The position numbers were made by a program, and so were the translations under genes. From Zootoca vivipara (lineage: Eukaryota): a stretch of 64,000 bases of DNA. The notes below the pieces were generated by a model. That model had not been told where the DNA came from. It was given only the letters and a program-made list of their open reading frames with translations, and made no database searches. Shown here in pieces: positions 1 to 64,000 of this stretch. How positions within the stretch are numbered: the first letter of the stretch is position 1; every line of letters begins with the position of its first letter. The stretch lies in contig NC_083288.1 in NCBI RefSeq assembly GCF_963506605.1, forward strand, positions 30,132,001 to 30,196,000, given 5' to 3'.

Positions 1-2399
1 ATTAACAAGAGAATAAAACATTGTCATAGGCATAGAACATATCTGCTGCTGTTGCTGCCAGTCCTGCCTCTACATCTCTCAAATGTGTGCAGAATGGTGT
101 GAGATTATCTCTCTACACCCTTCACTTACAGTTATGCATTCAATGGAACATCAGACAGGGAAACCTATGTTCACACATTTATATGTGTGTAAGAGCTCAC
201 CACACAGTTGTTGGCCCCAATCATGAAGGGTTTTGATTAAGGTGCAGCGACTACATGCACAAAACTACATGCTTCTCTTCTGGTGTTTGGGTTGGACATG
301 CAGATGTCAGGGAGAAGGATGGAAGATATGCACAGAAGTTACTCATTGTAGGGGTGTGGAACAGATGTAGTTTAAAAGGGAGCCCAAAGAAGAAAGTTTG
401 AGAACCACTGCTTTAGTTCAATAGTCCTAATGAAATAATGAATGGTCATGGCTAAAATGGTTAAAGGAGAATACTGGTTCAACAGCAATTCTGCAGAGGG
501 GGAGGGGATCTGCATTCTCCATGAAGCCTAACCTACCTTGCAGGCCTTTTCTAAGAATAAGGTGGAGTAATCCACCTCCCCCATTGTCCCCATTGGGATA
601 GACGGAAAACAGTGCAACTGGGCAACCCTAGGTTTCTTTCTAAAACTTATGCAACAGAGTGCAGCATAGGAAATGACCTGCCTCCATGAGGCAGAGAGAT
701 GTCACCTTTCTCCAACCCTGCCGACAAACTGATTTGGATGCACTGGCTCCAGTTTCCATCCTCAGATACACTATATCATTTTTACAGCAATTTTCATGGG
801 GGCGGGGGGCGGGGAGAAATTTGTACCATTTTAGCTCAGACCTACACAGGAGTAAGGGAACAGTAGCGCAGGAGGAGGAACAAAACAACTACTCTCACCC
901 TTGTTTGAAGCATATCACAAGGTGTGCTTCCACATGGCAGTTTATTGTGGACTTGGTGCTGCTCATGCTCAGAAAGTTCTCACATCATCCACACAATTTT
1001 GTCATCATCAAAATTCCAGCCTATACTTTTTCTTCCTTTAACCTGGATTATCTGCGCTAAGGTCTAAAAAAAAAACAACTCACCGTGCATATGCTTTCAA
1101 TGCTGGTGTGGAAACTCCTAAGCACATTTTTGTTGTGAAGGAAATGAATGGGCTGTTTTTCAGCTGGGTGGTGACTTTTCAGTAAGCAGCCTTTATTCCC
1201 ACAACCCCACTTCAATTGGCTTCTTTCATGAACAGTTTTCAAAAGATATGTAATCGTGAAAATCAATGCTTGGGGCTGCTTGCTCTGATCACAGAGCTGG
1301 CTCTGTGCTATGTGATCTGCCCTGGAGCTCCTAAGAGCTAGTCTACCACCCTATTGTGTAGTAAGATTCTGTCCTATCCTCAGTCATTTAGTGGGGGGTA
1401 GAGTTGGGTTTCAATGTGGTACCGTAGGGGATTTCGTTTTGGTTGTTGCTGTTACAGGAATGATAAAATATTCATGCCATCATTTATAACCTGGTTTATG
1501 CACTGCCTTTTTAGCCACAGTTCTCATTAAATGTGGTGCACCAGAATTCACAAATATGAAACATACTGGGTTGGATCCATATTTAGTCCTACTTGCAGGA
1601 GACCTGCTGAAATCAATGGTTCTATTCCAAATGTCACCGTCTGGACCCAGCCTCACAAAATGATGATCCAGTTAGAAAGAAACTAGACATTTTAAAAAAG
1701 TAGAGCAGTGCAATGATGGCTTCATTGTTTCAAGTATGTATGGATTAGACCCCTTGAAAACTGATAGATGACCAAAAGACAAAACAAATTGGCAAACACG
1801 TAGAGATTACATAAAAATAATAGGAAATTGCTGAACCCCTTACATCAATTTGAAATACCTTTAATTGGGAGATTCGGTTTCCCCTCCAGCTGTTTTAAGG
1901 TAAGATACAGTTCATATGTGATAGCCCATGCATCTTCTTTCAATCTTTCTGCTAAACTTACCACTGAATATGTAGCTGTTTTCCCCATTTTAAAAAGGTT
2001 GCATATGTGAGAATAATGGTCACTAAAGGTTGCATCAGGTATTACTGCCAGCAGTCATGGCAGGGAGAGTTATTTTAAGCCTGTTTTGCCGTCTTGAGAT
2101 CTTACTCCCCAGAGTAAGCACAACTGATCACACTCCTCAGGTACATGTTGGTAGTACTTTGTAGCAGACACAAAGAAATAGCAGATACAACATGTACTTC
2201 AGTGCATGAAAAATGATCACACATGTGGTGAAATCCATGGCTAATTTATTTCACAATATTCAAATACTGTATCCATTTATAGATAGAGATAGATTTCCAT
2301 AGCAATCCATGTTGAATTGTGGTATTGCATTATACATAGGGCTGCCCTTCAGAAGCCTCAGTTAACGCAGAAACTGTCTGCAGTATTTATAACTGAAGT

Positions 2400-2616
2400 G
2401 GTATGACGGATAGTGACACCCCCAACCTTTTTGGAGTCTTAATGCTTTGAAACCCTCCAATGTAGCCTCAAGTTGTATTTATGTGTAAATAAAGCATATA
2501 TCATAAAGACACCACAGTCTCTGTTGTCCCTCATTCCAAAGGAAACACAAACCTTGGGTAAATTTCTGGAACCCCTGGAATCTCACACCACCCAGAGATT
2601 GGAGTGGCAAGCAAAA
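2400..2616 (+). mobile_element. LTR 3' fragment (probable ERV/Gypsy LTR remnant)
   Basis: AATAAA at about 2488 followed by a U5-like segment. It interrupts homology with the 6840 region; the family is recalled only. Confidence 0.4.
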
Positions 2617-2867
2617 ATATAATAAAATTGATATTTATTTTGGGGACATACATTTTATCCTTTTGAACTTTCATTTTCTCACTAAAGGCATTGGAAATAG
2701 TATTTGCTGATACAGTTATATCTAATTGTACTCTACTTGTATCAGTAGCAAGTAAAAAACATTGTTTGAGAGGAGATGGGTGAAGAGGATGAATAAATGG
2801 CAATGAATAGTATGAAGAATAAGGTGAATAAATTGTAAGACTATTTGCATTGCAGAGTGAGGATCAC

Positions 2868-3045
2868 AGGAAGTTACTTTACAGTGAATCAGCCCATTGT
2901 TCCATTTAACTCAGTATTGTTGACACTGATTGGTAGTGGCTCCTTATAGCTTCAGATATGGAATCTTTCATTCCTCTACCTGAAGATGCCAGGAAACTTC
3001 TACAGCAGGAACTTCCTACATGCAAAGCAAATGTCCACCCCAAGG
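2868..3045 (-). mobile_element. Old tRNA-derived SINE (Squam2-like)
   Basis: ggaag...tccatttaactcagtattgt...ctacctgaagatgccagg...catgcaaagca. A same-position copy lies downstream of OR14-b. Confidence 0.55.
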
Positions 3046-3115
3046 TTCTAGTGCTAGGTTAAAAATTGTATACCCAAAGATTCACATTGAATATACAATC
3101 CCATTTTTAAAAACC

Positions 3116-4054
3116 TCAAAATATATTTTTAGAAGAATGCCGATAATCTAAGAGTTTCCACATAGCAATTTTTATTTCTTTGTTTCTCATACTGTAGATG
3201 AATGGATTCAGTGTGGGAGGAATGATGGTATAGACCACAGCAAAAGCTATGTCCACATTAGAAGCAGCATCTGTGGGGGGCTTTGCATAAGCAAATACTC
3301 CAGTGAACATAAACACAGAGACAACCATGAGGTGGGGAAGGCAAGTAGAAAGGGCCTTTTTCTGACCATGAACAGAAGGGATTCTACGCACTGTAGAAAA
3401 GATTTGAACGTATGTTATGATGATGAAAATGAAACAACCGAGCCCTATACTCCATCCTAGCACAAGAAACCCAACTTCAACTAAGTAAAAGTCTGTGCAG
3501 GAAAGCTTCAGTAACCTTGGGATTTCACAGAAGAATTGATTGACAGCATTTGAACAGAAGGTGTTTGCAAAGGTGCAACCAGCATGTAAAGTGGCATTAA
3601 GGAGGCTGATAATCCATACAATGGCTACCATCCGCATACAGGCTCCTCTGTTCATAATTAACTCATATTGGAGTGGGTTGCAAATAGCAACGTAGCGGTC
3701 ATGTGCCATTATAGTTAGGAGGGCAAGATCTGATGTTCCAAAAAAATATGAAAAAAAGACTTGAGCAATGCATCCAGAATAAGACATGAACCTACTGTTT
3801 AAAAGGGAAACGGCCATCGATTTGGGTACCATGACAGAAATTGTTCCAAGGTCCATCATGGCCAAATTCATGAGAAAGAAGTACATGGGGGTGTGGAGGT
3901 GGTGATCGCAGACAACTACTACAATAATGAGAAAATTCCCCATTATTGCCATCAAGTACAACACCAGGAAAACAAAAAAATGCAAGATCTGTAGTTCTCG
4001 GATGTCTGAGAATCCCAACAGCAGAAATGTAGACATGGAGGTAAGATTGGACAT
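3116..4054 (-). CDS. Olfactory receptor, family 14-like (OR14-a), 312 aa, intact
   Basis: OR motifs LHTPMYFFL, MAHDRYVAICNPL, KALSTC, PPTLNPFIYSMRN. The ORF track starts at GTG 4063; the first ATG is at 4054 (MSNLTS, with an N-glycosylation sequon). Confidence 0.95.
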   Translation of the reverse strand: MSNLTSMSTFLLLGFSDIRELQILHFFVFLVLYLMAIMGNFLIIVVVVCDHHLHTPMYFFLMNLAMMDLGTISVMVPKSMAVSLLNSRFMSYSGCIAQVFFSYFFGTSDLALLTIMAHDRYVAICNPLQYELIMNRGACMRMVAIVWIISLLNATLHAGCTFANTFCSNAVNQFFCEIPRLLKLSCTDFYLVEVGFLVLGWSIGLGCFIFIIITYVQIFSTVRRIPSVHGQKKALSTCLPHLMVVSVFMFTGVFAYAKPPTDAASNVDIAFAVVYTIIPPTLNPFIYSMRNKEIKIAMWKLLDYRHSSKNIF

Positions 4055-5132
4055 TTTATTCACAGGACGTCTTCACACATTACGGTAACTGTACAAGGAA
4101 GAAGATAGGATTGTTTGCGTACCAATATTGATCAATCAGCTTAATTTAAACACAGTTCCTTTAAACAATCAAATCCGCCATACATTCTATGCTTTCCTCC
4201 TCAGTATTGTCACTGAAAATTCACTGCCCACAAATTCCCATCCCCACCCTCTTGCACATATTTCAAATGTGTGCATGATGTGGGGAAGCTAGCATAGCCT
4301 TCAAGTGTCGCAATTTTCCCAGGACACTCCTGGAATTACAGAAGCCATTTTGGCTTCTTGTTTTATCCAGGATTGTCCCAATTCCTCCCGCCAATCACTG
4401 ATTTGCAACTTGCATTGTGAGCTTCTTCCAGAGCAGTTTTGTTTACACAGAATGATCTGCAGGTCCTTGCATGTGACCTATACAATATTAAGAGTCTGCT
4501 CCTGAGTCTGGCAATGGCTTGCAGCAGCAACTGGGTAAGAACTGGAACTGGAGGTCGTATAAACTGACTGTTATCACTATGCACACATGCACATGCTTTT
4601 AATTTGGGATACTTTGCAGCAGGCCTGCACAAGTTGGGTAACCTCAGTAAATTGAAGACAGCACACTTAGTATGAACAGAGGCTCCCTAAAGGTTTTGTA
4701 GGCTGGTTTCTGCTTGGGACTGCAAAAATAAGGGGTGGGAAACTCAAATATTTCACTGTTAATTTTCTGGCTTATTATATCCATGAGCTCATACCCTCCC
4801 TTTCTATTGACTTGTGCCTTGTCCTGTGTGTACACTCATTTATGCAAGCAGTGAAGACCGTTGTGTTTAATGCTACCTTTAACTGAGATCATAATTGGGT
4901 TTTACTTCTTCTTAAAGTATGTTGTATATTTGCTCATGTACCGGTAGCTATTCTACCTTCATATCTTGCCTTGCTCTTGTTTGTATGTCATATTTTGAGG
5001 GCATGGTCCTAAACAGCTTCTAAGAATACAATAAATTAATAGAGGGCAAGGCACCTTGTACACACAGCCCTAACCTCCCAACCTCACTGCCACTTCCCCA
5101 ACCCCCAGCATTTGCTGCCTGAGGTGGTCACT

Positions 5133-5347
5133 TAGGGTTGCCAGACTCAATAGAGGACAGGACTTCTGTGCCTTTAATTGCCCTGCTCTCTTTTGAGTTT
5201 GGAAACCTTAAAGAGAAACCAGCAGACTCTTTGCTTGGAAATTAAACAAAGGGTCTGCTGGTTTCTCTTTAAGGTTTCCAGACTCAAAAGAGAGCAGGGC
5301 AATTAAAGGCACAGAAGTCCTGTCCTCTATTGAGTCTGGCAACCCTA
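5133..5347. mobile_element. Fold-back hAT MITE
   Basis: 101-bp arms (2 mismatches) starting TAGGGTTGCCA, 13-nt loop, 8-bp TSD tggtcact/cggtcact. Confidence 0.9.
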
Positions 5348-5946
5348 CGGTCACTTGACTTGGCCTAATGGGCATGTGGGTTAGGGAGGAATGATACTGA
5401 TGTAGAATAGAATGTCCCTATTTTCATGTGAGGAATGTTGGAGGGTATAGGCTATATCCCCACAATCCTTCTAACATCTGTGCATTTGATGGAACATCCA
5501 AAGAAGAAGCCTATATGCACATACTGTACATGTACATAAGAACTCACCACACAGTATTGGTTTTGCTGTTATTACTGCCACATGAATAATAAAATACTTA
5601 TATCAACTTTCATCACTTGCTTTGTGCACTTCCATTTTTGTCATAATTTCCCTTTCAATGTGGTGTACCAGATTTCGCAATTATACAACTATGATCAAAC
5701 ATATTGGGCTTGGGCTGGACTCACATCTAGGCATATACTTGCAACAGACCCTCTGCAATCAATGGGTCTACTAATAGCATCACCAAGTCTGGATTTAATT
5801 GAACAAAATTATAATCCAGTTAGAAATTATAATCCAGTTAGGAAAAGCTGGCAAGCAATTGAAATACCTTCAATTGTAAGATTCATAGCAGATGATATGC
5901 TTCAGATGCGAAATCTCATGCACCTTCTCAGCCAAGCACTTTCAAC

Positions 5947-6130
5947 CTTACCTTGGCACTCATGCCCAAACATGTAACCGAGTAATTTCCCCCCTTTTAA
6001 AAGATAGCATATTTAAAGGAAATAGTCACTAAATGTAGCATCAGCTTGTTAGTGCCAGCAGGCAAGGGAGGAAGTGTTAGTTAATTCTGTATAGGTATCT
6101 TGGGATCCTACTCCCAAGAATGCAGCAGAG
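5947..6130 (-). promoter_or_regulatory. Putative OR14-a promoter and exon 1 (second promoter type)
   Basis: Homologous to 1957-2120. Donor cttacc at 5947; paired O/E-like sites TCTTGGGA / CTCCCAAGA at about 6098-6119. Confidence 0.45.
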
Positions 6131-6309
6131 CTGAACTGAATCCTCAAGGCAATTTTGCTGCTTCGACTTTGGTAGCAGAAATGAACAACAACAACAACAA
6201 CAACAGATACAACATGTGCTTCAGTAAATGAAAAATGATCACTCTATGGCTATTTATTTAGTTATATCCAAATACTGCAGCCATTTCAAGATAGAGACAG
6301 AAGAATAGT

Positions 6310-6545
6310 TTGGATTTGATATCCCACTTTATCCCTGCCCTAAGGAGTCTCAAAGCGGCTAACATTCTCCTTTCCCTTCCTCCCCCACAACAAACACTCT
6401 GTGAGGTGAGTGGGGCTGAGAGACTTCAAAGAAGTGTGACTAGCCCAAGGTCACCCAGCAGCTGCATGTGGAGGAGCGGAGACACGAACCCGGTTCCCCA
6501 GATTACAAATCCACAGCTCTTAACCACTACACCACACTGGCTCTC
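6310..6545 (-). mobile_element. tRNA-derived SINE (Squam3-like)
   Basis: Minus-strand head GAGAGCCAGTGTGGTGTAGTGGTTAAGAG (box A) and GGGTTCGTGTC (box B-like). Confidence 0.8.
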
Positions 6546-6594
6546 ACAAACTATCCATTTCCTGGTAAGATCCTGGCTGAATTCCTATATTATA

Positions 6595-6833
6595 CAGTCG
6601 TGCCTTGGGTTACAGCCGCTTCAGGTTGTGTCTTTTCGGGTTGCGCTCCCGGCTGAACTTGGAAGTATTTCCAGGTTTCGGTGTGCACACATGCACAGAA
6701 GTGCTAAATCATGCTTTGCACATGCGCAGAAGCGCCGAATCATGACCCACGCGTGCGCAGACGTGGGTTGTGAACACTGTGGGTGTGAGCGTGCCTTCTG
6801 CACAGATCACTTTCGCAACCCGAGCGCCCACTG
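6595..6833. mobile_element. Tigger/pogo-like MITE
   Basis: TA|CAGTCGTGCCTTGGGTTAC...CGCAACCCGAGCGCCCACTG|TA. An empty site is visible in the paralogous sequence at about 2331-2350. Confidence 0.8.
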
Positions 6834-6928
6834 TACATGGGGCTGCCCTTCAATATGACTCCTTTAGTGCAGAACCTGGCTGCAATAATTCTAACTGAAG
6901 AGAATTCTAACTACCATTCCATTTTTAT

Positions 6929-6970
6929 TGTTTGTTTGTTTGTTTGTTTGTTTGTTTGTTTGTTTGTTTG
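6929..6970. repeat. (GTTT)n microsatellite
   Basis: Direct reading. Confidence 0.95.
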
Positions 6971-7463
6971 CCCTCATGTTTTAAAGGGTCACATGCCTCT
7001 ATCTGCAGTACATTTCCAGACCTATCAGAAAAGATTGTTTCCATCCCCCAGTTTACTCCCTTCTAAATCATTTTTCCAGAATGTGGGGGAAATATTAAGT
7101 GGAGTAGGTCCTGAGAGACCATGGTTAAAATCAGTCATAAAACATACTGTGTGTCTTTGGGATAGTCATTGTCTCCCAGACTGTCCTATCTGACACGGTT
7201 GCTGTGGGAATAACCTCTGTTTATTGGTTTCATTTAACAAAGTTTATATACCACTTGATTGTAATAAAGCCTCCACATGGCTAACAAGAAATATATAAAT
7301 ATTAATAAAAACAGTTTAAAACAATTGAGCTCTCTTTTTTTAAGTCCTAAATTATGTGGCACCTGTAACATTGCCAGTTCCACAGACAAAAACAGTCAGA
7401 TGGGCATAAAAGGGGTATAGCAAGCCTACAACTAAACTGATCTCAAGCCTTCACAGTATAGTC

Positions 7464-7760
7464 CATGGGTAGGCAAACTAAGCCCCAGGGGCTGGATCCG
7501 GCCAAATCGCCTTCTAAATCTGGCCTGTGGATAGTCCAGGAATCAGCGTGTTTTTACATGAGTAGATTGTGTCCTTTTATTTAAAATGCATTTCTGGGTT
7601 ATTTGTGGGGCCTGCCTGGTGTTTTTACATGAGTGGAATGTGTGCTTTTCTTTAAAATGCATCTCTGGGTTATTTGTGGGGCATAGGAATTCGTTCATAT
7701 TTTTTCCCAAAATATAGTCCGGCCCCACCACAACCTGCTGAAAAGGTTTGCTGACCCCTG
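7464..7760. mobile_element. hAT MITE (same family as 49716-49966), with an internal duplication of about 70 bp
   Basis: CATGGGTAGGCAAAC...GTTTGCTGACCCCTG termini. Confidence 0.8.
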
Positions 7761-8334
7761 GACTATAGTACATGTGGAATGGCTATAAATGTATAAATTT
7801 AAATGTATAAATGAAAAGAGTGGAGATGCTAAAGATTTGTTGTGTTAATGTTCTGGTTGGTTGTAAATGTTATGCATATCTCTGTCATAATAGCCTATAA
7901 TGATATAAGATTATGCTTAGTAATTTCTGAATGTATAAATTTTATCACATTGCCACATGCCATCCCAATTTCAAAGTAGTGCAAGATTAATCTCCTCCCA
8001 GTCCTGCGCTGTGATGTGTGAAAATTTGCTCCGCACAAGTTTTATAATTTTGTAGAATGATCAAGTACAAAATGCCCCACAATGTCATGTTCTGTTCAGA
8101 ACATTTGGGGAAAATGATACATTTTATGTTCTTCAACTTTCTTTTTCTAAGCAAATGTTTACATCGAATATTTGTTAATATGGTTACATACATTGTTGTA
8201 TAAATGTATCGTTTGTAAGTGAAATACACTGCCTTGAAAAGATGGTGAAATCAATGCATGATCACGATGAATGATATGCAAAATAAGGTTGAGGAATTAT
8301 GGAATGATTTGTATCCCAAATTCAGGAACAGAAC

Positions 8335-8495
8335 AAGCTGGGTCACACTTATTTCACTGGATCCATTTAGTTCAGTATTGTCAGCACTGACTGGCAGTAA
8401 CCCTCTATGACTTCAGACATGGAATCATTCTCCCCCAGCCAGGAGATGCCAAGGGTAAAGGCAGGAACCTCCTGTATGGAAAGCAGATGGTCTAC
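8335..8495 (-). mobile_element. Old tRNA-derived SINE (Squam2-like), paralogous to 2868-3045
   Basis: ggatccatttagttcagtattgtcagcactgactggcag...ggagatgcc...ggaacctcctgtatggaaagcagatg. Confidence 0.55.
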
Positions 8496-8536
8496 AAAAA
8501 GTTATGTTGCTGGGTTAAAAATGGCATTGCCAAACT

Positions 8537-9502
8537 TTAACATATAGAAGAGTATACAACACAATTTTTATAGAACAGTTTCCACAAAGCAGTCTTAATT
8601 TCTTTGTTTCTCATACTGTAAATAAATGGATTTAATGTGGGAGGAATTATGGTATAAATCACAGCAAAAACTATATCTAGATCAGAAGAAGAATCAGTGG
8701 GAGGCCTCGCGTAGGCAAAGGCACCAGTGAACATAAGCAAAGAGACAACAGTGAGGTGGGGAATGCAAGTGGAGAGGGCTTTTTTCTGACCATCTAAAGA
8801 AGGTATTCTGAGCACTGTAGAAAAGATCTGCATGTATGTTATGATGATGAAAACAAAGCATCCTACTGATATAATAAAGGCTATCACAAGAACTCGAACT
8901 TCAACTAAGTAAAAGTCAGAGCAAGAGATCTTCAGTAATTTTGAGATTTCACAGAAGAACTGATTGACAGAATTAGCACAGAAGGTATTGCCAAAGGTGC
9001 TCCCAGTATGTACCACGGCAGCAAGAAAGCCTGTGATCCACCCAATGGCTACCATCCTTATACACGCTCCTTTGTGCATAATTGTCTCATATTGCAGTGG
9101 TCTGCAAATAGCAACATAACGGTCATGTGCCATTATAGTTAGGAGAGCAAAATCTGATATTCCAAAGAAATGTAAAAAGAAAACCTGAGCAACACATCCA
9201 AAATAAGAAATTAACCTGTTGTTGTAAAGGGAAATAGCCATTGACTTGGGCACCATCACTGAAACTGTTCCAAGATCCATGATGGCCAAATTCATTAGAA
9301 AGAGATACATAGGGGTGTGAAGGTGGTGATCAAAGACAATCACAATGACAATTAGAAGATTCCCTATTATTGCCATCAAGTACAAGGTTAGGAACACAAA
9401 TAAGTGCAAGATCTGTAGTTCTCGAATATCTGAGAATCCCAGCAGCAGAAATGCAGGCATGGAGGTAAGATTGTGCATTATGGTCACCGCACTTATCCAC
9501 AT
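8537..9502 (-). CDS. Olfactory receptor, family 14-like (OR14-b), intact
   Basis: LHTPMYLFL, MAHDRYVAICRPL, KALSTC, PPTLNPFIYSMRN. ATG at 9502 lies just after a splice acceptor (ttgtacag on minus, about 9509-9516); the paralog-equivalent ATG is at 9478. Confidence 0.95.
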   Translation of the reverse strand: MWISAVTIMHNLTSMPAFLLLGFSDIRELQILHLFVFLTLYLMAIIGNLLIVIVIVFDHHLHTPMYLFLMNLAIMDLGTVSVMVPKSMAISLYNNRLISYFGCVAQVFFLHFFGISDFALLTIMAHDRYVAICRPLQYETIMHKGACIRMVAIGWITGFLAAVVHTGSTFGNTFCANSVNQFFCEISKLLKISCSDFYLVEVRVLVIAFIISVGCFVFIIITYMQIFSTVLRIPSLDGQKKALSTCIPHLTVVSLLMFTGAFAYARPPTDSSSDLDIVFAVIYTIIPPTLNPFIYSMRNKEIKTALWKLFYKNCVVYSSIC

Positions 9503-9593
9503 GTTACCTGTACAAGTAAGAGAAAATGAGCATTAGTGTACAATTATTGATTCATCAATTTAATTTCAACTGAGCTCCTTTGATCTAGAAATC

Positions 9594-9829
9594 AAGAAGA
9601 AGAAGAAGAAGAAGAAGAAGAAGAAGAAGAAGAAGAAGAAGAAGAAGAAGAAGAAGAAGAAGAAGAAGAAGAGGAGCAACAAACACTCTGTGAGGTGAGT
9701 GGGGCTGAGAGACTTCAAAGAAGTGTGACCAGGGCCGTCTCAAGCAGGTCAGGCGCCCTGGTGCCGAGGCGCCGAGATCGCTACCGATTACGAGTCTACA
9801 GCTCTTAACCACTACACCACACTGGCTCC
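9594..9829 (-). mobile_element. Squam3-like SINE with (CTT)n tail and a replaced middle
   Basis: (AAG)n at 9594-9672. The body matches 6388-6545 except for 9730-9785. Confidence 0.75.
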
Positions 9830-10516
9830 ACACAAATCCACCAAATATTCCTTTGCATAGTCAGCAATCTTGTGATGAGCTCTTTGTCCCCTCTGTTTTC
9901 TCATCAGATAATCCCTGTCCACTTGTGCTCCCTACACCTCTTGCAAATGTGGGCAAGGTGTGGTGAGTCTATGCTCCCTAAAATTCTTCCCCTGGCATCT
10001 ATGTATTCGGTGAAGCACCAGAAAGGGGAGTTACATTTATATGTACATAGGAGCTCAACAATCTGTTGCTGACCCCAATTATGCAGGGTGCCAGATAAGG
10101 TGGACAGACTAAAGACACACAATGTACACAATATATTTTGACTGGGTGGAAGTCCTAGTTTAATCTGGATTAAAAAAACAACAACTGGTGCAAACATTTC
10201 TCCAGCCAGCTAATTTCCACAAATCTGCCTATGCCCTGTGAGCAATATACTGTTGGGAGACTGAAGTTAATCTGAGACCACTTCTTCCCTGGGTGGGTAG
10301 GTGGAATAACAATTTGCAGTATTCTTAGATTTGTCATGTTTCCAGTTTAAATGTACAAAGATACTTTAGTGTTACCACCTTATCTTCCGAGTCTGATTCT
10401 GATACGTTCCACAGATATAGAAATGCCGGTTAATGTAACATGCTTTGTTTTTTTCCCCTTTTCAATTTATTAACCTCAATGTCTGAGAAATCGTTTAGGT
10501 CAAAATGCAGTGTAAG

Positions 10517-10659
10517 CAGTGCATTTTTCTTAAAAAAAAATGTTTGGGTACTCTCATTTTCCTGCTCATATTGAAATACTGCCCCTCAAGGAGGCCAAAC
10601 TTAGATTCGCAAAATGTTTAGGGGTATGCGTACCCCCGCCCCCCCCAAAAAAAGCATGG
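10517..10659. mobile_element. hAT MITE
   Basis: CAGTGCATTTTT...AAAAAGCATGG with perfect 8-bp TSD agtgtaag. A single agtgtaag occurs at the paralogous site about 15590. Confidence 0.8.
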
Positions 10660-10784
10660 AGTGTAAGAGTAACATGCAGAAATATATAGGTGTGGTGATG
10701 AATAATGATGAGAAGAAATAAGGAGTTACAGTTTTCTCACCACAGGTACCGTTAAGTTCACAGCTTAAAAAAAAAGCCCAACCA

Positions 10785-11060
10785 CTTACCTATTCCTTTT
10801 AAAACAGTTTCAGCTTGGCTAAGTGAAGTTTTTCATTTCACTACTATAGGCCATGACTGGTCAGACATTCATTGAGACATCTGAGATGATTTCTTCTTCT
10901 TCTGGCACATGCCAGAATATTGTATAACAGATGTATTTATAAACCGGTTTTTAAAAGATGTGTGAGTTAGAAGGAACTTAATTGGATATGTGCTTTGGCG
11001 TGGCAAATTGCTCCCATGAGTCCAGAACAGTTTATCAGAACCAGAACTCCCCAATTATTG
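10785..11060 (-). promoter_or_regulatory. Putative OR14-b promoter and non-coding exon 1
   Basis: Block conserved upstream of OR14-b/c/d: O/E (Ebf)-like CTCCCATGAG 11011-11020, homeodomain TTAATTG 10978-10984, TATA-like about 10936-10943, donor GGTAAG (cttacc 10785-10790). Confidence 0.6.
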
Positions 11061-11414
11061 TTTTCTCTGTCTCTGTCACAAACATAAGCAACTAATATAT
11101 GTTCACTGTCTTGCAGAGGATTCCAGATCGCACTGCGTTTACAGAAAATTTTTCCATTTTGCCCCTTGCAGACCTATGTGCACATTGGAACATGAATATG
11201 TGGAGTTATCTGCATATCTACGAATCAATCCATACATGGGTTCCACAACAGTACTTAGGAAGATGTCAGATGACTGTCTTCTTTCTTTCCATGTCTTTTT
11301 TTAAAAAAAGTTTATTGGATTGCCTAGTAAATTACCCACCATACAGATAAAACTTATTGTTATAAAAGTTGGGTGCCTCCCTCTCTATCTCTGCTGAGCG
11401 GTGGCAGGAGCCCA

Positions 11415-13201
11415 TGCGATTCCAGGCATTCACTCAGGATCTGTGACCACTTATCCCTTAAAGTGGGAATAAATTAAATTCAAGACATGTTTTAAACAAA
11501 ACTGGTATTTTATTTATACACACCCAATGACAGTTACAACTTAATGATCATTTTGGTAAAGTACAAGCTTGATCAGTGTAAGAACTTTACTTATGACTTT
11601 AATAGTGTTCCTAAATAAACTGATTTATCCTAGAATGTCTCTTTGTCCTACCATGTAGTAAAACACATTCACCCCCCTTTTATGATATAATATGTTATAA
11701 TTGTTTTATGAAATAATCTGGTTTACCCTGCCTAGCAAACCCCTAGCTGGCCAGCTAATCTCCCATCCAAGCCTGGTTTTACTCTTTACCTTTCCACTCC
11801 CTCCTGATTGTCTGACACTTCACGTAGCTGTGATTGGCTCCTGGAGGGTACCCAGGAGGGTGATCAAAGGACTGTCCACTACACACAGCTTTTCCTGACC
11901 TCACTGAGAAAAGTTCAGTAAAATAATCTTCATCCTCATTATGAAGCTTCCAACCATGGGGTTCAACCTTTTTTTTTTTTTTTTTACAATCCGATGCCCC
12001 CACACAAAGGCCCAACTGTGCAACTTTGCCCAACTTCTTACAAATCCCTGACAGGGAGCCATCCAACCTCGCCTCCAATGAAGAATAGTCCATCACCATC
12101 TCAGCCTCTGGAAAGCAGACGACTAGCCTGTCAGCCCACACTGCAAAAGGGCAGGAGGATGAGTGCTGAATAAAGAAGAGGTAATAGTGCAGGGCAGAGC
12201 AAGCTTAAATAGCCTGTCACCACCTTGCCCCATTGGACAAAATCGCCCATCAGGCCATAACATTCTCCCCTAGGCAGATAGAACCTCTCCTCTTCTTCCA
12301 GGGGAGGAGGGGTGTGGCAAAGCCTCTCCTCTTCGCTGAAGGGAGGGGTTATGAGTGGGACTCACTTTCCCGCAGTTCACAGGGGGGAGGCGCGGTTAGG
12401 CCCCCTGCATCATAGGGATCTCGGCATAGCTGCCAAGTTTTCCCTTTTCTCGCGAGGAAGCCTATTCAGCATAAGGGAAAATCCCTTTAAAAAAGGGATA
12501 ACTTGGCAGCTATGGATCTCGGTCCTGCATCACGCCTTCAGCCAGCCAATCAGGCTGGCTGGAGGGGGCGTGGTTTGCCACATTTAAGCGGCCACGGGAC
12601 CGGCGCTCAGCCCGTTTGCTTCCTGCACACACAGATCTCCCTTCCTCCCTCCCTCCCTCTATTTTCATGCATTCATCACCTGACCTTGCTATGGACCTCA
12701 GTTGGTCGCTGAAGGGGCCTGGTAGGATTTTTTTTCCACTTGGCAGATTAGTTTTTCTCCTACCTCATAGCAAATCATCACAACTTTATAAGATTTGGCA
12801 GTTAGGCATTGGAAAATGCATTGTGTGTTGGAGGGGAGGTTGTGGCCATCACCTACCCCTCCCCTTGAAGGGTATTCCGTAAAAGGAATCCGGTGGTTGT
12901 GTTTCGTGTCTGAAACCCAGGTGGTGGCTAGGGCCATAGCACAACCATCTGATGACTCTAAGGGGAGCTTCCATTCATGTGCATCAAGCTCCCCCTATAG
13001 GTGGTTAACCCTTGTGAGACTCCCTGCATGGCAGGCAGGAGTCAGATATAGTTGGTTCGGATCCAGTGCCTATGCCAATGCCAATACCACTCACATTCTG
13101 TAACCAATAAAGTTGTGGCCATTTTTAGCCCATTAACCAAAATTACTGGTGTCCACATGTCTTATTTCATCAGGAAGCAGGAGGCAGGGCCTTGACTCGC
13201 A
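11415..13201. mobile_element. Two head-to-head LTR-like modules, probably derived from DIRS/Ngaro (tyrosine-recombinase) retroelements
   Basis: Divergent CCAAT plus (T/C)ATTTAAG promoters, AATAAAGTTGTGGCC at 13106, inverted ends TGCGATTCCAGG / CCTTGACTCGCA, no TSD. Confidence 0.5.
12425..12514. mobile_element. 90-bp hAT MITE
   Basis: Terminal inverted repeat (TIR) CATAGCTGCCAAGTT...AACTTGGCAGCTATG; perfect TSD gatctcgg. Confidence 0.9.
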
Positions 13202-13946
13202 AATATGCCCCTTCCAAAAATGGTGGGAACAGCATTGTATGAATAGCAATACACTTGTTTTTGTTTAGGGTCATTTTATTTCTATGCATACCTGTAACCT
13301 TGGAATGAAAGCCAAGTGATAAGGAATCGTTCTAGTCAACATGTTATTCCTCTTCTTTTCCATGATCATATGTTTCTCATGAATTCCCTCTGAGAAGATG
13401 TGTCTGGCACCATTTACATGTCAGGTTTGCTTGCAAAATTCATTCCTTCTTCTCCTGCTCATTATACCTTCACCATTCTCAGTTTAACAGCCTAGTTGAA
13501 AGATCTGCTACAATGAATTTAAAGAGCAGCGGTAATTCATGCAACCGTCCTCCACATTAATATTGTGGGAAGTGTGCATGGCTGGAATTTGCAGGTGAGC
13601 TATGAGACTTCACAATGCTGGAATAAGGCACTATGGGGAAAGCTTTACCAGGATCATTTTCAGCGGTACAGAAATGATGCTAATCAATAAATCATTGAAA
13701 TATTATTGTTCTTAAAAAGGGGGGGGGGAAATAAGGAAAAAGATTCTATTTCTGCATTAGAAATTGGGATTGAATAATTTTAGGTTTTATGTAGTCAAAG
13801 TACTCAAGATGCACAGGAAAGCAACAAACGACACTGAAGGAGAACAGAGAGAAATTCATTTATAAAAATGTTTGCTGAAAAGTGAACTGTGTATAGCACT
13901 ATGTTAAAAAGTACATCCACATACATAAAAGCATGCAAACTTACTT

Positions 13947-14897
13947 TTAAATAATAACTCTGGAAAACGTTTTAAATGAATGTCCAAGATCTAAGAGTTT
14001 CCACAAAGCAGCCTTGATTTCCTTGTTTCTCATACTGTAGATGAATGGATTCAATGTGGGAGGAATGATGGTATATATCACAGCAAAAGAGATATCTGTA
14101 TAAGAAGAAGCATCACTGGGAGGCCTTGCATAGGCAAAGACTCCACTGAACAGAACCACAGAGACAACAGTGAGGTGGGGAAGGCAAGTGGAGAGGGCTT
14201 TTTTCTGACCATGAACTGAAGGGATTTTGAGCACTGTAGAAAAAATCTGAATGTATGTTATGATGATGAAAATGAAACAACCTAGTCCCATACTCCAGCT
14301 TAGTACCAGGAATCCAACTTCAACTAAGTAGTAATCAGAGCAGGAGAGCTTCAGTAATGTTGGGACTTCACAAAAGAACTGATTGACAGCATTAGAACAG
14401 AAAGTGTTTGCAAAGATGCTACCTGTATGTAACATGGCAAAAAGAAGGCTCGCAATCCACAGAATGGCTACCATCTGATTACAGGCTCCTTTGTGCATAA
14501 TTGTCTCATAGTGGAGTGGGTTGCAAATAGCAACATTGCGGTCATGTGCCATTATTGTTAGGAGAAAAAAATCTGACGTTCCAAATAAGAAATAAAAGAA
14601 AACTTGAGCAACACACCCAGAGTAAGAAATTGACCTGCTGTTTAGGAGGGAAATAGCCATTGATTTGGGTACGACAACTGAAATTGTTCCAATGTCCATC
14701 ATGGCTAAATTCATCAGAAAGAAGTACATGGGTGTGTGAAGGTGGTGATCAAGGACAAATGCAATGATAATGAGAAGATTTCCTATTATTGCCATCAAGT
14801 ACAAGGCTAGAAACACAAAGAAGTGTAAGATCTGCAGTTCTCGAATGTCCGAGAATCCTAGCAGGAGAAATGCAGGCATGGAGGTAAGATTGTGCAT
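13947..14897 (-). CDS. Olfactory receptor, family 14-like (OR14-c), 316 aa, open frame with DRY>DRN
   Basis: All OR motifs present; MAHDRNVAIC. First ATG at 14897 (the track start at 14906 is GTG). Confidence 0.93.
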   Translation of the reverse strand: MHNLTSMPAFLLLGFSDIRELQILHFFVFLALYLMAIIGNLLIIIAFVLDHHLHTPMYFFLMNLAMMDIGTISVVVPKSMAISLLNSRSISYSGCVAQVFFYFLFGTSDFFLLTIMAHDRNVAICNPLHYETIMHKGACNQMVAILWIASLLFAMLHTGSIFANTFCSNAVNQFFCEVPTLLKLSCSDYYLVEVGFLVLSWSMGLGCFIFIIITYIQIFSTVLKIPSVHGQKKALSTCLPHLTVVSVVLFSGVFAYARPPSDASSYTDISFAVIYTIIPPTLNPFIYSMRNKEIKAALWKLLDLGHSFKTFSRVII

Positions 14898-15728
14898 TAT
14901 GCTCACAGGATGCGTTCAGATGCTTGCTGTGAAAATAAGAAGGAAATCACTATTAATATACAAATGTTTGATTCATGGTTTATTTTAACCAAGATTCCTT
15001 TAATCTAGCAGTCACATATACCAGATAGGCAAATGTTATTATGGGCTCTTTGTTCCCTTGGTATTGTCACGAGAGTACTACTGTCCTTTCATTTTCCCTT
15101 TCCACTTTCATGTTTGTTGAAAGAAGCTGTCCCATCCGCAGTCTTTAAGTGGTTAATAGGGTGGGGACAACTCAGCTTTCACCTCAGCCATCAAAATGTT
15201 TTGGATCAACCCTGGTTGACTGGGTTGCAATTGTAACCTGATCTGGATTTGTGTCCCCCAAATACAACAGAAATAAACTGATCCAATAATATTTCTTCAG
15301 TCAACTAAGTCCCCAAAATAATTCATTACCAGAGTGTCTACTCCTGTGAGCAGTATACAGCTGGAGGACTGAATGTAATGTGAGGTGACTTCTTACCTTT
15401 CTTTTTTCTTCTTCTGTTTGTCATGTTTCTTGGTCAGGTGTACTTGTGGTGTTACTTCCACATCTTCGAATTCTAATCCTGGTGTTTTCCACAGATATGA
15501 TAATGTCCCAGTTAATGCAAGATGCTGTTTTTTATTATACTTTCAATTCATTGACTTCACTGCGAGAAAAATTTCTAACGGAGAAATGTAGTGTAAGAGT
15601 AACAGTCAGAGAGGGTTGTAGGCTGAGAGAAAGGGATTGATGAGAAGAAAGAAAAAATAGTCATAGTTGTTTCCTCCCCCCCCCCATCATGGGTAGTGTT
15701 AGATTCACAGTTTAAAAATAAAATAAAA

Positions 15729-15955
15729 TTTACCTTGCTCCTTTGAAAGCAGTTGGGTTTCAGTGTGGGTAAATGAAGTATTTCATTTAGCTGCTGCACA
15801 AGCACTTTCCAGAATATTGTCTAGCAGTTTTATATCCAAACTGATTTTTCAAGCTCTCTGTGTAGGAAGGAAGTTAATTGTATATCTACTTTGGCATTTT
15901 GGCAAATTGCTCCCATGAGTCCAAAACAACTTATCAGACCCAGAACTCCCTCACC
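15729..15955 (-). promoter_or_regulatory. Putative OR14-c promoter and non-coding exon 1
   Basis: CTCCCATGAG 15910-15919, TTAATTG 15874-15880, TATA-like (GATATAAAA on minus) about 15828-15836, donor at 15729-15734. Confidence 0.6.
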
Positions 15956-16031
15956 TCAATTATTACTTAATCTGTGTCACAAACATAAACAAATAACTAA
16001 TATGGGCGCACTGAGAATGAGAGGAGCAGGG

Positions 16032-16394
16032 CAGGGGCATAGCAAGGGGGGCGATGGGGGCGGTCCGCCCCGGGTGCCACCCTGGGGGGTGACACTCGGC
16101 GCACCCCTCCCCTGGCTTGCCCCTGGCTTCCGCCCACACAGGCGCAGTCCGTACAAGCTGCCACTGGCGCGTGGTAGTTTGCAGGGTGCCACGCGAGCAG
16201 CACCCCATTAAGGGCTGCCGCTCTTGCACAGTACCCCGTTACGGGCTGCCGTGTGCCATTGGTGGTCCGTACGGACTGCGTCTATGCGGTGCCCCGTGCA
16301 GACTGCACGCACGTGGAATGCCGCATGAGCACAGTCCGTACGGGGTGCCGCACAGGTGCCACACCCGGTACCAGCTGGGCTAGGAACTCCACTG
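16032..16394. mobile_element. GC/CpG-rich non-autonomous hAT element
   Basis: CAGGGGCATAGC...GCTAGGAACTCCACTG; TSD gagcaggg/gaggaggg; repeated CAGTCCGTAC motifs in both orientations. Confidence 0.7.
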
Positions 16395-16894
16395 GAGGAG
16401 GGTTCATTCCTGTGCGATACAAGGCATTCTCATGCAAGTGTCTTCCCTCCAGGGAATGTGTTTGCAAAGGAGCGTCCCAGAGAAATGAATCCCAAATATC
16501 TCGCAAGCAGACCTCCTCATGACCAATTCCCCGAGTCCCATTGCCATGGAAACCACCCAGGCTTACATCCAGGCATAGTACACTCTCTACAGAAGGACTC
16601 TGCTAGCTGTGGCTCCCAGCGTGCTTTCAGTCATCATCTGACCGGCTGGCCACCTGCAGTAGAGCAATGTCTGTTGGTAGGACCAGGTGGTTCCCGTGTC
16701 AATTGTGCCTTGGAAATGGGCTGTGAGAAAGCTAGGGGTCAGAGTTTGGATTATGCAGGACATCTTTACAAGCAAAGGAGCACAATGACAAAGGAGCCCC
16801 CTGCTCCCCAGAGGGTCAATTGAAGTTGGATAATGGAAGATCCAGTCCTGCTTGACTGTGCTTGGAATAAATGCACATTTAAGCTCCCGACCCC

Positions 16895-17086
16895 CCATAC
16901 CTGTGGAACGTGCTCCCATCAGATGTCAAAGAGAAAAACAGCTACCAGATTTTTAGAAGAAATCTGAAGGCAGCCCTGTTTAGGGAGGCTTTTAATGTTT
17001 AATAGATTATTTTATTTTATTTTTCGGTTGGAAGCCGCCCAGAGTGGCTGGGGAAACCCAGACAGATGGGTGGGGTAAAAATAATA

Positions 17087-17137
<51 letters not shown>
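16895..17137 (+). mobile_element. L2 LINE 3' end with (TAT)n tail
   Basis: ctgtggaac...ctgaaggcagccctgtttagggagg...gccgcccagagtggctggggaaacccag...(tat)n. Confidence 0.8.
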
Positions 17138-17138
<1 letters not shown>

Positions 17139-17666
17139 CAGGGTTTAAAATATATCTACTCTATGCATTCAGCATTTTGATTTATACTTGGAAAGTGTCT
17201 AAAAGCTATGTAGTGTATCCAAGTACCCAGAGAAGGACCGCACATAAGTCTTTAAAGTCAAACTACATAATTTAGTCTATTATGCCCTCATAAATTTTAT
17301 GTTGCTGCAAGTCTAAGACACAGTTCATCTGAAGTTTGCAATTTTATATATACTTACTTTGGAGGCAATCTCTTTGAGGTCAGTAGGGTTGGCTTCCAAT
17401 AAGACACGCACAGGATTGAACTGTGAGTGTATTTGATTGAAAGGTCCCCTAGCTGACTGCAATGTTGGTTGTTTTCTCCTTGCAAAATGCAGTGTTAATA
17501 ATAATAAAGAGAAGTGTCTCTGCCTGTAAAGACAAAGCTGAAGTCACTAGGGTGTTCTATACCTGTAGATGTTTCCAGGACATTAAATCAGGCAGATAAG
17601 AATGCAGTCAAGACTTAAGCATGTGTGTGCGTGCGCGCGTGCGCCTTATGTGCCTGCAATTAAGTG

Positions 17667-17846
17667 CAGTGGTACCTCTGGGTAAGAACTTAACTTGTTC
17701 CGGAGGTCCGTTCTTAACCTGAAACTGTTCTTAACCTGAAGTACCACTTTAGCTAATTGGGGACTCCCGCTGCCACTAACCCCAAGTACTATTTCTGGGT
17801 TTGCAGAGTCTGTAACCTGAAGCGTCTGTAACCCGAGGTACCACTG
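17667..17846. mobile_element. Tigger/pogo-like MITE
   Basis: CAGTGGTACCTC...GAGGTACCACTG|TA. Confidence 0.85.
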
Positions 17847-18399
17847 TACATTCCTCCATGGTAGGTCCAGCAGGCTGTTCCGTGTGCTCCTTGAATCAAA
17901 ACATGTTGTCATAGATCTGGCACTTCAGAGGGACATCTTGGGAAAGATCTTGAGATTTTATCTGATCTCATTAATGTCAAAAAATTCTGCAAAGGATGTG
18001 CTGATATTTTTAAACAATATGTTGCAATTACATTAACGCAAAAAACGTCTATAAGAGATTATGTCATAAATTTGTCAGTGCCCCTTGTTTAGAGATGGGG
18101 GGGTTTTCTGGCTGGGATGGCTGGATCTATCCCTGCCCACCCCCCCGCACAACCCCCCCCCAACACCACACTGTACTATTATGATTGGAGTTGGGTTAAA
18201 GGAACTAAGGCTGTATTGATATGGGGGTTATTGAGGCAAAACAGGTATTGCCAGCTCCTGGCCCACCGTGAATAGCCCCCAGATAATATGTAGTGATGAC
18301 ACATAATGCTCTCTGCTCCATTGGTACAAGGAGAGGCATGTAAAGTACTGAACTGGTGTCCAGACTCTTGATGTGGGCCCAGACAATGAAATGAAATCA

Positions 18400-18620
18400 A
18401 GGCAAGATGGAGTTGTTCTGGGCATGTGGTTCCTAAGTCTGGGAGTTGGAAAAACAATATGTCCTGTCTAGTGTTCCACTCTCCTTAAATGAGCAGGTTC
18501 ATAACCAAGCTTCAACTGGTGCACAACTTATGCCAAGCTTCAACTGGTGCACAACTATTGTCTTTAATGGACAGGGATAGCTTGGCTACCATCACTCACA
18601 CTCTGGTAACCTCCAATTGT
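18400..18620 (+). mobile_element. Degenerate L2 fragment with a tandem duplication of about 28 bp
   Basis: ggacagggatagcttggctaccatcactcacactctggtaacctcc resembles L2 RT; ccaagcttcaactggtgcacaact occurs twice. Confidence 0.5.
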
Positions 18621-19804
18621 GCTATTGTCCAAGAAATAAGAAATAAAATCCCACCATATTATGTAGAAACACTCTGGGTCCTCCATCCTCCTGGAGACCT
18701 GCAATTTATGTGATATTTGTCTTGTAACAGAGCATGGATTACTTCATATTAAAGATGTGTGCAGTGAATTCAGACAAATATCAAAGTCATCCTGAGCCAA
18801 AGTAGGGTGTCTTGAGGGAGGCAGCAGGGTGGGTTCTGGACTTCCTCAAGTTGACATGGGATCTGTATGATGCTTCCCAAGTCAAAGCATGGCCTTCCTG
18901 CTGTTCCACACTGCAATTGCTGGCAGTCAGAAAGCTCCACAAACAGAAAGGAATGTGCCTTCCCTTTTCCTCAGCACCTCTTGTTAGAGCTATTAGAGTG
19001 GAATTCCCTGATCTGGATCTTGTGCAACATTAGAAGTGAATAAGCTCCACCGCAAGAATGAATTCCAAAAAGTTTTACTGCAAAACTGTTTAAAACTAGT
19101 TACAAAATAAAACGTTACAAAATGCAAAGTAACACATTTCTCTAAACAAACTAGCAATAAGTTACAGTCTTCTTTAAAAACCTTGACATTGTCCAAAAAC
19201 CATTCTCGCTCTGGTCCCAGAGAAAAATCCTATCTTAGTTGTGCATTTTTCAAACCATAAATTTAATTCTCCATAATTTTTTTTGCAGCAATTTGCTATT
19301 AAAAATAAAAATCTCATGACATTTCATCAGCATTTCAGTGTGCATACCTTCTAATAAATATGTTTTATGTGCAGTTTTTACTAATGCACACATTTTTCAA
19401 GCATTTTTGTGTTAGTTTCCCTAATATATCCATTTATTTACATAAATTCCCTGAATATATGGATTTTTCTAAACATTGGTTTATGGGCAAACATCATAGG
19501 AAAATTCAGAGAACTGAATTTGTGGTTAAGTTCACATATTGAAAGTGTGAATTTGATAGATTCAGATTAAATTGAGAGTTGAGGTGAAATTCTCACCCAT
19601 TGCTATTGGTAGTAGCAAGGGACAAGGCCTACAACAGTGTTTAGAAAAGGAAACCAATCAATAAAGTGTAGACAATATTAGAATGCCATGTTGATTTCTG
19701 TATAGATTAGAACTCAGCTGATATTAGATTGAATGTAGCTGAGCTATGGATATGAAAAATAATGGATGAAAAAACTCAATGTAAGCTAGAGGATAGAAGT
19801 AATG

Positions 19805-20816
19805 TGTGCTCATCAATGGCTCCTCTTCATCCTGGAGAGAAGTGGCTAGTGGGGTGCCACAGGGTTCTGTCTTGGGCCCAGTCTTATTCAACATCTTTAT
19901 CAATGACTTGGATGATGGGCTTGAGGGCATCCTGAGCAAGTTTGCAGATGACACCAAATTGGGAGGGGTGGCTAATACCCCAGAGGACAGAATCACACTT
20001 CAAAATGACCTTTACAGATTAGACAACTGGGCCAAAGCAAACAAGATGAATTTTAACAGGGAGAAATGTAAAGTACTTCACTTGGGGGGGGGATATGAAA
20101 GGCACAAATCCAGGATGGGTGACACCTGGCTTGAGAGCAGTACACGTGAAAAGGATCTAGGGGTCTTGGTAGACCACAAACTTGACATGAGTCAACAGTG
20201 TGATGCAGCAGCTAAAAAAGGCAATGCAATTCTGGGCTGCATCAATAGGAGTATAGCATCTAGTTCAAGGGAAGTAATAGAACCACTGTATTCCGCTCCG
20301 GTCAGACCTCTCCTGGAATACTGTGTCCAGTTCTGGTCACCACAGTTCAAGAAGGATGCTGACAAGCTGGAACATGTCCAGAGGAGGGCAACCAAAATGG
20401 TCAAAGGCCTGGAAACAATGCCTTATGAGGAACGGCTTAGGGAGCTGGGTATGTTTAGCCTGAAGAAGACAAGGTTAAGGGGTGATATGATAGCCATGTT
20501 CAAATATATAAAAGGATGTCATATAGAAGAGGGTGAAAGGTTGTTTTCTGCTGCTCCAGAGAAGCAAACACGGAGCAATGGATTCAAGCCACAAGAAAGC
20601 ATATTTCGCCTAAACATTAGGAAGAACTTCCTGACAGTAAGAGCTGTTCAACAGTGGAATTTGCTGCCAAGGTGGAGTCTCCTTCTTTGGAGGACTTTAA
20701 GCGGAGGCTTGACAGCCACCTGTCAGGAATGCTTTGGTGGTGTTTCCTGCTTGACAGGGGGTTGGTTTGGATGGCCCTAGTGCTCTCTTCCAACTCTATG
20801 ATTCTATGATTCTATG
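19805..20816 (+). mobile_element. CR1 LINE, 5'-truncated (RT C-terminus and 3' UTR)
   Basis: GVPQGSVLGPVLFNIFIND, KFADDTKL, YCVQFWSP; (TTCTATGA)n tail. Confidence 0.95.
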
Positions 20817-20902
20817 CTGGTTACTGAAATGTTTATGGCACTTTATTTATAGGAAACCATTCACATACAGAAGAGCACAGAATCCCATTTTCACAGAACA
20901 AC

Positions 20903-21841
20903 TCAGGAGAAAACTTTAGAAGATTTCCCAAAATTTAAGAGTTTGCTCAAAGCAGTTTTGATTTCTTTGTTTCTCATGCTGTAGATGAATGGATTCAATG
21001 TGGGAGGAATTATGGAGTACATCACAGATAAAACTATATCCAGATCAGAAGAAGAATCAATAGGAGGCATTACATAGGCAAACACCCCACTTAAAAGAAA
21101 AAGAGAGACAACAGTGAGGTGAGGAAGGCAAGTGGAGAGGGCTTTTTTCTTTCCACGAACAGAGGGGATTTTTAGCACTGTAGAAAAGATCTGCATATAT
21201 GTTAAGATGATGAAAACAGAACAACCTAGTGCTATACCAGAGCTTAGCACAAGAAGCCCAACTTCAACCAGGTAGAAGTTAGAGCAGGAGAGCTTCAGTA
21301 GTGGTGGGATTTCACAGAAGAACTGATTAACAGCATTAGAACAGAAGGTATTCGCAAAGGTGCTCCCAGTATGCAACACAGCATATAAAATACAAATAGT
21401 CCACACAATCGCTACCATACGAATACAGGCTGCTTTGTGCATTATTGTCTCATAGTGGAGTGGGTTGCAAATAGCAACATAGCGATCATGTGCCATTATA
21501 GTTAGGAGAGCAAAACTTGATGTTCCAAAAAACATAACAAAGAAAACTTGAGCAACACATCCAAAATAAGAAATAAACCTGCTGTTTAGGAAGGAAAGAA
21601 CTATTGATTTGGGTACAATGACGGAAATTGTTCCAATGTCCAGCATAGCCAAATTCAGTAGAAAGAAGTACATGGGTGTTTGAAGGTGGTGATCAAGGAC
21701 AATTGCAACAACAATGAGGAGATTCCCTATGATTGCTATAATGTACAATGCTAGGAACACAAAGACGTGCAAGATCTGCAGTTCTCGAATGTCTGAGAAT
21801 CCCAGCAGCAGAAATGTAGACATAGAGGTAAGATTGTTCAT
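20903..21841 (-). CDS. Olfactory receptor, family 14-like (OR14-d), 312 aa, intact
   Basis: LQTPMYFFL, MAHDRYVAICNPL, KALSTC, PPTLNPFIYSMRN. First ATG at 21841 (the track start at 21850 is GTG). Confidence 0.95.
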   Translation of the reverse strand: MNNLTSMSTFLLLGFSDIRELQILHVFVFLALYIIAIIGNLLIVVAIVLDHHLQTPMYFFLLNLAMLDIGTISVIVPKSIVLSFLNSRFISYFGCVAQVFFVMFFGTSSFALLTIMAHDRYVAICNPLHYETIMHKAACIRMVAIVWTICILYAVLHTGSTFANTFCSNAVNQFFCEIPPLLKLSCSNFYLVEVGLLVLSSGIALGCSVFIILTYMQIFSTVLKIPSVRGKKKALSTCLPHLTVVSLFLLSGVFAYVMPPIDSSSDLDIVLSVMYSIIPPTLNPFIYSMRNKEIKTALSKLLNFGKSSKVFS

Positions 21842-23903
21842 TTTTTCCACTGGGAATATTCACATATTACCTATACCAGAATAAGAGAAGAAGAAATGTT
21901 GAGTAAGCAGTTTAATTTAAGCAGGACTCCTTCTGTGTAATAATCAAATGAAGCTGATATTTCTTTGCTGAAATATGTAATGAAGACATAGGATGATAGG
22001 CTGTCTGACCCCTCTGTATTGTCATGAGAGTATTCTTGTCCACTCATTGAGCCTCTATATCTGTTGCAAATGTGTTCAGGGCAAGGTCTGACTATATCAA
22101 TAATCTCTTCGCCTGACATCTATGACATCTATGCATTCAGAGGGACATCAGAAAGAGAAGCCAGCATGCAGGAACATCCATGTCATAGGAGTTCACCACC
22201 AAGCTATAGGTCCCAATGATTCAGGGTTCACAGTTAAACTACCAGACTATTTGCATACAATATACACATATAGCCTTCATTTTGGGTGTTTGGCTGGACG
22301 TGCAAAGAAATATGAAACTTAAAGCATCCTGAGAAGACAGGGTGGGTCAACTATTTCCATTGGTGATGCAGATACAGATACATTTCCTTCCCACAAACTG
22401 TGTGGACACATTTGCCCCAGTTCCTCTGCCCGCCCCAGAAAGGTCACCATAACAGCAGGTCCTTTTCACAGTTAGCAGGTCCCCCCCCCCCCCAATGAAG
22501 AAGGAACTGCTACTCAATATTCTGTCAGGTCCCATTAGAAGATGGAGGACCCTCAGATGAATGCAGCACCACAGTATCATAGCCCCACATAAACATATCT
22601 GAAGACTAATACAGGGGCTCACTATATCACTGTACACACAAATATTAATAGCGTACAAGCCACCACCCAATTGTCGGAGGGCCTGCACTCCAGATTTGTG
22701 TAGTGTTTACTTCTAAGCCTTTTCATCTCCCAAAGAAATCCTGCAAGGCAGCAGAGGTTTAGGATTCGAGTTTTTATTCTTCTGAATGGGCTACCTTCCC
22801 AGGCTGACAAGCCCCACCTGCCCCACTTCCCTCTACAGCACCTGCAGAAACCACCTTCTTGACCATTGACCCCACTATTGGTCTTGTTTGCTCAATACAC
22901 CAGATTGAGATCCACTAAATCTTTGCATGCAGGCAAAGTCCTTAATTCACCAAGGGTTTGAGACCCATTGGCTACCCTCACCTGGTTTAGCTGGCCAGGC
23001 CAAGCTCTTCCCAGTTTGTGCCCACTGTCACATGCTGACAGCTCTTAGGAGCCACAGGCGAGAGCTGAGTGCAGGGTGGGGGCCAAAGGTTGACAAAGGA
23101 GCATGGCATATCCCTCACCAGAGATACTGCCCCTCCCCTAACACTTCATGTACCCCATTATTATTTAGCTGCCTTAGTAGTTAAGAAATCATTATGGTAC
23201 TGTCTTACCCAATGTTAGCCCCTTGGTGAGGAGGTGACTTGCTTGAAAATAAGAAAAATAGCTGCTAATTGGGAGAGTGAGCAAACACTATTGGAGGATA
23301 AACCAAGTGTGTGTCATGTGACCTGCTTTGTATGTGCCTAAACTAGATGCTGCCTCGTTCTTGGTCTTTAAGTAGGGAATTGAGTGCCGACTTATATGTT
23401 GCTTCAGCCAGAAAAATGCCTTGGATCAGCCCCAATTGACTTGCTGGTCCTCCTGCTAGCCTACTCTGGATTTGTGTTCTGGTGCCGTCAGCTTATGCAA
23501 ACAAATAATTTATCACATCAGTGTCTACTCAAGGGAGAAGTAGGAGGCTGAATTGGTTGTAAGACCACTTTTTCCCTAACTGAAACAACAACAATTGCTT
23601 GCAATTTCATTATTTTTCTTTTGGACAGATTTCTCAGTTAGCTGTACAAAGATGCTTACATGTTACTTCCACATCTTGGAAGTCTCACTTTGATGTTTCC
23701 CACAGACATAGTGCTGCCCCCGCCCCCAGTCAAGGCATAGTGCTTGTGTTATTCCACTCTAATGACATTGACTTCAGTGAATGGGAAATTTCAAAGGGAA
23801 TGTGTTGCTGTGTAAGAGAGAAATGTGGATGGTGTGCCAAGGAATAAGGAGGGGGAAAGTGTCAGACTTTTATTAAATTTACTTTAAAAAAATAAAAATA
23901 AAA

Positions 23904-24152
23904 CTTACCTAGCCCCTTTAAGATCAGTTGGCTCTCAATGTGCATAAATTGCATTTTGGGGGGTAGCTGCTTTAGGTTCTGACTGGTCAATGCATCCTTT
24001 GGGTCATCTGAGAGTCTTTCATCTTCTTTTCACATTTGACTCAATATTGTGTAGCAGCTCCTTTCTAAACTGGTTTTTAAAGATGTGCATGTAGAAAGGA
24101 GGTTAATTGGATGTGCACTTGGTACTTTGACAAATTGCTCCCATGTGTCCAA
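23904..24152 (-). promoter_or_regulatory. Putative OR14-d promoter and non-coding exon 1
   Basis: CTCCCATGTG 24138-24147, TTAATTGG 24103-24110, donor cttacc 23904-23909. Confidence 0.55.
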
Positions 24153-24436
24153 ATTTTGGTTCACTCTACATTTTGGAGTGAGCTTAAACGTTTTGTCCCT
24201 CTGGGTCCCATGTGCAGAATGCAACAGAGATATGGAGATGAATCTGCTTTGCATATCTAAACATTTATGTATTCATAAGATGATGCAGAGTCTCACTTAT
24301 TTCTTTTAAAATGTTCAAAGCAGATAGTAAGGTGACTGTCATGTGGATAAAAAAGTCATATAAAGTGCTTCCAGTGGCCACATGTCATAACAATGAGTTA
24401 TAGATACATATGAATGTAGGCAGCCATCTTTCTTCA

Positions 24437-24794
24437 GGTAAAGGTAAAGGTAAAGGGACCCCTGACCATTAGGTCCAGTCATGACCAACTCTGGGGTTCC
24501 GGTGCTCATCTCGCGTTATTGGCCGAGGAAGCCAGCATACAGCCTCTGGGTCATGTGGCCAGCATGACAAAGCCACTTCTGGCGAAGCAGAGCAGCACAC
24601 GGAAACACCATTTACCTTCCCGCTGTAGCGGTGCCTATTTATCTAATTGCACTGGCATGCTTTCAAACTGCCAGGTTGGCAGGAGCTGGGTCCGAGCAAC
24701 GGGAGATCACCCCATCGCAGGGATTCGAACCGCTGACCTTTTGATCGGCAAGCCCTAGGCTCTGTGGTTTAACCCACAATGCCACCTGCGTCCC
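24437..24794 (-). mobile_element. Sauria SINE, full length
   Basis: tRNA-like head with GGTTCGAATCCC, (ACCTTT)n tail, TSD ttcaggta. Confidence 0.92.
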
Positions 24795-24954
24795 TTCAGG
24801 TAGAGACTGGCTATTATGATGTCCGTTTGCTTCCTGGGAACATTTTAAAAGCTGTGCAACTGTGAACTGCCCAGAGTGATGTCTCACAAGTCTGCTCACA
24901 TTTCATGGTGGGCAGCTTTGTAGCCAGGCAGCTGGGTCACAACAGTATGCCTGC

Positions 24955-25254
24955 TTAGGGGGCAGAGGGGTGCTGCCTCCATCCTGTGTCATGCCAGCCG
25001 TGTTGTCATCATTGGGGTTCTGCCCTTGTTGGGCAGCCCCAGCCAATCAGAACTCTGTGTGGGTGCGGCCACAGGAGATTTAACTGTAGCATGGCTGGCT
25101 GGCATCCTCTCTTTCTCTCCATCGCTGGCCTAAGCCACTCACATTTGTAACCAGTAAAGTTGTGTCCTATTTGAACCCATAAGCCCAAATACTTCGTTTC
25201 TGTTTCCTTTATTGTTCTCCTGGGAACTTTGTGGTTCAGGTGCCTTGGCACACA
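24955..25254 (+). mobile_element. Short LTR-like module related to 12400-13201
   Basis: AGCCAATCAG, GATTTAAC, CCACTCACATTTGTAACCAGTAAAGTTGTGTCC and the end CCTTGGCACACA parallel 12545-13201. Confidence 0.5.
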
Positions 25255-25935
25255 ATTCCATTCTTTTGCTCTTGATGAAGAGTACTTGATGAAGAGTATG
25301 AGTAGTACTCAACTTTTTGAAAAAGCTCACCTGCTTCCCCTTGTACAGGAGAGACAAATGTGCATCAAACATTTGAATTGCACCACAACATAAGTGACAA
25401 GAGTAGAACAATAAAATAAAGCAACTGACTGCAAAATATACATTGCCATACACTTAACACGTACAGCTCACAGAATATTGCCAACAGTAACTATTTCTGA
25501 ACTCAAATAACTTAAGTTGTTTAGCAATCCCACAGTGCCTCCTTCAGTTTGCAATGTATCAGTGATTTTGAGGAACAGAAGTTAATTTAAATTGTTAAAG
25601 AAGTTAGCTGGAGAGGGCATGCTTTCCCCCCCCAAATAGCAACTGCACTACAATATGCACTACAAAGGTAATTCGTTGTGCTGAGCTGACCCCCCCCCCC
25701 CGGAAAAAAACAAACGCATTTGTCACAATGTAATTAGTTATAAACTGTGTGTGAATAAGGAGAATGCCAGTTTCACAATGAAAACCACAGTGGAAACCAA
25801 ATTATATTGATGAGACAATGTAACTTTCTATTTTGGAATTCTTGTGTTTTCTTATGTTGCAAGGAGCAATGCCCCAAGAGTGCTTATCCCCAAGCTCTAC
25901 CTCTATAGATAATACTAAACACTGCAGACATCCCC

Positions 25936-25938
<3 letters not shown>

Positions 25939-25974
<36 letters not shown>
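25939..25974. repeat. (CA)n microsatellite
   Basis: Direct reading. Confidence 0.95.
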
Positions 25975-25979
<5 letters not shown>

Positions 25980-26243
25980 AACAATTGTATACACAAAATT
26001 TATTCCTCTAGAAGAGAACATGAGGACTGAAATACTTAGATTTCTCTCTCCCCCTTTGCTTTCTCTTTTCCCTTGGTTTTATAATCTTCAAAGATTTCTG
26101 CTTCGATGGAGTCTCCAAATGAATACCAACATTCCTACTAACTCCCATATCACATCTTCTGAAGCTTGAAAGCCCGGAGTTAAGAGTCTGCTATTTAATT
26201 AACTGCTTAAAATCCTAAAACTCAGACAATTGTTTTTGTTTCC

Positions 26244-26245
<2 letters not shown>

Positions 26246-26279
<34 letters not shown>
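26246..26279. repeat. (CA)n microsatellite
   Basis: Direct reading. Confidence 0.95.
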
Positions 26280-26283
<4 letters not shown>

Positions 26284-27089
26284 GCAAAAGTGGCTACCTA
26301 GATAAGTGCTGTCAAATGAGGGAATCAACGTTTTCTCCATCTTTAAATCAGGTACAAGCAAAAAAAAAAAGATTTCATTTTCTTGTTATCCGTTCATGGC
26401 ATCTGTGTGCATGGTATGAATTTAATGCCATTTTGTTCCAATCATCTGTGAATAATATTATCTTGTGTGAAATGTTTTAGCTTTGTAGGGTTCATCCTTT
26501 TCAAACTGGAGTAACATATGACTAAATGCCATTAACCTTATGTTTTTATAGCAAAGAGTAGGGAGGGATACCATAGCGGTTTATAAAGTTTGTCTAACCA
26601 CCTTAAAGCCATCCAAATTGGTGACCACCACCACATTTTGTGGTTGCAAACTTCCATAGATTACTAACCATTTTCTGTGTGAAAGCTTTTTAGCTGTCCC
26701 GATTCTCCCACCATTCATTGGTTGGCCTCAAGATCTAGTATTATGAGGGAAGGAGAAGAATTCTCTTTTTTACCCCATTTCCTGACTAAAAAGCCACAAC
26801 AGTGTAACCTTTCCTTGAAGGGAATTTGCTCCTGCTCTCTGTTCATTTTGGTTGCCCCCCCCTCACCCCTTTCTGAACTCTACAATATACTTTTTGAAGT
26901 GTGGCAAACACAGCTGTACACACTATTCTAAAAGTGGTTGCACTATAAATATTTTTGAACCATTACAAAATTGGTGGTTTTATTTTTAATCCATTTCCTA
27001 ACTGATCCCTCATATGGGATTTGGCTTTTTCTCAGCTGCTGCTCACTAAGTCAACATATCCATTGAGCTATCATGATGAGTGCAGGTTA

Positions 27090-27424
27090 TCTTGGGCTTG
27101 CTGATCCAAAGGTTGGCGGTTCGAATCCCTGTGACGGAGTGAGCTTCCATTGTTCTGTACCAGCTCCTGCCAAACTAGCAGTTTTAAAGCATGCCAGTGC
27201 AAGTAGATAAATAGGTAGGAAGGTAAATGGCATTTCCATGCGCTCTGGTTTCCATCCTGGTGTTCCGTTGTGCCAGAAGCGGTTTAGTCATGCTGGCCAC
27301 ATGACCCGGAAAGCTGTCTGTGGACAAATGCCGGCTCCCTTGGCCAGAAAGTGAGATGAGCGGCGCAACCCCGTAGCCACCTTTGACTGGACCTAACCAT
27401 CCAGGGGTCCTTAACCCTTATCTT
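27090..27424 (+). mobile_element. Sauria SINE (5'-truncated), inserted in an old CR1 remnant
   Basis: gggcttgctgatccaaaggttggcggttcgaatccc...ccaggggtcctt. Confidence 0.88.
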
Positions 27425-27656
27425 TATTGGTCAGTCATTGCCTACTATGACCCCATTGGGTATATGTGTGCAGTCAGGGCTTCTTGTCTCAAAGTGCATC
27501 ACCTCTCCCTTATTAACAGTGAACCACATTTGCTATTTTGTTGCCCATTCAACCAGTATAGAGACTCCCATTAGATGTTTGTCACAATCCTTTTTCTGGT
27601 TTAGCACTCACATGCTAGTCTAGACCAGGGCGGGGATTCCCACAAATGACACTTCT

Positions 27657-27697
27657 TATCTGAAGAAGTATGCATGCACACGAAAGCTCATACCAAT
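27657..27697 (+). ncRNA. Minimal type-I hammerhead ribozyme motif (stem I truncated)
   Basis: CUGAAGA core, stem II GUAUGC-AU-GCACAC, GAAA, palindromic AGCU and UC site; stem I only TAT/ATA. Confidence 0.6.
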
Positions 27698-27708
27698 GAC
27701 AAACTTAG

Positions 27709-28053
27709 GTTAAGGTAAAGGAACCCCTGACCATTAGGTCCAGTCGTGACTGACTCTGGGGTTGCGGCGCTCATCTCACTTTATTGGCCGAGGGAGCCGG
27801 CGTACAGCTTCCAGGTCATGTGGCCAGCATGACAAAGCCACTTCTGGCGAACCAGAGCAGCACACAGATACGCTGTTTTCCTTCCCGATGTAGTGGTACC
27901 TATTTATCTACTTGCACTTTGACGTGCTTTCGAACTGCTAGATTGGCAGGAGCTGGGACTGAGCAACGGGAGCTCACCCCGTCGCAGGGACTCGAACCGC
28001 CGACCTTCTGATCAGCAAGCCCTGGGCTCAGTGGTTTAACCCACAGTGCCACC
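27709..28053 (-). mobile_element. Sauria SINE
   Basis: Same family as 24437-24794; TSD acttag. Confidence 0.92.
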
Positions 28054-28504
28054 ACTTAGTTGGTCTCTAAGGTGCTACTGGAAAGAATTTTTTTTAAAAA
28101 AATCTGGAATGTTATAGAAAATGTTTTGTTTTATTTATTTATTTATCTATTTATTTATTTATTTATTTTAGGCACAACTTTTTGGCTCAGGTTGTTTAAA
28201 TCATTTTTCTCCTTTCTACTTGTTTGTTTTTATTGTATTTCTCTATTCCTAAGTCACGTCATAACTATAGCTCTACAGGCAATTTTCAAAAACAAAATGC
28301 TTAAACAATTTAAAATTCCCCATCAACAAGGATATAATTAGCTAAAGCAGCGCTAGAACTATTATTATAAATCAGACCAGAAGGCTAAAATTGACACATT
28401 CAATATATACAATGGTTTAGTCTCAAGTTCATAATGCGTAGCAGTAATGTCACATTGTTGTTTCTTTCATCGGGGTCTTTTGGTTACAGTTCAATGATGG
28501 CACA

Positions 28505-29473
28505 ATGATCCTGTATGAAAAAGAAAATATCTCAGGAACAGTTGTGACAGAGTTCGTGCTGATTGGATTCTCTAGTCTGCAGATGATGCAGCTGCCATTG
28601 TTCTGCCTCTTCCTGGTCATATATGTGTTGTCAATAATTGGCAATGGTCTGATCATCCTCATAATCCGCCTCGACGCCCGCCTCCATACCCCTATGTACT
28701 ATTTTCTCAGCAACCTTGCCTGGTTGGAGATGATCATCACCAGCACAGTCACACCTAAGATGCTCAGCCTTCTCATCACAAAGAAAAAAACCATCTCCTT
28801 CTTTGGATGTGCTGTTCAGCTAACACTGTACTTCCTTTGTGGGACCACAGAAGTTCTCCTACTAGGAATCATGTCTGTGGATCGCTACTTGGCCATCTGC
28901 AACCCACTCCGCTACACGGCCATCATGAGTAACCAGGTCTGCATGCTGATGATGCTTTCCTGCTGGTTTGGAAGTTTCTTTTGTGTTGCAATTAGTGCCA
29001 TTTTCAAGACAGGCCTCCCCTACTGTGGCCCCAATGTCATTGATCATTTCTTCTGTGATACTGGCCCCTTGTTAAAGTTGGTCTGTGCAGACACCACTCT
29101 GGTTGAAACGGTAGAATTTTCCTCATCCTGTTTCACACTCCTGAGTTCCGTTTCTGTGACAGCTGTCTCATACCTGAGCATCATTTTCACAGTGATCAGG
29201 ATGCCTTCAGCGCAAGGCAGGAGGAAAGCCTTCAGCACATTCAGCTCCCACATCACTGTGGCCACCCTCTATTATGGCAGCTCCATATTCATCTATGTCA
29301 GACCACCAGGAAGCTCTTCTATGGATTTTAATAAGGTGGCCACTGTGTTCAACTCTGTGGTAACTCCATTCCTTAATCCACTTATCTATAGCTTTAGAAA
29401 CAAAGTGGTGAAGGATGTGCTGAAAGAGGCAGTGAAGAAAATTGGTGCAATATTTAGGAAAACAGTCGATTAG
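28505..29473 (+). CDS. Olfactory receptor, family 6-like (OR6-a), 322 aa
   Basis: TEFVLIGF, LHTPMYYFLSNL, MSVDRYLAICNPLRY, IDHFFCDTGPLLKL, RRKAFSTFSSH, PFLNPLIYSFRN. An acceptor ttttggttacag lies about 14 nt upstream of the ATG. Confidence 0.94.
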   Translation: MILYEKENISGTVVTEFVLIGFSSLQMMQLPLFCLFLVIYVLSIIGNGLIILIIRLDARLHTPMYYFLSNLAWLEMIITSTVTPKMLSLLITKKKTISFFGCAVQLTLYFLCGTTEVLLLGIMSVDRYLAICNPLRYTAIMSNQVCMLMMLSCWFGSFFCVAISAIFKTGLPYCGPNVIDHFFCDTGPLLKLVCADTTLVETVEFSSSCFTLLSSVSVTAVSYLSIIFTVIRMPSAQGRRKAFSTFSSHITVATLYYGSSIFIYVRPPGSSSMDFNKVATVFNSVVTPFLNPLIYSFRNKVVKDVLKEAVKKIGAIFRKTVD

Positions 29474-29837
29474 ACATCTCCTGCTTCTTTATCACTCATG
29501 TTCCTAACTTAACTTAGAACCTTCCTTGTCAAATGTCATCCTTTCTTAAGTACTTGTTAGAGGAGAAGGAACTGCAAAAGTGCTTTGGATAATAAATATC
29601 AGATTTTTAGTGTCTGCTTCCTTAGCTGCTGCGAACAGAGCACCATTTTGATGGCAGCACATCATGTACAAGCCAACTCTCACTTCTGGGGTCACTAGCA
29701 CCATCAGACAGAGACCTAGCCCTCACAAAATGAGAAGACTGGAGTTTTAGTCCCAACTGTGATCAATAACACCTCATCAGAAAGCCCAATATTTATGATT
29801 GAGTTATCATTCTCATGGACATTGTCATTCTTCAGTA

Positions 29838-30025
29838 CAGTGGAACCTCGGTTTATGAACACCTCGGTTTATGAATTTTCGGTTTATGAACACCGCAGAC
29901 CCATCTGGAACGGATTAATTCATTTTCCATTACTTTCAATGGGAAAGTTCGCTTCAATTTATGAACGCTTCAGTTTATGAACAGACTTCCGGAACCAATT
30001 GTGTTCATAAACCGAGGTACCACTG
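29838..30025. mobile_element. Tigger/pogo-like MITE
   Basis: TA|CAGTGGAACCTCGGTTTATGAACAC...GTGTTCATAAACCGAGGTACCACTG|TA. Confidence 0.9.
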
Positions 30026-30455
30026 TAATTGCTTTCTTTTAATATCCAGAGTACCAAAACATTCTTTAATAGCAGGGCATGGTGTTTTAGTCTTAAATAA
30101 AGCCATAAACCATGTAAAAATGTTGAAATAGTTCATTTCTTCACAGCTTCTTTTCAATTCCTTTAAGTTCTGGAGATGGGGTGAAATATCTTAATGAATG
30201 CACTTGGTTTCCCAATAAATATAAGAACTACTCATGTCAGAAGGCTTGCAATAGACATTGCACCCAGGCAACAGTAATCTGGTAAATGATGTAAATCAGG
30301 CAGGCATTCCCACAGGACTTTGATGGCCATGAGGTTTAACTGTATGAATTATTGTTAAATGCCAATATTCACTGGGTTTATGACATGTTAACAATTAATA
30401 TCCAAAATCTGCTGAATGTCACCCATACTAGTTTTCTTTAAAAATGTTTATAGTA

Positions 30456-30456
<1 letters not shown>

Positions 30457-30500
<44 letters not shown>

Positions 30501-30990
30501 TTATTGGCCAAGTACATTTTCCAATGTACTTGGAATTTGTTTCAGCTACATTGCAATGTAAACATACACACACAGTTCCACTCACAATACAAATAAGCAA
30601 AGAAACCCACCCATAATTGACCTCCCCTTCAGCTACACATCTACAAATTTAACAATTTAATGGCACAAGGGGGAAAAACTGTTCCTGTGCCTGGCCGATT
30701 TTGTATATGAAGACCTGTAGCAATGTCCAGATGGGAGTAAATCTAGTAGATGATGACCGGGATGTAAAGGATCTGCTGCAATTCTCTCTGCTCTCTTCTT
30801 AACTCTGGTAGCATAGATTGACTCTATTGTAGGCAAGCTAGCACCAATTACCCTTTCTGCAATTCTTACAGCTCGTTGGAGCCTTTTCTTGTCTGTCTTG
30901 GAGGCTGTACCATACCAAGCAGTAATAGAATTACAGAGAACAGTTTCAATGATGCTTCTGTAAAATTGGATCAACACTTTCTGGGGCAAT
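30457..30990 (-). mobile_element. Rex1/Babar LINE 3' fragment with (TTA)n tail
   Basis: FYRSIIETVLCNSITAWYG...LQRAVRIAERVIG...DPLHPGHHLLDLLPSG; (AAT)n at 30457-30500. Confidence 0.85.
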
Positions 30991-31199
30991 TTAAATTTAT
31001 ATGAGCATTCATATACTGTATCTGACAAGTAGGGAAGTGTGCAGCCAAAACCTTGACATTCATAGAAATTGGGAGGGGGGAATTGCATGTAAATGTTGAT
31101 ACCAACCCTCATCAAATTTGGACATTTCCCACATGTGGGGAAAACAATAAGAGCTGTGAACCGTTCATGAACAATAGCTCTCTGTAAAGGAAAGGAGAA

Positions 31200-31900
31200 T
31201 GGCTAAAAACACTTATCATCCACTTCAGATTTCCTACCCCTATACAATAATTAAAGTTCTAGATTTCAATTATCAAGGAACAAATGCAGTAGAAACAATT
31301 GGAAGCTTGATAATTCCAATTATATAATTGTTGGGCCTATAATTTAAAATATACTGGGCTAATATCTAAAACAGCAGATTCTAAAATACGGTATCCACAC
31401 CAACAATAGCATCCTAAATATAAAATGTTATCGTGATGTTGATTGTTAATTTTTTTTAACAAATGTTACAGAATAACTAGAAATAACCAGCATATTATCA
31501 GTTTGTTTTAGTTTAATTCAAATACTTATGGTCTCCTAATACCCTTGGGAACCTTGGAGTTCCAATGTTGTCTAGAATCTCTAATAGTTTCTGCATTCTG
31601 TATTCATTCCAACTTATTTGCTTCCCCTCCCCATGAGAATCATTAATTTACTACAACTTCGTTTCAATTCTATCACTGCTTTTCATTAAAATGCATTGCT
31701 TTATACATTCATTAAGATTTTCCACAACCCTCTTGACTGCAAATTCTTTTGAGAAATGTAGGTAAAGACAATTGGAGTAATTGTCTTCAAGGGGTTTAAA
31801 GGGGAATGATGCAGCAGTCGGGCATGTTGAATTTTTCAACTTTCATATTCCAAAAAGGAGGGGTGCTAAAAGGTTGTAACATGACTTGGGAATACAAACG
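31200..31900 (-). mobile_element. Degenerate L1-like fragment, with a paralogous copy at about 40130-40480
   Basis: Shared blocks such as ccacttcagatttcct and ttcattaaaatgcattg lie downstream of both OR6 genes; class assignment tentative. Confidence 0.4.
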
Positions 31901-32000
31901 GTATTTTTATTAAATTGATATAATTTAGTTTTGCTTGGTGAGCAAAATGTGTGTAACATTCTATAGGAATCATTAAAAAAGATTGTCAAATACTTGCAGT

Positions 32001-32038
<38 letters not shown>
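32001..32038. repeat. (TTG)n microsatellite
   Basis: Direct reading. Confidence 0.95.
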
Positions 32039-32794
32039 CAGCATTAGCTGACTTTTTCAGAAGGTAAAATGGAAATTCTTTGGTTTTCTAAAAGCAGTTT
32101 ATGTGCTTCTTCATCAAACATAGGTTTGCCAAGCAAAATGTGCAATCACTGAAATAATAGCGGATTTGAATTCCTTGCTCCTTAAAACATATTTTTAAGA
32201 CCCCTCACTGAAGAAATTTGCAAAAATGATGTTTTATCCCTTAAAATGACACTGCAGTGCAGCAGCCTTTCACTGCAGCTAACCAGTTATGTGTATGGAA
32301 GCTCAATTTAGGATGCCTGGTGTTCCAACATGAGAGGGATGCAAAATACAAATATAAAACATGCAACAACCACTTGTATAGCGTATGCTTTTCATAGGAC
32401 AAGTCCCAGATACAATCTCTGAATATTACTGGGAAAGATCCCTGGGGAGCCTCTGTTAGAGCCTCACCTAGACAATGGTGAGAAAAATGGATTGACTTGG
32501 CATAAGGATACCAGCATTGTCCATGAGGATATAACATAGCTCCCCCTCTTCTCTAAAGTACTTTTCCGGTACTATGTACGAGAGGTATTTCTGCACATAA
32601 CAAGTGTCCTTTCTTGAAACCCATTTTGCTTCAGGATTTTTGTAAAAGGTGCATCTACTCCTTGTATTAATGCCAACAACGTTTTCCTCCTGGACACAAT
32701 TGATGTTCTCCTGTATAAACACGTAATGGGCTTGAAGAATAAATTGTATCACTAGTCAAGGCACTTATTTGACCTTCAAACTTCCCATTGCAGA

Positions 32795-32922
32795 CAGTGG
32801 AATGGATTCCATTCCCTCATTGGGAGGTTTTGAGCAGAGGTTTGATGGCCATCAATCATTGCAAGTGATTGGACTAGATGACCCTCAGGGTCCCTTCAAA
32901 CAATTCTGCAATTCTATGATGC
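32795..32922 (+). mobile_element. Old CR1 3' end
   Basis: ttgagcagaggtttgatggccatc...ttggactagatgaccctcagggtcccttc...ttctatgat. Confidence 0.65.
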
Positions 32923-34391
32923 TATGTCAGAATATTCTGATGCTGAACACTGTTTTTCTATAAAGTGCTCATAAACACCATAATTTACAAACAATTACAC
33001 CTATGCACCCCTATTTTATACAGTAGTAAGAACCACATAATGTGGTGAAAACAGAAAAAGGAGACTGCTAGTACAATGTTCAAACCTGTTTCCATTTTAT
33101 TTGTGAAGTAAAATATGTTAAGCATCTCTTTGCATAACTGGAGAGTAGCTTAGTTGCTTCCTTGCCACAGGAACCAAGGATTGGAAGGGGAGCAGAAGAG
33201 CACATGCCCTCCCAGTGACTTCTCCATGAAAGGGAAAATGCTATTTGCTCCAAGGATTTTGCATCATGGGGTGGTGAGTCAGTAAGCACCTACAGTACCT
33301 GCCAGAGGGGGTGCCTGGGCTAAGCAGAGCATTTACAAGCACACACACAAACCTGGCCAACAAGAGTGCAATTTATATAGACAGGGGATTACCTGCACTC
33401 CTTCATGTTCATGTAAATTTTGCTCCCCTCTACCCACCAAGGAGTTTTGGGGCATACTGGGGCTAGTGTGATATAAATGAGCAAGATGGCACTTCCTGTG
33501 TGTGTTGTCCCCACCGCAGCCACAATGCAAAATTTTGCAATGGCGGGGAATTCAGCAGCTGTGGGTAACCTTCAGGTCAACCCCAACTGGCCTGTGAGTA
33601 GCCCACATGTTCTTTAGACTTTTGCCTCTGTGGTGGTGAATGGAAAACACTGGCACCTGGAGGCTCTGGGAAGCCCAGTCTATCTCTGGTCATGGCAGTG
33701 AGATAAGACATCAAGGTTTTCACACAGCTGAATCTCAAGGGTTGTGATAGGAATCCCCATGTGATTGTCCTCACTTTAATGATCTACAAAGAGAATGAAA
33801 TAGGCTACTATAAGCAAGTACAGTATGTTGTGTTTAAAAGCTGCTCTAGTGGGCGATTAATTAACAGTTCAGGGTGTATATGGATATATCCTCTTTTTGC
33901 TGCATATAATTTTGTAATTCTCACTAATTAAATCAGGATTTTCTTTGATAGGCTATGACTTGAGAGGCAAATAGTGATGATGAGATACCTCAACATAGTT
34001 TATAGCTTTCGGTTTATGGTATTGAAGTTGGAGCCATACAGAAAAGGACATGGCAAGAGCTGCTAAACAGCAAAGATAAGCTAAACTGTTTCTGATTTGA
34101 GCAGCTTTTGAGGTTCTCATCTAGAAAATCTGGAACACATTTTCTTGCCTTCAGGTGTTGCTCCACTCCAACTGCCTTGTGTCACTGCAGTGCTGTAAGT
34201 ATTGATGGTTTCATATAGTCATCCATTTTAGAATTCATTCAGAACACGAGGCTAATTCCCTGCCTCGTCTCTGTTTTGTATGTTAGCAACAATGAATGAA
34301 AAGGGGGGGAAAGGCGGGGGTGAGCAATGGTTTCCATGATCAATAATATTTTAGTAAGCTCTTTCTTTTTTGGGGGGGGGGGTTTAAAGCA

Positions 34392-34532
34392 GGTACGGTA
34401 TTGGGAACCTTTCACCCTCCAGATGTTACTGAAATACAACTTGGATCATTACTGGCCATTGACCATGCATGCTGGGGCTGCTGGGAGTTGTAGTTCAGCA
34501 ATATTTGGAGGACCAAATATTCCCCATATCTG
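34392..34532. mobile_element. Older hAT MITE related to the 48710 family
   Basis: gggaacctttcaccctccagatgtt...gggagttgtagttcagcaatatttggagg...ttccccatatctg. Confidence 0.6.
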
Positions 34533-35644
34533 GTTTATAGCATGTTTGATTAATGGGTTCCATGCCAATTGGATCTTCCTGACTTTAACTCAGCAACAGT
34601 AAAAGCAGTCTGTGGGTTAGCTGGCTATGGGGTTGTTCATAACCAATGATAAAATGCATTTCATTGATCTTTTGTTCTTCTTTCAAATTTCTATATGAAT
34701 CCTCATATTTACTTTGATTTGTGCATTAGAAAAAAAATTATGGCAAATGATTGATGGGCACGATGATAGTAGCCACAAATGTTGGGTTCGTGGAAGTTTA
34801 TTGTATGGCTTTAGGGGGGGAGTGAAAATAAACTTCCATATCTACCATGACATTTACATAAAAATTCTGAAACAATATCAGCGGGCACATGTTTACCCAG
34901 CATTAACAAAGCATGAGGCATTATAAAGGTTTCCAAAGACATTTTCAATTTAATAGGAGGGGACAAAGCAGCTTATTTCTGTCATATTTCAGTTTTGCTG
35001 ACATTTAATCATAGGTATGCCCTACCCCATTTTTTTTTCTGAAACAGTGCAATATTTATATTTATATTTACATCCCATCCATGTGTCTGGGTTTCCCCAG
35101 CCACTTCTGTCTTTAAAAGACAGAATATACAGACTACAAATAATCCAATAAATCAATAGAAAACAGCAGCAGCAGCAGCAGCAACAACAACAACAACCAG
35201 TTTATAGTTATACCCAAGTTAAAATAACCACCAACCCCAAAATTTAATCAACTCCAATCCAGCAAAAACAAAACAGAGGAACCAAAATTAAAACAATAAA
35301 GTTTGAATATAAATTGTATGGATTTTGTATGCAATTTGTTGCATTTTCTCTTTTAACTAAAAGCTGTCCTAAGATCTTGAACACTCTAACAAAAATAAAA
35401 CAAAAAACAGCCTCCATGCAGCAAGTCTTTAGTTAGTTGGTGATTGTGTGCATTGAAGTAAGATTCAATGTTCTGTTTTCTGAAAGAGGAATCTTACAAA
35501 AACTACTTTATCAGAAATGTTGGTCCCAGATTTCTTATATCATTCTTCTTCTTTCACACTCTTTATTGTGTCCAGCCTCTTATGCACAATCCTTAGTAAC
35601 ATCACACTTTTGTGGGGGATTTCTGGTTACAGTTCCATGGCACA

Positions 35645-36613
35645 ATGATCCTGAATGGAAAAGAAAATATCTCGGGAACAGCCGTGACAGAGTTTGTGTT
35701 GCTTGGCTTCTCTAGTCTTCAGGGGATGCAGCTGCCACTGTTCTGCATCTTTCTGGTCATGTATACATTATCATTATTTGGCAATGCTCTGGTCATCCTC
35801 ATAATCCGCCTTGACTTCCGCCTTCACAGCCCCATGTACTATTTTCTGAGCAAACTCTCCTGGCTGGAGATTATCATCACCACCACAGTCACACCGAAGA
35901 TGCTAAGCCTTCTCATCACAAAGAAAAAAACCATCTCCTTTTTTGGATGTGCTGTCCAGATAACACTGTACTTTCTTTGTGGGACCACAGAAGTTCTCCT
36001 GCTTGGGGCCATGTCTGTGGATCGCTACTTAGCCATCTGTAACCCACTGCGCTACACGGCCATAATGAGTAGCCAGGTCTGCATGCTGATGGTGCTCTTC
36101 TGTTGGTTTGGAGGCTTCATTTGTATAGCTCTTGGTCTGATCTTCAAGTCGGGACTACCTTACTGTGGCCCCAATGTCATTGATCATTTCTTCTGCGACA
36201 CAGCCCCGTTGACACTGTTAATCTGTGCAGACACCACCCTGGTTGAAAATATAGAATTTGCCTCTTCTTGTTTTACACTCCTGAGCTCCGTCTCTGTGAC
36301 AGCTGTCTCCTACCTCTGCATCATTGTTACTGTGATCAGGATGCCCTCAGCCCAAGGTAGGAGGAAAGCCTTCAGCACCTGCAGCTCTCATATCACTGTG
36401 GCCTCCCTCTATTATGGCAGCTCCATATTCATCTATGTCAGGCCAGCTGGAAACTCTTCTATGGATTTTAATAAGGCGGCCACTGTTCTTAACACTGTGG
36501 TTACTCCTTTACTTAATCCAATTATCTATAGCTTTAGAAATAAAGTGGTCAAGGATGTGCTGAAAGATGCAGTGAAGAAAATTGGTGCAATATTCAGGAA
36601 AACAGTTGATTAA
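35645..36613 (+). CDS. Olfactory receptor, family 6-like (OR6-b), 322 aa, intact
   Basis: Close paralog of OR6-a (MILNGKENISG... KAFSTCSSH, PLLNPIIYSFRN). True ATG is at 35645; the track start at 35612 is GTG. Confidence 0.95.
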   Translation: MILNGKENISGTAVTEFVLLGFSSLQGMQLPLFCIFLVMYTLSLFGNALVILIIRLDFRLHSPMYYFLSKLSWLEIIITTTVTPKMLSLLITKKKTISFFGCAVQITLYFLCGTTEVLLLGAMSVDRYLAICNPLRYTAIMSSQVCMLMVLFCWFGGFICIALGLIFKSGLPYCGPNVIDHFFCDTAPLTLLICADTTLVENIEFASSCFTLLSSVSVTAVSYLCIIVTVIRMPSAQGRRKAFSTCSSHITVASLYYGSSIFIYVRPAGNSSMDFNKAATVLNTVVTPLLNPIIYSFRNKVVKDVLKDAVKKIGAIFRKTVD

Positions 36614-37465
36614 GCATTTGGATTGAACTCGTGACCCCTTAGCACCCTTGATCTTAATATAGTAACCTTTCTGATCTGCCTTCTCCATTGTCATGCCTTC
36701 TCAAGTATTCATTCAGCTAGAAGAGATTGATAAGGCCTTTGGACAATAAATATCATATGTTCAGTAGCTGCTTTCTTCAGTTCTCTCTTCTTGTTCAACC
36801 AGACAGAGATTCTGCACCAGCAAAATGAGTAGGCTGCAGTGTAGGAACTCAAATGTGTATGAGTAATTCATTTGTAAACTGAGCAGGCAGGGTCAACAGT
36901 ATAGGGGAAACAGGAGTGTTTTGGTGGAATATTGATGGAGGGGATGAACAAACTGTACCCCAGAGGCAGACTTCTGTAATCTTTCGTAAAATGGCACCCT
37001 GCCCAGAATTCAGCACCTTTTTTTCATGAGAACTCCATTCTGGCATCTCTCAAGGGTGCGCCCTTGCCATTATAAGAGAACAAGCTTTCATTCATTCATT
37101 CATTCATTCAGCTAGGTGTTTATGGTCAGTGTTTGAAACTCCCATTGTTCTAGGTGCATTTTGCTACAGGGAATTTCATTAGAATGAGCAGTTTCTGATC
37201 TCTGGATGCAGTACTGCACCTAAGATTTCAGATTAAAACTGCAGAGTGGGAGGAAATGAGAACCCTTTTTCTGCCTTCCCACTTCCAGCTACTCTCTGAA
37301 GACTGGAGAAGAGACCTTATTCAGAATATATGGGGAAGGACTAGACCATGTGAAAAATGAACATAATATTTTAGCTGCAGTTCATTCATTTTCAGCTTTG
37401 TATTCTTCTTATTAAAAAGTGTGCCTAGACATTCTGTTTATGGTTTATGGTGCCTAGGTTTAAGG

Positions 37466-38191
37466 CAGTCATGGGCAACCTTTTGAGCTTGGTGTGTCAA
37501 AATTCGCCAAAAAACAGAGCATAACTCGGGTGGTGTGTCACTTCAAGAAAAAAACCATAATTTTGCGATATTTATAGTTTAAATAACAAAAATGTATAAT
37601 TGTAATATATAACTGTCCTTAATAAATCAAAAACTAATTATTTAACCAAACCAAACCAAAAACCCCTTATTTATCACAAAGTGCCCAGAGTTGTTGAGCT
37701 TTTTGGGAGGAGCTGCTGACCAAAGTTTGGGAGGTTTTTTTGGGGGGGGTGCAAAAGTTGCTTTGCTTTTTTGGGGGGGTGCCCCAAAGCTGCTGCGCTT
37801 TTTTGGGGGGGGGAGAGAACAGAAATAAATGACAAATAATACATTTTCTGGAACTAACACGAAGCACTGACATAGTCTGCCAAAGCGCCAAAAAAACCAG
37901 CACAGAACGGGTTAAAAATGAACGCTGTTACACCCAATCATCGTCTGCCAAAGCGCCAGAAACAACAGCACAGAAAGGGTTAAAAACCAATCTCTGGCTA
38001 CCAGCAACAAAAGACACACAAAAAAGGGATCCGGGTTTTAACACAGCGGAGACAAGCTGTAGCGTGAGGAGGAGCGGGAGAACAAATTGGGGGGGGGGGA
38101 CAACAGTGTGAATGGGCTGATGGGGCGCGTGCCAGCAGTGAGGGCTCTGTGTGTCACATCTGACACACGTGTCATAGGTTCGCCATCACTG
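37466..38191 (-). mobile_element. Non-autonomous hAT element (hAT1 / Myotis_hAT1-like ends)
   Basis: Ends CAGTCATGGGCAACCTTTTGAGCTTGGTGTGTCAAAATTCGCC and TGACACACGTGTCATAGGTTCGCCATCACTG; TSD gtttaagg/gtttatgg. Confidence 0.8.
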
Positions 38192-39010
38192 GTTTATGGT
38201 GTCATTAGCTCCTAGCTTTCGTATCTCAGTTTCTAACACGTTTTTTTGTGCGTTCTGGCACCTCTTTTTCTAGAAAAATAGCACCATCCTAAATTGGAGC
38301 TTCTTTACACCCTTCCATTTCTGTGCAGATCGCGTCTGTGCATCCAACGCCACGGAACCCAGATGTAAACACTTCTGGGTCCGTGGCGTTCGTAAACGGA
38401 GGTGTTCGTAAATGGGACTGTTTGTAAACCACCGTATTGGAGATTCATCTACATCACAAAAGTTTGAATAGGATTTTACAGATACAGTAGTTTGCAGTTC
38501 AAAACCACAGTTTAATGACTGTACACTAAAAATATGATTGGGAAGCTGTGGAATTTATCTATTTGTCCACCTGAATCAGATGGCACAAGGTTATAACACA
38601 ATATCAGGTCTCCCAATAGCATACAGCATCAACTTTAATACATCACCTCTCAGCTTTTTCTTCCAGACAGCTACAAATCTGAGTATAGGGTGTTCTAGTC
38701 TGACTTCTGTATAACTTACTGTCACACAGATTGATAAAGCACCAACCTCATTTTCTCCTAAGCTGAGATAGGAGCCTTCTCCCATAACAACCCATTTAAG
38801 AACCATGAATTGATTACAGGAAGACAATAATGTACAAAAATGGTTACACTAAATGATGTGCAGACATACTGCCAATGTATTCGTTTTGCTGTGTTTTTAT
38901 TATGTTGGAAGTAACCCAGAGTGACTGAGGCAATCCAGTTAGATGGGTGGGGTAAAAGTAATAAATTGCTGCTGTTTTCAATTATTTGTACGCCTAGTTT
39001 GAAAGTCCAT

Positions 39011-40005
39011 TCAATTCAATTTAAATGAAATTTAAATGAATGAATTTAAATGAAAAAGTATTAAACCGCTGAAGAAATCTATGAATTTCTCAGACCTCAC
39101 CAGTTCTGGGCACCACAGTTCAAGAAGGATACTGACAAGCTGGAACGTGTCCAGAGGAGGGCAACCAAAATGGTCAAAGGCCTGGAAACGATGCCTTATG
39201 AGGAACGGCTTAGGGAGCTGGGTATGTTTAGCCTGGAGAAGAGAAAGTTAAGGGGAGATATGATAGCCATGTTCAAATATATAAAAGGATGCCATATAGA
39301 GGAGGGAGAAAGGTTGTTTTCTGCTGCTCCAGAGAAGCAGACACGGAGCAATGGATTCAAACTACAAGAAAGAAGATTCCACCTAAACATTAGGAAGAAC
39401 TTCCTGATAGTAAGAGCTGTTGGACAGTGGACTTTGCTGCCAAGGAGTGTGGTGGAGTCTCCTCCTTTGGAGGTCTTTAAGCGGAGGCTTGACAGCCATC
39501 TGTCAGGAATGCTTTGATGGTGTTTCCTGCTTGGCAGGGGGTTGGACTGGATGGCCCTCGTGGTCTCTTCCAACTCTATGATTCTATGATTCTATGGGTT
39601 GAATGTTGGTGGGTTTCATCCTGCTTCAGTTCCCTCCCTCCTTTGTTCTGGTTTCTTTCTCCTTTATGCACTCATCTCACTCATCTCCCCTCCTGAAGCC
39701 ATATATATATGACAATGAAATATATTTTATTCAAATTCTGTTAAATGATGACAAAAATGATATGCAAAAAGTGTGAAAAAACAGTTCATTATTGGTAGCT
39801 CTGCTTCTTTGTAAAATGTTATGTGATTTCTGGGTAGGAGGATGAGTTATAGTCACTAACTAAATGTCAGGAATGCTTCTGTCACAAAACATGTGATGGA
39901 CATTGCAACATGACCCACTAATAGCTGACATTCACAGATTTCTTCAGGGGTTTCATACTTTTTCATTTAAATTTATTCATTTAAATTTCATTTAAATTAC
40001 ATTGA
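39011..40005. repeat. Inverted repeat pair of about 75 bp (39011-39086 and 39930-40005)
   Basis: Reverse-complement alignment by eye, about 6 mismatches. Confidence 0.8.
39090..39596 (+). mobile_element. CR1 LINE 3' fragment, same subfamily as 19805-20816
   Basis: MVKGLETMPYEERLRELGMFSLEKR...; (TTCTATGA)n tail. Confidence 0.93.
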
Positions 40006-40596
40006 CTCTCATCAAATTTCTTTTTTTATAATGTGTATGCAAACATAGGGGAAGGGAAAAAGAAACCCATTTAAAATCTAAAATTTAAAACTACTTTTAA
40101 AAATAGTTCTAAATCCATTCCATTTTGCCTTTATATACAGGAAGGAAGAATGAGGACAAACACACACGGCCCACTTCAGATTTCCTTATTGGAGCCAAAC
40201 ATTAATGTATTATTAGCCTATTTTAGTTCATTTTGATGATATTTGGTCTCCTAGCTCCCTTGAGAGTAGTGAGGCTCCAACATTATTATCTACAACCTCA
40301 AATATTTTCTGCATTCATTCAAAGCACCAAATTATTTGTTTTAGCCCTGTGGGATTAATTAATATACCCCAACTTCATTACTATTCTATCAGGACAGTTA
40401 GTTCATTAAAATGCATTGTATTAAGATCCTACAGAACTCTCCTAACAAAAAAAGAAGCTTATTTTGAAACCTGATGATCATCAATAGAAAATGACCAAAA
40501 GCAACTCAGCTGATATTAACAATAAGAATATTCCACCAAACCTAATTTAAACATATAGATCAATATTGATATTTCATAAGTGAAAATGAAGCCTAT

Positions 40597-41731
40597 TGTC
40601 ACAGTGGCCTGGGTGGGCTACTTCAGAGTAACGACTCCACACAGCTCTGCATTTTATCTTTTTATTGGTGCTGTGTATTTACAGTGCTAAAGGCAGTGCT
40701 ATTTACAGAGATACATCTTATCCGCTTTCTTCAGTACCTCCGAATGGAGTTTGGCGCGTTTTTCTCCAACATAACAACTTGGGGAGACCCAGCCTCTTCC
40801 CCCGACGTTTCTTGCGCAATTCCGGAGTCGGTGGGATTGGCCTTCCCCCCTTGCTCCCCCCTTCCTGTCCCACCTTGGGCAATGGCTCTGCTACCTTGCC
40901 TGAGCCTCGGACACCACTTCCTGCTTCTCTACTTGAGTCGGAACTCTCCCTGCTTTCCCCAGCGCTCGGAGATGGGCTGGAACTCAAGATGGGAGGGACC
41001 TCCCGATATCCCTTGTCCCTCACATCCACCCCCCTCCCAAGCCCTCCTTCTCCCCTCCCTAGGGGCCCCGAGGGTGCCGGGGACGACTGAAAACCTAAAA
41101 ACTCCGTGTTGTCGGAGCCCGTGGGTGTGAACACCTCCCCCCAATCCAGTGAGCTTCCTCCTTCCCCCTGAGAAGACGGAAAGCCCAAAAATTCCGTGGC
41201 ATCAGAGCTGGTGGGAGTAAAAATATGCTGCCAGTCCTCCCCTGCCTCTGACGTGGTGGACCTCGGAGAAGCCCACACCTCTTCCTCAGGATCCTCAAAC
41301 TCCGCTTCCCACCTCCATGGAGAACTGCTCTCTGCGACCTCTTCCTCCGGCCCTTCCCCCTCTCCATCCCTTTCCATGTGCCAGGGCTTGGGCCTGTGGG
41401 GGAAGAGGGCGTGGAATTCTTCCACTAAGAATTCCTCCTGTATTTCCGTGGCTGCTACCCATTCATTCTGGGACGGCGGGGCATCGTCCCACGCCATGAG
41501 GTACTCCAGGCCCCCCACCCCTCTTCGTGAATCAAGGATGGACGTGGCTTCATTGAGTTGCTCCCCCCTTCCTGTCCCACCTTGGGCAATGGCTCTGCTA
41601 CCTTGCCTGAGCCTCGGACACCACTTCCTGCTTCTCCACTTGAGTCGGAACTCTCCCTGCTTTCCCCAGCGCTCGGAGATGGGCTGGAACTCAAGATGGG
41701 AGGGACCTCCCGATATCCCTTGTCCCTCACA
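40597..41731 (-). mobile_element. Chromoviral Gypsy LTR retrotransposon with a large internal deletion
   Basis: 3' LTR 41024-40597 (TGTGA...TGACA, AATAAA about 40661), polypurine tract (PPT) 41025-41038, integrase chromodomain about 41385-41550, partial 5' LTR 41731-41558 (1 mismatch in 174 bp), 5-bp TSD CCTAT (40592-40596 and 41732-41736). Confidence 0.92.
40718..41557 (-). CDS. Remnant pol C-terminus: chromodomain, acidic repeat tail and LTR-encoded extension
   Basis: ILDSRRGVGGLEYLMAWDDAPPSQNEWVAATEI...EFHALFPHRP, then DW..FTPT.SD.TEFLGF twice; the frame stays open through the PPT into the LTR. Confidence 0.75.
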   Translation of the reverse strand, partial: LNEATSILDSRRGVGGLEYLMAWDDAPPSQNEWVAATEIQEEFLVEEFHALFPHRPKPWHMERDGEGEGPEEEVAESSSPWRWEAEFEDPEEEVWASPRSTTSEAGEDWQHIFTPTSSDATEFLGFPSSQGEGGSSLDWGEVFTPTGSDNTEFLGFQSSPAPSGPLGRGEGGLGRGVDVRDKGYREVPPILSSSPSPSAGESRESSDSSREAGSGVRGSGKVAEPLPKVGQEGGSKGGRPIPPTPELRKKRRGKRLGLPKLLCWRKTRQTPFGGTEESG

Positions 41732-42193
41732 CCTATAATTTTCCCCAGCATTCATATTATTTAATGTCAGATCCACGTTGGCACAAGTAGTCTCTCATAT
41801 GTGAGTAACAGAATGAATGAGCCAATTACATGTATTATTTTTTCCCAATCTGCACTTTGGAAACAGAAGTTATTGCATTACCGAATTGGCCATTACCCCT
41901 TTGTCTAGTCGGGGGGGGGGGGGGCAAACAAAAATCCATTCCAAAAGAGAAATATAGTTGTGGTGTACTATGGGTTGGTGTAAGACAGCTGTACCTCTGA
42001 TAGCTTCTATTTATTTCTACACTCCAAAAGTGGAGACCAAACAACATCTGTAAATGAGTTCCTAAATCCTTGAGCACTGATCATCTGTTTTTAACACTCA
42101 ATGAATGAAATATATCAGCTTAGAATTCCAAACCAGTAAAGAAGAACTCACATCAATATCTCGGAAGAAATATATCACCCAAGCTACTAACTT

Positions 42194-43094
42194 CTACTTC
42201 ATTCTCCTTCCTAAGTACTTCCTGCTGTTCAGTTCAGTCCGCATGACGATTATATAACATTTAGGAGCAAAGATACAGCCCAATAAACCAGCACTAGAGG
42301 CTAAGATGGAGAAGATCTCCACAGCCACCATGTATTTTCCCTTTGTGCTCAGGTAGGTTGGCACAAAAGAGACCCACACACTGCAAAACACTAACATGCT
42401 AAAAGTGATGAACTTGGCTTCATTGAAAGTGCTTGGCAACTCCCTAGCAAGAAAAGCCACAGCAAAGCTGACAAGAGCCAGAAACCCCAGGTACCCAAGA
42501 ACAGAATAAAACATAGGGACAGACCCTTCATTACATTCAACCACAATTTCTTTAGCCAAAGTGTCCATGTCCAAATGTGGGAACGGAGGAGCAGTAAGGA
42601 GCCACACAGTACAAAGAGCTCCTTGAATGATGGTGCAGGAGAAAACAATAGAAGCTCCAGTCTTTTCCCCACCCAGTTCCTGATCCTGGATCCTGGCCTT
42701 GTGGCCATGAATGCCAAAATCACTGTGGTGGTTTTTGCCAACACGGAAGAAACAGCCACAGTGAAGACGATGCCAAAAGCTGTTTGCCTTAGGAGGCAGG
42801 TCACTTTCTGAGGTCTTCCAAAGAACAGCAAAGAGCAGAGGAAGCAAAGCAAAAGGGCGATGAGCAGAGTGTACGTGAGACCCCGATTGTTGGCTTTAAC
42901 AAGGGGAGTTTCCTTGTATTTAATGAATATTTTAAGCACGAAAGCAGTGATCACAGAAAATGAAAATGCCATGAAAACTAAAGTGATGCTCAAATTTTCA
43001 TCATGGGACAGAAAGTGTAACATCTTGGGGAGACATCCATCTTGGTCTTCATTAGGATACTGATCTTCTGGGCACATTATACAATTGTCCATAT
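42194..43094 (-). CDS. V2R-A exon 6 (7TM), frameshifted
   Basis: [13 protein letters not shown]...WVGKRL in one frame, then SIVFSC...[12 protein letters not shown]...PKCYII in another. Confidence 0.88.
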
Positions 43095-43349
43095 CTGGAG
43101 AGGAAAAGACATGATCACAACTCAGTCAATGGACATGGGCAAATGTCTGAACTATACAGAGTACTGGGTAAGCAATGTTCACAATCATGCAGAAAGAGAC
43201 TTCGACATGTACATATGCCTACAAAATTCCCATATCTATAAATAAAGTTTAGCACTGCAAGCTTTATCATCTAAATCCACACAAACTTTACAGAGCCACT
43301 GGTGCTGAGGGTGGAATCATGTTCATATGATAACATGGTTAACACTTGC

Positions 43350-43476
43350 CTTCTGGATTAGAAATCTTCCCTTCTGCACATGGGTCACAATCGTAGCAAC
43401 AGAATGGCTCTCCCTCCTTCTTTTTTCTCACAAAACCTGGATGACACATGTCATTACACACGGAAGAAGGCGGTAT
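43350..43476 (-). CDS. V2R-A exon 5 (cysteine-rich domain)
   Basis: Hand translation [42 protein letters not shown]; not in the ORF track; donor AG|GCAAGT. Confidence 0.88.
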
Positions 43477-43649
43477 CTATTCAGAAATGCAATGAAGGAA
43501 AGGGCTAGTATACTGAGGGTGTGCATTAATTGGTTGTGTGCTACCTAGATTACAAGGCAAATAGGAGTGGTTTGAGTTTTTCTCATGCCCCAAATTAGGG
43601 TGTATTGAGCTGGATCATGAACTCTCTCATGGTCTGAGTCACTCTGGTA

Positions 43650-43837
43650 CAGTCATACCTCGGTTTAAGTACACCTCGGTTTGAGTATTTTCAGTTTAAG
43701 TACTCCACGGACCCATCTGGAACAGATTAATCCACTTTCCATGACTTTCCATGGGAAATTTCGCTTCAGGTTAAGTATGCTTCATGTTAAGTACAGACTT
43801 CGGGAACCAATTGTGTTTGTGAACCGAGGTACCACTG
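43650..43837. mobile_element. Tigger/pogo-like MITE
   Basis: TA|CAGTCATACCTCGGTT...AACCGAGGTACCACTG|TA. Confidence 0.9.
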
Positions 43838-45387
43838 TACTAGGTTGCATAAAAATTGCCACATTTCTAAAGCAAGGGTTGCATTGTTTTTTCACATGGA
43901 TATATTTTGCATTTGTTTTTACCACCATCATTATCTCCTTGCAGGGGGGACATAGGAAAAAAATCATGGGAAGCTGCCATTTACAGATGGATACATTGAT
44001 CCATCTACGTAGCTCAGTATTGTCTTCTGCCTGCATACAAAACAGATGTCCTACCGATAAGCCATGGCTCTTCCTCATGGAGAGATCTATCCCAGCAAAA
44101 AGTAGCTGTATTCCCAAAACTCCATGGGGTAGGAGTCAATGATTCTTGGAATAACAGGATTTTCATTGGGCCATGACATTTCCCCCACCCAACTCTTTCA
44201 TGGGGATCAATGACCTCTTTTGACCACCATCCCTTCCCCTATGGGATTCAGTGAAGCAATAACTTTTTTCCACGGTAAAGAGGCTGTATCTGCAAAATAC
44301 AGATACTAGATGAATCTTGTGACTGGTGCACACCTGTTGTATATTCTTATCTCCATGAAGCAATCACATTGAAAGTATTGAAGTATTGGCATAAGAGAGG
44401 ATACAGGTTCGATGCAAAATAAGTTCATCTTTTCTGGGTCAAGAGATGTGCTCTCCTACAATGTACATTACACAAAGTTTCACTGTCCTAATGCTTGCTC
44501 CATTGAGGCCTTATAGAAGGCTAGTGGCTTATATGACAAGGGACAAATTAAACATGAACTATTCTATACATCCCCCTTCTAGTTATCTCTAGATTTGACA
44601 CTTAATAAATATTCCAATACAGTTCACATCTTTAAAAAACCCCTAAAAACTAAAATATGTGTCATAAATGAATATCTTAAAGGAAATACATTTCCATTTT
44701 TTATTTTAAGAGAAAATGCATTTAAATGTGTTCCATAAGCTTTTTAACATTGCAAATTAATCCAAAACAGCCAGAACAAATAAGCAGTCGTGCTCTGGAC
44801 TGATAACGATCCTCACTGTGCTGAACTCCCTGCCCCATTGCTCTTCAGGACACGTATGTTCTCTATTTACATTTTTTAGGATTTTTGTATTAATTGCATT
44901 CTAACAATTAACATCATACTCAGTTTGGCCCAATAATCTCATAAGGCAAGAGTGTTCTTTAACACTCCCAACAAGCCAAAACCTTATTGATTCCATGTCC
45001 TACATAACTTCACTAGGCTTCAACACAGTGTTTAAATAAAGGACATAACAGTTTGCAAAATATTACTTTATTACATACTAATAGTTCACAACATTTCCTA
45101 TGCTGAGTTGATGGCAGGTGCGCTGTACTCTCCACAGAGATCTACTTTAAATTGTTAAAGTTACTTATTTGGAAATCTCTCAAGTAAAAGAACTATGAAT
45201 GAGTGTTTCCATGTGTTTTAAAGTGAATTTTTTCCATATGTTAGTATTTTCAAATATATTTGTAAACCACCTTAAAGACCTACCTTAGATGATTGGATAT
45301 AAATCTTGGAAATAAATAAATACATTGAGGATTTGTACTAGAATATCTACTGATATTTTGTACCTGAAACCAAATACCAGACCCTAC

Positions 45388-45609
45388 CTGGTTAAACACT
45401 TTGTGCCATGTGATGATCTTCTCATTGATGGTGAACTGTCTGCCTCCCCATGGACCCATCCTCCCTACTTTCACCTTCATGAAAGATCTATTTGGGAAAG
45501 TAATCCAGTTTATAATATCAAATCCACCTTCTAATTCACCTTTTTCATTCAGAGACACCTGATCCCCAATGCTGTTATTAAAAGAGATGCTCCTCAAGAA
45601 ATGGTGAAG
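45388..45609 (-). CDS. V2R-A exon 4
   Basis: LHHFLRSISFNNS...FDIINWITFPN...FNQ; 6 bp shorter than gene B, in frame. Confidence 0.9.
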
Positions 45610-46219
45610 CTGAATTTGAAGAGGTGAAATAAGTTTTTTTAAAAAGAAAAGAAGAGAGACAACCATAAAAATATTTTTATAACATCATTCTTTTTCTTTT
45701 TCTTTTTTGCTTATTTTGGTCATATCTATAGTCCACTTTTCTAACCAGCAGGCTATACAAGACAATTTAACAACAATGTAAAAACAATAGTTACAATCAA
45801 AAGTACGGTATGTGTCAATGAGAAGATTCAGCTGAGACCCTGAATCAGTGTTTTGCATTGTAGTTTGATTCAGTCTGAACTGATCTGGATCCAAAGAGCC
45901 CCGTGTGGCACTTTTAAGGACTGTTGATCACTTGAGGCTTACAGTTATTATTTATCAGCTTATCAGCTGTGATGTTGAACCTGCTTTCTGCAGAGACTGG
46001 CTGTATGTTTGAGTTCCCCAATGGGAACTCAGTCACACAACGGGTCTAACATGCTCAAAGCTGATGGGTAGCGACTTCAGCCCTGCTTTCTGTAGAGATC
46101 AGCTTCACAACAAGGAATTCTGACATGCAGCCATTCCAACCACATATCTATCTGGGGGAAAACTGGGGAATTAAAGCTGGGTGTTTAGTGCTGTGCTTAA
46201 CAGAGTATTTAAACATAAA

Positions 46220-47360
46220 GGCAGATGGCTGGGAGGCTGCCTGCTCTTGATGGGGTTACATTCCTTTTGAAGGAGCAGGTACGTAGCTTGGAGGTACTCC
46301 TGGATCCTCTGCTGTCACTTGAGGCTCAGGTGGTGCTGCAGAGTGCCTTCCATCAGCTTCAGCTTGTGGCCCAGCCTAACTTCTATTGTCTATGCTCCAG
46401 TAACCTCTAGGCTAGATTACTGCAACACATTAGACATAGGGCTGCCTCTGAAGATGGTGCCGAAGCTTCCGCTGGTGCAGAATTCAGCAACCACGTTGCT
46501 CACAAGGACAAGATGCTTTGAGCCTATATTATACCGATCCTGACCTGACTTCTGGCTGCCGCTTGTCTTCCAGGCCCAAGTCAAAGTGCTGATTTTTATT
46601 TATAAAGACTTAAATGGCTCAGGACTCTACTACCCCAAGATATAAACCACCCTGGGCCATGTGTTCATAATCTGAGAACCTTCTTCATGTGTCTCCTCCA
46701 CCACAAGAGGTCCAGAGGGTGACAACATGAAAATTGACCTTTTCTGTCGTGGCTCCCCATTTGTGGAATGCTCTCCCCAGGGAGGTTTATCTAATGACTT
46801 CATTATATACAGGTGAAACACGGGAAATCAGAATATCGTCGAAAAGTGCATTTATTTCAGTAATGCAACTTAGAAGGTGAAACCAATAGATGAGATAGAT
46901 GCATGACATGCAAAGCAAGATATGTCAAGCCTTTATTTGTTGTAATTGTAATTATTTCTCGTTAGGCGGGTCAATTATAAATGGGATGTAATTAATGAAA
47001 TGTAATAGCAATGTTTATTTTTGTATTATTGTAACTGTTTGTTTTATTACTGTGGAATTTCCAAAAGAAAGCATTTGTAAAAATTAAAAGAAAAATAATA
47101 ATAAGTTGTATTACTGAAATAAATGCACTTTTCGACGATATTCTAATTTTCCGAGTTTCACCTGTATTTTCCCCATTCAACCAGGCCTTGGCTAATTGAA
47201 ATTCCACAGCCTTTTAAATAAGTCTGTGGGATGGGCTTCAGTTATTGTTTCATTATTTTTGTTTTATGTATTTACTTCTGTTTTTATCTTGTGTTTTATT
47301 ATGTGAAGCACCCTGAGATATTGTGATGAAGGGCAGTATATAAAATTCTAATAAATATAT
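46220..47360 (+). mobile_element. L2 LINE fragment interrupted by a Tc1-like MITE
   Basis: LDGVTFLLKEQVRSLEVLLD, VTSRLDYCN...GLPLK...QLVQN-type peptides; 3' end about 47300-47360. Confidence 0.75.
46810..47164. mobile_element. Tc1/mariner-type non-autonomous element
   Basis: TA|CAGGTGAAAC...GTTTCACCTG|TA with TIRs of about 55 bp. Confidence 0.88.
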
Positions 47361-47600
47361 ATTAGCCAGGGTCAGCCCATCTCGTTTTACCATCTGAAGC
47401 AAAATGAGCAAGTGGCGCCCAACCACATGGCCCACCAAAGCCTCATTTACTGGGGTCTTGCAGCAGTGGTAAAAGTGGGTATGGTGCCCAAAGGGCTGCT
47501 GCCCCATAGGATTCATCCTCCTGAGTTGGCTGCTTCAGGCCAGCCACGTATTACACATTTTCTCATCACTGTCAAAATCCTTTGCTTAATTAAAAATTAC

Positions 47601-48449
47601 CTGCCATGGTTGTGAGTTTGGAAGTTCTGCCACTGCTTTGTGCTTCAGGTTCAATGCATACATTGCATGTAAAGCATGGGCTAACACGTAGGCAGCATTG
47701 TATATACTGTAGCTTTGGGGAGTCATCCTCATTTCAAAAAATGGTCCTGGAAGGCTCTCCAGCTTTTCCTGACCTGTGCAAGTTCCATTGCTCTCTACAG
47801 GTTCCTGGGAATCTGAAAGTAAGCAGTCAAAGGCCTGCTGCCAGAAGTCCTTGATAAAACTGTCTCCACTGAGTGAGTAAGGATTTAAAGGCTGAAGGAA
47901 ATGTTGAAATTCCTCTATCTGATTGGTGTGAACTGCAAAAGACAGGGCTCCCCGAAAGACTTCTATACTCCAGTTTCTGTTAAACTGTAGTGCTGGGAAG
48001 TCCCATTGAGCTGTCAAGATCCATACTCTTCCTAGAGATGTCTCTACCATATTTACTGTTTGTATTTGATACAGTAAGAATATAAAACGAAATGTAGCTG
48101 CAGTTTCTGCAAATACAATCACTGCTTTTGCTCTGTGGTCTTTAACAAAGCAGGCTGTATCTCCTGTTATATGGTACTCATTAAGCAAGTTGGAAAAGTC
48201 TGTCGGGGATGGCATTATGTCAGTGAAAGCCAAACAGATGCCATTCTGGGAAAGCTTTGGAACCAAGGTCTGCACAAAATTCTCTCCTTTATCATTGCCT
48301 GATGTAACGATCCCAACCCATGTCCAGTGGAAATGCAGAAGTAATTGGACAATCAAATGGTACTGATTCTCTTCATTGGGAACCACACGGTAGAGGAAAG
48401 GGAACTGGGTTTTCATACTCTGAGAAGGACCAAATAAAAAATAAGAGAC
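47601..48449 (-). CDS. V2R-A exon 3 (Venus flytrap domain)
   Basis: [11 protein letters not shown]...HFHWTWVG...SYSIYNAAYVLAHALHAM; 849 bp; AG/GT boundaries. Confidence 0.9.
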
Positions 48450-48709
48450 CTACAATAAAATAATATAAAAATATATTCCTGAAAACAGATTGGAAGTGTA
48501 GCATGCTTTCTGAGAGGGTATACTGGAGAAAAATTATTATTTTTCTCTACCACATCAATTTCTCCCAATTTTTAAGAATTTTGAAACTGATTTGTCCACA
48601 TTGCTTCATGGTATTCTAAAATATTATGACTATTAATAGCATACTCTGCATCTTGCAATGCTGAGGACCCTGAAAATGATTGGTTCCATTCCATTCTATA
48701 GTCCTAGGG

Positions 48710-48845
48710 CAGGCACCCCCAAACTGCGGCCCTCCAGATGTTTTGGCCTACAACTCCCATGATCCCTAGCTAACAGGACCAGTGGTCGGGGAAGATGGGA
48801 ATTGTAGTCCAAAACATCTGGAGGGCCGAAGTTTGGGGATGCCTG
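48710..48845. mobile_element. 136-bp hAT MITE
   Basis: Long TIRs CAGGCACCCCCAAAC...GTTTGGGGATGCCTG; perfect TSD tcctaggg. Confidence 0.92.
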
Positions 48846-49149
48846 TCCTAGGGCAAATATTGGACAGGACACTCTAACTCATCCTTCAAGCAGTCCCCAA
48901 AGTATTTCGTAAAGGCAGAAATGTCTCTGTCCGCATTCTAGGATGTGAAAAGCAGAAATGCTGAGAAGGCCTTTCTTGAGCTAAGTCAATACACCACTGT
49001 GAAAAAGATACAGGATTTGTGACTTCTTGTTGGTAGGCGCACTGGACAATCATTCACTGATTGGTATTCTTACCCTCTCTTCACTGTAAGGTCCCTGGGT
49101 AAATCACGACATTGTGAAAATGCAGTATTAAAATCAGTTAGAACAGTAA

Positions 49150-49690
49150 GTCTGTTCCTATCCAGATAGGGCTTGAGAACATGTCAAACCTCTACAACAA
49201 CTCCTTCTGCAAGGTTTGGGAGAGCTGTTTTGTTTTGTTTTTTGTTTTTTGTTTGTGACTCTGTCCTGCCATGTGATGCCCAAAACAAAACAAAAGTCCC
49301 CTGATGCAGCACATGTGGAAGGAATTGAAGCATCACTCCTGGAAGTTGTAAATTGCCCACAACTCACTTCTATAAAGCAACACACAATCCTGGTAGACCT
49401 TCATCTTGCTATTGGTAGTTAGAATCACATTCTCCCTTTTGGGGAGGTGAGCCGTAGCTGCCTTGCCACTATGCTTGTTCAGTTCAGCATCGATTAAGAA
49501 ATTGCTGGTGATGGAAGGACACAATCATCTTGTGAAACTTAGATGGGAACCCTATCTTGCTGAGCAGTGTAAAGAGTCCCTTTTGGCTGACAAGGCCAAG
49601 GGCATTCATTAGGTTTATGAAGGTAATGTAAAAGAGGCACCTGTGCTTTCGGCATTTTTTCTGCAGTTTACATAGTGAGAAAATCATGCT
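49150..49690 (-). mobile_element. RTE-clade (BovB-like) LINE fragment, degenerate
   Basis: MIFSLCKLQKKCRKH...YITFINLMNALGLVS...KIGFPSK and ILGITWQDRVTN-like peptides. Confidence 0.75.
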
Positions 49691-49715
49691 GATTGTTAAC
49701 TTCTAAGTTCTAAAT

Positions 49716-49966
49716 CAGGGGTAGGCAACCTAAGGCCCGTGGGCCAGATGCGGCCCAATCGCCTTCTCAATCTGGCCCACGAATGGTCCAGGAATCAGTG
49801 TGTTTTTACATGAGCAGAATGCTTCCTTTTATTTAAAATGCATATCTGGGTTATTTGTGGGGCATAGGAATTCGTTCATTTCCCCCCCCCCAAAATATAA
49901 TCCGGCCACCACATGGTCTGAGGGACAGTGGACCAGCCCACGGCTGAAAAAGGTTGCTGACCCCTG
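49716..49966. mobile_element. hAT MITE
   Basis: CAGGGGTAGGCAACC...GGTTGCTGACCCCTG; TSD ttctaaat/ttctatag. Confidence 0.85.
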
Positions 49967-50255
49967 TTCTATAGTGACTCAGGGAAGACTCTGTCAGTGA
50001 GATAGAAATTTCTAATATATTCTACTTTGGGTCTGCCCCTTTCTCTTACATATTACCACAAAAAGAGCACTGGAACAAGTTTAATGGACTTAAATTCAAA
50101 GAACTGTCTCATCAGGCAAGATATACAACAATAAATACACACACACACCCCAATACACTCAAATTATCCTATATAAGCTTCTGGTTATGGTAGAACTCAG
50201 GTAGACAAAATTGTCTACCACCTTATATGTGTGTGGTACTTGTGTATTCCAAGTA

Positions 50256-50586
50256 CAGTGGTACCTCGGTACACCATTGGTTCTGGAAGTCTGTACTTAA
50301 CCTGAAGCATACTTAACCTGAAGCGAACTTTCCCATTGAAAGTAATGGAAAGTGGATTAATCTGTTCCAGACGGGTCTGCAGAGTACTCAACCTGAAGCG
50401 TACTTAACCTGAAGTATGAGTGTAATTGGTTCTGGAAGTCCGTATTTAACCTGAAGCGTACTTAACCTGAAGCGAACTTTCCCATTGAAAGTAATGGAAA
50501 GTGGATTAATCTGTTCCAGACAGGTCCGTGGAGTACTTAAACTGAAAGTACTCAAACCGAGGTGTACTTAAACCGAGGTATGACTG
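50256..50586. mobile_element. Tigger/pogo-like MITE with an internal duplication
   Basis: TA|CAGTGGTACCTCGG...CCGAGGTATGACTG|TA. Confidence 0.88.
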
Positions 50587-50675
50587 TATCATTAGGCAAG
50601 ATATACCACCATGACTCATTCCACCCCCCGCACTCCATTTTCCTTCACAGGCTTCTCCATGCCTCACATACATAC

Positions 50676-50967
50676 CTGAGGAAGCTTATATGTGCTTAAG
50701 ATGGTAGCCATGCAAAGGGAGGTTTCAGAGTCAAGTCCCCCAATGACAGCTATTATATTTTTCTTTGTATCACACTTGTAGTTGGGTACCATTTCTTTCA
50801 CTTTAAAAAGAAGGTTAAGTGTAGTCTGGTAGGTCATCTTATCATTGAAGTAGCTGTCATAGATGTGTAATCCTAATGTAGCATTTGGTAAGATCTTGGA
50901 ATCCTCGTTAATCTCCTTCACTGCAAACAGCAAGGCCAGGACATGCTGGTAGTATTTTGTCACTACG
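50676..50967 (-). CDS. V2R-A exon 2
   Basis: [34 protein letters not shown]...KLPQ; AG/GT boundaries; 292 bp as in gene B. Confidence 0.9.
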
Positions 50968-51466
50968 CTGTAAAGAAAGCATAGGCCACATCACATCACA
51001 ATAATGTTCCAGATATAATGAACTGCCTGCCATGTTCACATTGTTCTTCCACAGGCATCTGTTTTCTGAAATGCCCATTAGTAGAATATAAAGCTTTAGA
51101 ATCAATCTACACACACAGCTTCAAAAAGATAAAAATTTAAACAAAAATATTTGGGGTGTTTTAATAGTTTTAAATTGTTTTTAGTATTGCAAGATGCTTT
51201 GTTTGGCTGATAAAAGGAAGCACATTTAGACTCATAGAATTGTGGAGATGGTAGAGACAATGCCCTGCAAGACAGAGCTTCTCAACCTTTTGCGAAGATG
51301 GAATTGGGTCAAAGCATCCTTCAATCAGTTCTGTCTCCATGTTCATATTTCAAAATCAGATTGTAGAGAAGACAATGAAATAAATCATGAAATAAAGACT
51401 TGTGGGAAATTCAGAAATGGAAAGAACTAATAATAATTTTGTGCCATTTCATATATTCTTGAAATA

Positions 51467-51818
51467 TAAAGGTAAAGGTAAAGGGACCCCTGACCATTAG
51501 GTCCAGTCGTGACCAACTCTGGGGTTGCGCGCTCATCTCGCATTATTGGCCGAGGGAGCCGGCGTATAGCTTCCAGGTCATGTGGCCAGCATTACAAAGC
51601 CGCTTCTGGCAAACCAGAGCAGCACATGGAAACGCCGTTTACCTTCCCGCTGTAGCGGTTCCTATTTATCTACTTGCATTTTGATGTGCTTTCGAACTGC
51701 TAGGTTGGCAGGAGCTGGGACCAAGCAACGGGAGCTCACCCCGTCACAGGGATTCGAACCGCCGACCTTCTGATCAGCGAGCCCTAGGCTCAGTGGTTTA
51801 ACCACAGCGCCACCTGGG
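51467..51818 (-). mobile_element. Sauria SINE (V2R-A intron 1)
   Basis: (ACCTTT)n tail and tRNA-like head. Confidence 0.93.
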
Positions 51819-52128
51819 AAGCAAAAACCAAAAGGAGAAGAGTATATGATATATAACAGAGTATAGCTGATAAGAAGGTCAGGTGGATATTTAGAAATCT
51901 GTAGAGAAATGTGAAAGGCAGAGAAATTGGTAGACTCCTAAACAACTGCTTATACTCACAGTAGACACACTGGAATTAATGTACTAAAGTTTCTCCAATG
52001 CATTGATTCCACTGATTCTTATCTGAGTATGACCAAACCTGGATATAACACTGTCTTTCTGTTATCTACCTGTGATTGTTAGAGTGTGACCATAAACATT
52101 TTTGGGAGTAAAATGATAATTTCCTTAC

Positions 52129-52358
52129 AGGACATCTTCAATAAACATTAAATTGGGGTGTTGCTTGAAGGATATAGTGTCAAAAAAGGAGAAGAATTGT
52201 GAAAATATACTGCCAATGATGAGGTCACCTTGCTGATAATACTCATGTGGGATCCGGAGGGGATCTCTCATGTTGCAAGTAAAGGGAGGCGCCTTGCAAT
52301 CAGTTAGGGGAAGAAACACCAGCCATACAATCAGTAGGCACACCAACAAGATCAGCAT
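52129..52358 (-). CDS. V2R-A exon 1 (signal peptide, HEYYQQGDLIIG)
   Basis: ATG at 52358, hydrophobic leader, donor CT|gtaagg. Confidence 0.88.
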
Positions 52359-52930
52359 TACAACTGTAGGTGTGAATCTCTTTCTTCTGTAACAATATCC
52401 ACTGCTCCAACCTACTTCTTTAGTATACAATGTCCCCCCTTTAGAGCACACAGTCACAATGTCTCTACATCCTACTGGTCAATGGCGACACTTTGCATCC
52501 TATCAAACTCCCAGCAGCATTGCTTGTCCAGTCTGTCACCCTGCAGTCTGAAAAACACAGGCATGTTTCATACCTGTTTTCACCATGATTGCTTTTTATG
52601 AGAGTGGTCACTGAAAATGCATGCCATCTTGGCAAGGAAGAAGATTGCCATAATTTTAGATAATTTTAGATAATTTCAGGGTTCATAATTAGGTCCCCAT
52701 TGCATTCTGCTCATAGAGAACAGAGCAGCTGAAGAAAACTTATTTATTAGTTGTAATCTCATAGTTTTTGTTTATGGAGTCAGGTGCAACACTAGGACTT
52801 AGGGTGGAATTGAGAAAGAAAATATATCCAGAAGCATTAGTTCTGGGGATGAATTCATAATGCAGGGATAGGGAAATGTTAACTCTGCAGATGTTGTTGG
52901 ACTCTCATTCCTTTTATCCCCAGATAGTAT

Positions 52931-53280
52931 GGGACCCAGGTGGCGCTGTTGGTTAAACCACTGAACCTAGGGCTTGTTGATCAGAAGGTCTGCGGTTCGA
53001 ATCCCTGTGACGGGGTGAGCTCCCATTGCTTGGTCCCAGCTCCTGCTAACCTAGCAGTTTGAAAGCACGTCAAAATGCAAGTAGATAAATAGGAACCGCT
53101 ACAGTGGGAAGGTAAATAGCATTTCCATGTGCTGCTCTGGTTTGCCAGAAGCGGCTTTGTCATGCTGGCCACATGACCTGGAAGCTATATGCTGGCTCCC
53201 TCGGCCAATAATGCGAGATGAGCGCGCAACCCCAGAGTCGGTCACAACTGGACCTAATGGTCAGGGGTCCCTTTACCTTT
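52931..53280 (+). mobile_element. Sauria SINE, full length
   Basis: GGGACCCAGGTGGCGCTG...CCCTTTACCTTT; TSD tagtatgg. Confidence 0.93.
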
Positions 53281-53350
53281 AGTATGGACAATGGTGAAGC
53301 TAGAAGACTCTCAGATGACCCAAGGAACCTAAAGCAGCTGTGCAAAAAAT

Positions 53351-53706
53351 GCTATTGTGGACCTTGAAACAATTTCGATTATTTGGAACTTCATATTTGG
53401 CCTCCTAGTGGCATATGATCACTAGGTTGCTATTTGCAAACTATTTCAATATCAGTCAATTATGTGCAAAGGAGCCTGTATATGCATGGTAGTGATTGTG
53501 AGGATTATTTGTCTTTTATGTACCATGTTACATATTGGGAGCACCTTCTGTTCTAATGCTGTTAATCAGTTCTTCTGTTAAATCCCATCATTACTGAAGC
53601 TTTCCTGCTCAAATGTCTACCTGGTTGAAGTTGGGATTCTTGTGTTAAGCTCTAGTATAGCACTAGGTTGTTTCGTTTTCATCATCTTAAATTATTATTA
53701 TTATTT

Positions 53707-53737
<31 letters not shown>

Positions 53738-54065
53738 TTTGTACCCCATCCATCTGGCTGGGTTTCCCCAGCCACTCTGGGCGGCTTCCAACAAAGATTT
53801 AAAATACATTAAAATGTTACACATTAAAAAGTTCCCTGAACAGGGCTGCCTTCAGATTTCTTCTAAATGTCAGGTAGTCATTTAGCTCTTTGACATCTGA
53901 TGGGAGGGTGTTCCACAGGGCAGGTGCCACTACCAAGAAGGCCCTCTGCCTGGTTCCCTGTAGCTTTGCTTCTCGCAGTGAGGGAACCTCCAGAAGGCCC
54001 TCGGCACTGGACCTCAGTGTCTGGGCAGATATATTCAGATCTTTCCTACAGTGCTCAAAATCCCT
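53351..54065 (+). pseudogene. Fragmented OR14-like pseudogene, interrupted by an L2
   Basis: Hand translation: AIVDLETIS / FGTSYLA / VAYDH*VAICKLFQYQSIMCKGACICMV...HIGSTFCSNAVNQFFC*IPSLLKLSCSNVYLVEVGILVLSSSIALGCFVFIIL (to about 53690). It resumes after the L2 as YIQIFPTVLKIP (54030-54065). Stops at 53423 and 53579. Confidence 0.9.
53691..54029 (-). mobile_element. L2 LINE 3' end inserted in the OR14 pseudogene
   Basis: (TTTA)n tail, then the reverse complement of the 3' end seen at 16895-17137. Confidence 0.85.
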
Positions 54066-54746
54066 TGATTATTGTAACTCGCTCTACGCGGGACTGCCCT
54101 TGAAACTGACCCAGAAACTCAAGCGGGTGCAGAATGCCACGGCGAGACTCCTTACGGGGTCCTCACCGCGAGATCACATTCATCCAGTGCTTTACCAGCT
54201 GCACTGGCTCCTGGTGGAGTACAGGGTCAGGTTTAAGGTGCTGGTTTTGACCTTTAAAGCCTTATGCGGCTTAGGACCCTTGTACCTACGGGACCGCCTC
54301 TCCCGGTATGCCCTGCAGAGGACATTAAAGTCCACAAATAATAACATACTGGAGATCCTGAGTCACAAGGTGGTTAGACTGGCCTCGACCAGGACCAGGG
54401 CCTTCTCAGTACTAGCCCCGACCTGGTGGAACGCTCTCTCTCAGGAGACTAGGGCCCAGCGGGAGCTGTCATCTTTTCGTAGGGCCTGCAAGACAGAACT
54501 GACTGTTCCGCTTGCCATTTGGACTGACTCAGTCTGACCCCTGTGTTACCCTCCCCTAAGGCTTTATCCTTTTGCACTTGTAGATTCCTAATTTTATAAT
54601 TGAATTTTAACATTGTATTTAATCTGCATTTTAATTGAATTGTTTCTTTTATGCTTGCTTTGATATTCCTGTTGTTAGCCGCCCTGAGCCCGGTCTTGAC
54701 TGGGAAGGGCGGGGTATAAATAAAATTGTTGTTGTTGTTGTTGTTG
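54064..54746 (+). mobile_element. L2 LINE 3' fragment with (GTT)n tail
   Basis: LDYCNSLYAGLP...QNATARLLTG...LHWLLVEYRVRFKVLVLTFKAL...RAFSVLAPTWWNAL. Confidence 0.9.
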
Positions 54747-55083
54747 TGTTTGTCTTTTATATGCCATGTTATTGTCTAGATTCCAACCCACACACCTGGT
54801 TAGTAAGAGTGCAATTTACACATACAAGGCAGCATGTGAATAGACCCTTCCCTGCACCCCCTCCTGCTTATGTAAATTATGCTTCCCACTTTCCCCCAGC
54901 AGCTTTTGGGCAGACTGGAGCGAGTGTGATATAAATGAGCAAGATGGCACTTCATATGTCTATTCTCCCCACCAGAATCACAATGCAAGATTTTGCAGAG
55001 GCAGGAAGATCAGCAGCTGTGGGTAACATTCAGGGCAGCTACAAGGAAGACCCACCAGGGCTGTGAGCTTTAATGATGTACAC

Positions 55084-55219
55084 CAGGTATCCCCAAACTG
55101 TGGCCCTCCAGATGTTTTGGCCTACAACTCCCATGATACCTAGCTAACAGGACCAGTGGTCAGGGATGATGGGAACTGTAGTCCAAAACATCTGGAGGGC
55201 CGAAGTTTGGGGATGCCTG
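55084..55219. mobile_element. 136-bp hAT MITE (same family as 48710)
   Basis: TSD atgtacac/atctacac; empty site at the paralogous position about 33782. Confidence 0.9.
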
Positions 55220-55536
55220 ATCTACACTGAGAATGAAATAGGCTACAGTAAGCCGTGAGTTGAGTTTAAAAGCTGCTCTAATGAATGATTAATGAACAGT
55301 TTATGGTTTCAGACCAGGTATGTGGTTATTTCCTCTTTTTACTGTATATAATGTTGTAATTCTACACATTAGGTCTTTAGTCAGTTGGTGGGTGGGTGCA
55401 ATGGCTCTCACATATGAAAAACTGAAGCAGGATTCCTTTTCAGATGTTCCATTTTCTGAAAGCAGAACTTTATCAAAAAAAACTTTATCACAAATGCATG
55501 CCCCAAATTTCTTATACCATTCTTGCTCCGTCACTC

Positions 55537-56035
55537 TGTCAGGGGCTGATCTGGATTGGAAGATTGGGGAATGCAATCATAGGGAGATCAGCTCCTAACA
55601 GAAGAGGGGGAATATTCGCCACCACCACCCTGCTTCCAGCGTTTCCAGAAGCAGAGAGACATGCAGACACAGAGACTGCTCAGTTGAGAGAGGAGCTACC
55701 CAGCTACGAGACAGTACCTAAGCAACCAGTATGGAGGGAGCAGCTGGGTGATACATCAATAGAGAGTGGGGAAGAACACCCTCCCTCCCCCTGAACTCAT
55801 AGATTTGAGCGTGTCAGAGAACAGAGGAGATGCAGGGGGGGAGGAACTTCCTGTTGGCACACTTCTTGCTGTGAAAGTGGGGAGGAGTCAGAGTAGGCAA
55901 CTGATATCCTTGCAGAGGGTTCCTGTTTGTGCTTCCAACACAATGCTGTAATAAAAGGACAATAAATCTACCATATGCTCGTTAATTCTTATTGTTGAGC
56001 TACCAGAAGGGAAAAGGAAACTCCCATACTTGACA
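55537..56035 (+). mobile_element. Solo LTR (Gypsy-type)
   Basis: TGTCA...TGACA, AATAAA about 55950 and 55961, TSD cactc/cactt; absent at the paralogous site about 35557. Confidence 0.85.
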
Positions 56036-56059
56036 CACTTGTTTTCTTGTCCTCAGTCT

Positions 56060-56195
56060 CATATGCACAATTCTTAGTAACATCACACTTTTGTGGGGTA
56101 TTTTTGGTTACAGTTCCAGGGCACTATGATCCTGAATTGAAAAGAAAATATCTCAAGAACAGTCGTGACCAATACAATTTGTATAATAAATATCA
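56060..56195 (+). pseudogene. OR6-like gene remnant: acceptor, ATG and 15 codons fused to the 3' UTR poly(A) region
   Basis: 56062-56169 aligns to 35582-35688. ATG at 56126 reads ATG ATC CTG AAT TGA. 56178-56195 (tttgtataataaatatca) matches the OR6 3' UTRs at about 29584 and 36738. Confidence 0.85.
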
Positions 56196-56316
56196 AGGAA
56201 GTGAAGAACAATATCCTAGTTTCTAACTTTTACTTATCTTTTCCTCAGAATTCAAAATCAGTAATGAGGGACTCATCAATATCTCAGAAGAAATGTATGA
56301 CATGAACTACTTCCTT

Positions 56317-57215
56317 CTACTTCCTTCTTGTTAAGTGTTCCTTGTTGTTCAGCTCAGGCTTCATGATAATTATATAGCATTTCGGAAAAAAGATGCAAGT
56401 CAGCAACCCAGCACTGGAGGATAAGATGGAGAAGATCTCCACAGCCACCATGTATTTTCCCTTTGTGCTCAGGTAAGTTGGCACAAAAGAGACCCACACA
56501 CTGCAAAACACCAACATGCTGAAAGTGATGAACTTGGCTTCATTAAAAGTGTTGGGCAAAGACCTAGCAAGAAAAGCCACAACAAAGCTGACAAGAGCCA
56601 GAAGTCCCATGTAGCCAAGAACAAAATAAAACATAAGGGCAGACCCTTCATTACATTCAACCACAATTTCTTTAGATAAAGTGTCCATGGCCAAATGTGG
56701 GAATGGGGGAGCAGTACAGAGCCACACAGTACAAAGAGCTCCTTGAATGAAGGAACAGGAGAAAACAATAGAAGCTGCCAGTCTTTTCCCCACCCAGTTC
56801 CTCATCCTGGATCCTGGGCGTGTGGCCATGAATGCTAAAACCACAGTGATAGTTTTTGCCAGCACAGAAGAAACAGCCACCGTGAAGATGATGCCAAAAG
56901 CTGTTTGCCTTAAGAGGCAGGTTACTGTTTGAGGTTTCCCAATAAACAGGAAAGAACAGAGGAAGCAGAGCAGGAGGGCAATGAGCAGAGTGTAGCTAAG
57001 CCCTCGGTTGTTGGCTTTGACAATGGGAGTGTTGTGGTATTTAACGAACATCACTAGCACCAAAGCTGAGAGCACAGAAAATGAAAGTACAATAAAAGCT
57101 AAAGTGATGCTCAAAACTTCATTGTAAGCTAAAAAATTTAAAGCCTTTGGTAGACATCCATCTTGGTCTCCATTTGGATACTGATCTTCTGGGCATTCAA
57201 TACAATTGTCCATTC
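56317..57215 (-). CDS. V2R-B exon 6 (7TM)
   Basis: [37 protein letters not shown]. Confidence 0.93.
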
Positions 57216-60077
57216 CTAGAAAAGAGAGAATGCATTATGTTGTGGAGATGATGATACATCCATCTCTGAAACAAGTACATAGGTTTCTCTGAAGTACCCT
57301 TGAAAAGCAATATTTACAATTCTATAGAATGGTTCTTACACATTTTCAGTATTTTCAGTATGGGGGCCATGATCCCTCATGAGTAATCTTTTTGGGCTTC
57401 ATTCCAGTGGTAGGTGAGGCCAGAGACAAACTTAGTTACATTAGGAGGTCAGAATAGCTGGAGAAACAGATGTAACCCTTACATTTATATTTATTCTGGC
57501 TGTGCTAAGTTCAAAGGTTTCTACACATAGACACATCTCCATCCTCCATCTAGACAAGCAAGAGGCATTTTCACAATTGAAGGGCACATTCTAGCCAGGC
57601 AAAGCAACCATGGAGGACATGAAGGTAAGTTGGTGACAGTGATTATATGCGGTGAGGAATATGGCTTGGGGAGAGGGCACAATTTTGATAAGAGTCCCAG
57701 GATCTAGATAGCACTCCTCCCTTTGGCCTTTGTTAAGCTGAATTCATACACAGGAAGGACAGTATGTGCAACCTCACTCTCAAATCCCCCCACACAAAGA
57801 ATTAATTGTTCAGTGTCTAGTGAAATAGTTCATTATGAGGTGTGCTGTTAACATACCCACCCTTTAATACAATAGTTAACATTGCTGAGTATATTGTAAA
57901 GTTACTAATATATACACACAAACCTAATTTAATATTTACAGAAGGTAAGGAAAGTCTAAGAACACTCATTTTAATATGATAATATGGTGGACACTTACCA
58001 TTTTTGTTAGAAATCTTCCCTTCTGGACATGCGTCACAATCATAGCAACAAAACTGCTCCCCCTCTTTCTTTTTTCTAACAGAACCTGGACGGCAGTTGT
58101 CATTACACACTGAAGAGGGAGGCATCTGTGCATGAATGCAAGACAGGATAAGCTTAGAGCATGCTTTTAATGTACAACTTGCACTAATGGAATCAGGAAA
58201 GCACATTCATATTTTCATGGTCTCATAACATGCCTCAGAAAGTACACAAAAGGTGCTGTGTCCATTGGTGCCTTGCAAAGGCAAAAGATTTACAATATAT
58301 GATGGCTCAAGCTAAATATATTAATTGGGTGAATGCAATTGATGTGCATATCTTAATAAATGTAAAGGGGGGGCACAAGTGAGCATGAGCTGAGTGAGGT
58401 GAGAAAAATCATCTTTTTTCTCTATGTGGTCATAATGTCACCCCATCCCAATACACTATTTGCACTGGAAATGAAACAGCCCTTGACACTAGGGAGGCAA
58501 GAAATTCCGTCTTAGCACATGGACAAATAGCTTTAAAGACCTAAACATTGGATAAATAAATGAGTAATCCAGGATTGCTCCTGGGTCAGTCATTACTTAT
58601 GGGTTTGGTCCCCTCCCAGCCAGAACCCAAAGTCCGACACTACCTGGTTAAACATCTTGTGCCATGTGATGATCTCTTCATGAAGAGAAAACTTTTTGTC
58701 TGGTAAGGCCCATGAATCAATCCTTCCTACTTTCACCCTCGAGAAAGACCTATTTGGGAAAGTAACCCAGTTTATAATATCAAATCTGCTTTCTAATTCA
58801 CCTCGCTCATCCAGAGAAACCTGATCCCCAGCACTGTTGTTGAAAGTGATTCTCCTCAAGAAGGGATGAAGCTATAATCAAAGAGGAATAATAACAACAA
58901 TTCATGCTTCACTCAATTTTCTTTGTTCATTATCATGTAAAATACTGCTACCTGACATTTTCTATCTAAGAGTTAGCCTAACAGTAACGTTTAAAAAGAT
59001 AGAGCAAAGTCAAACAATATAAAACATAAGCAAATATATCAATACAAACCAGAAGCAGCACTATAAGAAGAGGCCTATCAAGGCTGACAACTATCTATGA
59101 TTCAAATATCATAGGAAGAAGAAGCCCTCTCATCTATCATCTTAACTTAAGCAGAGAAGGGGCAGTGTGAGGCTTCACTTGATTAGACATCACCACAAAG
59201 AAGGCACTGTTTTGGAAATCAATCCACTGCACTTCAGATGATGAGAAAACACACAGCACTGCTTACACAAATGACCTGAATGGATAGGCAGGTTCAGACA
59301 AGAGATACCTGATGCTGTCTTGGTAGGTCTCTTGTTTTACTGTTGCCTGTGGTTACCAATTAGTACATAGTCTGACAGCACACAATGCATCCACCATCCT
59401 AAAGGTGAACAAATATGCTCAGTACCTGGATGGGAGACTACTTGTCAATCCTTTCTTAGTTTATGTGACTTTCATGATGGAAGAAAGGCAGCATATGACT
59501 AAAGAAGTAAGCAAATAAACAGAAGCACACATCTGTATTCTTTTCTATTGAGTATACAGTGGTACCTCGGTTTACAAACACAATTGGTTCCGGAAGTCTG
59601 TACTTAACCTGAAGCGCACTTAACCTGAAGCAAATTTTCCCATTGAAAGTAATGGAAAGTGGATTAATCCATTCCAGACGGTCCGCGGAGTACTTAAACT
59701 GATGCGTACTTAACCTGAAGCGAACTTTCCCATTGGAAGTAATGGAAAGTCGATAAATCCATTCCAGACAGGTCCACGGAGTACTTAAACTGAAAATACT
59801 CAAACCGAGGCGTACTTAAACCAAGGTATGACTGTAAATAAATCATCTTTGATCATGTCTTTGTTGTGAGAGGAAACCCCATCAATTTGTAGTGGCTTCC
59901 TGTATTTATTTATTTATCTTTCGTAAAGTTAAAAAAACAAACCACCTTTCGCCATCTAAGTCTCAAAGCAGCTTAGAATGAAAAAAATATGCAATATACT
60001 ACATGTAAAACATATATAAAACTTCACAAATGAAAAAATCTCAGAAATTAAAAATCTCAAAAATGTGAACACACACA

Positions 60078-60115
<38 letters not shown>

Positions 60116-63100
60116 CAAGGAAGCATTCTTGATCCAAAGGCATTCTGAAATGAAATGGTTTTAATCGTGCATCTTAAAATCAGTGGGGATGGTCCCTGTC
60201 TAACTTCTTGTGTGAGCAGGTTTCCATCAAGTTGGGCCCACAAAACTGAAGACAGAACTCCTTGTTGACACAGGTCATGCTTCAAGCCCATTATTTTAGG
60301 AGACTATAATAAAAGAAAGATGTGGGTTCATTCATTCTCCAGAAGCAATAAATGTCTGCCCATGTGCTACTCCAACAGTGTGATAGGAAATGTGTGCATT
60401 CCTGCACTACATATATATATTTCCATCCGATAAGAAGAATAGCTGAGCGGTTAGAGCTGGAAATGTTCAATTTTCTGTACCTCATCGTCACAGGTCATAT
60501 TTGGACTTAAAGGTGTTTTGTGATTGTAGAGATGATTTGGTTATGATGTAATACCTGCCATGGTTGTGGGTTTGGAAGTGCTGTCACCCCTCTTTTCTTG
60601 TGATTCAATGAGTACATAGCATGTAAAGCATGGGCTATCACATAAACAGCATTGTATATACTATAGCTTTGAGAAGTCATGCTCATTTCAAAAAATGGTC
60701 CAGAAAGGCTGCCTAGCTTTTCCTTCCCTGTGCAAGTTCCATCGCTTTCTGCAGCCACTTGAGAATCTGAAAGTAAGCAGTCAAAAGCCTGCTGCCAGAA
60801 GTCCTTTATAAAACCATCTCGATTCAGCGAATGAGGATTTAACGACTGCAGGAAAATTTGGAAACCCTCTATCTGATTGGTGTGAACTGCAAAAGACATG
60901 GCTCCCTGAAATACTTCTATACTCCAGCTCCTGTGAAACTGTACTGCTGGAAAGTCCCATTGGGCTGTCATGATCCACACTCTGCCAAGGGACGTCTCGG
61001 CCGTCTTATCTCTTTCCACTTGATACAATAAATATATCAAACGCAATATAGACATAGTTTCTGAAAACACGATAATTGTTTTTACTTTAGTGTCGTTAAC
61101 AAGGCAAAGCCTATCCGCTTCCGCTTGGTACCTATCCAGTAATTGAGAAAAGTCTGTCAGGGCTGGTGTCCTATCAGTGAAACCCAAGCAGATGCCATTC
61201 TGGGAGAGTTTGGGTATCAAGAGCTGTACAAAACTTTCTCCTTTGTCATCATCTGATGTGAAAATTCCAACCCAAGTCCACTGGAAATGAAGTAGTAGTT
61301 TGACAATTCCCAAGTACTGATTCTCTTCATTGGGGACCACCCGATAGAGGAAAGGGAACTGGATTTTAGCACTCAGAGAAGGACCAAACAGGAAATAAGA
61401 GAGCTACAAAAAGAAATGTATTGTTGATACCAGGTCAAAGATTGTGAACTTTCAGAAAGATTGGAAAGAGAGAAAAATGTTTCGTCCTCCCTTTATCCAG
61501 TTCCTCATTCCCCCCCCCCTAAAATTTGAAACTAGTTTTTCTGCATTTCTGATGCTATTAGCACCAGACTCCCTACCTTCCAATGCTGAGCAAACACAGG
61601 GGTGAGTGACATTATGCCTTGAGTGCAAAGACGTAGTTTGTAATTATGCAGCATATGCCATAACAATATGCCTCCTCTTTTCTTAAGCATTTTTCTATAT
61701 ACTATATCTGTGAAATATCACATGCTTCGCATACATATCCCACCTGAGGAATCTTATAGATGCTTAAGATGGTGGTCATGTAAAGAGAGGTTTCAGACTC
61801 GAGTCCCCCAATAGCACCTATCAGATTCTTCTGCTTGTCACAGTTGTAATTGGGGACCATCCTTTCCACTTGAAAGAGAAGATTTAGGGTAGTCTGGTAA
61901 GTTATTTTTTCATTGAAGTAGCTGTCATAGATGTGGAATCCCAGTGTAACATTTGGTAAGATCCTGGGATTCTCATTGATCTCTTTGACTGCAAACACCA
62001 AAGCCAGGACATGCTGGTAGTTTTTTATCACTACGCTGCAATAAAAATATATACCACATTAAACCAATATTTTAGACCTCATAAATAACTGAATATCTGA
62101 GATATCATGAACCCACAAGTCCACACTGTTTTTACAGAGACATCTGTTTTTCTACAGGACATATCTTTAAAAAAAATTAACATAGAGAGGCAGGCATTCT
62201 GTTCCTTTTTCTGAAGCTCTGTCCGCATTAAGCAGCACAAAGTTTGTCCAACTTTTGAGAAGGCAGAATTTCCAGTTCTGCCTTCACCTCAAAAGAAATG
62301 ATGTACATTCATATTTTAGAAACACAATTGATTGTTTTATTCGTTTTCTTTTAACATGTTTGCATATTGACTAAGACAATAAATAAATAATGAAACAAAT
62401 ATATTAATGGTACTGTTATTATATCAACCCCTTTAATAATCTATGAAAGGATACCATTCTCTCTGAAAATTTAGCTTATGCTGTAAAAAATACTTTTGGA
62501 CTGTTAATTTGTCAAAATCATTATGAGTTGTATGAAACTAGATGACTAACTCTAAATTAGAAATGTCTATTAATTCCATTGAATCTATTTGAGTAGGACT
62601 AGCACTGGCCATCACCCTATATCTGGAACAAAATAAAGATATGTGCATGACAGCAGAGACAGACAAACTGATGATAAAATCAACTAGATATTGTGAACAC
62701 CATGGAGAAATATATTCTGGCAGAGAAATTGTTGGTGTGTAGAGCTGATAAAAGGGGGTGTGTGGCAAATTGAGAAAGGAACTAACTATCCTCTAAAACA
62801 TACATGAATGTGTGTGTGTGTGTATAGTATGTATTTATGTATGTATGTATGTATGTATGTATATTGCAAGGATCCAGGAAAAGCATATTTTCCTGATATC
62901 AAAGAGACATTTCAAACATTATTTACTTTACCCATAGATATCTCACATGGGTAAAGAAAGCCAAAGAATAATGATATACTCAGAACTAAAGAATATGTTA
63001 AGGGTCTCATTTCCCAAGAAACCAGAGATGTTCTTATTGAGTATAGTAGAAGGAGAAATAACCAAGAAAGCACTTAGTCTTTTCTTCTATGCAATAGCAG

Positions 63101-63786
63101 CGGCCAGAATAATTTATGCCCAAAGGTGGAAGGACAAAAATAGTCCTGCAAAAATAGAGTGGTAGAATAAGCTAAGAGAATATGCAGAGCTAGCAAAGTT
63201 GACTGCAAGGAAAAGAAATCAGAATGAATCAGATATAAAAGAAGAGTGGGAATACTTTGACAAATATTTAAAGAAATAGAACAATCATATAAACTTCCAA
63301 GTGGGATTAGATATATAAACAGCAGTCAATATAAGCAGAAGAAGGGTGGTAAATAAAGAGATGCAGCTTAACAAGGACTAAATAAGACCCCACATAGTGA
63401 TGTGTGTAGAAGTCAGAGTGTAAGATAAACAATGGCAACTGTATAACTCATGTACTAAGATATGTAAAATGCATAAATAAAATATAAATAAATGAAGGAA
63501 TGGGATTATTATCGCCTGTCTATAAATGCTTTTATATGAAACAAGAAATTCCTTACAGGGGTTCTTCAAAAAGCATTTCATTGGGATGTTGATCAAAGTT
63601 CACAAAGTCAGAAAAGGGGAGAGACTGAGACACGATGCTGCCAATGATGAGGTCACCTGACTGAAAATACTCATGTGGAATACGGAGGGGATCATTCATT
63701 GTGCAAGTAAAGGGAAGTGCCTTGCAATCACTTAGGGGAAGAAGCACCAACCATACAACCAGTAGCCACAGCAACAAAATCAGCAT
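56317..63786 (-). CDS. Vomeronasal type-2 receptor (V2R) gene B, six exons, intact, 874 aa
   Basis: Exons 63786-63557 (230), 62035-61744 (292), 61403-60555 (849), 58871-58644 (228), 58125-57999 (127), 57215-56317 (899). All introns are GT-AG and the total is 2625 nt in frame. Confidence 0.93.
57999..58125 (-). CDS. V2R-B exon 5 (cysteine-rich domain)
   Basis: [14 protein letters not shown]...[16 protein letters not shown]. Confidence 0.92.
58644..58871 (-). CDS. V2R-B exon 4
   Basis: [15 protein letters not shown]...[11 protein letters not shown]...FNQ. Confidence 0.92.
59557..59834. mobile_element. Tigger/pogo-like MITE with an internal duplication
   Basis: TA|CAGTGGTACCTCGG...CCAAGGTATGACTG|TA. 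Confidence 0.88.
60555..61403 (-). CDS. V2R-B exon 3
   Basis: LSYFLFG...[23 protein letters not shown]...QPWQ. Confidence 0.92.
61744..62035 (-). CDS. V2R-B exon 2
   Basis: [35 protein letters not shown]...KIPQ. Confidence 0.92.
62947..63330 (+). mobile_element. L1 LINE ORF2 C-terminal fragment
   Basis: [12 protein letters not shown]...[18 protein letters not shown]...EW, typical of the ORF2 end of non-mammalian L1. Confidence 0.7.
63557..63786 (-). CDS. V2R-B exon 1
   Basis: [12 protein letters not shown]...[12 protein letters not shown]; donor gtaagg. Confidence 0.9.
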
Positions 63787-64000
63787 TGCACCACTCAGGG
63801 TGAAGCAAAATCCACTGCTCCGATCTAATTCATTACTGCACAATCAATTTACTGAGTATTCTGGTTCTGCTAGCCCAAAGTGATAGTTTATGGCCCATAA
63901 AAAAAACAACCCAGCAGCCTAGTTTGTCCAGCCTGTCACTTCACAGTCTGAAAAAGCCAGACATGTTTTATATCTGCTTTCATCATGATTGCTTATTGTG

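Follow-up and report, generated by a model that had tools for sequence, protein, structure and literature searches.

A lizard chromovirus clade with TIM-like FxGF repeats in its integrase tail and a chromodomain without the aromatic cage

The integrase tail of a Gypsy/chromovirus lineage in lizards carries short repeats that resemble the TIMs of host proteins, the linear motifs that bind TFIIS-N-terminal-type domains (TNDs), and it carries them behind a chromodomain that lacks most of its aromatic cage. The tail motif is a real, selected feature, and from the sequences a targeting mechanism built on it is plausible. The repeats probably bind some TND. We also lean modestly toward a more specific reading, namely that they may be TIM mimics that dock onto the TND of HRP2 or LEDGF and tether integration to transcribed chromatin, replacing the reading of methylated H3K9. 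The repeats come from a 64,000-nucleotide stretch of the Zootoca vivipara genome (contig NC_083288.1, positions 30,132,001 to 30,196,000), which we call the window. Positions below are those of the window unless a contig is named.

A truncated chromovirus copy with two TIM-like repeats

The repeats lie in an internally deleted Gypsy/chromovirus copy of 1,135 nt (40597-41731, minus strand, as are all of its features) with the marks of a chromovirus: LTRs of the form TG...CA, a short target-site duplication, and a polypurine tract (PPT). The 5-bp duplication, ATAGG, is at 41732-41736 on the 5' side and at 40592-40596 on the 3' side. The 3' LTR is complete (428 nt, TG...CA, 40597-41024), and the PPT beside it (41025-41047) is read through in frame. 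All that is left of the 5' LTR is a stump of 174 nt (41558-41731) that starts with TG and is 99% identical to the 3' LTR. This stump and the integrase tail meet at an 8-nt microhomology common to the LTR and the internal sequence; therefore, gag, PR, RT, RH, and the integrase core were removed from this copy by internal deletion. The stump is fused to the tail and the core is absent. We do not regard this copy as functional.

An open frame (41794-40718) spans the chromodomain (41384-41557) and both repeats. The integrase frame uses the first ~300 nt (~100 codons) of the 3' LTR, with its stop at 40720-40718, and within the LTR it encodes a conserved basic block that ends in LLCWR and appears NLS-like (40754-40837). 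The copy lies 463 nt beyond the stop codon of a V2R-type receptor (labeled from its open reading frame), and no recognisable gene contains it. From open reading frames alone, we also see an olfactory-receptor-like frame, V2R-like receptor exons, and a LINE reverse-transcriptase-like fragment around the element (35600-36613, plus; 42194-43125, minus; 47586-48449, minus; and 39065-39517, plus). An inverted repeat of 332 nt (51473-51804 and 52950-53281, 95% complementary, 1,145 nt apart) could be a DNA transposon or a pair of SINE copies in opposite orientations.

A preliminary description, made from the letters alone, had reported two FLGF repeats with a 30-residue period, and its positions and translation are exact: the FLGF cores are at 41191-41180 and 41101-41090, in the same open frame and with a spacing of 30 codons. 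Repeat A reads WQHIF-TPTSSDATE-FLGF (41180-41233) and repeat B reads WGEVF-TPTGSDNTE-FLGF (41090-41143). Over 19 codons, 14 residues are identical and 5 differ. Nine of the 14 identical residues use different synonymous codons, so the earlier remark that many differences between the repeats are synonymous also holds. A possible third, eroded repeat (41273-41317), with WRWEAEF and an acidic run but without FxGF, was recognised by eye because the loci L032-L034 elsewhere in the genome have a full FxGF repeat that starts much like it.

Host TIMs consist of a helix with F/V/L/I anchors, an acidic linker of 8-16 residues that often contains phosphorylated S/T, and an optional FxGF (PMC9987994). Each window repeat has a hydrophobic, helix-type anchor that ends in Phe, a 9-residue D/E/S/T linker, and FxGF. 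The preliminary description had called the motifs acidic. The FLGF cores are as described, but the S/T-rich linkers, whose length falls within the host range, have just a modest acidic character (2 D/E and 4-5 S/T per 9 residues; relatives have more acidic linkers). Neither repeat (0 of 2) matches the strict IBM consensus D/E-x-E-x-F-x-G-F (D/ExExFxGF in the available text of PMC8022399), as each has Thr rather than Glu at -2. A TIM-like pattern (written after the motifs had been seen) matches the 221-aa tail twice; when we shuffled the tail 20,000 times, the pattern appeared once in 14 shuffles and twice in none. AF2 predicts a disordered tail (pLDDT <60 beyond residue 60), with no helix at the repeats when the tail is modeled in isolation (pLDDT about 58).

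The host TIMs of the FxGF class (IWS1, JPO2, KMT2A, and POGZ, as well as JIL-1) share the anchor Phe, the D/E/S/T linker, the FxGF, and the disorder, and they often occur in tandem. For example, IWS1 in PDB chain 6emr has IADIF, 10 residues, and FTGF, as compared to F, 9 residues, and FxGF in the element; the POGZ anchor in chain 6emp is LHQLF; and Drosophila JIL-1 has DFxGF (available text of bioRxiv 10.1101/624023). Unlike these, the element's motif is encoded by a mobile element, and the window linker is less acidic and has Thr at -2. The resemblance in sequence is thus closer than the preliminary description recognised, because it includes the anchor Phe and the linker length. Three residues past its anchor Phe, IWS1 also has a Ser; the element's residue at that place is a nearly invariant Thr, which may be a CK2 site. 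Across 29 aligned repeats the anchor Phe is invariant (the pattern that selected them itself required FxGF and an upstream hydrophobic residue). When a profile of these 29 repeats was run against the PDB, none of the matches at E≤10 was a host TIM; such a search has low power for so short a motif. POGZ is a domesticated transposase, so its motif may have come from a transposon; our literature search found no paper on such an origin.

Family copies and selection on the tail

We searched the lizard genome (G000; 1.44 Gb in 48 contigs) at the DNA and protein levels and scored 40 matches from 1,233 and 150 from 3,012 candidates, respectively. In five copies (L015, L016, L025, L026, and L027), a single frame runs from the upstream pol into the tail, which confirms that the tail belongs to an integrase, as first described. 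The domain order in L025 is the end of RNase H (a weak RT_RNaseH match, E 0.21), Integrase_H2C2, rve, SH3_Tf2-1, and the chromodomain. In most copies the frame continues through the PPT and about 100 LTR codons to the conserved basic block. Older families in the genome have up to three repeats (L032, L034, and L042).

The entry of the frame into the 3' LTR, by 100-200 codons, is also seen in the homologous proteins P0003, P0004, P0005, P0008, P0010, and P0168, besides the window (40718-41024, minus strand). The LTR-encoded end is an Arg/Lys-rich, NLS-like block with an L-L-C-W-like motif, and it is under purifying selection; the ends of P0003, P0004, P0005, and P0008 are similar to the window's block. 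In the CRM clade, too, the ORF enters the 3' LTR (available text of PMC3605345).

For the analysis of selection, we aligned the 77 of 91 loci that passed a coverage filter along with the window copy (78 copies in all); the 14 loci left out are mostly from older families. We counted alleles per codon column as shared if they were in three or more copies, and we ignored alleles in exactly two. Shared-allele pN/pS is 0.17 and 0.18 in the two repeats, 0.11 in the chromodomain, and 0.15 in the LTR-encoded basic block, as compared to 0.38 in the spacer, 0.61 in the linker, and 0.68 after the repeats. Singleton alleles in the two repeats have pN/pS of 1.79 and 0.83. The ten key columns (in each repeat, the W, the anchor F, and the F, G, and F of FxGF) have no shared non-synonymous alleles and 11 shared synonymous alleles (Fisher's exact test, p = 0.0002 versus singletons and p = 0.003 versus the flanking tail), where alleles are not independent events, the copies are related, and the copies were found through their likeness to the query. 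The repeats are under purifying selection.

The family is transcribed. In raw RNA reads from one study (about 6% of each run), the repeats were covered at 80% likeness in two of three runs, and on L113 they had hardly any coverage at 90% likeness. The reads run in both directions and have no splice joint. Just 4 of 1,889 were at least 99% alike to the window stretch, so nearly all come from other copies, and they speak to transcripts rather than to translation. No indexed holder of the family's sequence is recorded as RNA.

Some copies are arranged in tandem: L010, L011, and L013 (G000:C2:16.76-16.77 Mb) are 5,385 nt apart and apparently share LTRs, and similar pairs are found on C6, C13, and C15. 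The small contig C18 (9.3 Mb) has many family copies, including diverged ones, and is possibly a W-like, repeat-accumulating chromosome.

The chromodomain and the distribution of the motif

The Pfam Chromo model (PF00385) matches residues 4-49 of the translation of 41027-41557 with 26.6 bits (cut-off 25.1), and AF2 predicts that the chromodomain folds (pLDDT 83-92). The HP1-like, group I cage Y24/W45/Y48 is not there: the window has N/W/A. In the alignment to HP1, the Trp corresponds to W45 and the Ala to Y48; that alignment does not quite reach the Asn at the Y24 position, which was assigned via chromodomains with intact cages. Both alignments agree with the preliminary description that just the central Trp of the cage was kept. 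That description had also called the chromodomain degenerate, which is right for the loss of the cage and wrong if it means decay. We ruled out a decaying chromodomain because this cage-less domain is under strong purifying selection (the shared-allele pN/pS of 0.11, above), and hence it is repurposed rather than decaying.

Chromodomains in which the first and usually also the third cage aromatic are absent are known as group II, and the available text of PMC3350952 and PMC3605345 reports them from plants only. The clade's chromodomain fits this definition. According to the available text of PMC3350952, the function of cage-less chromodomains is little understood. Whereas the plant group II chromoviruses share the missing aromatics, the element's loss lies inside a cage-intact vertebrate lineage and is accompanied by FxGF repeats. 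This nesting suggests that the loss may be convergent with that in plants rather than inherited from the plant Tekay/Reina/Galadriel clades, on a tree that includes cage-intact lizard families and no plant group II rows.

We found 173 homologues and considered 120 of them. The best 12 of these 120 (41-59% identity, 10 of them named Podarcis muralis) all have FxGF in the tail after the chromodomain, with a Phe anchor before it. Among the remaining 108 of the 120, only P0024 has FxG[FY] after an anchor, and there it is out of context. The expectation that FLGF would be kept among relatives is thus borne out, both by these 12 and by the purifying selection. For instance, the relative P0180 and P0312 (P. 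muralis and P. lilfordi) have LQEIF-EETDSEEEE-FIGF. The strict D/ExExFxGF consensus is present in 7 of 18 proteins of the clade, and none of 289 controls has it. A looser, acidic TIM-like pattern is present in 14 of 18 (all except P0009, P0011, P0012, and P0168) versus 2 of 289 controls, both within reverse transcriptase. Diverged families of this one clade have one to three motifs per protein.

The retrotransposon lineage is likely that of lacertid lizards; the HDGFL2 exon of G000 is 97% identical to that of Zootoca vivipara, which makes a lacertid host likely. Two further searches, one by profile over 1.84 billion representatives (best 150 of 2,385) and one word-based (53 hits), added tail-motif proteins that, where named, were from only Podarcis muralis or P. 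lilfordi. That all named carriers are Podarcis does not imply a restriction to lacertids, as vertebrate retrotransposon proteins are sparse in sequence collections. One of the proteins, P0013, is a predicted Podarcis muralis V2R protein with a piece of the clade's integrase fused in, which is probably an artefact of gene modeling over an intronic insertion.

We built a tree from the integrase core and SH3 only, excluding the chromodomain and tail. It has 43 rows: 17 motif-bearing sequences, L106, and 25 others from the top hits, with no named reference elements. All 17 motif-bearing rows form a single clade (support 99/95). The third cage aromatic is missing in 17 of these 17 and the first in 16 of 17 (P0005 has Tyr). 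Their sister is the L106 family from G000, whose cage is Y-W-Y and whose acidic tail has no FxGF. Next on the tree is P0014, a Podarcis chromovirus that is also cage-intact and without FxGF; its C-terminus is RRSARLK, which resembles the nucleosome acidic-patch motif of HMGN. The sister family (L106-L109, e.g., G000:C8:83317000-83321000) has 30 copies at ≥99% protein identity. When P0180 was used as a query in G000, it mostly matched an unrelated repeat but did reach this sister family.

On the tree, the loss of the cage and the gain of the motif coincide, as a single, unreplicated event. We would give even chances to the idea that the lineage swapped its targeting in one step, in which it dropped H3K9-methyl reading and evolved and multiplied a linear motif that binds LEDGF/HRP2.

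Candidate partners, insertion sites, and rival readings

FxGF is essential for all known TND partners of LEDGF and HRP2 (PMC9987994), which points to these two proteins as the candidate partners rather than the domains of TFIIS, ELOA, or IWS1. Exons of HDGFL2 (HRP2) are present in the lizard genome; two loose searches of G000 did not retrieve PSIP1. LEDGF and HRP2 are integration tethers for lentiviral integrases (HIV-1), directing them into active gene bodies (PMC9987994), and HIV integrase competes with the FxGF site (available text of PMC8022399). The proposed host domain and the outcome would therefore be the same for the element as for HIV-1. HIV integrase, in contrast, binds via the folded dimer of its catalytic core rather than via a copied linear host motif in a C-terminal tail.

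Host-factor tethering through an integrase tail and the hijacking of LEDGF/HRP2 by lentiviruses are already known. The tails of Ty5 and MLV integrases engage Sir4 and BET, respectively, and those of Ty3 and Ty1 engage TFIIIB and a Pol III subunit; these are like our proposal in using the tail for targeting, while the partner and motif differ and no TIM has been described. The vestigial chromodomain of Ty3 works non-canonically by contacting TFIIIB and DNA (available text of bioRxiv 10.1101/2021.07.27.453949). The viral-mimicry section of a 2023 review of TNDs covers lentiviral integrases only (PMC9987994). In the literature within our scope, which excluded most subscription papers and primary motif papers and included the available text of PMC7835958 and PMC9976928, we found no retrotransposon whose integrase is described as having a TIM or FxGF motif; papers with both FxGF and retrotransposons were about host proteins.

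If the repeats do dock onto HRP2 or LEDGF, the W-xxx-F segment would fold as a helix and fill the first pocket of the TND, the Thr/Ser linker would touch a basic patch (probably more strongly if phosphorylated), and FxGF would occupy the second pocket. One to three motifs per subunit of a multimeric integrase could provide avidity. The reader's PWWP domain, which reads H3K36 methylation, would then set the insertion site, so that TND docking would take over site selection from the lost reading of methylated H3K9. The cage-less chromodomain may have been retained for another contact with DNA or protein, as in Ty3.

Such targeting might leave a bias in the insertion sites, so we compared 10-kb flanks of 35 young motif-family copies, 30 sister-family copies, and 35 evenly spaced positions (for the skew measure only, 2 + 1 flanks of pure satellite were dropped). 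In GC, CpG, interspersed repeats, and strand skew, the motif-family flanks were like the evenly spaced ones (p 0.92-1.0), and they did not differ from the sister-family flanks, all by proxies that are unvalidated for gene bodies and cannot identify them. The self-repeat fraction gave p = 0.032, uncorrected and one among many contrasts, and we do not count it as a finding. A 146-bp satellite fills the flanks of L135, L139, and L156: two of the 30 sister-family stretches, one of the 35 motif-family stretches, and none of the 35 at evenly spaced positions. Overall, the first description's idea of a TIM-mimic tether is supported in part: the TIM-like layout, the selection, and the coincidence with cage loss speak for it, but these weak proxies reveal no insertion bias.

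The TIM-like evidence, and the unbiased flanks as well, apply equally if the repeats are true TIM mimics, on LEDGF/HRP2 or another TND, whose benefit is to retain integrase on chromatin or in the nucleus, to shield it from degradation, or to titrate the readers. For example, JIL-1 is stabilised through FxGF-mediated binding to JASPer (available text of bioRxiv 10.1101/624023). We consider a benefit of this kind unlikely, however, in that the motif was gained along with the loss of a site-selecting cage and that LEDGF and HRP2 are proven tethers for lentiviral integrases (PMC9987994). A host partner with another fold, such as ATG8, adaptor ears, or transport factors, is quite unlikely. W-x-x-I/V after Asp resembles the ATG8-binding motif (LIR), and aromatic-acidic motifs also bind adaptor ears or transport factors. 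DWQHI and DWGEV do fit the LIR pattern, the Trp is nearly invariant among the aligned copies, and the window repeats miss the strict IBM consensus. Yet those motifs have no need of a downstream FxGF at a fixed spacing, which is the most constrained part here, and in relatives the Trp gives way to Phe or Leu, with the anchor F and the FxGF retained.

A motif that acts within the integrase, by packing against either the cage-less chromodomain or the LTR-encoded basic block and so regulating the enzyme, would account for the constraint on both of those regions and for the first repeat directly following the chromodomain helix in several families. It is hard to reconcile with the variation among families in the number of motifs (1-3) and in the distance from repeat to chromodomain (a few to about 50 residues), and AF2 of the whole tail has no such packing (pTM 0.29); we judge it very unlikely. 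We give almost no credence to the notion that the peptide is irrelevant and the repeats are due to chance or are conserved as a DNA or RNA signal near the PPT, which is 45-210 nt downstream of them. Constraint at the nucleotide level is largely refuted, as synonymous alleles are abundant while the key residues are fixed; the residues are also kept between families that are just 41-59% alike, and no shuffle of 20,000 had a double hit. Docking onto HRP2 or LEDGF remains the reading that we prefer.

To our knowledge, how vertebrate LTR retrotransposons choose their insertion sites is largely unknown. If our preferred reading is true, then a mobile element has copied the TIM itself and reached a LEDGF/HRP2 tether by a route independent of the lentiviruses, so that HIV's cofactor would have been reached by true motif mimicry. 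The clade would also supply a large set of natural TIM variants with which to work out the specificity of TNDs. A built-in control for gene-body as opposed to heterochromatin targeting is offered by the sister family, which kept its cage and also has young copies in this genome: two sister families, both young in one genome and differing in cage and motif, make the idea directly testable.
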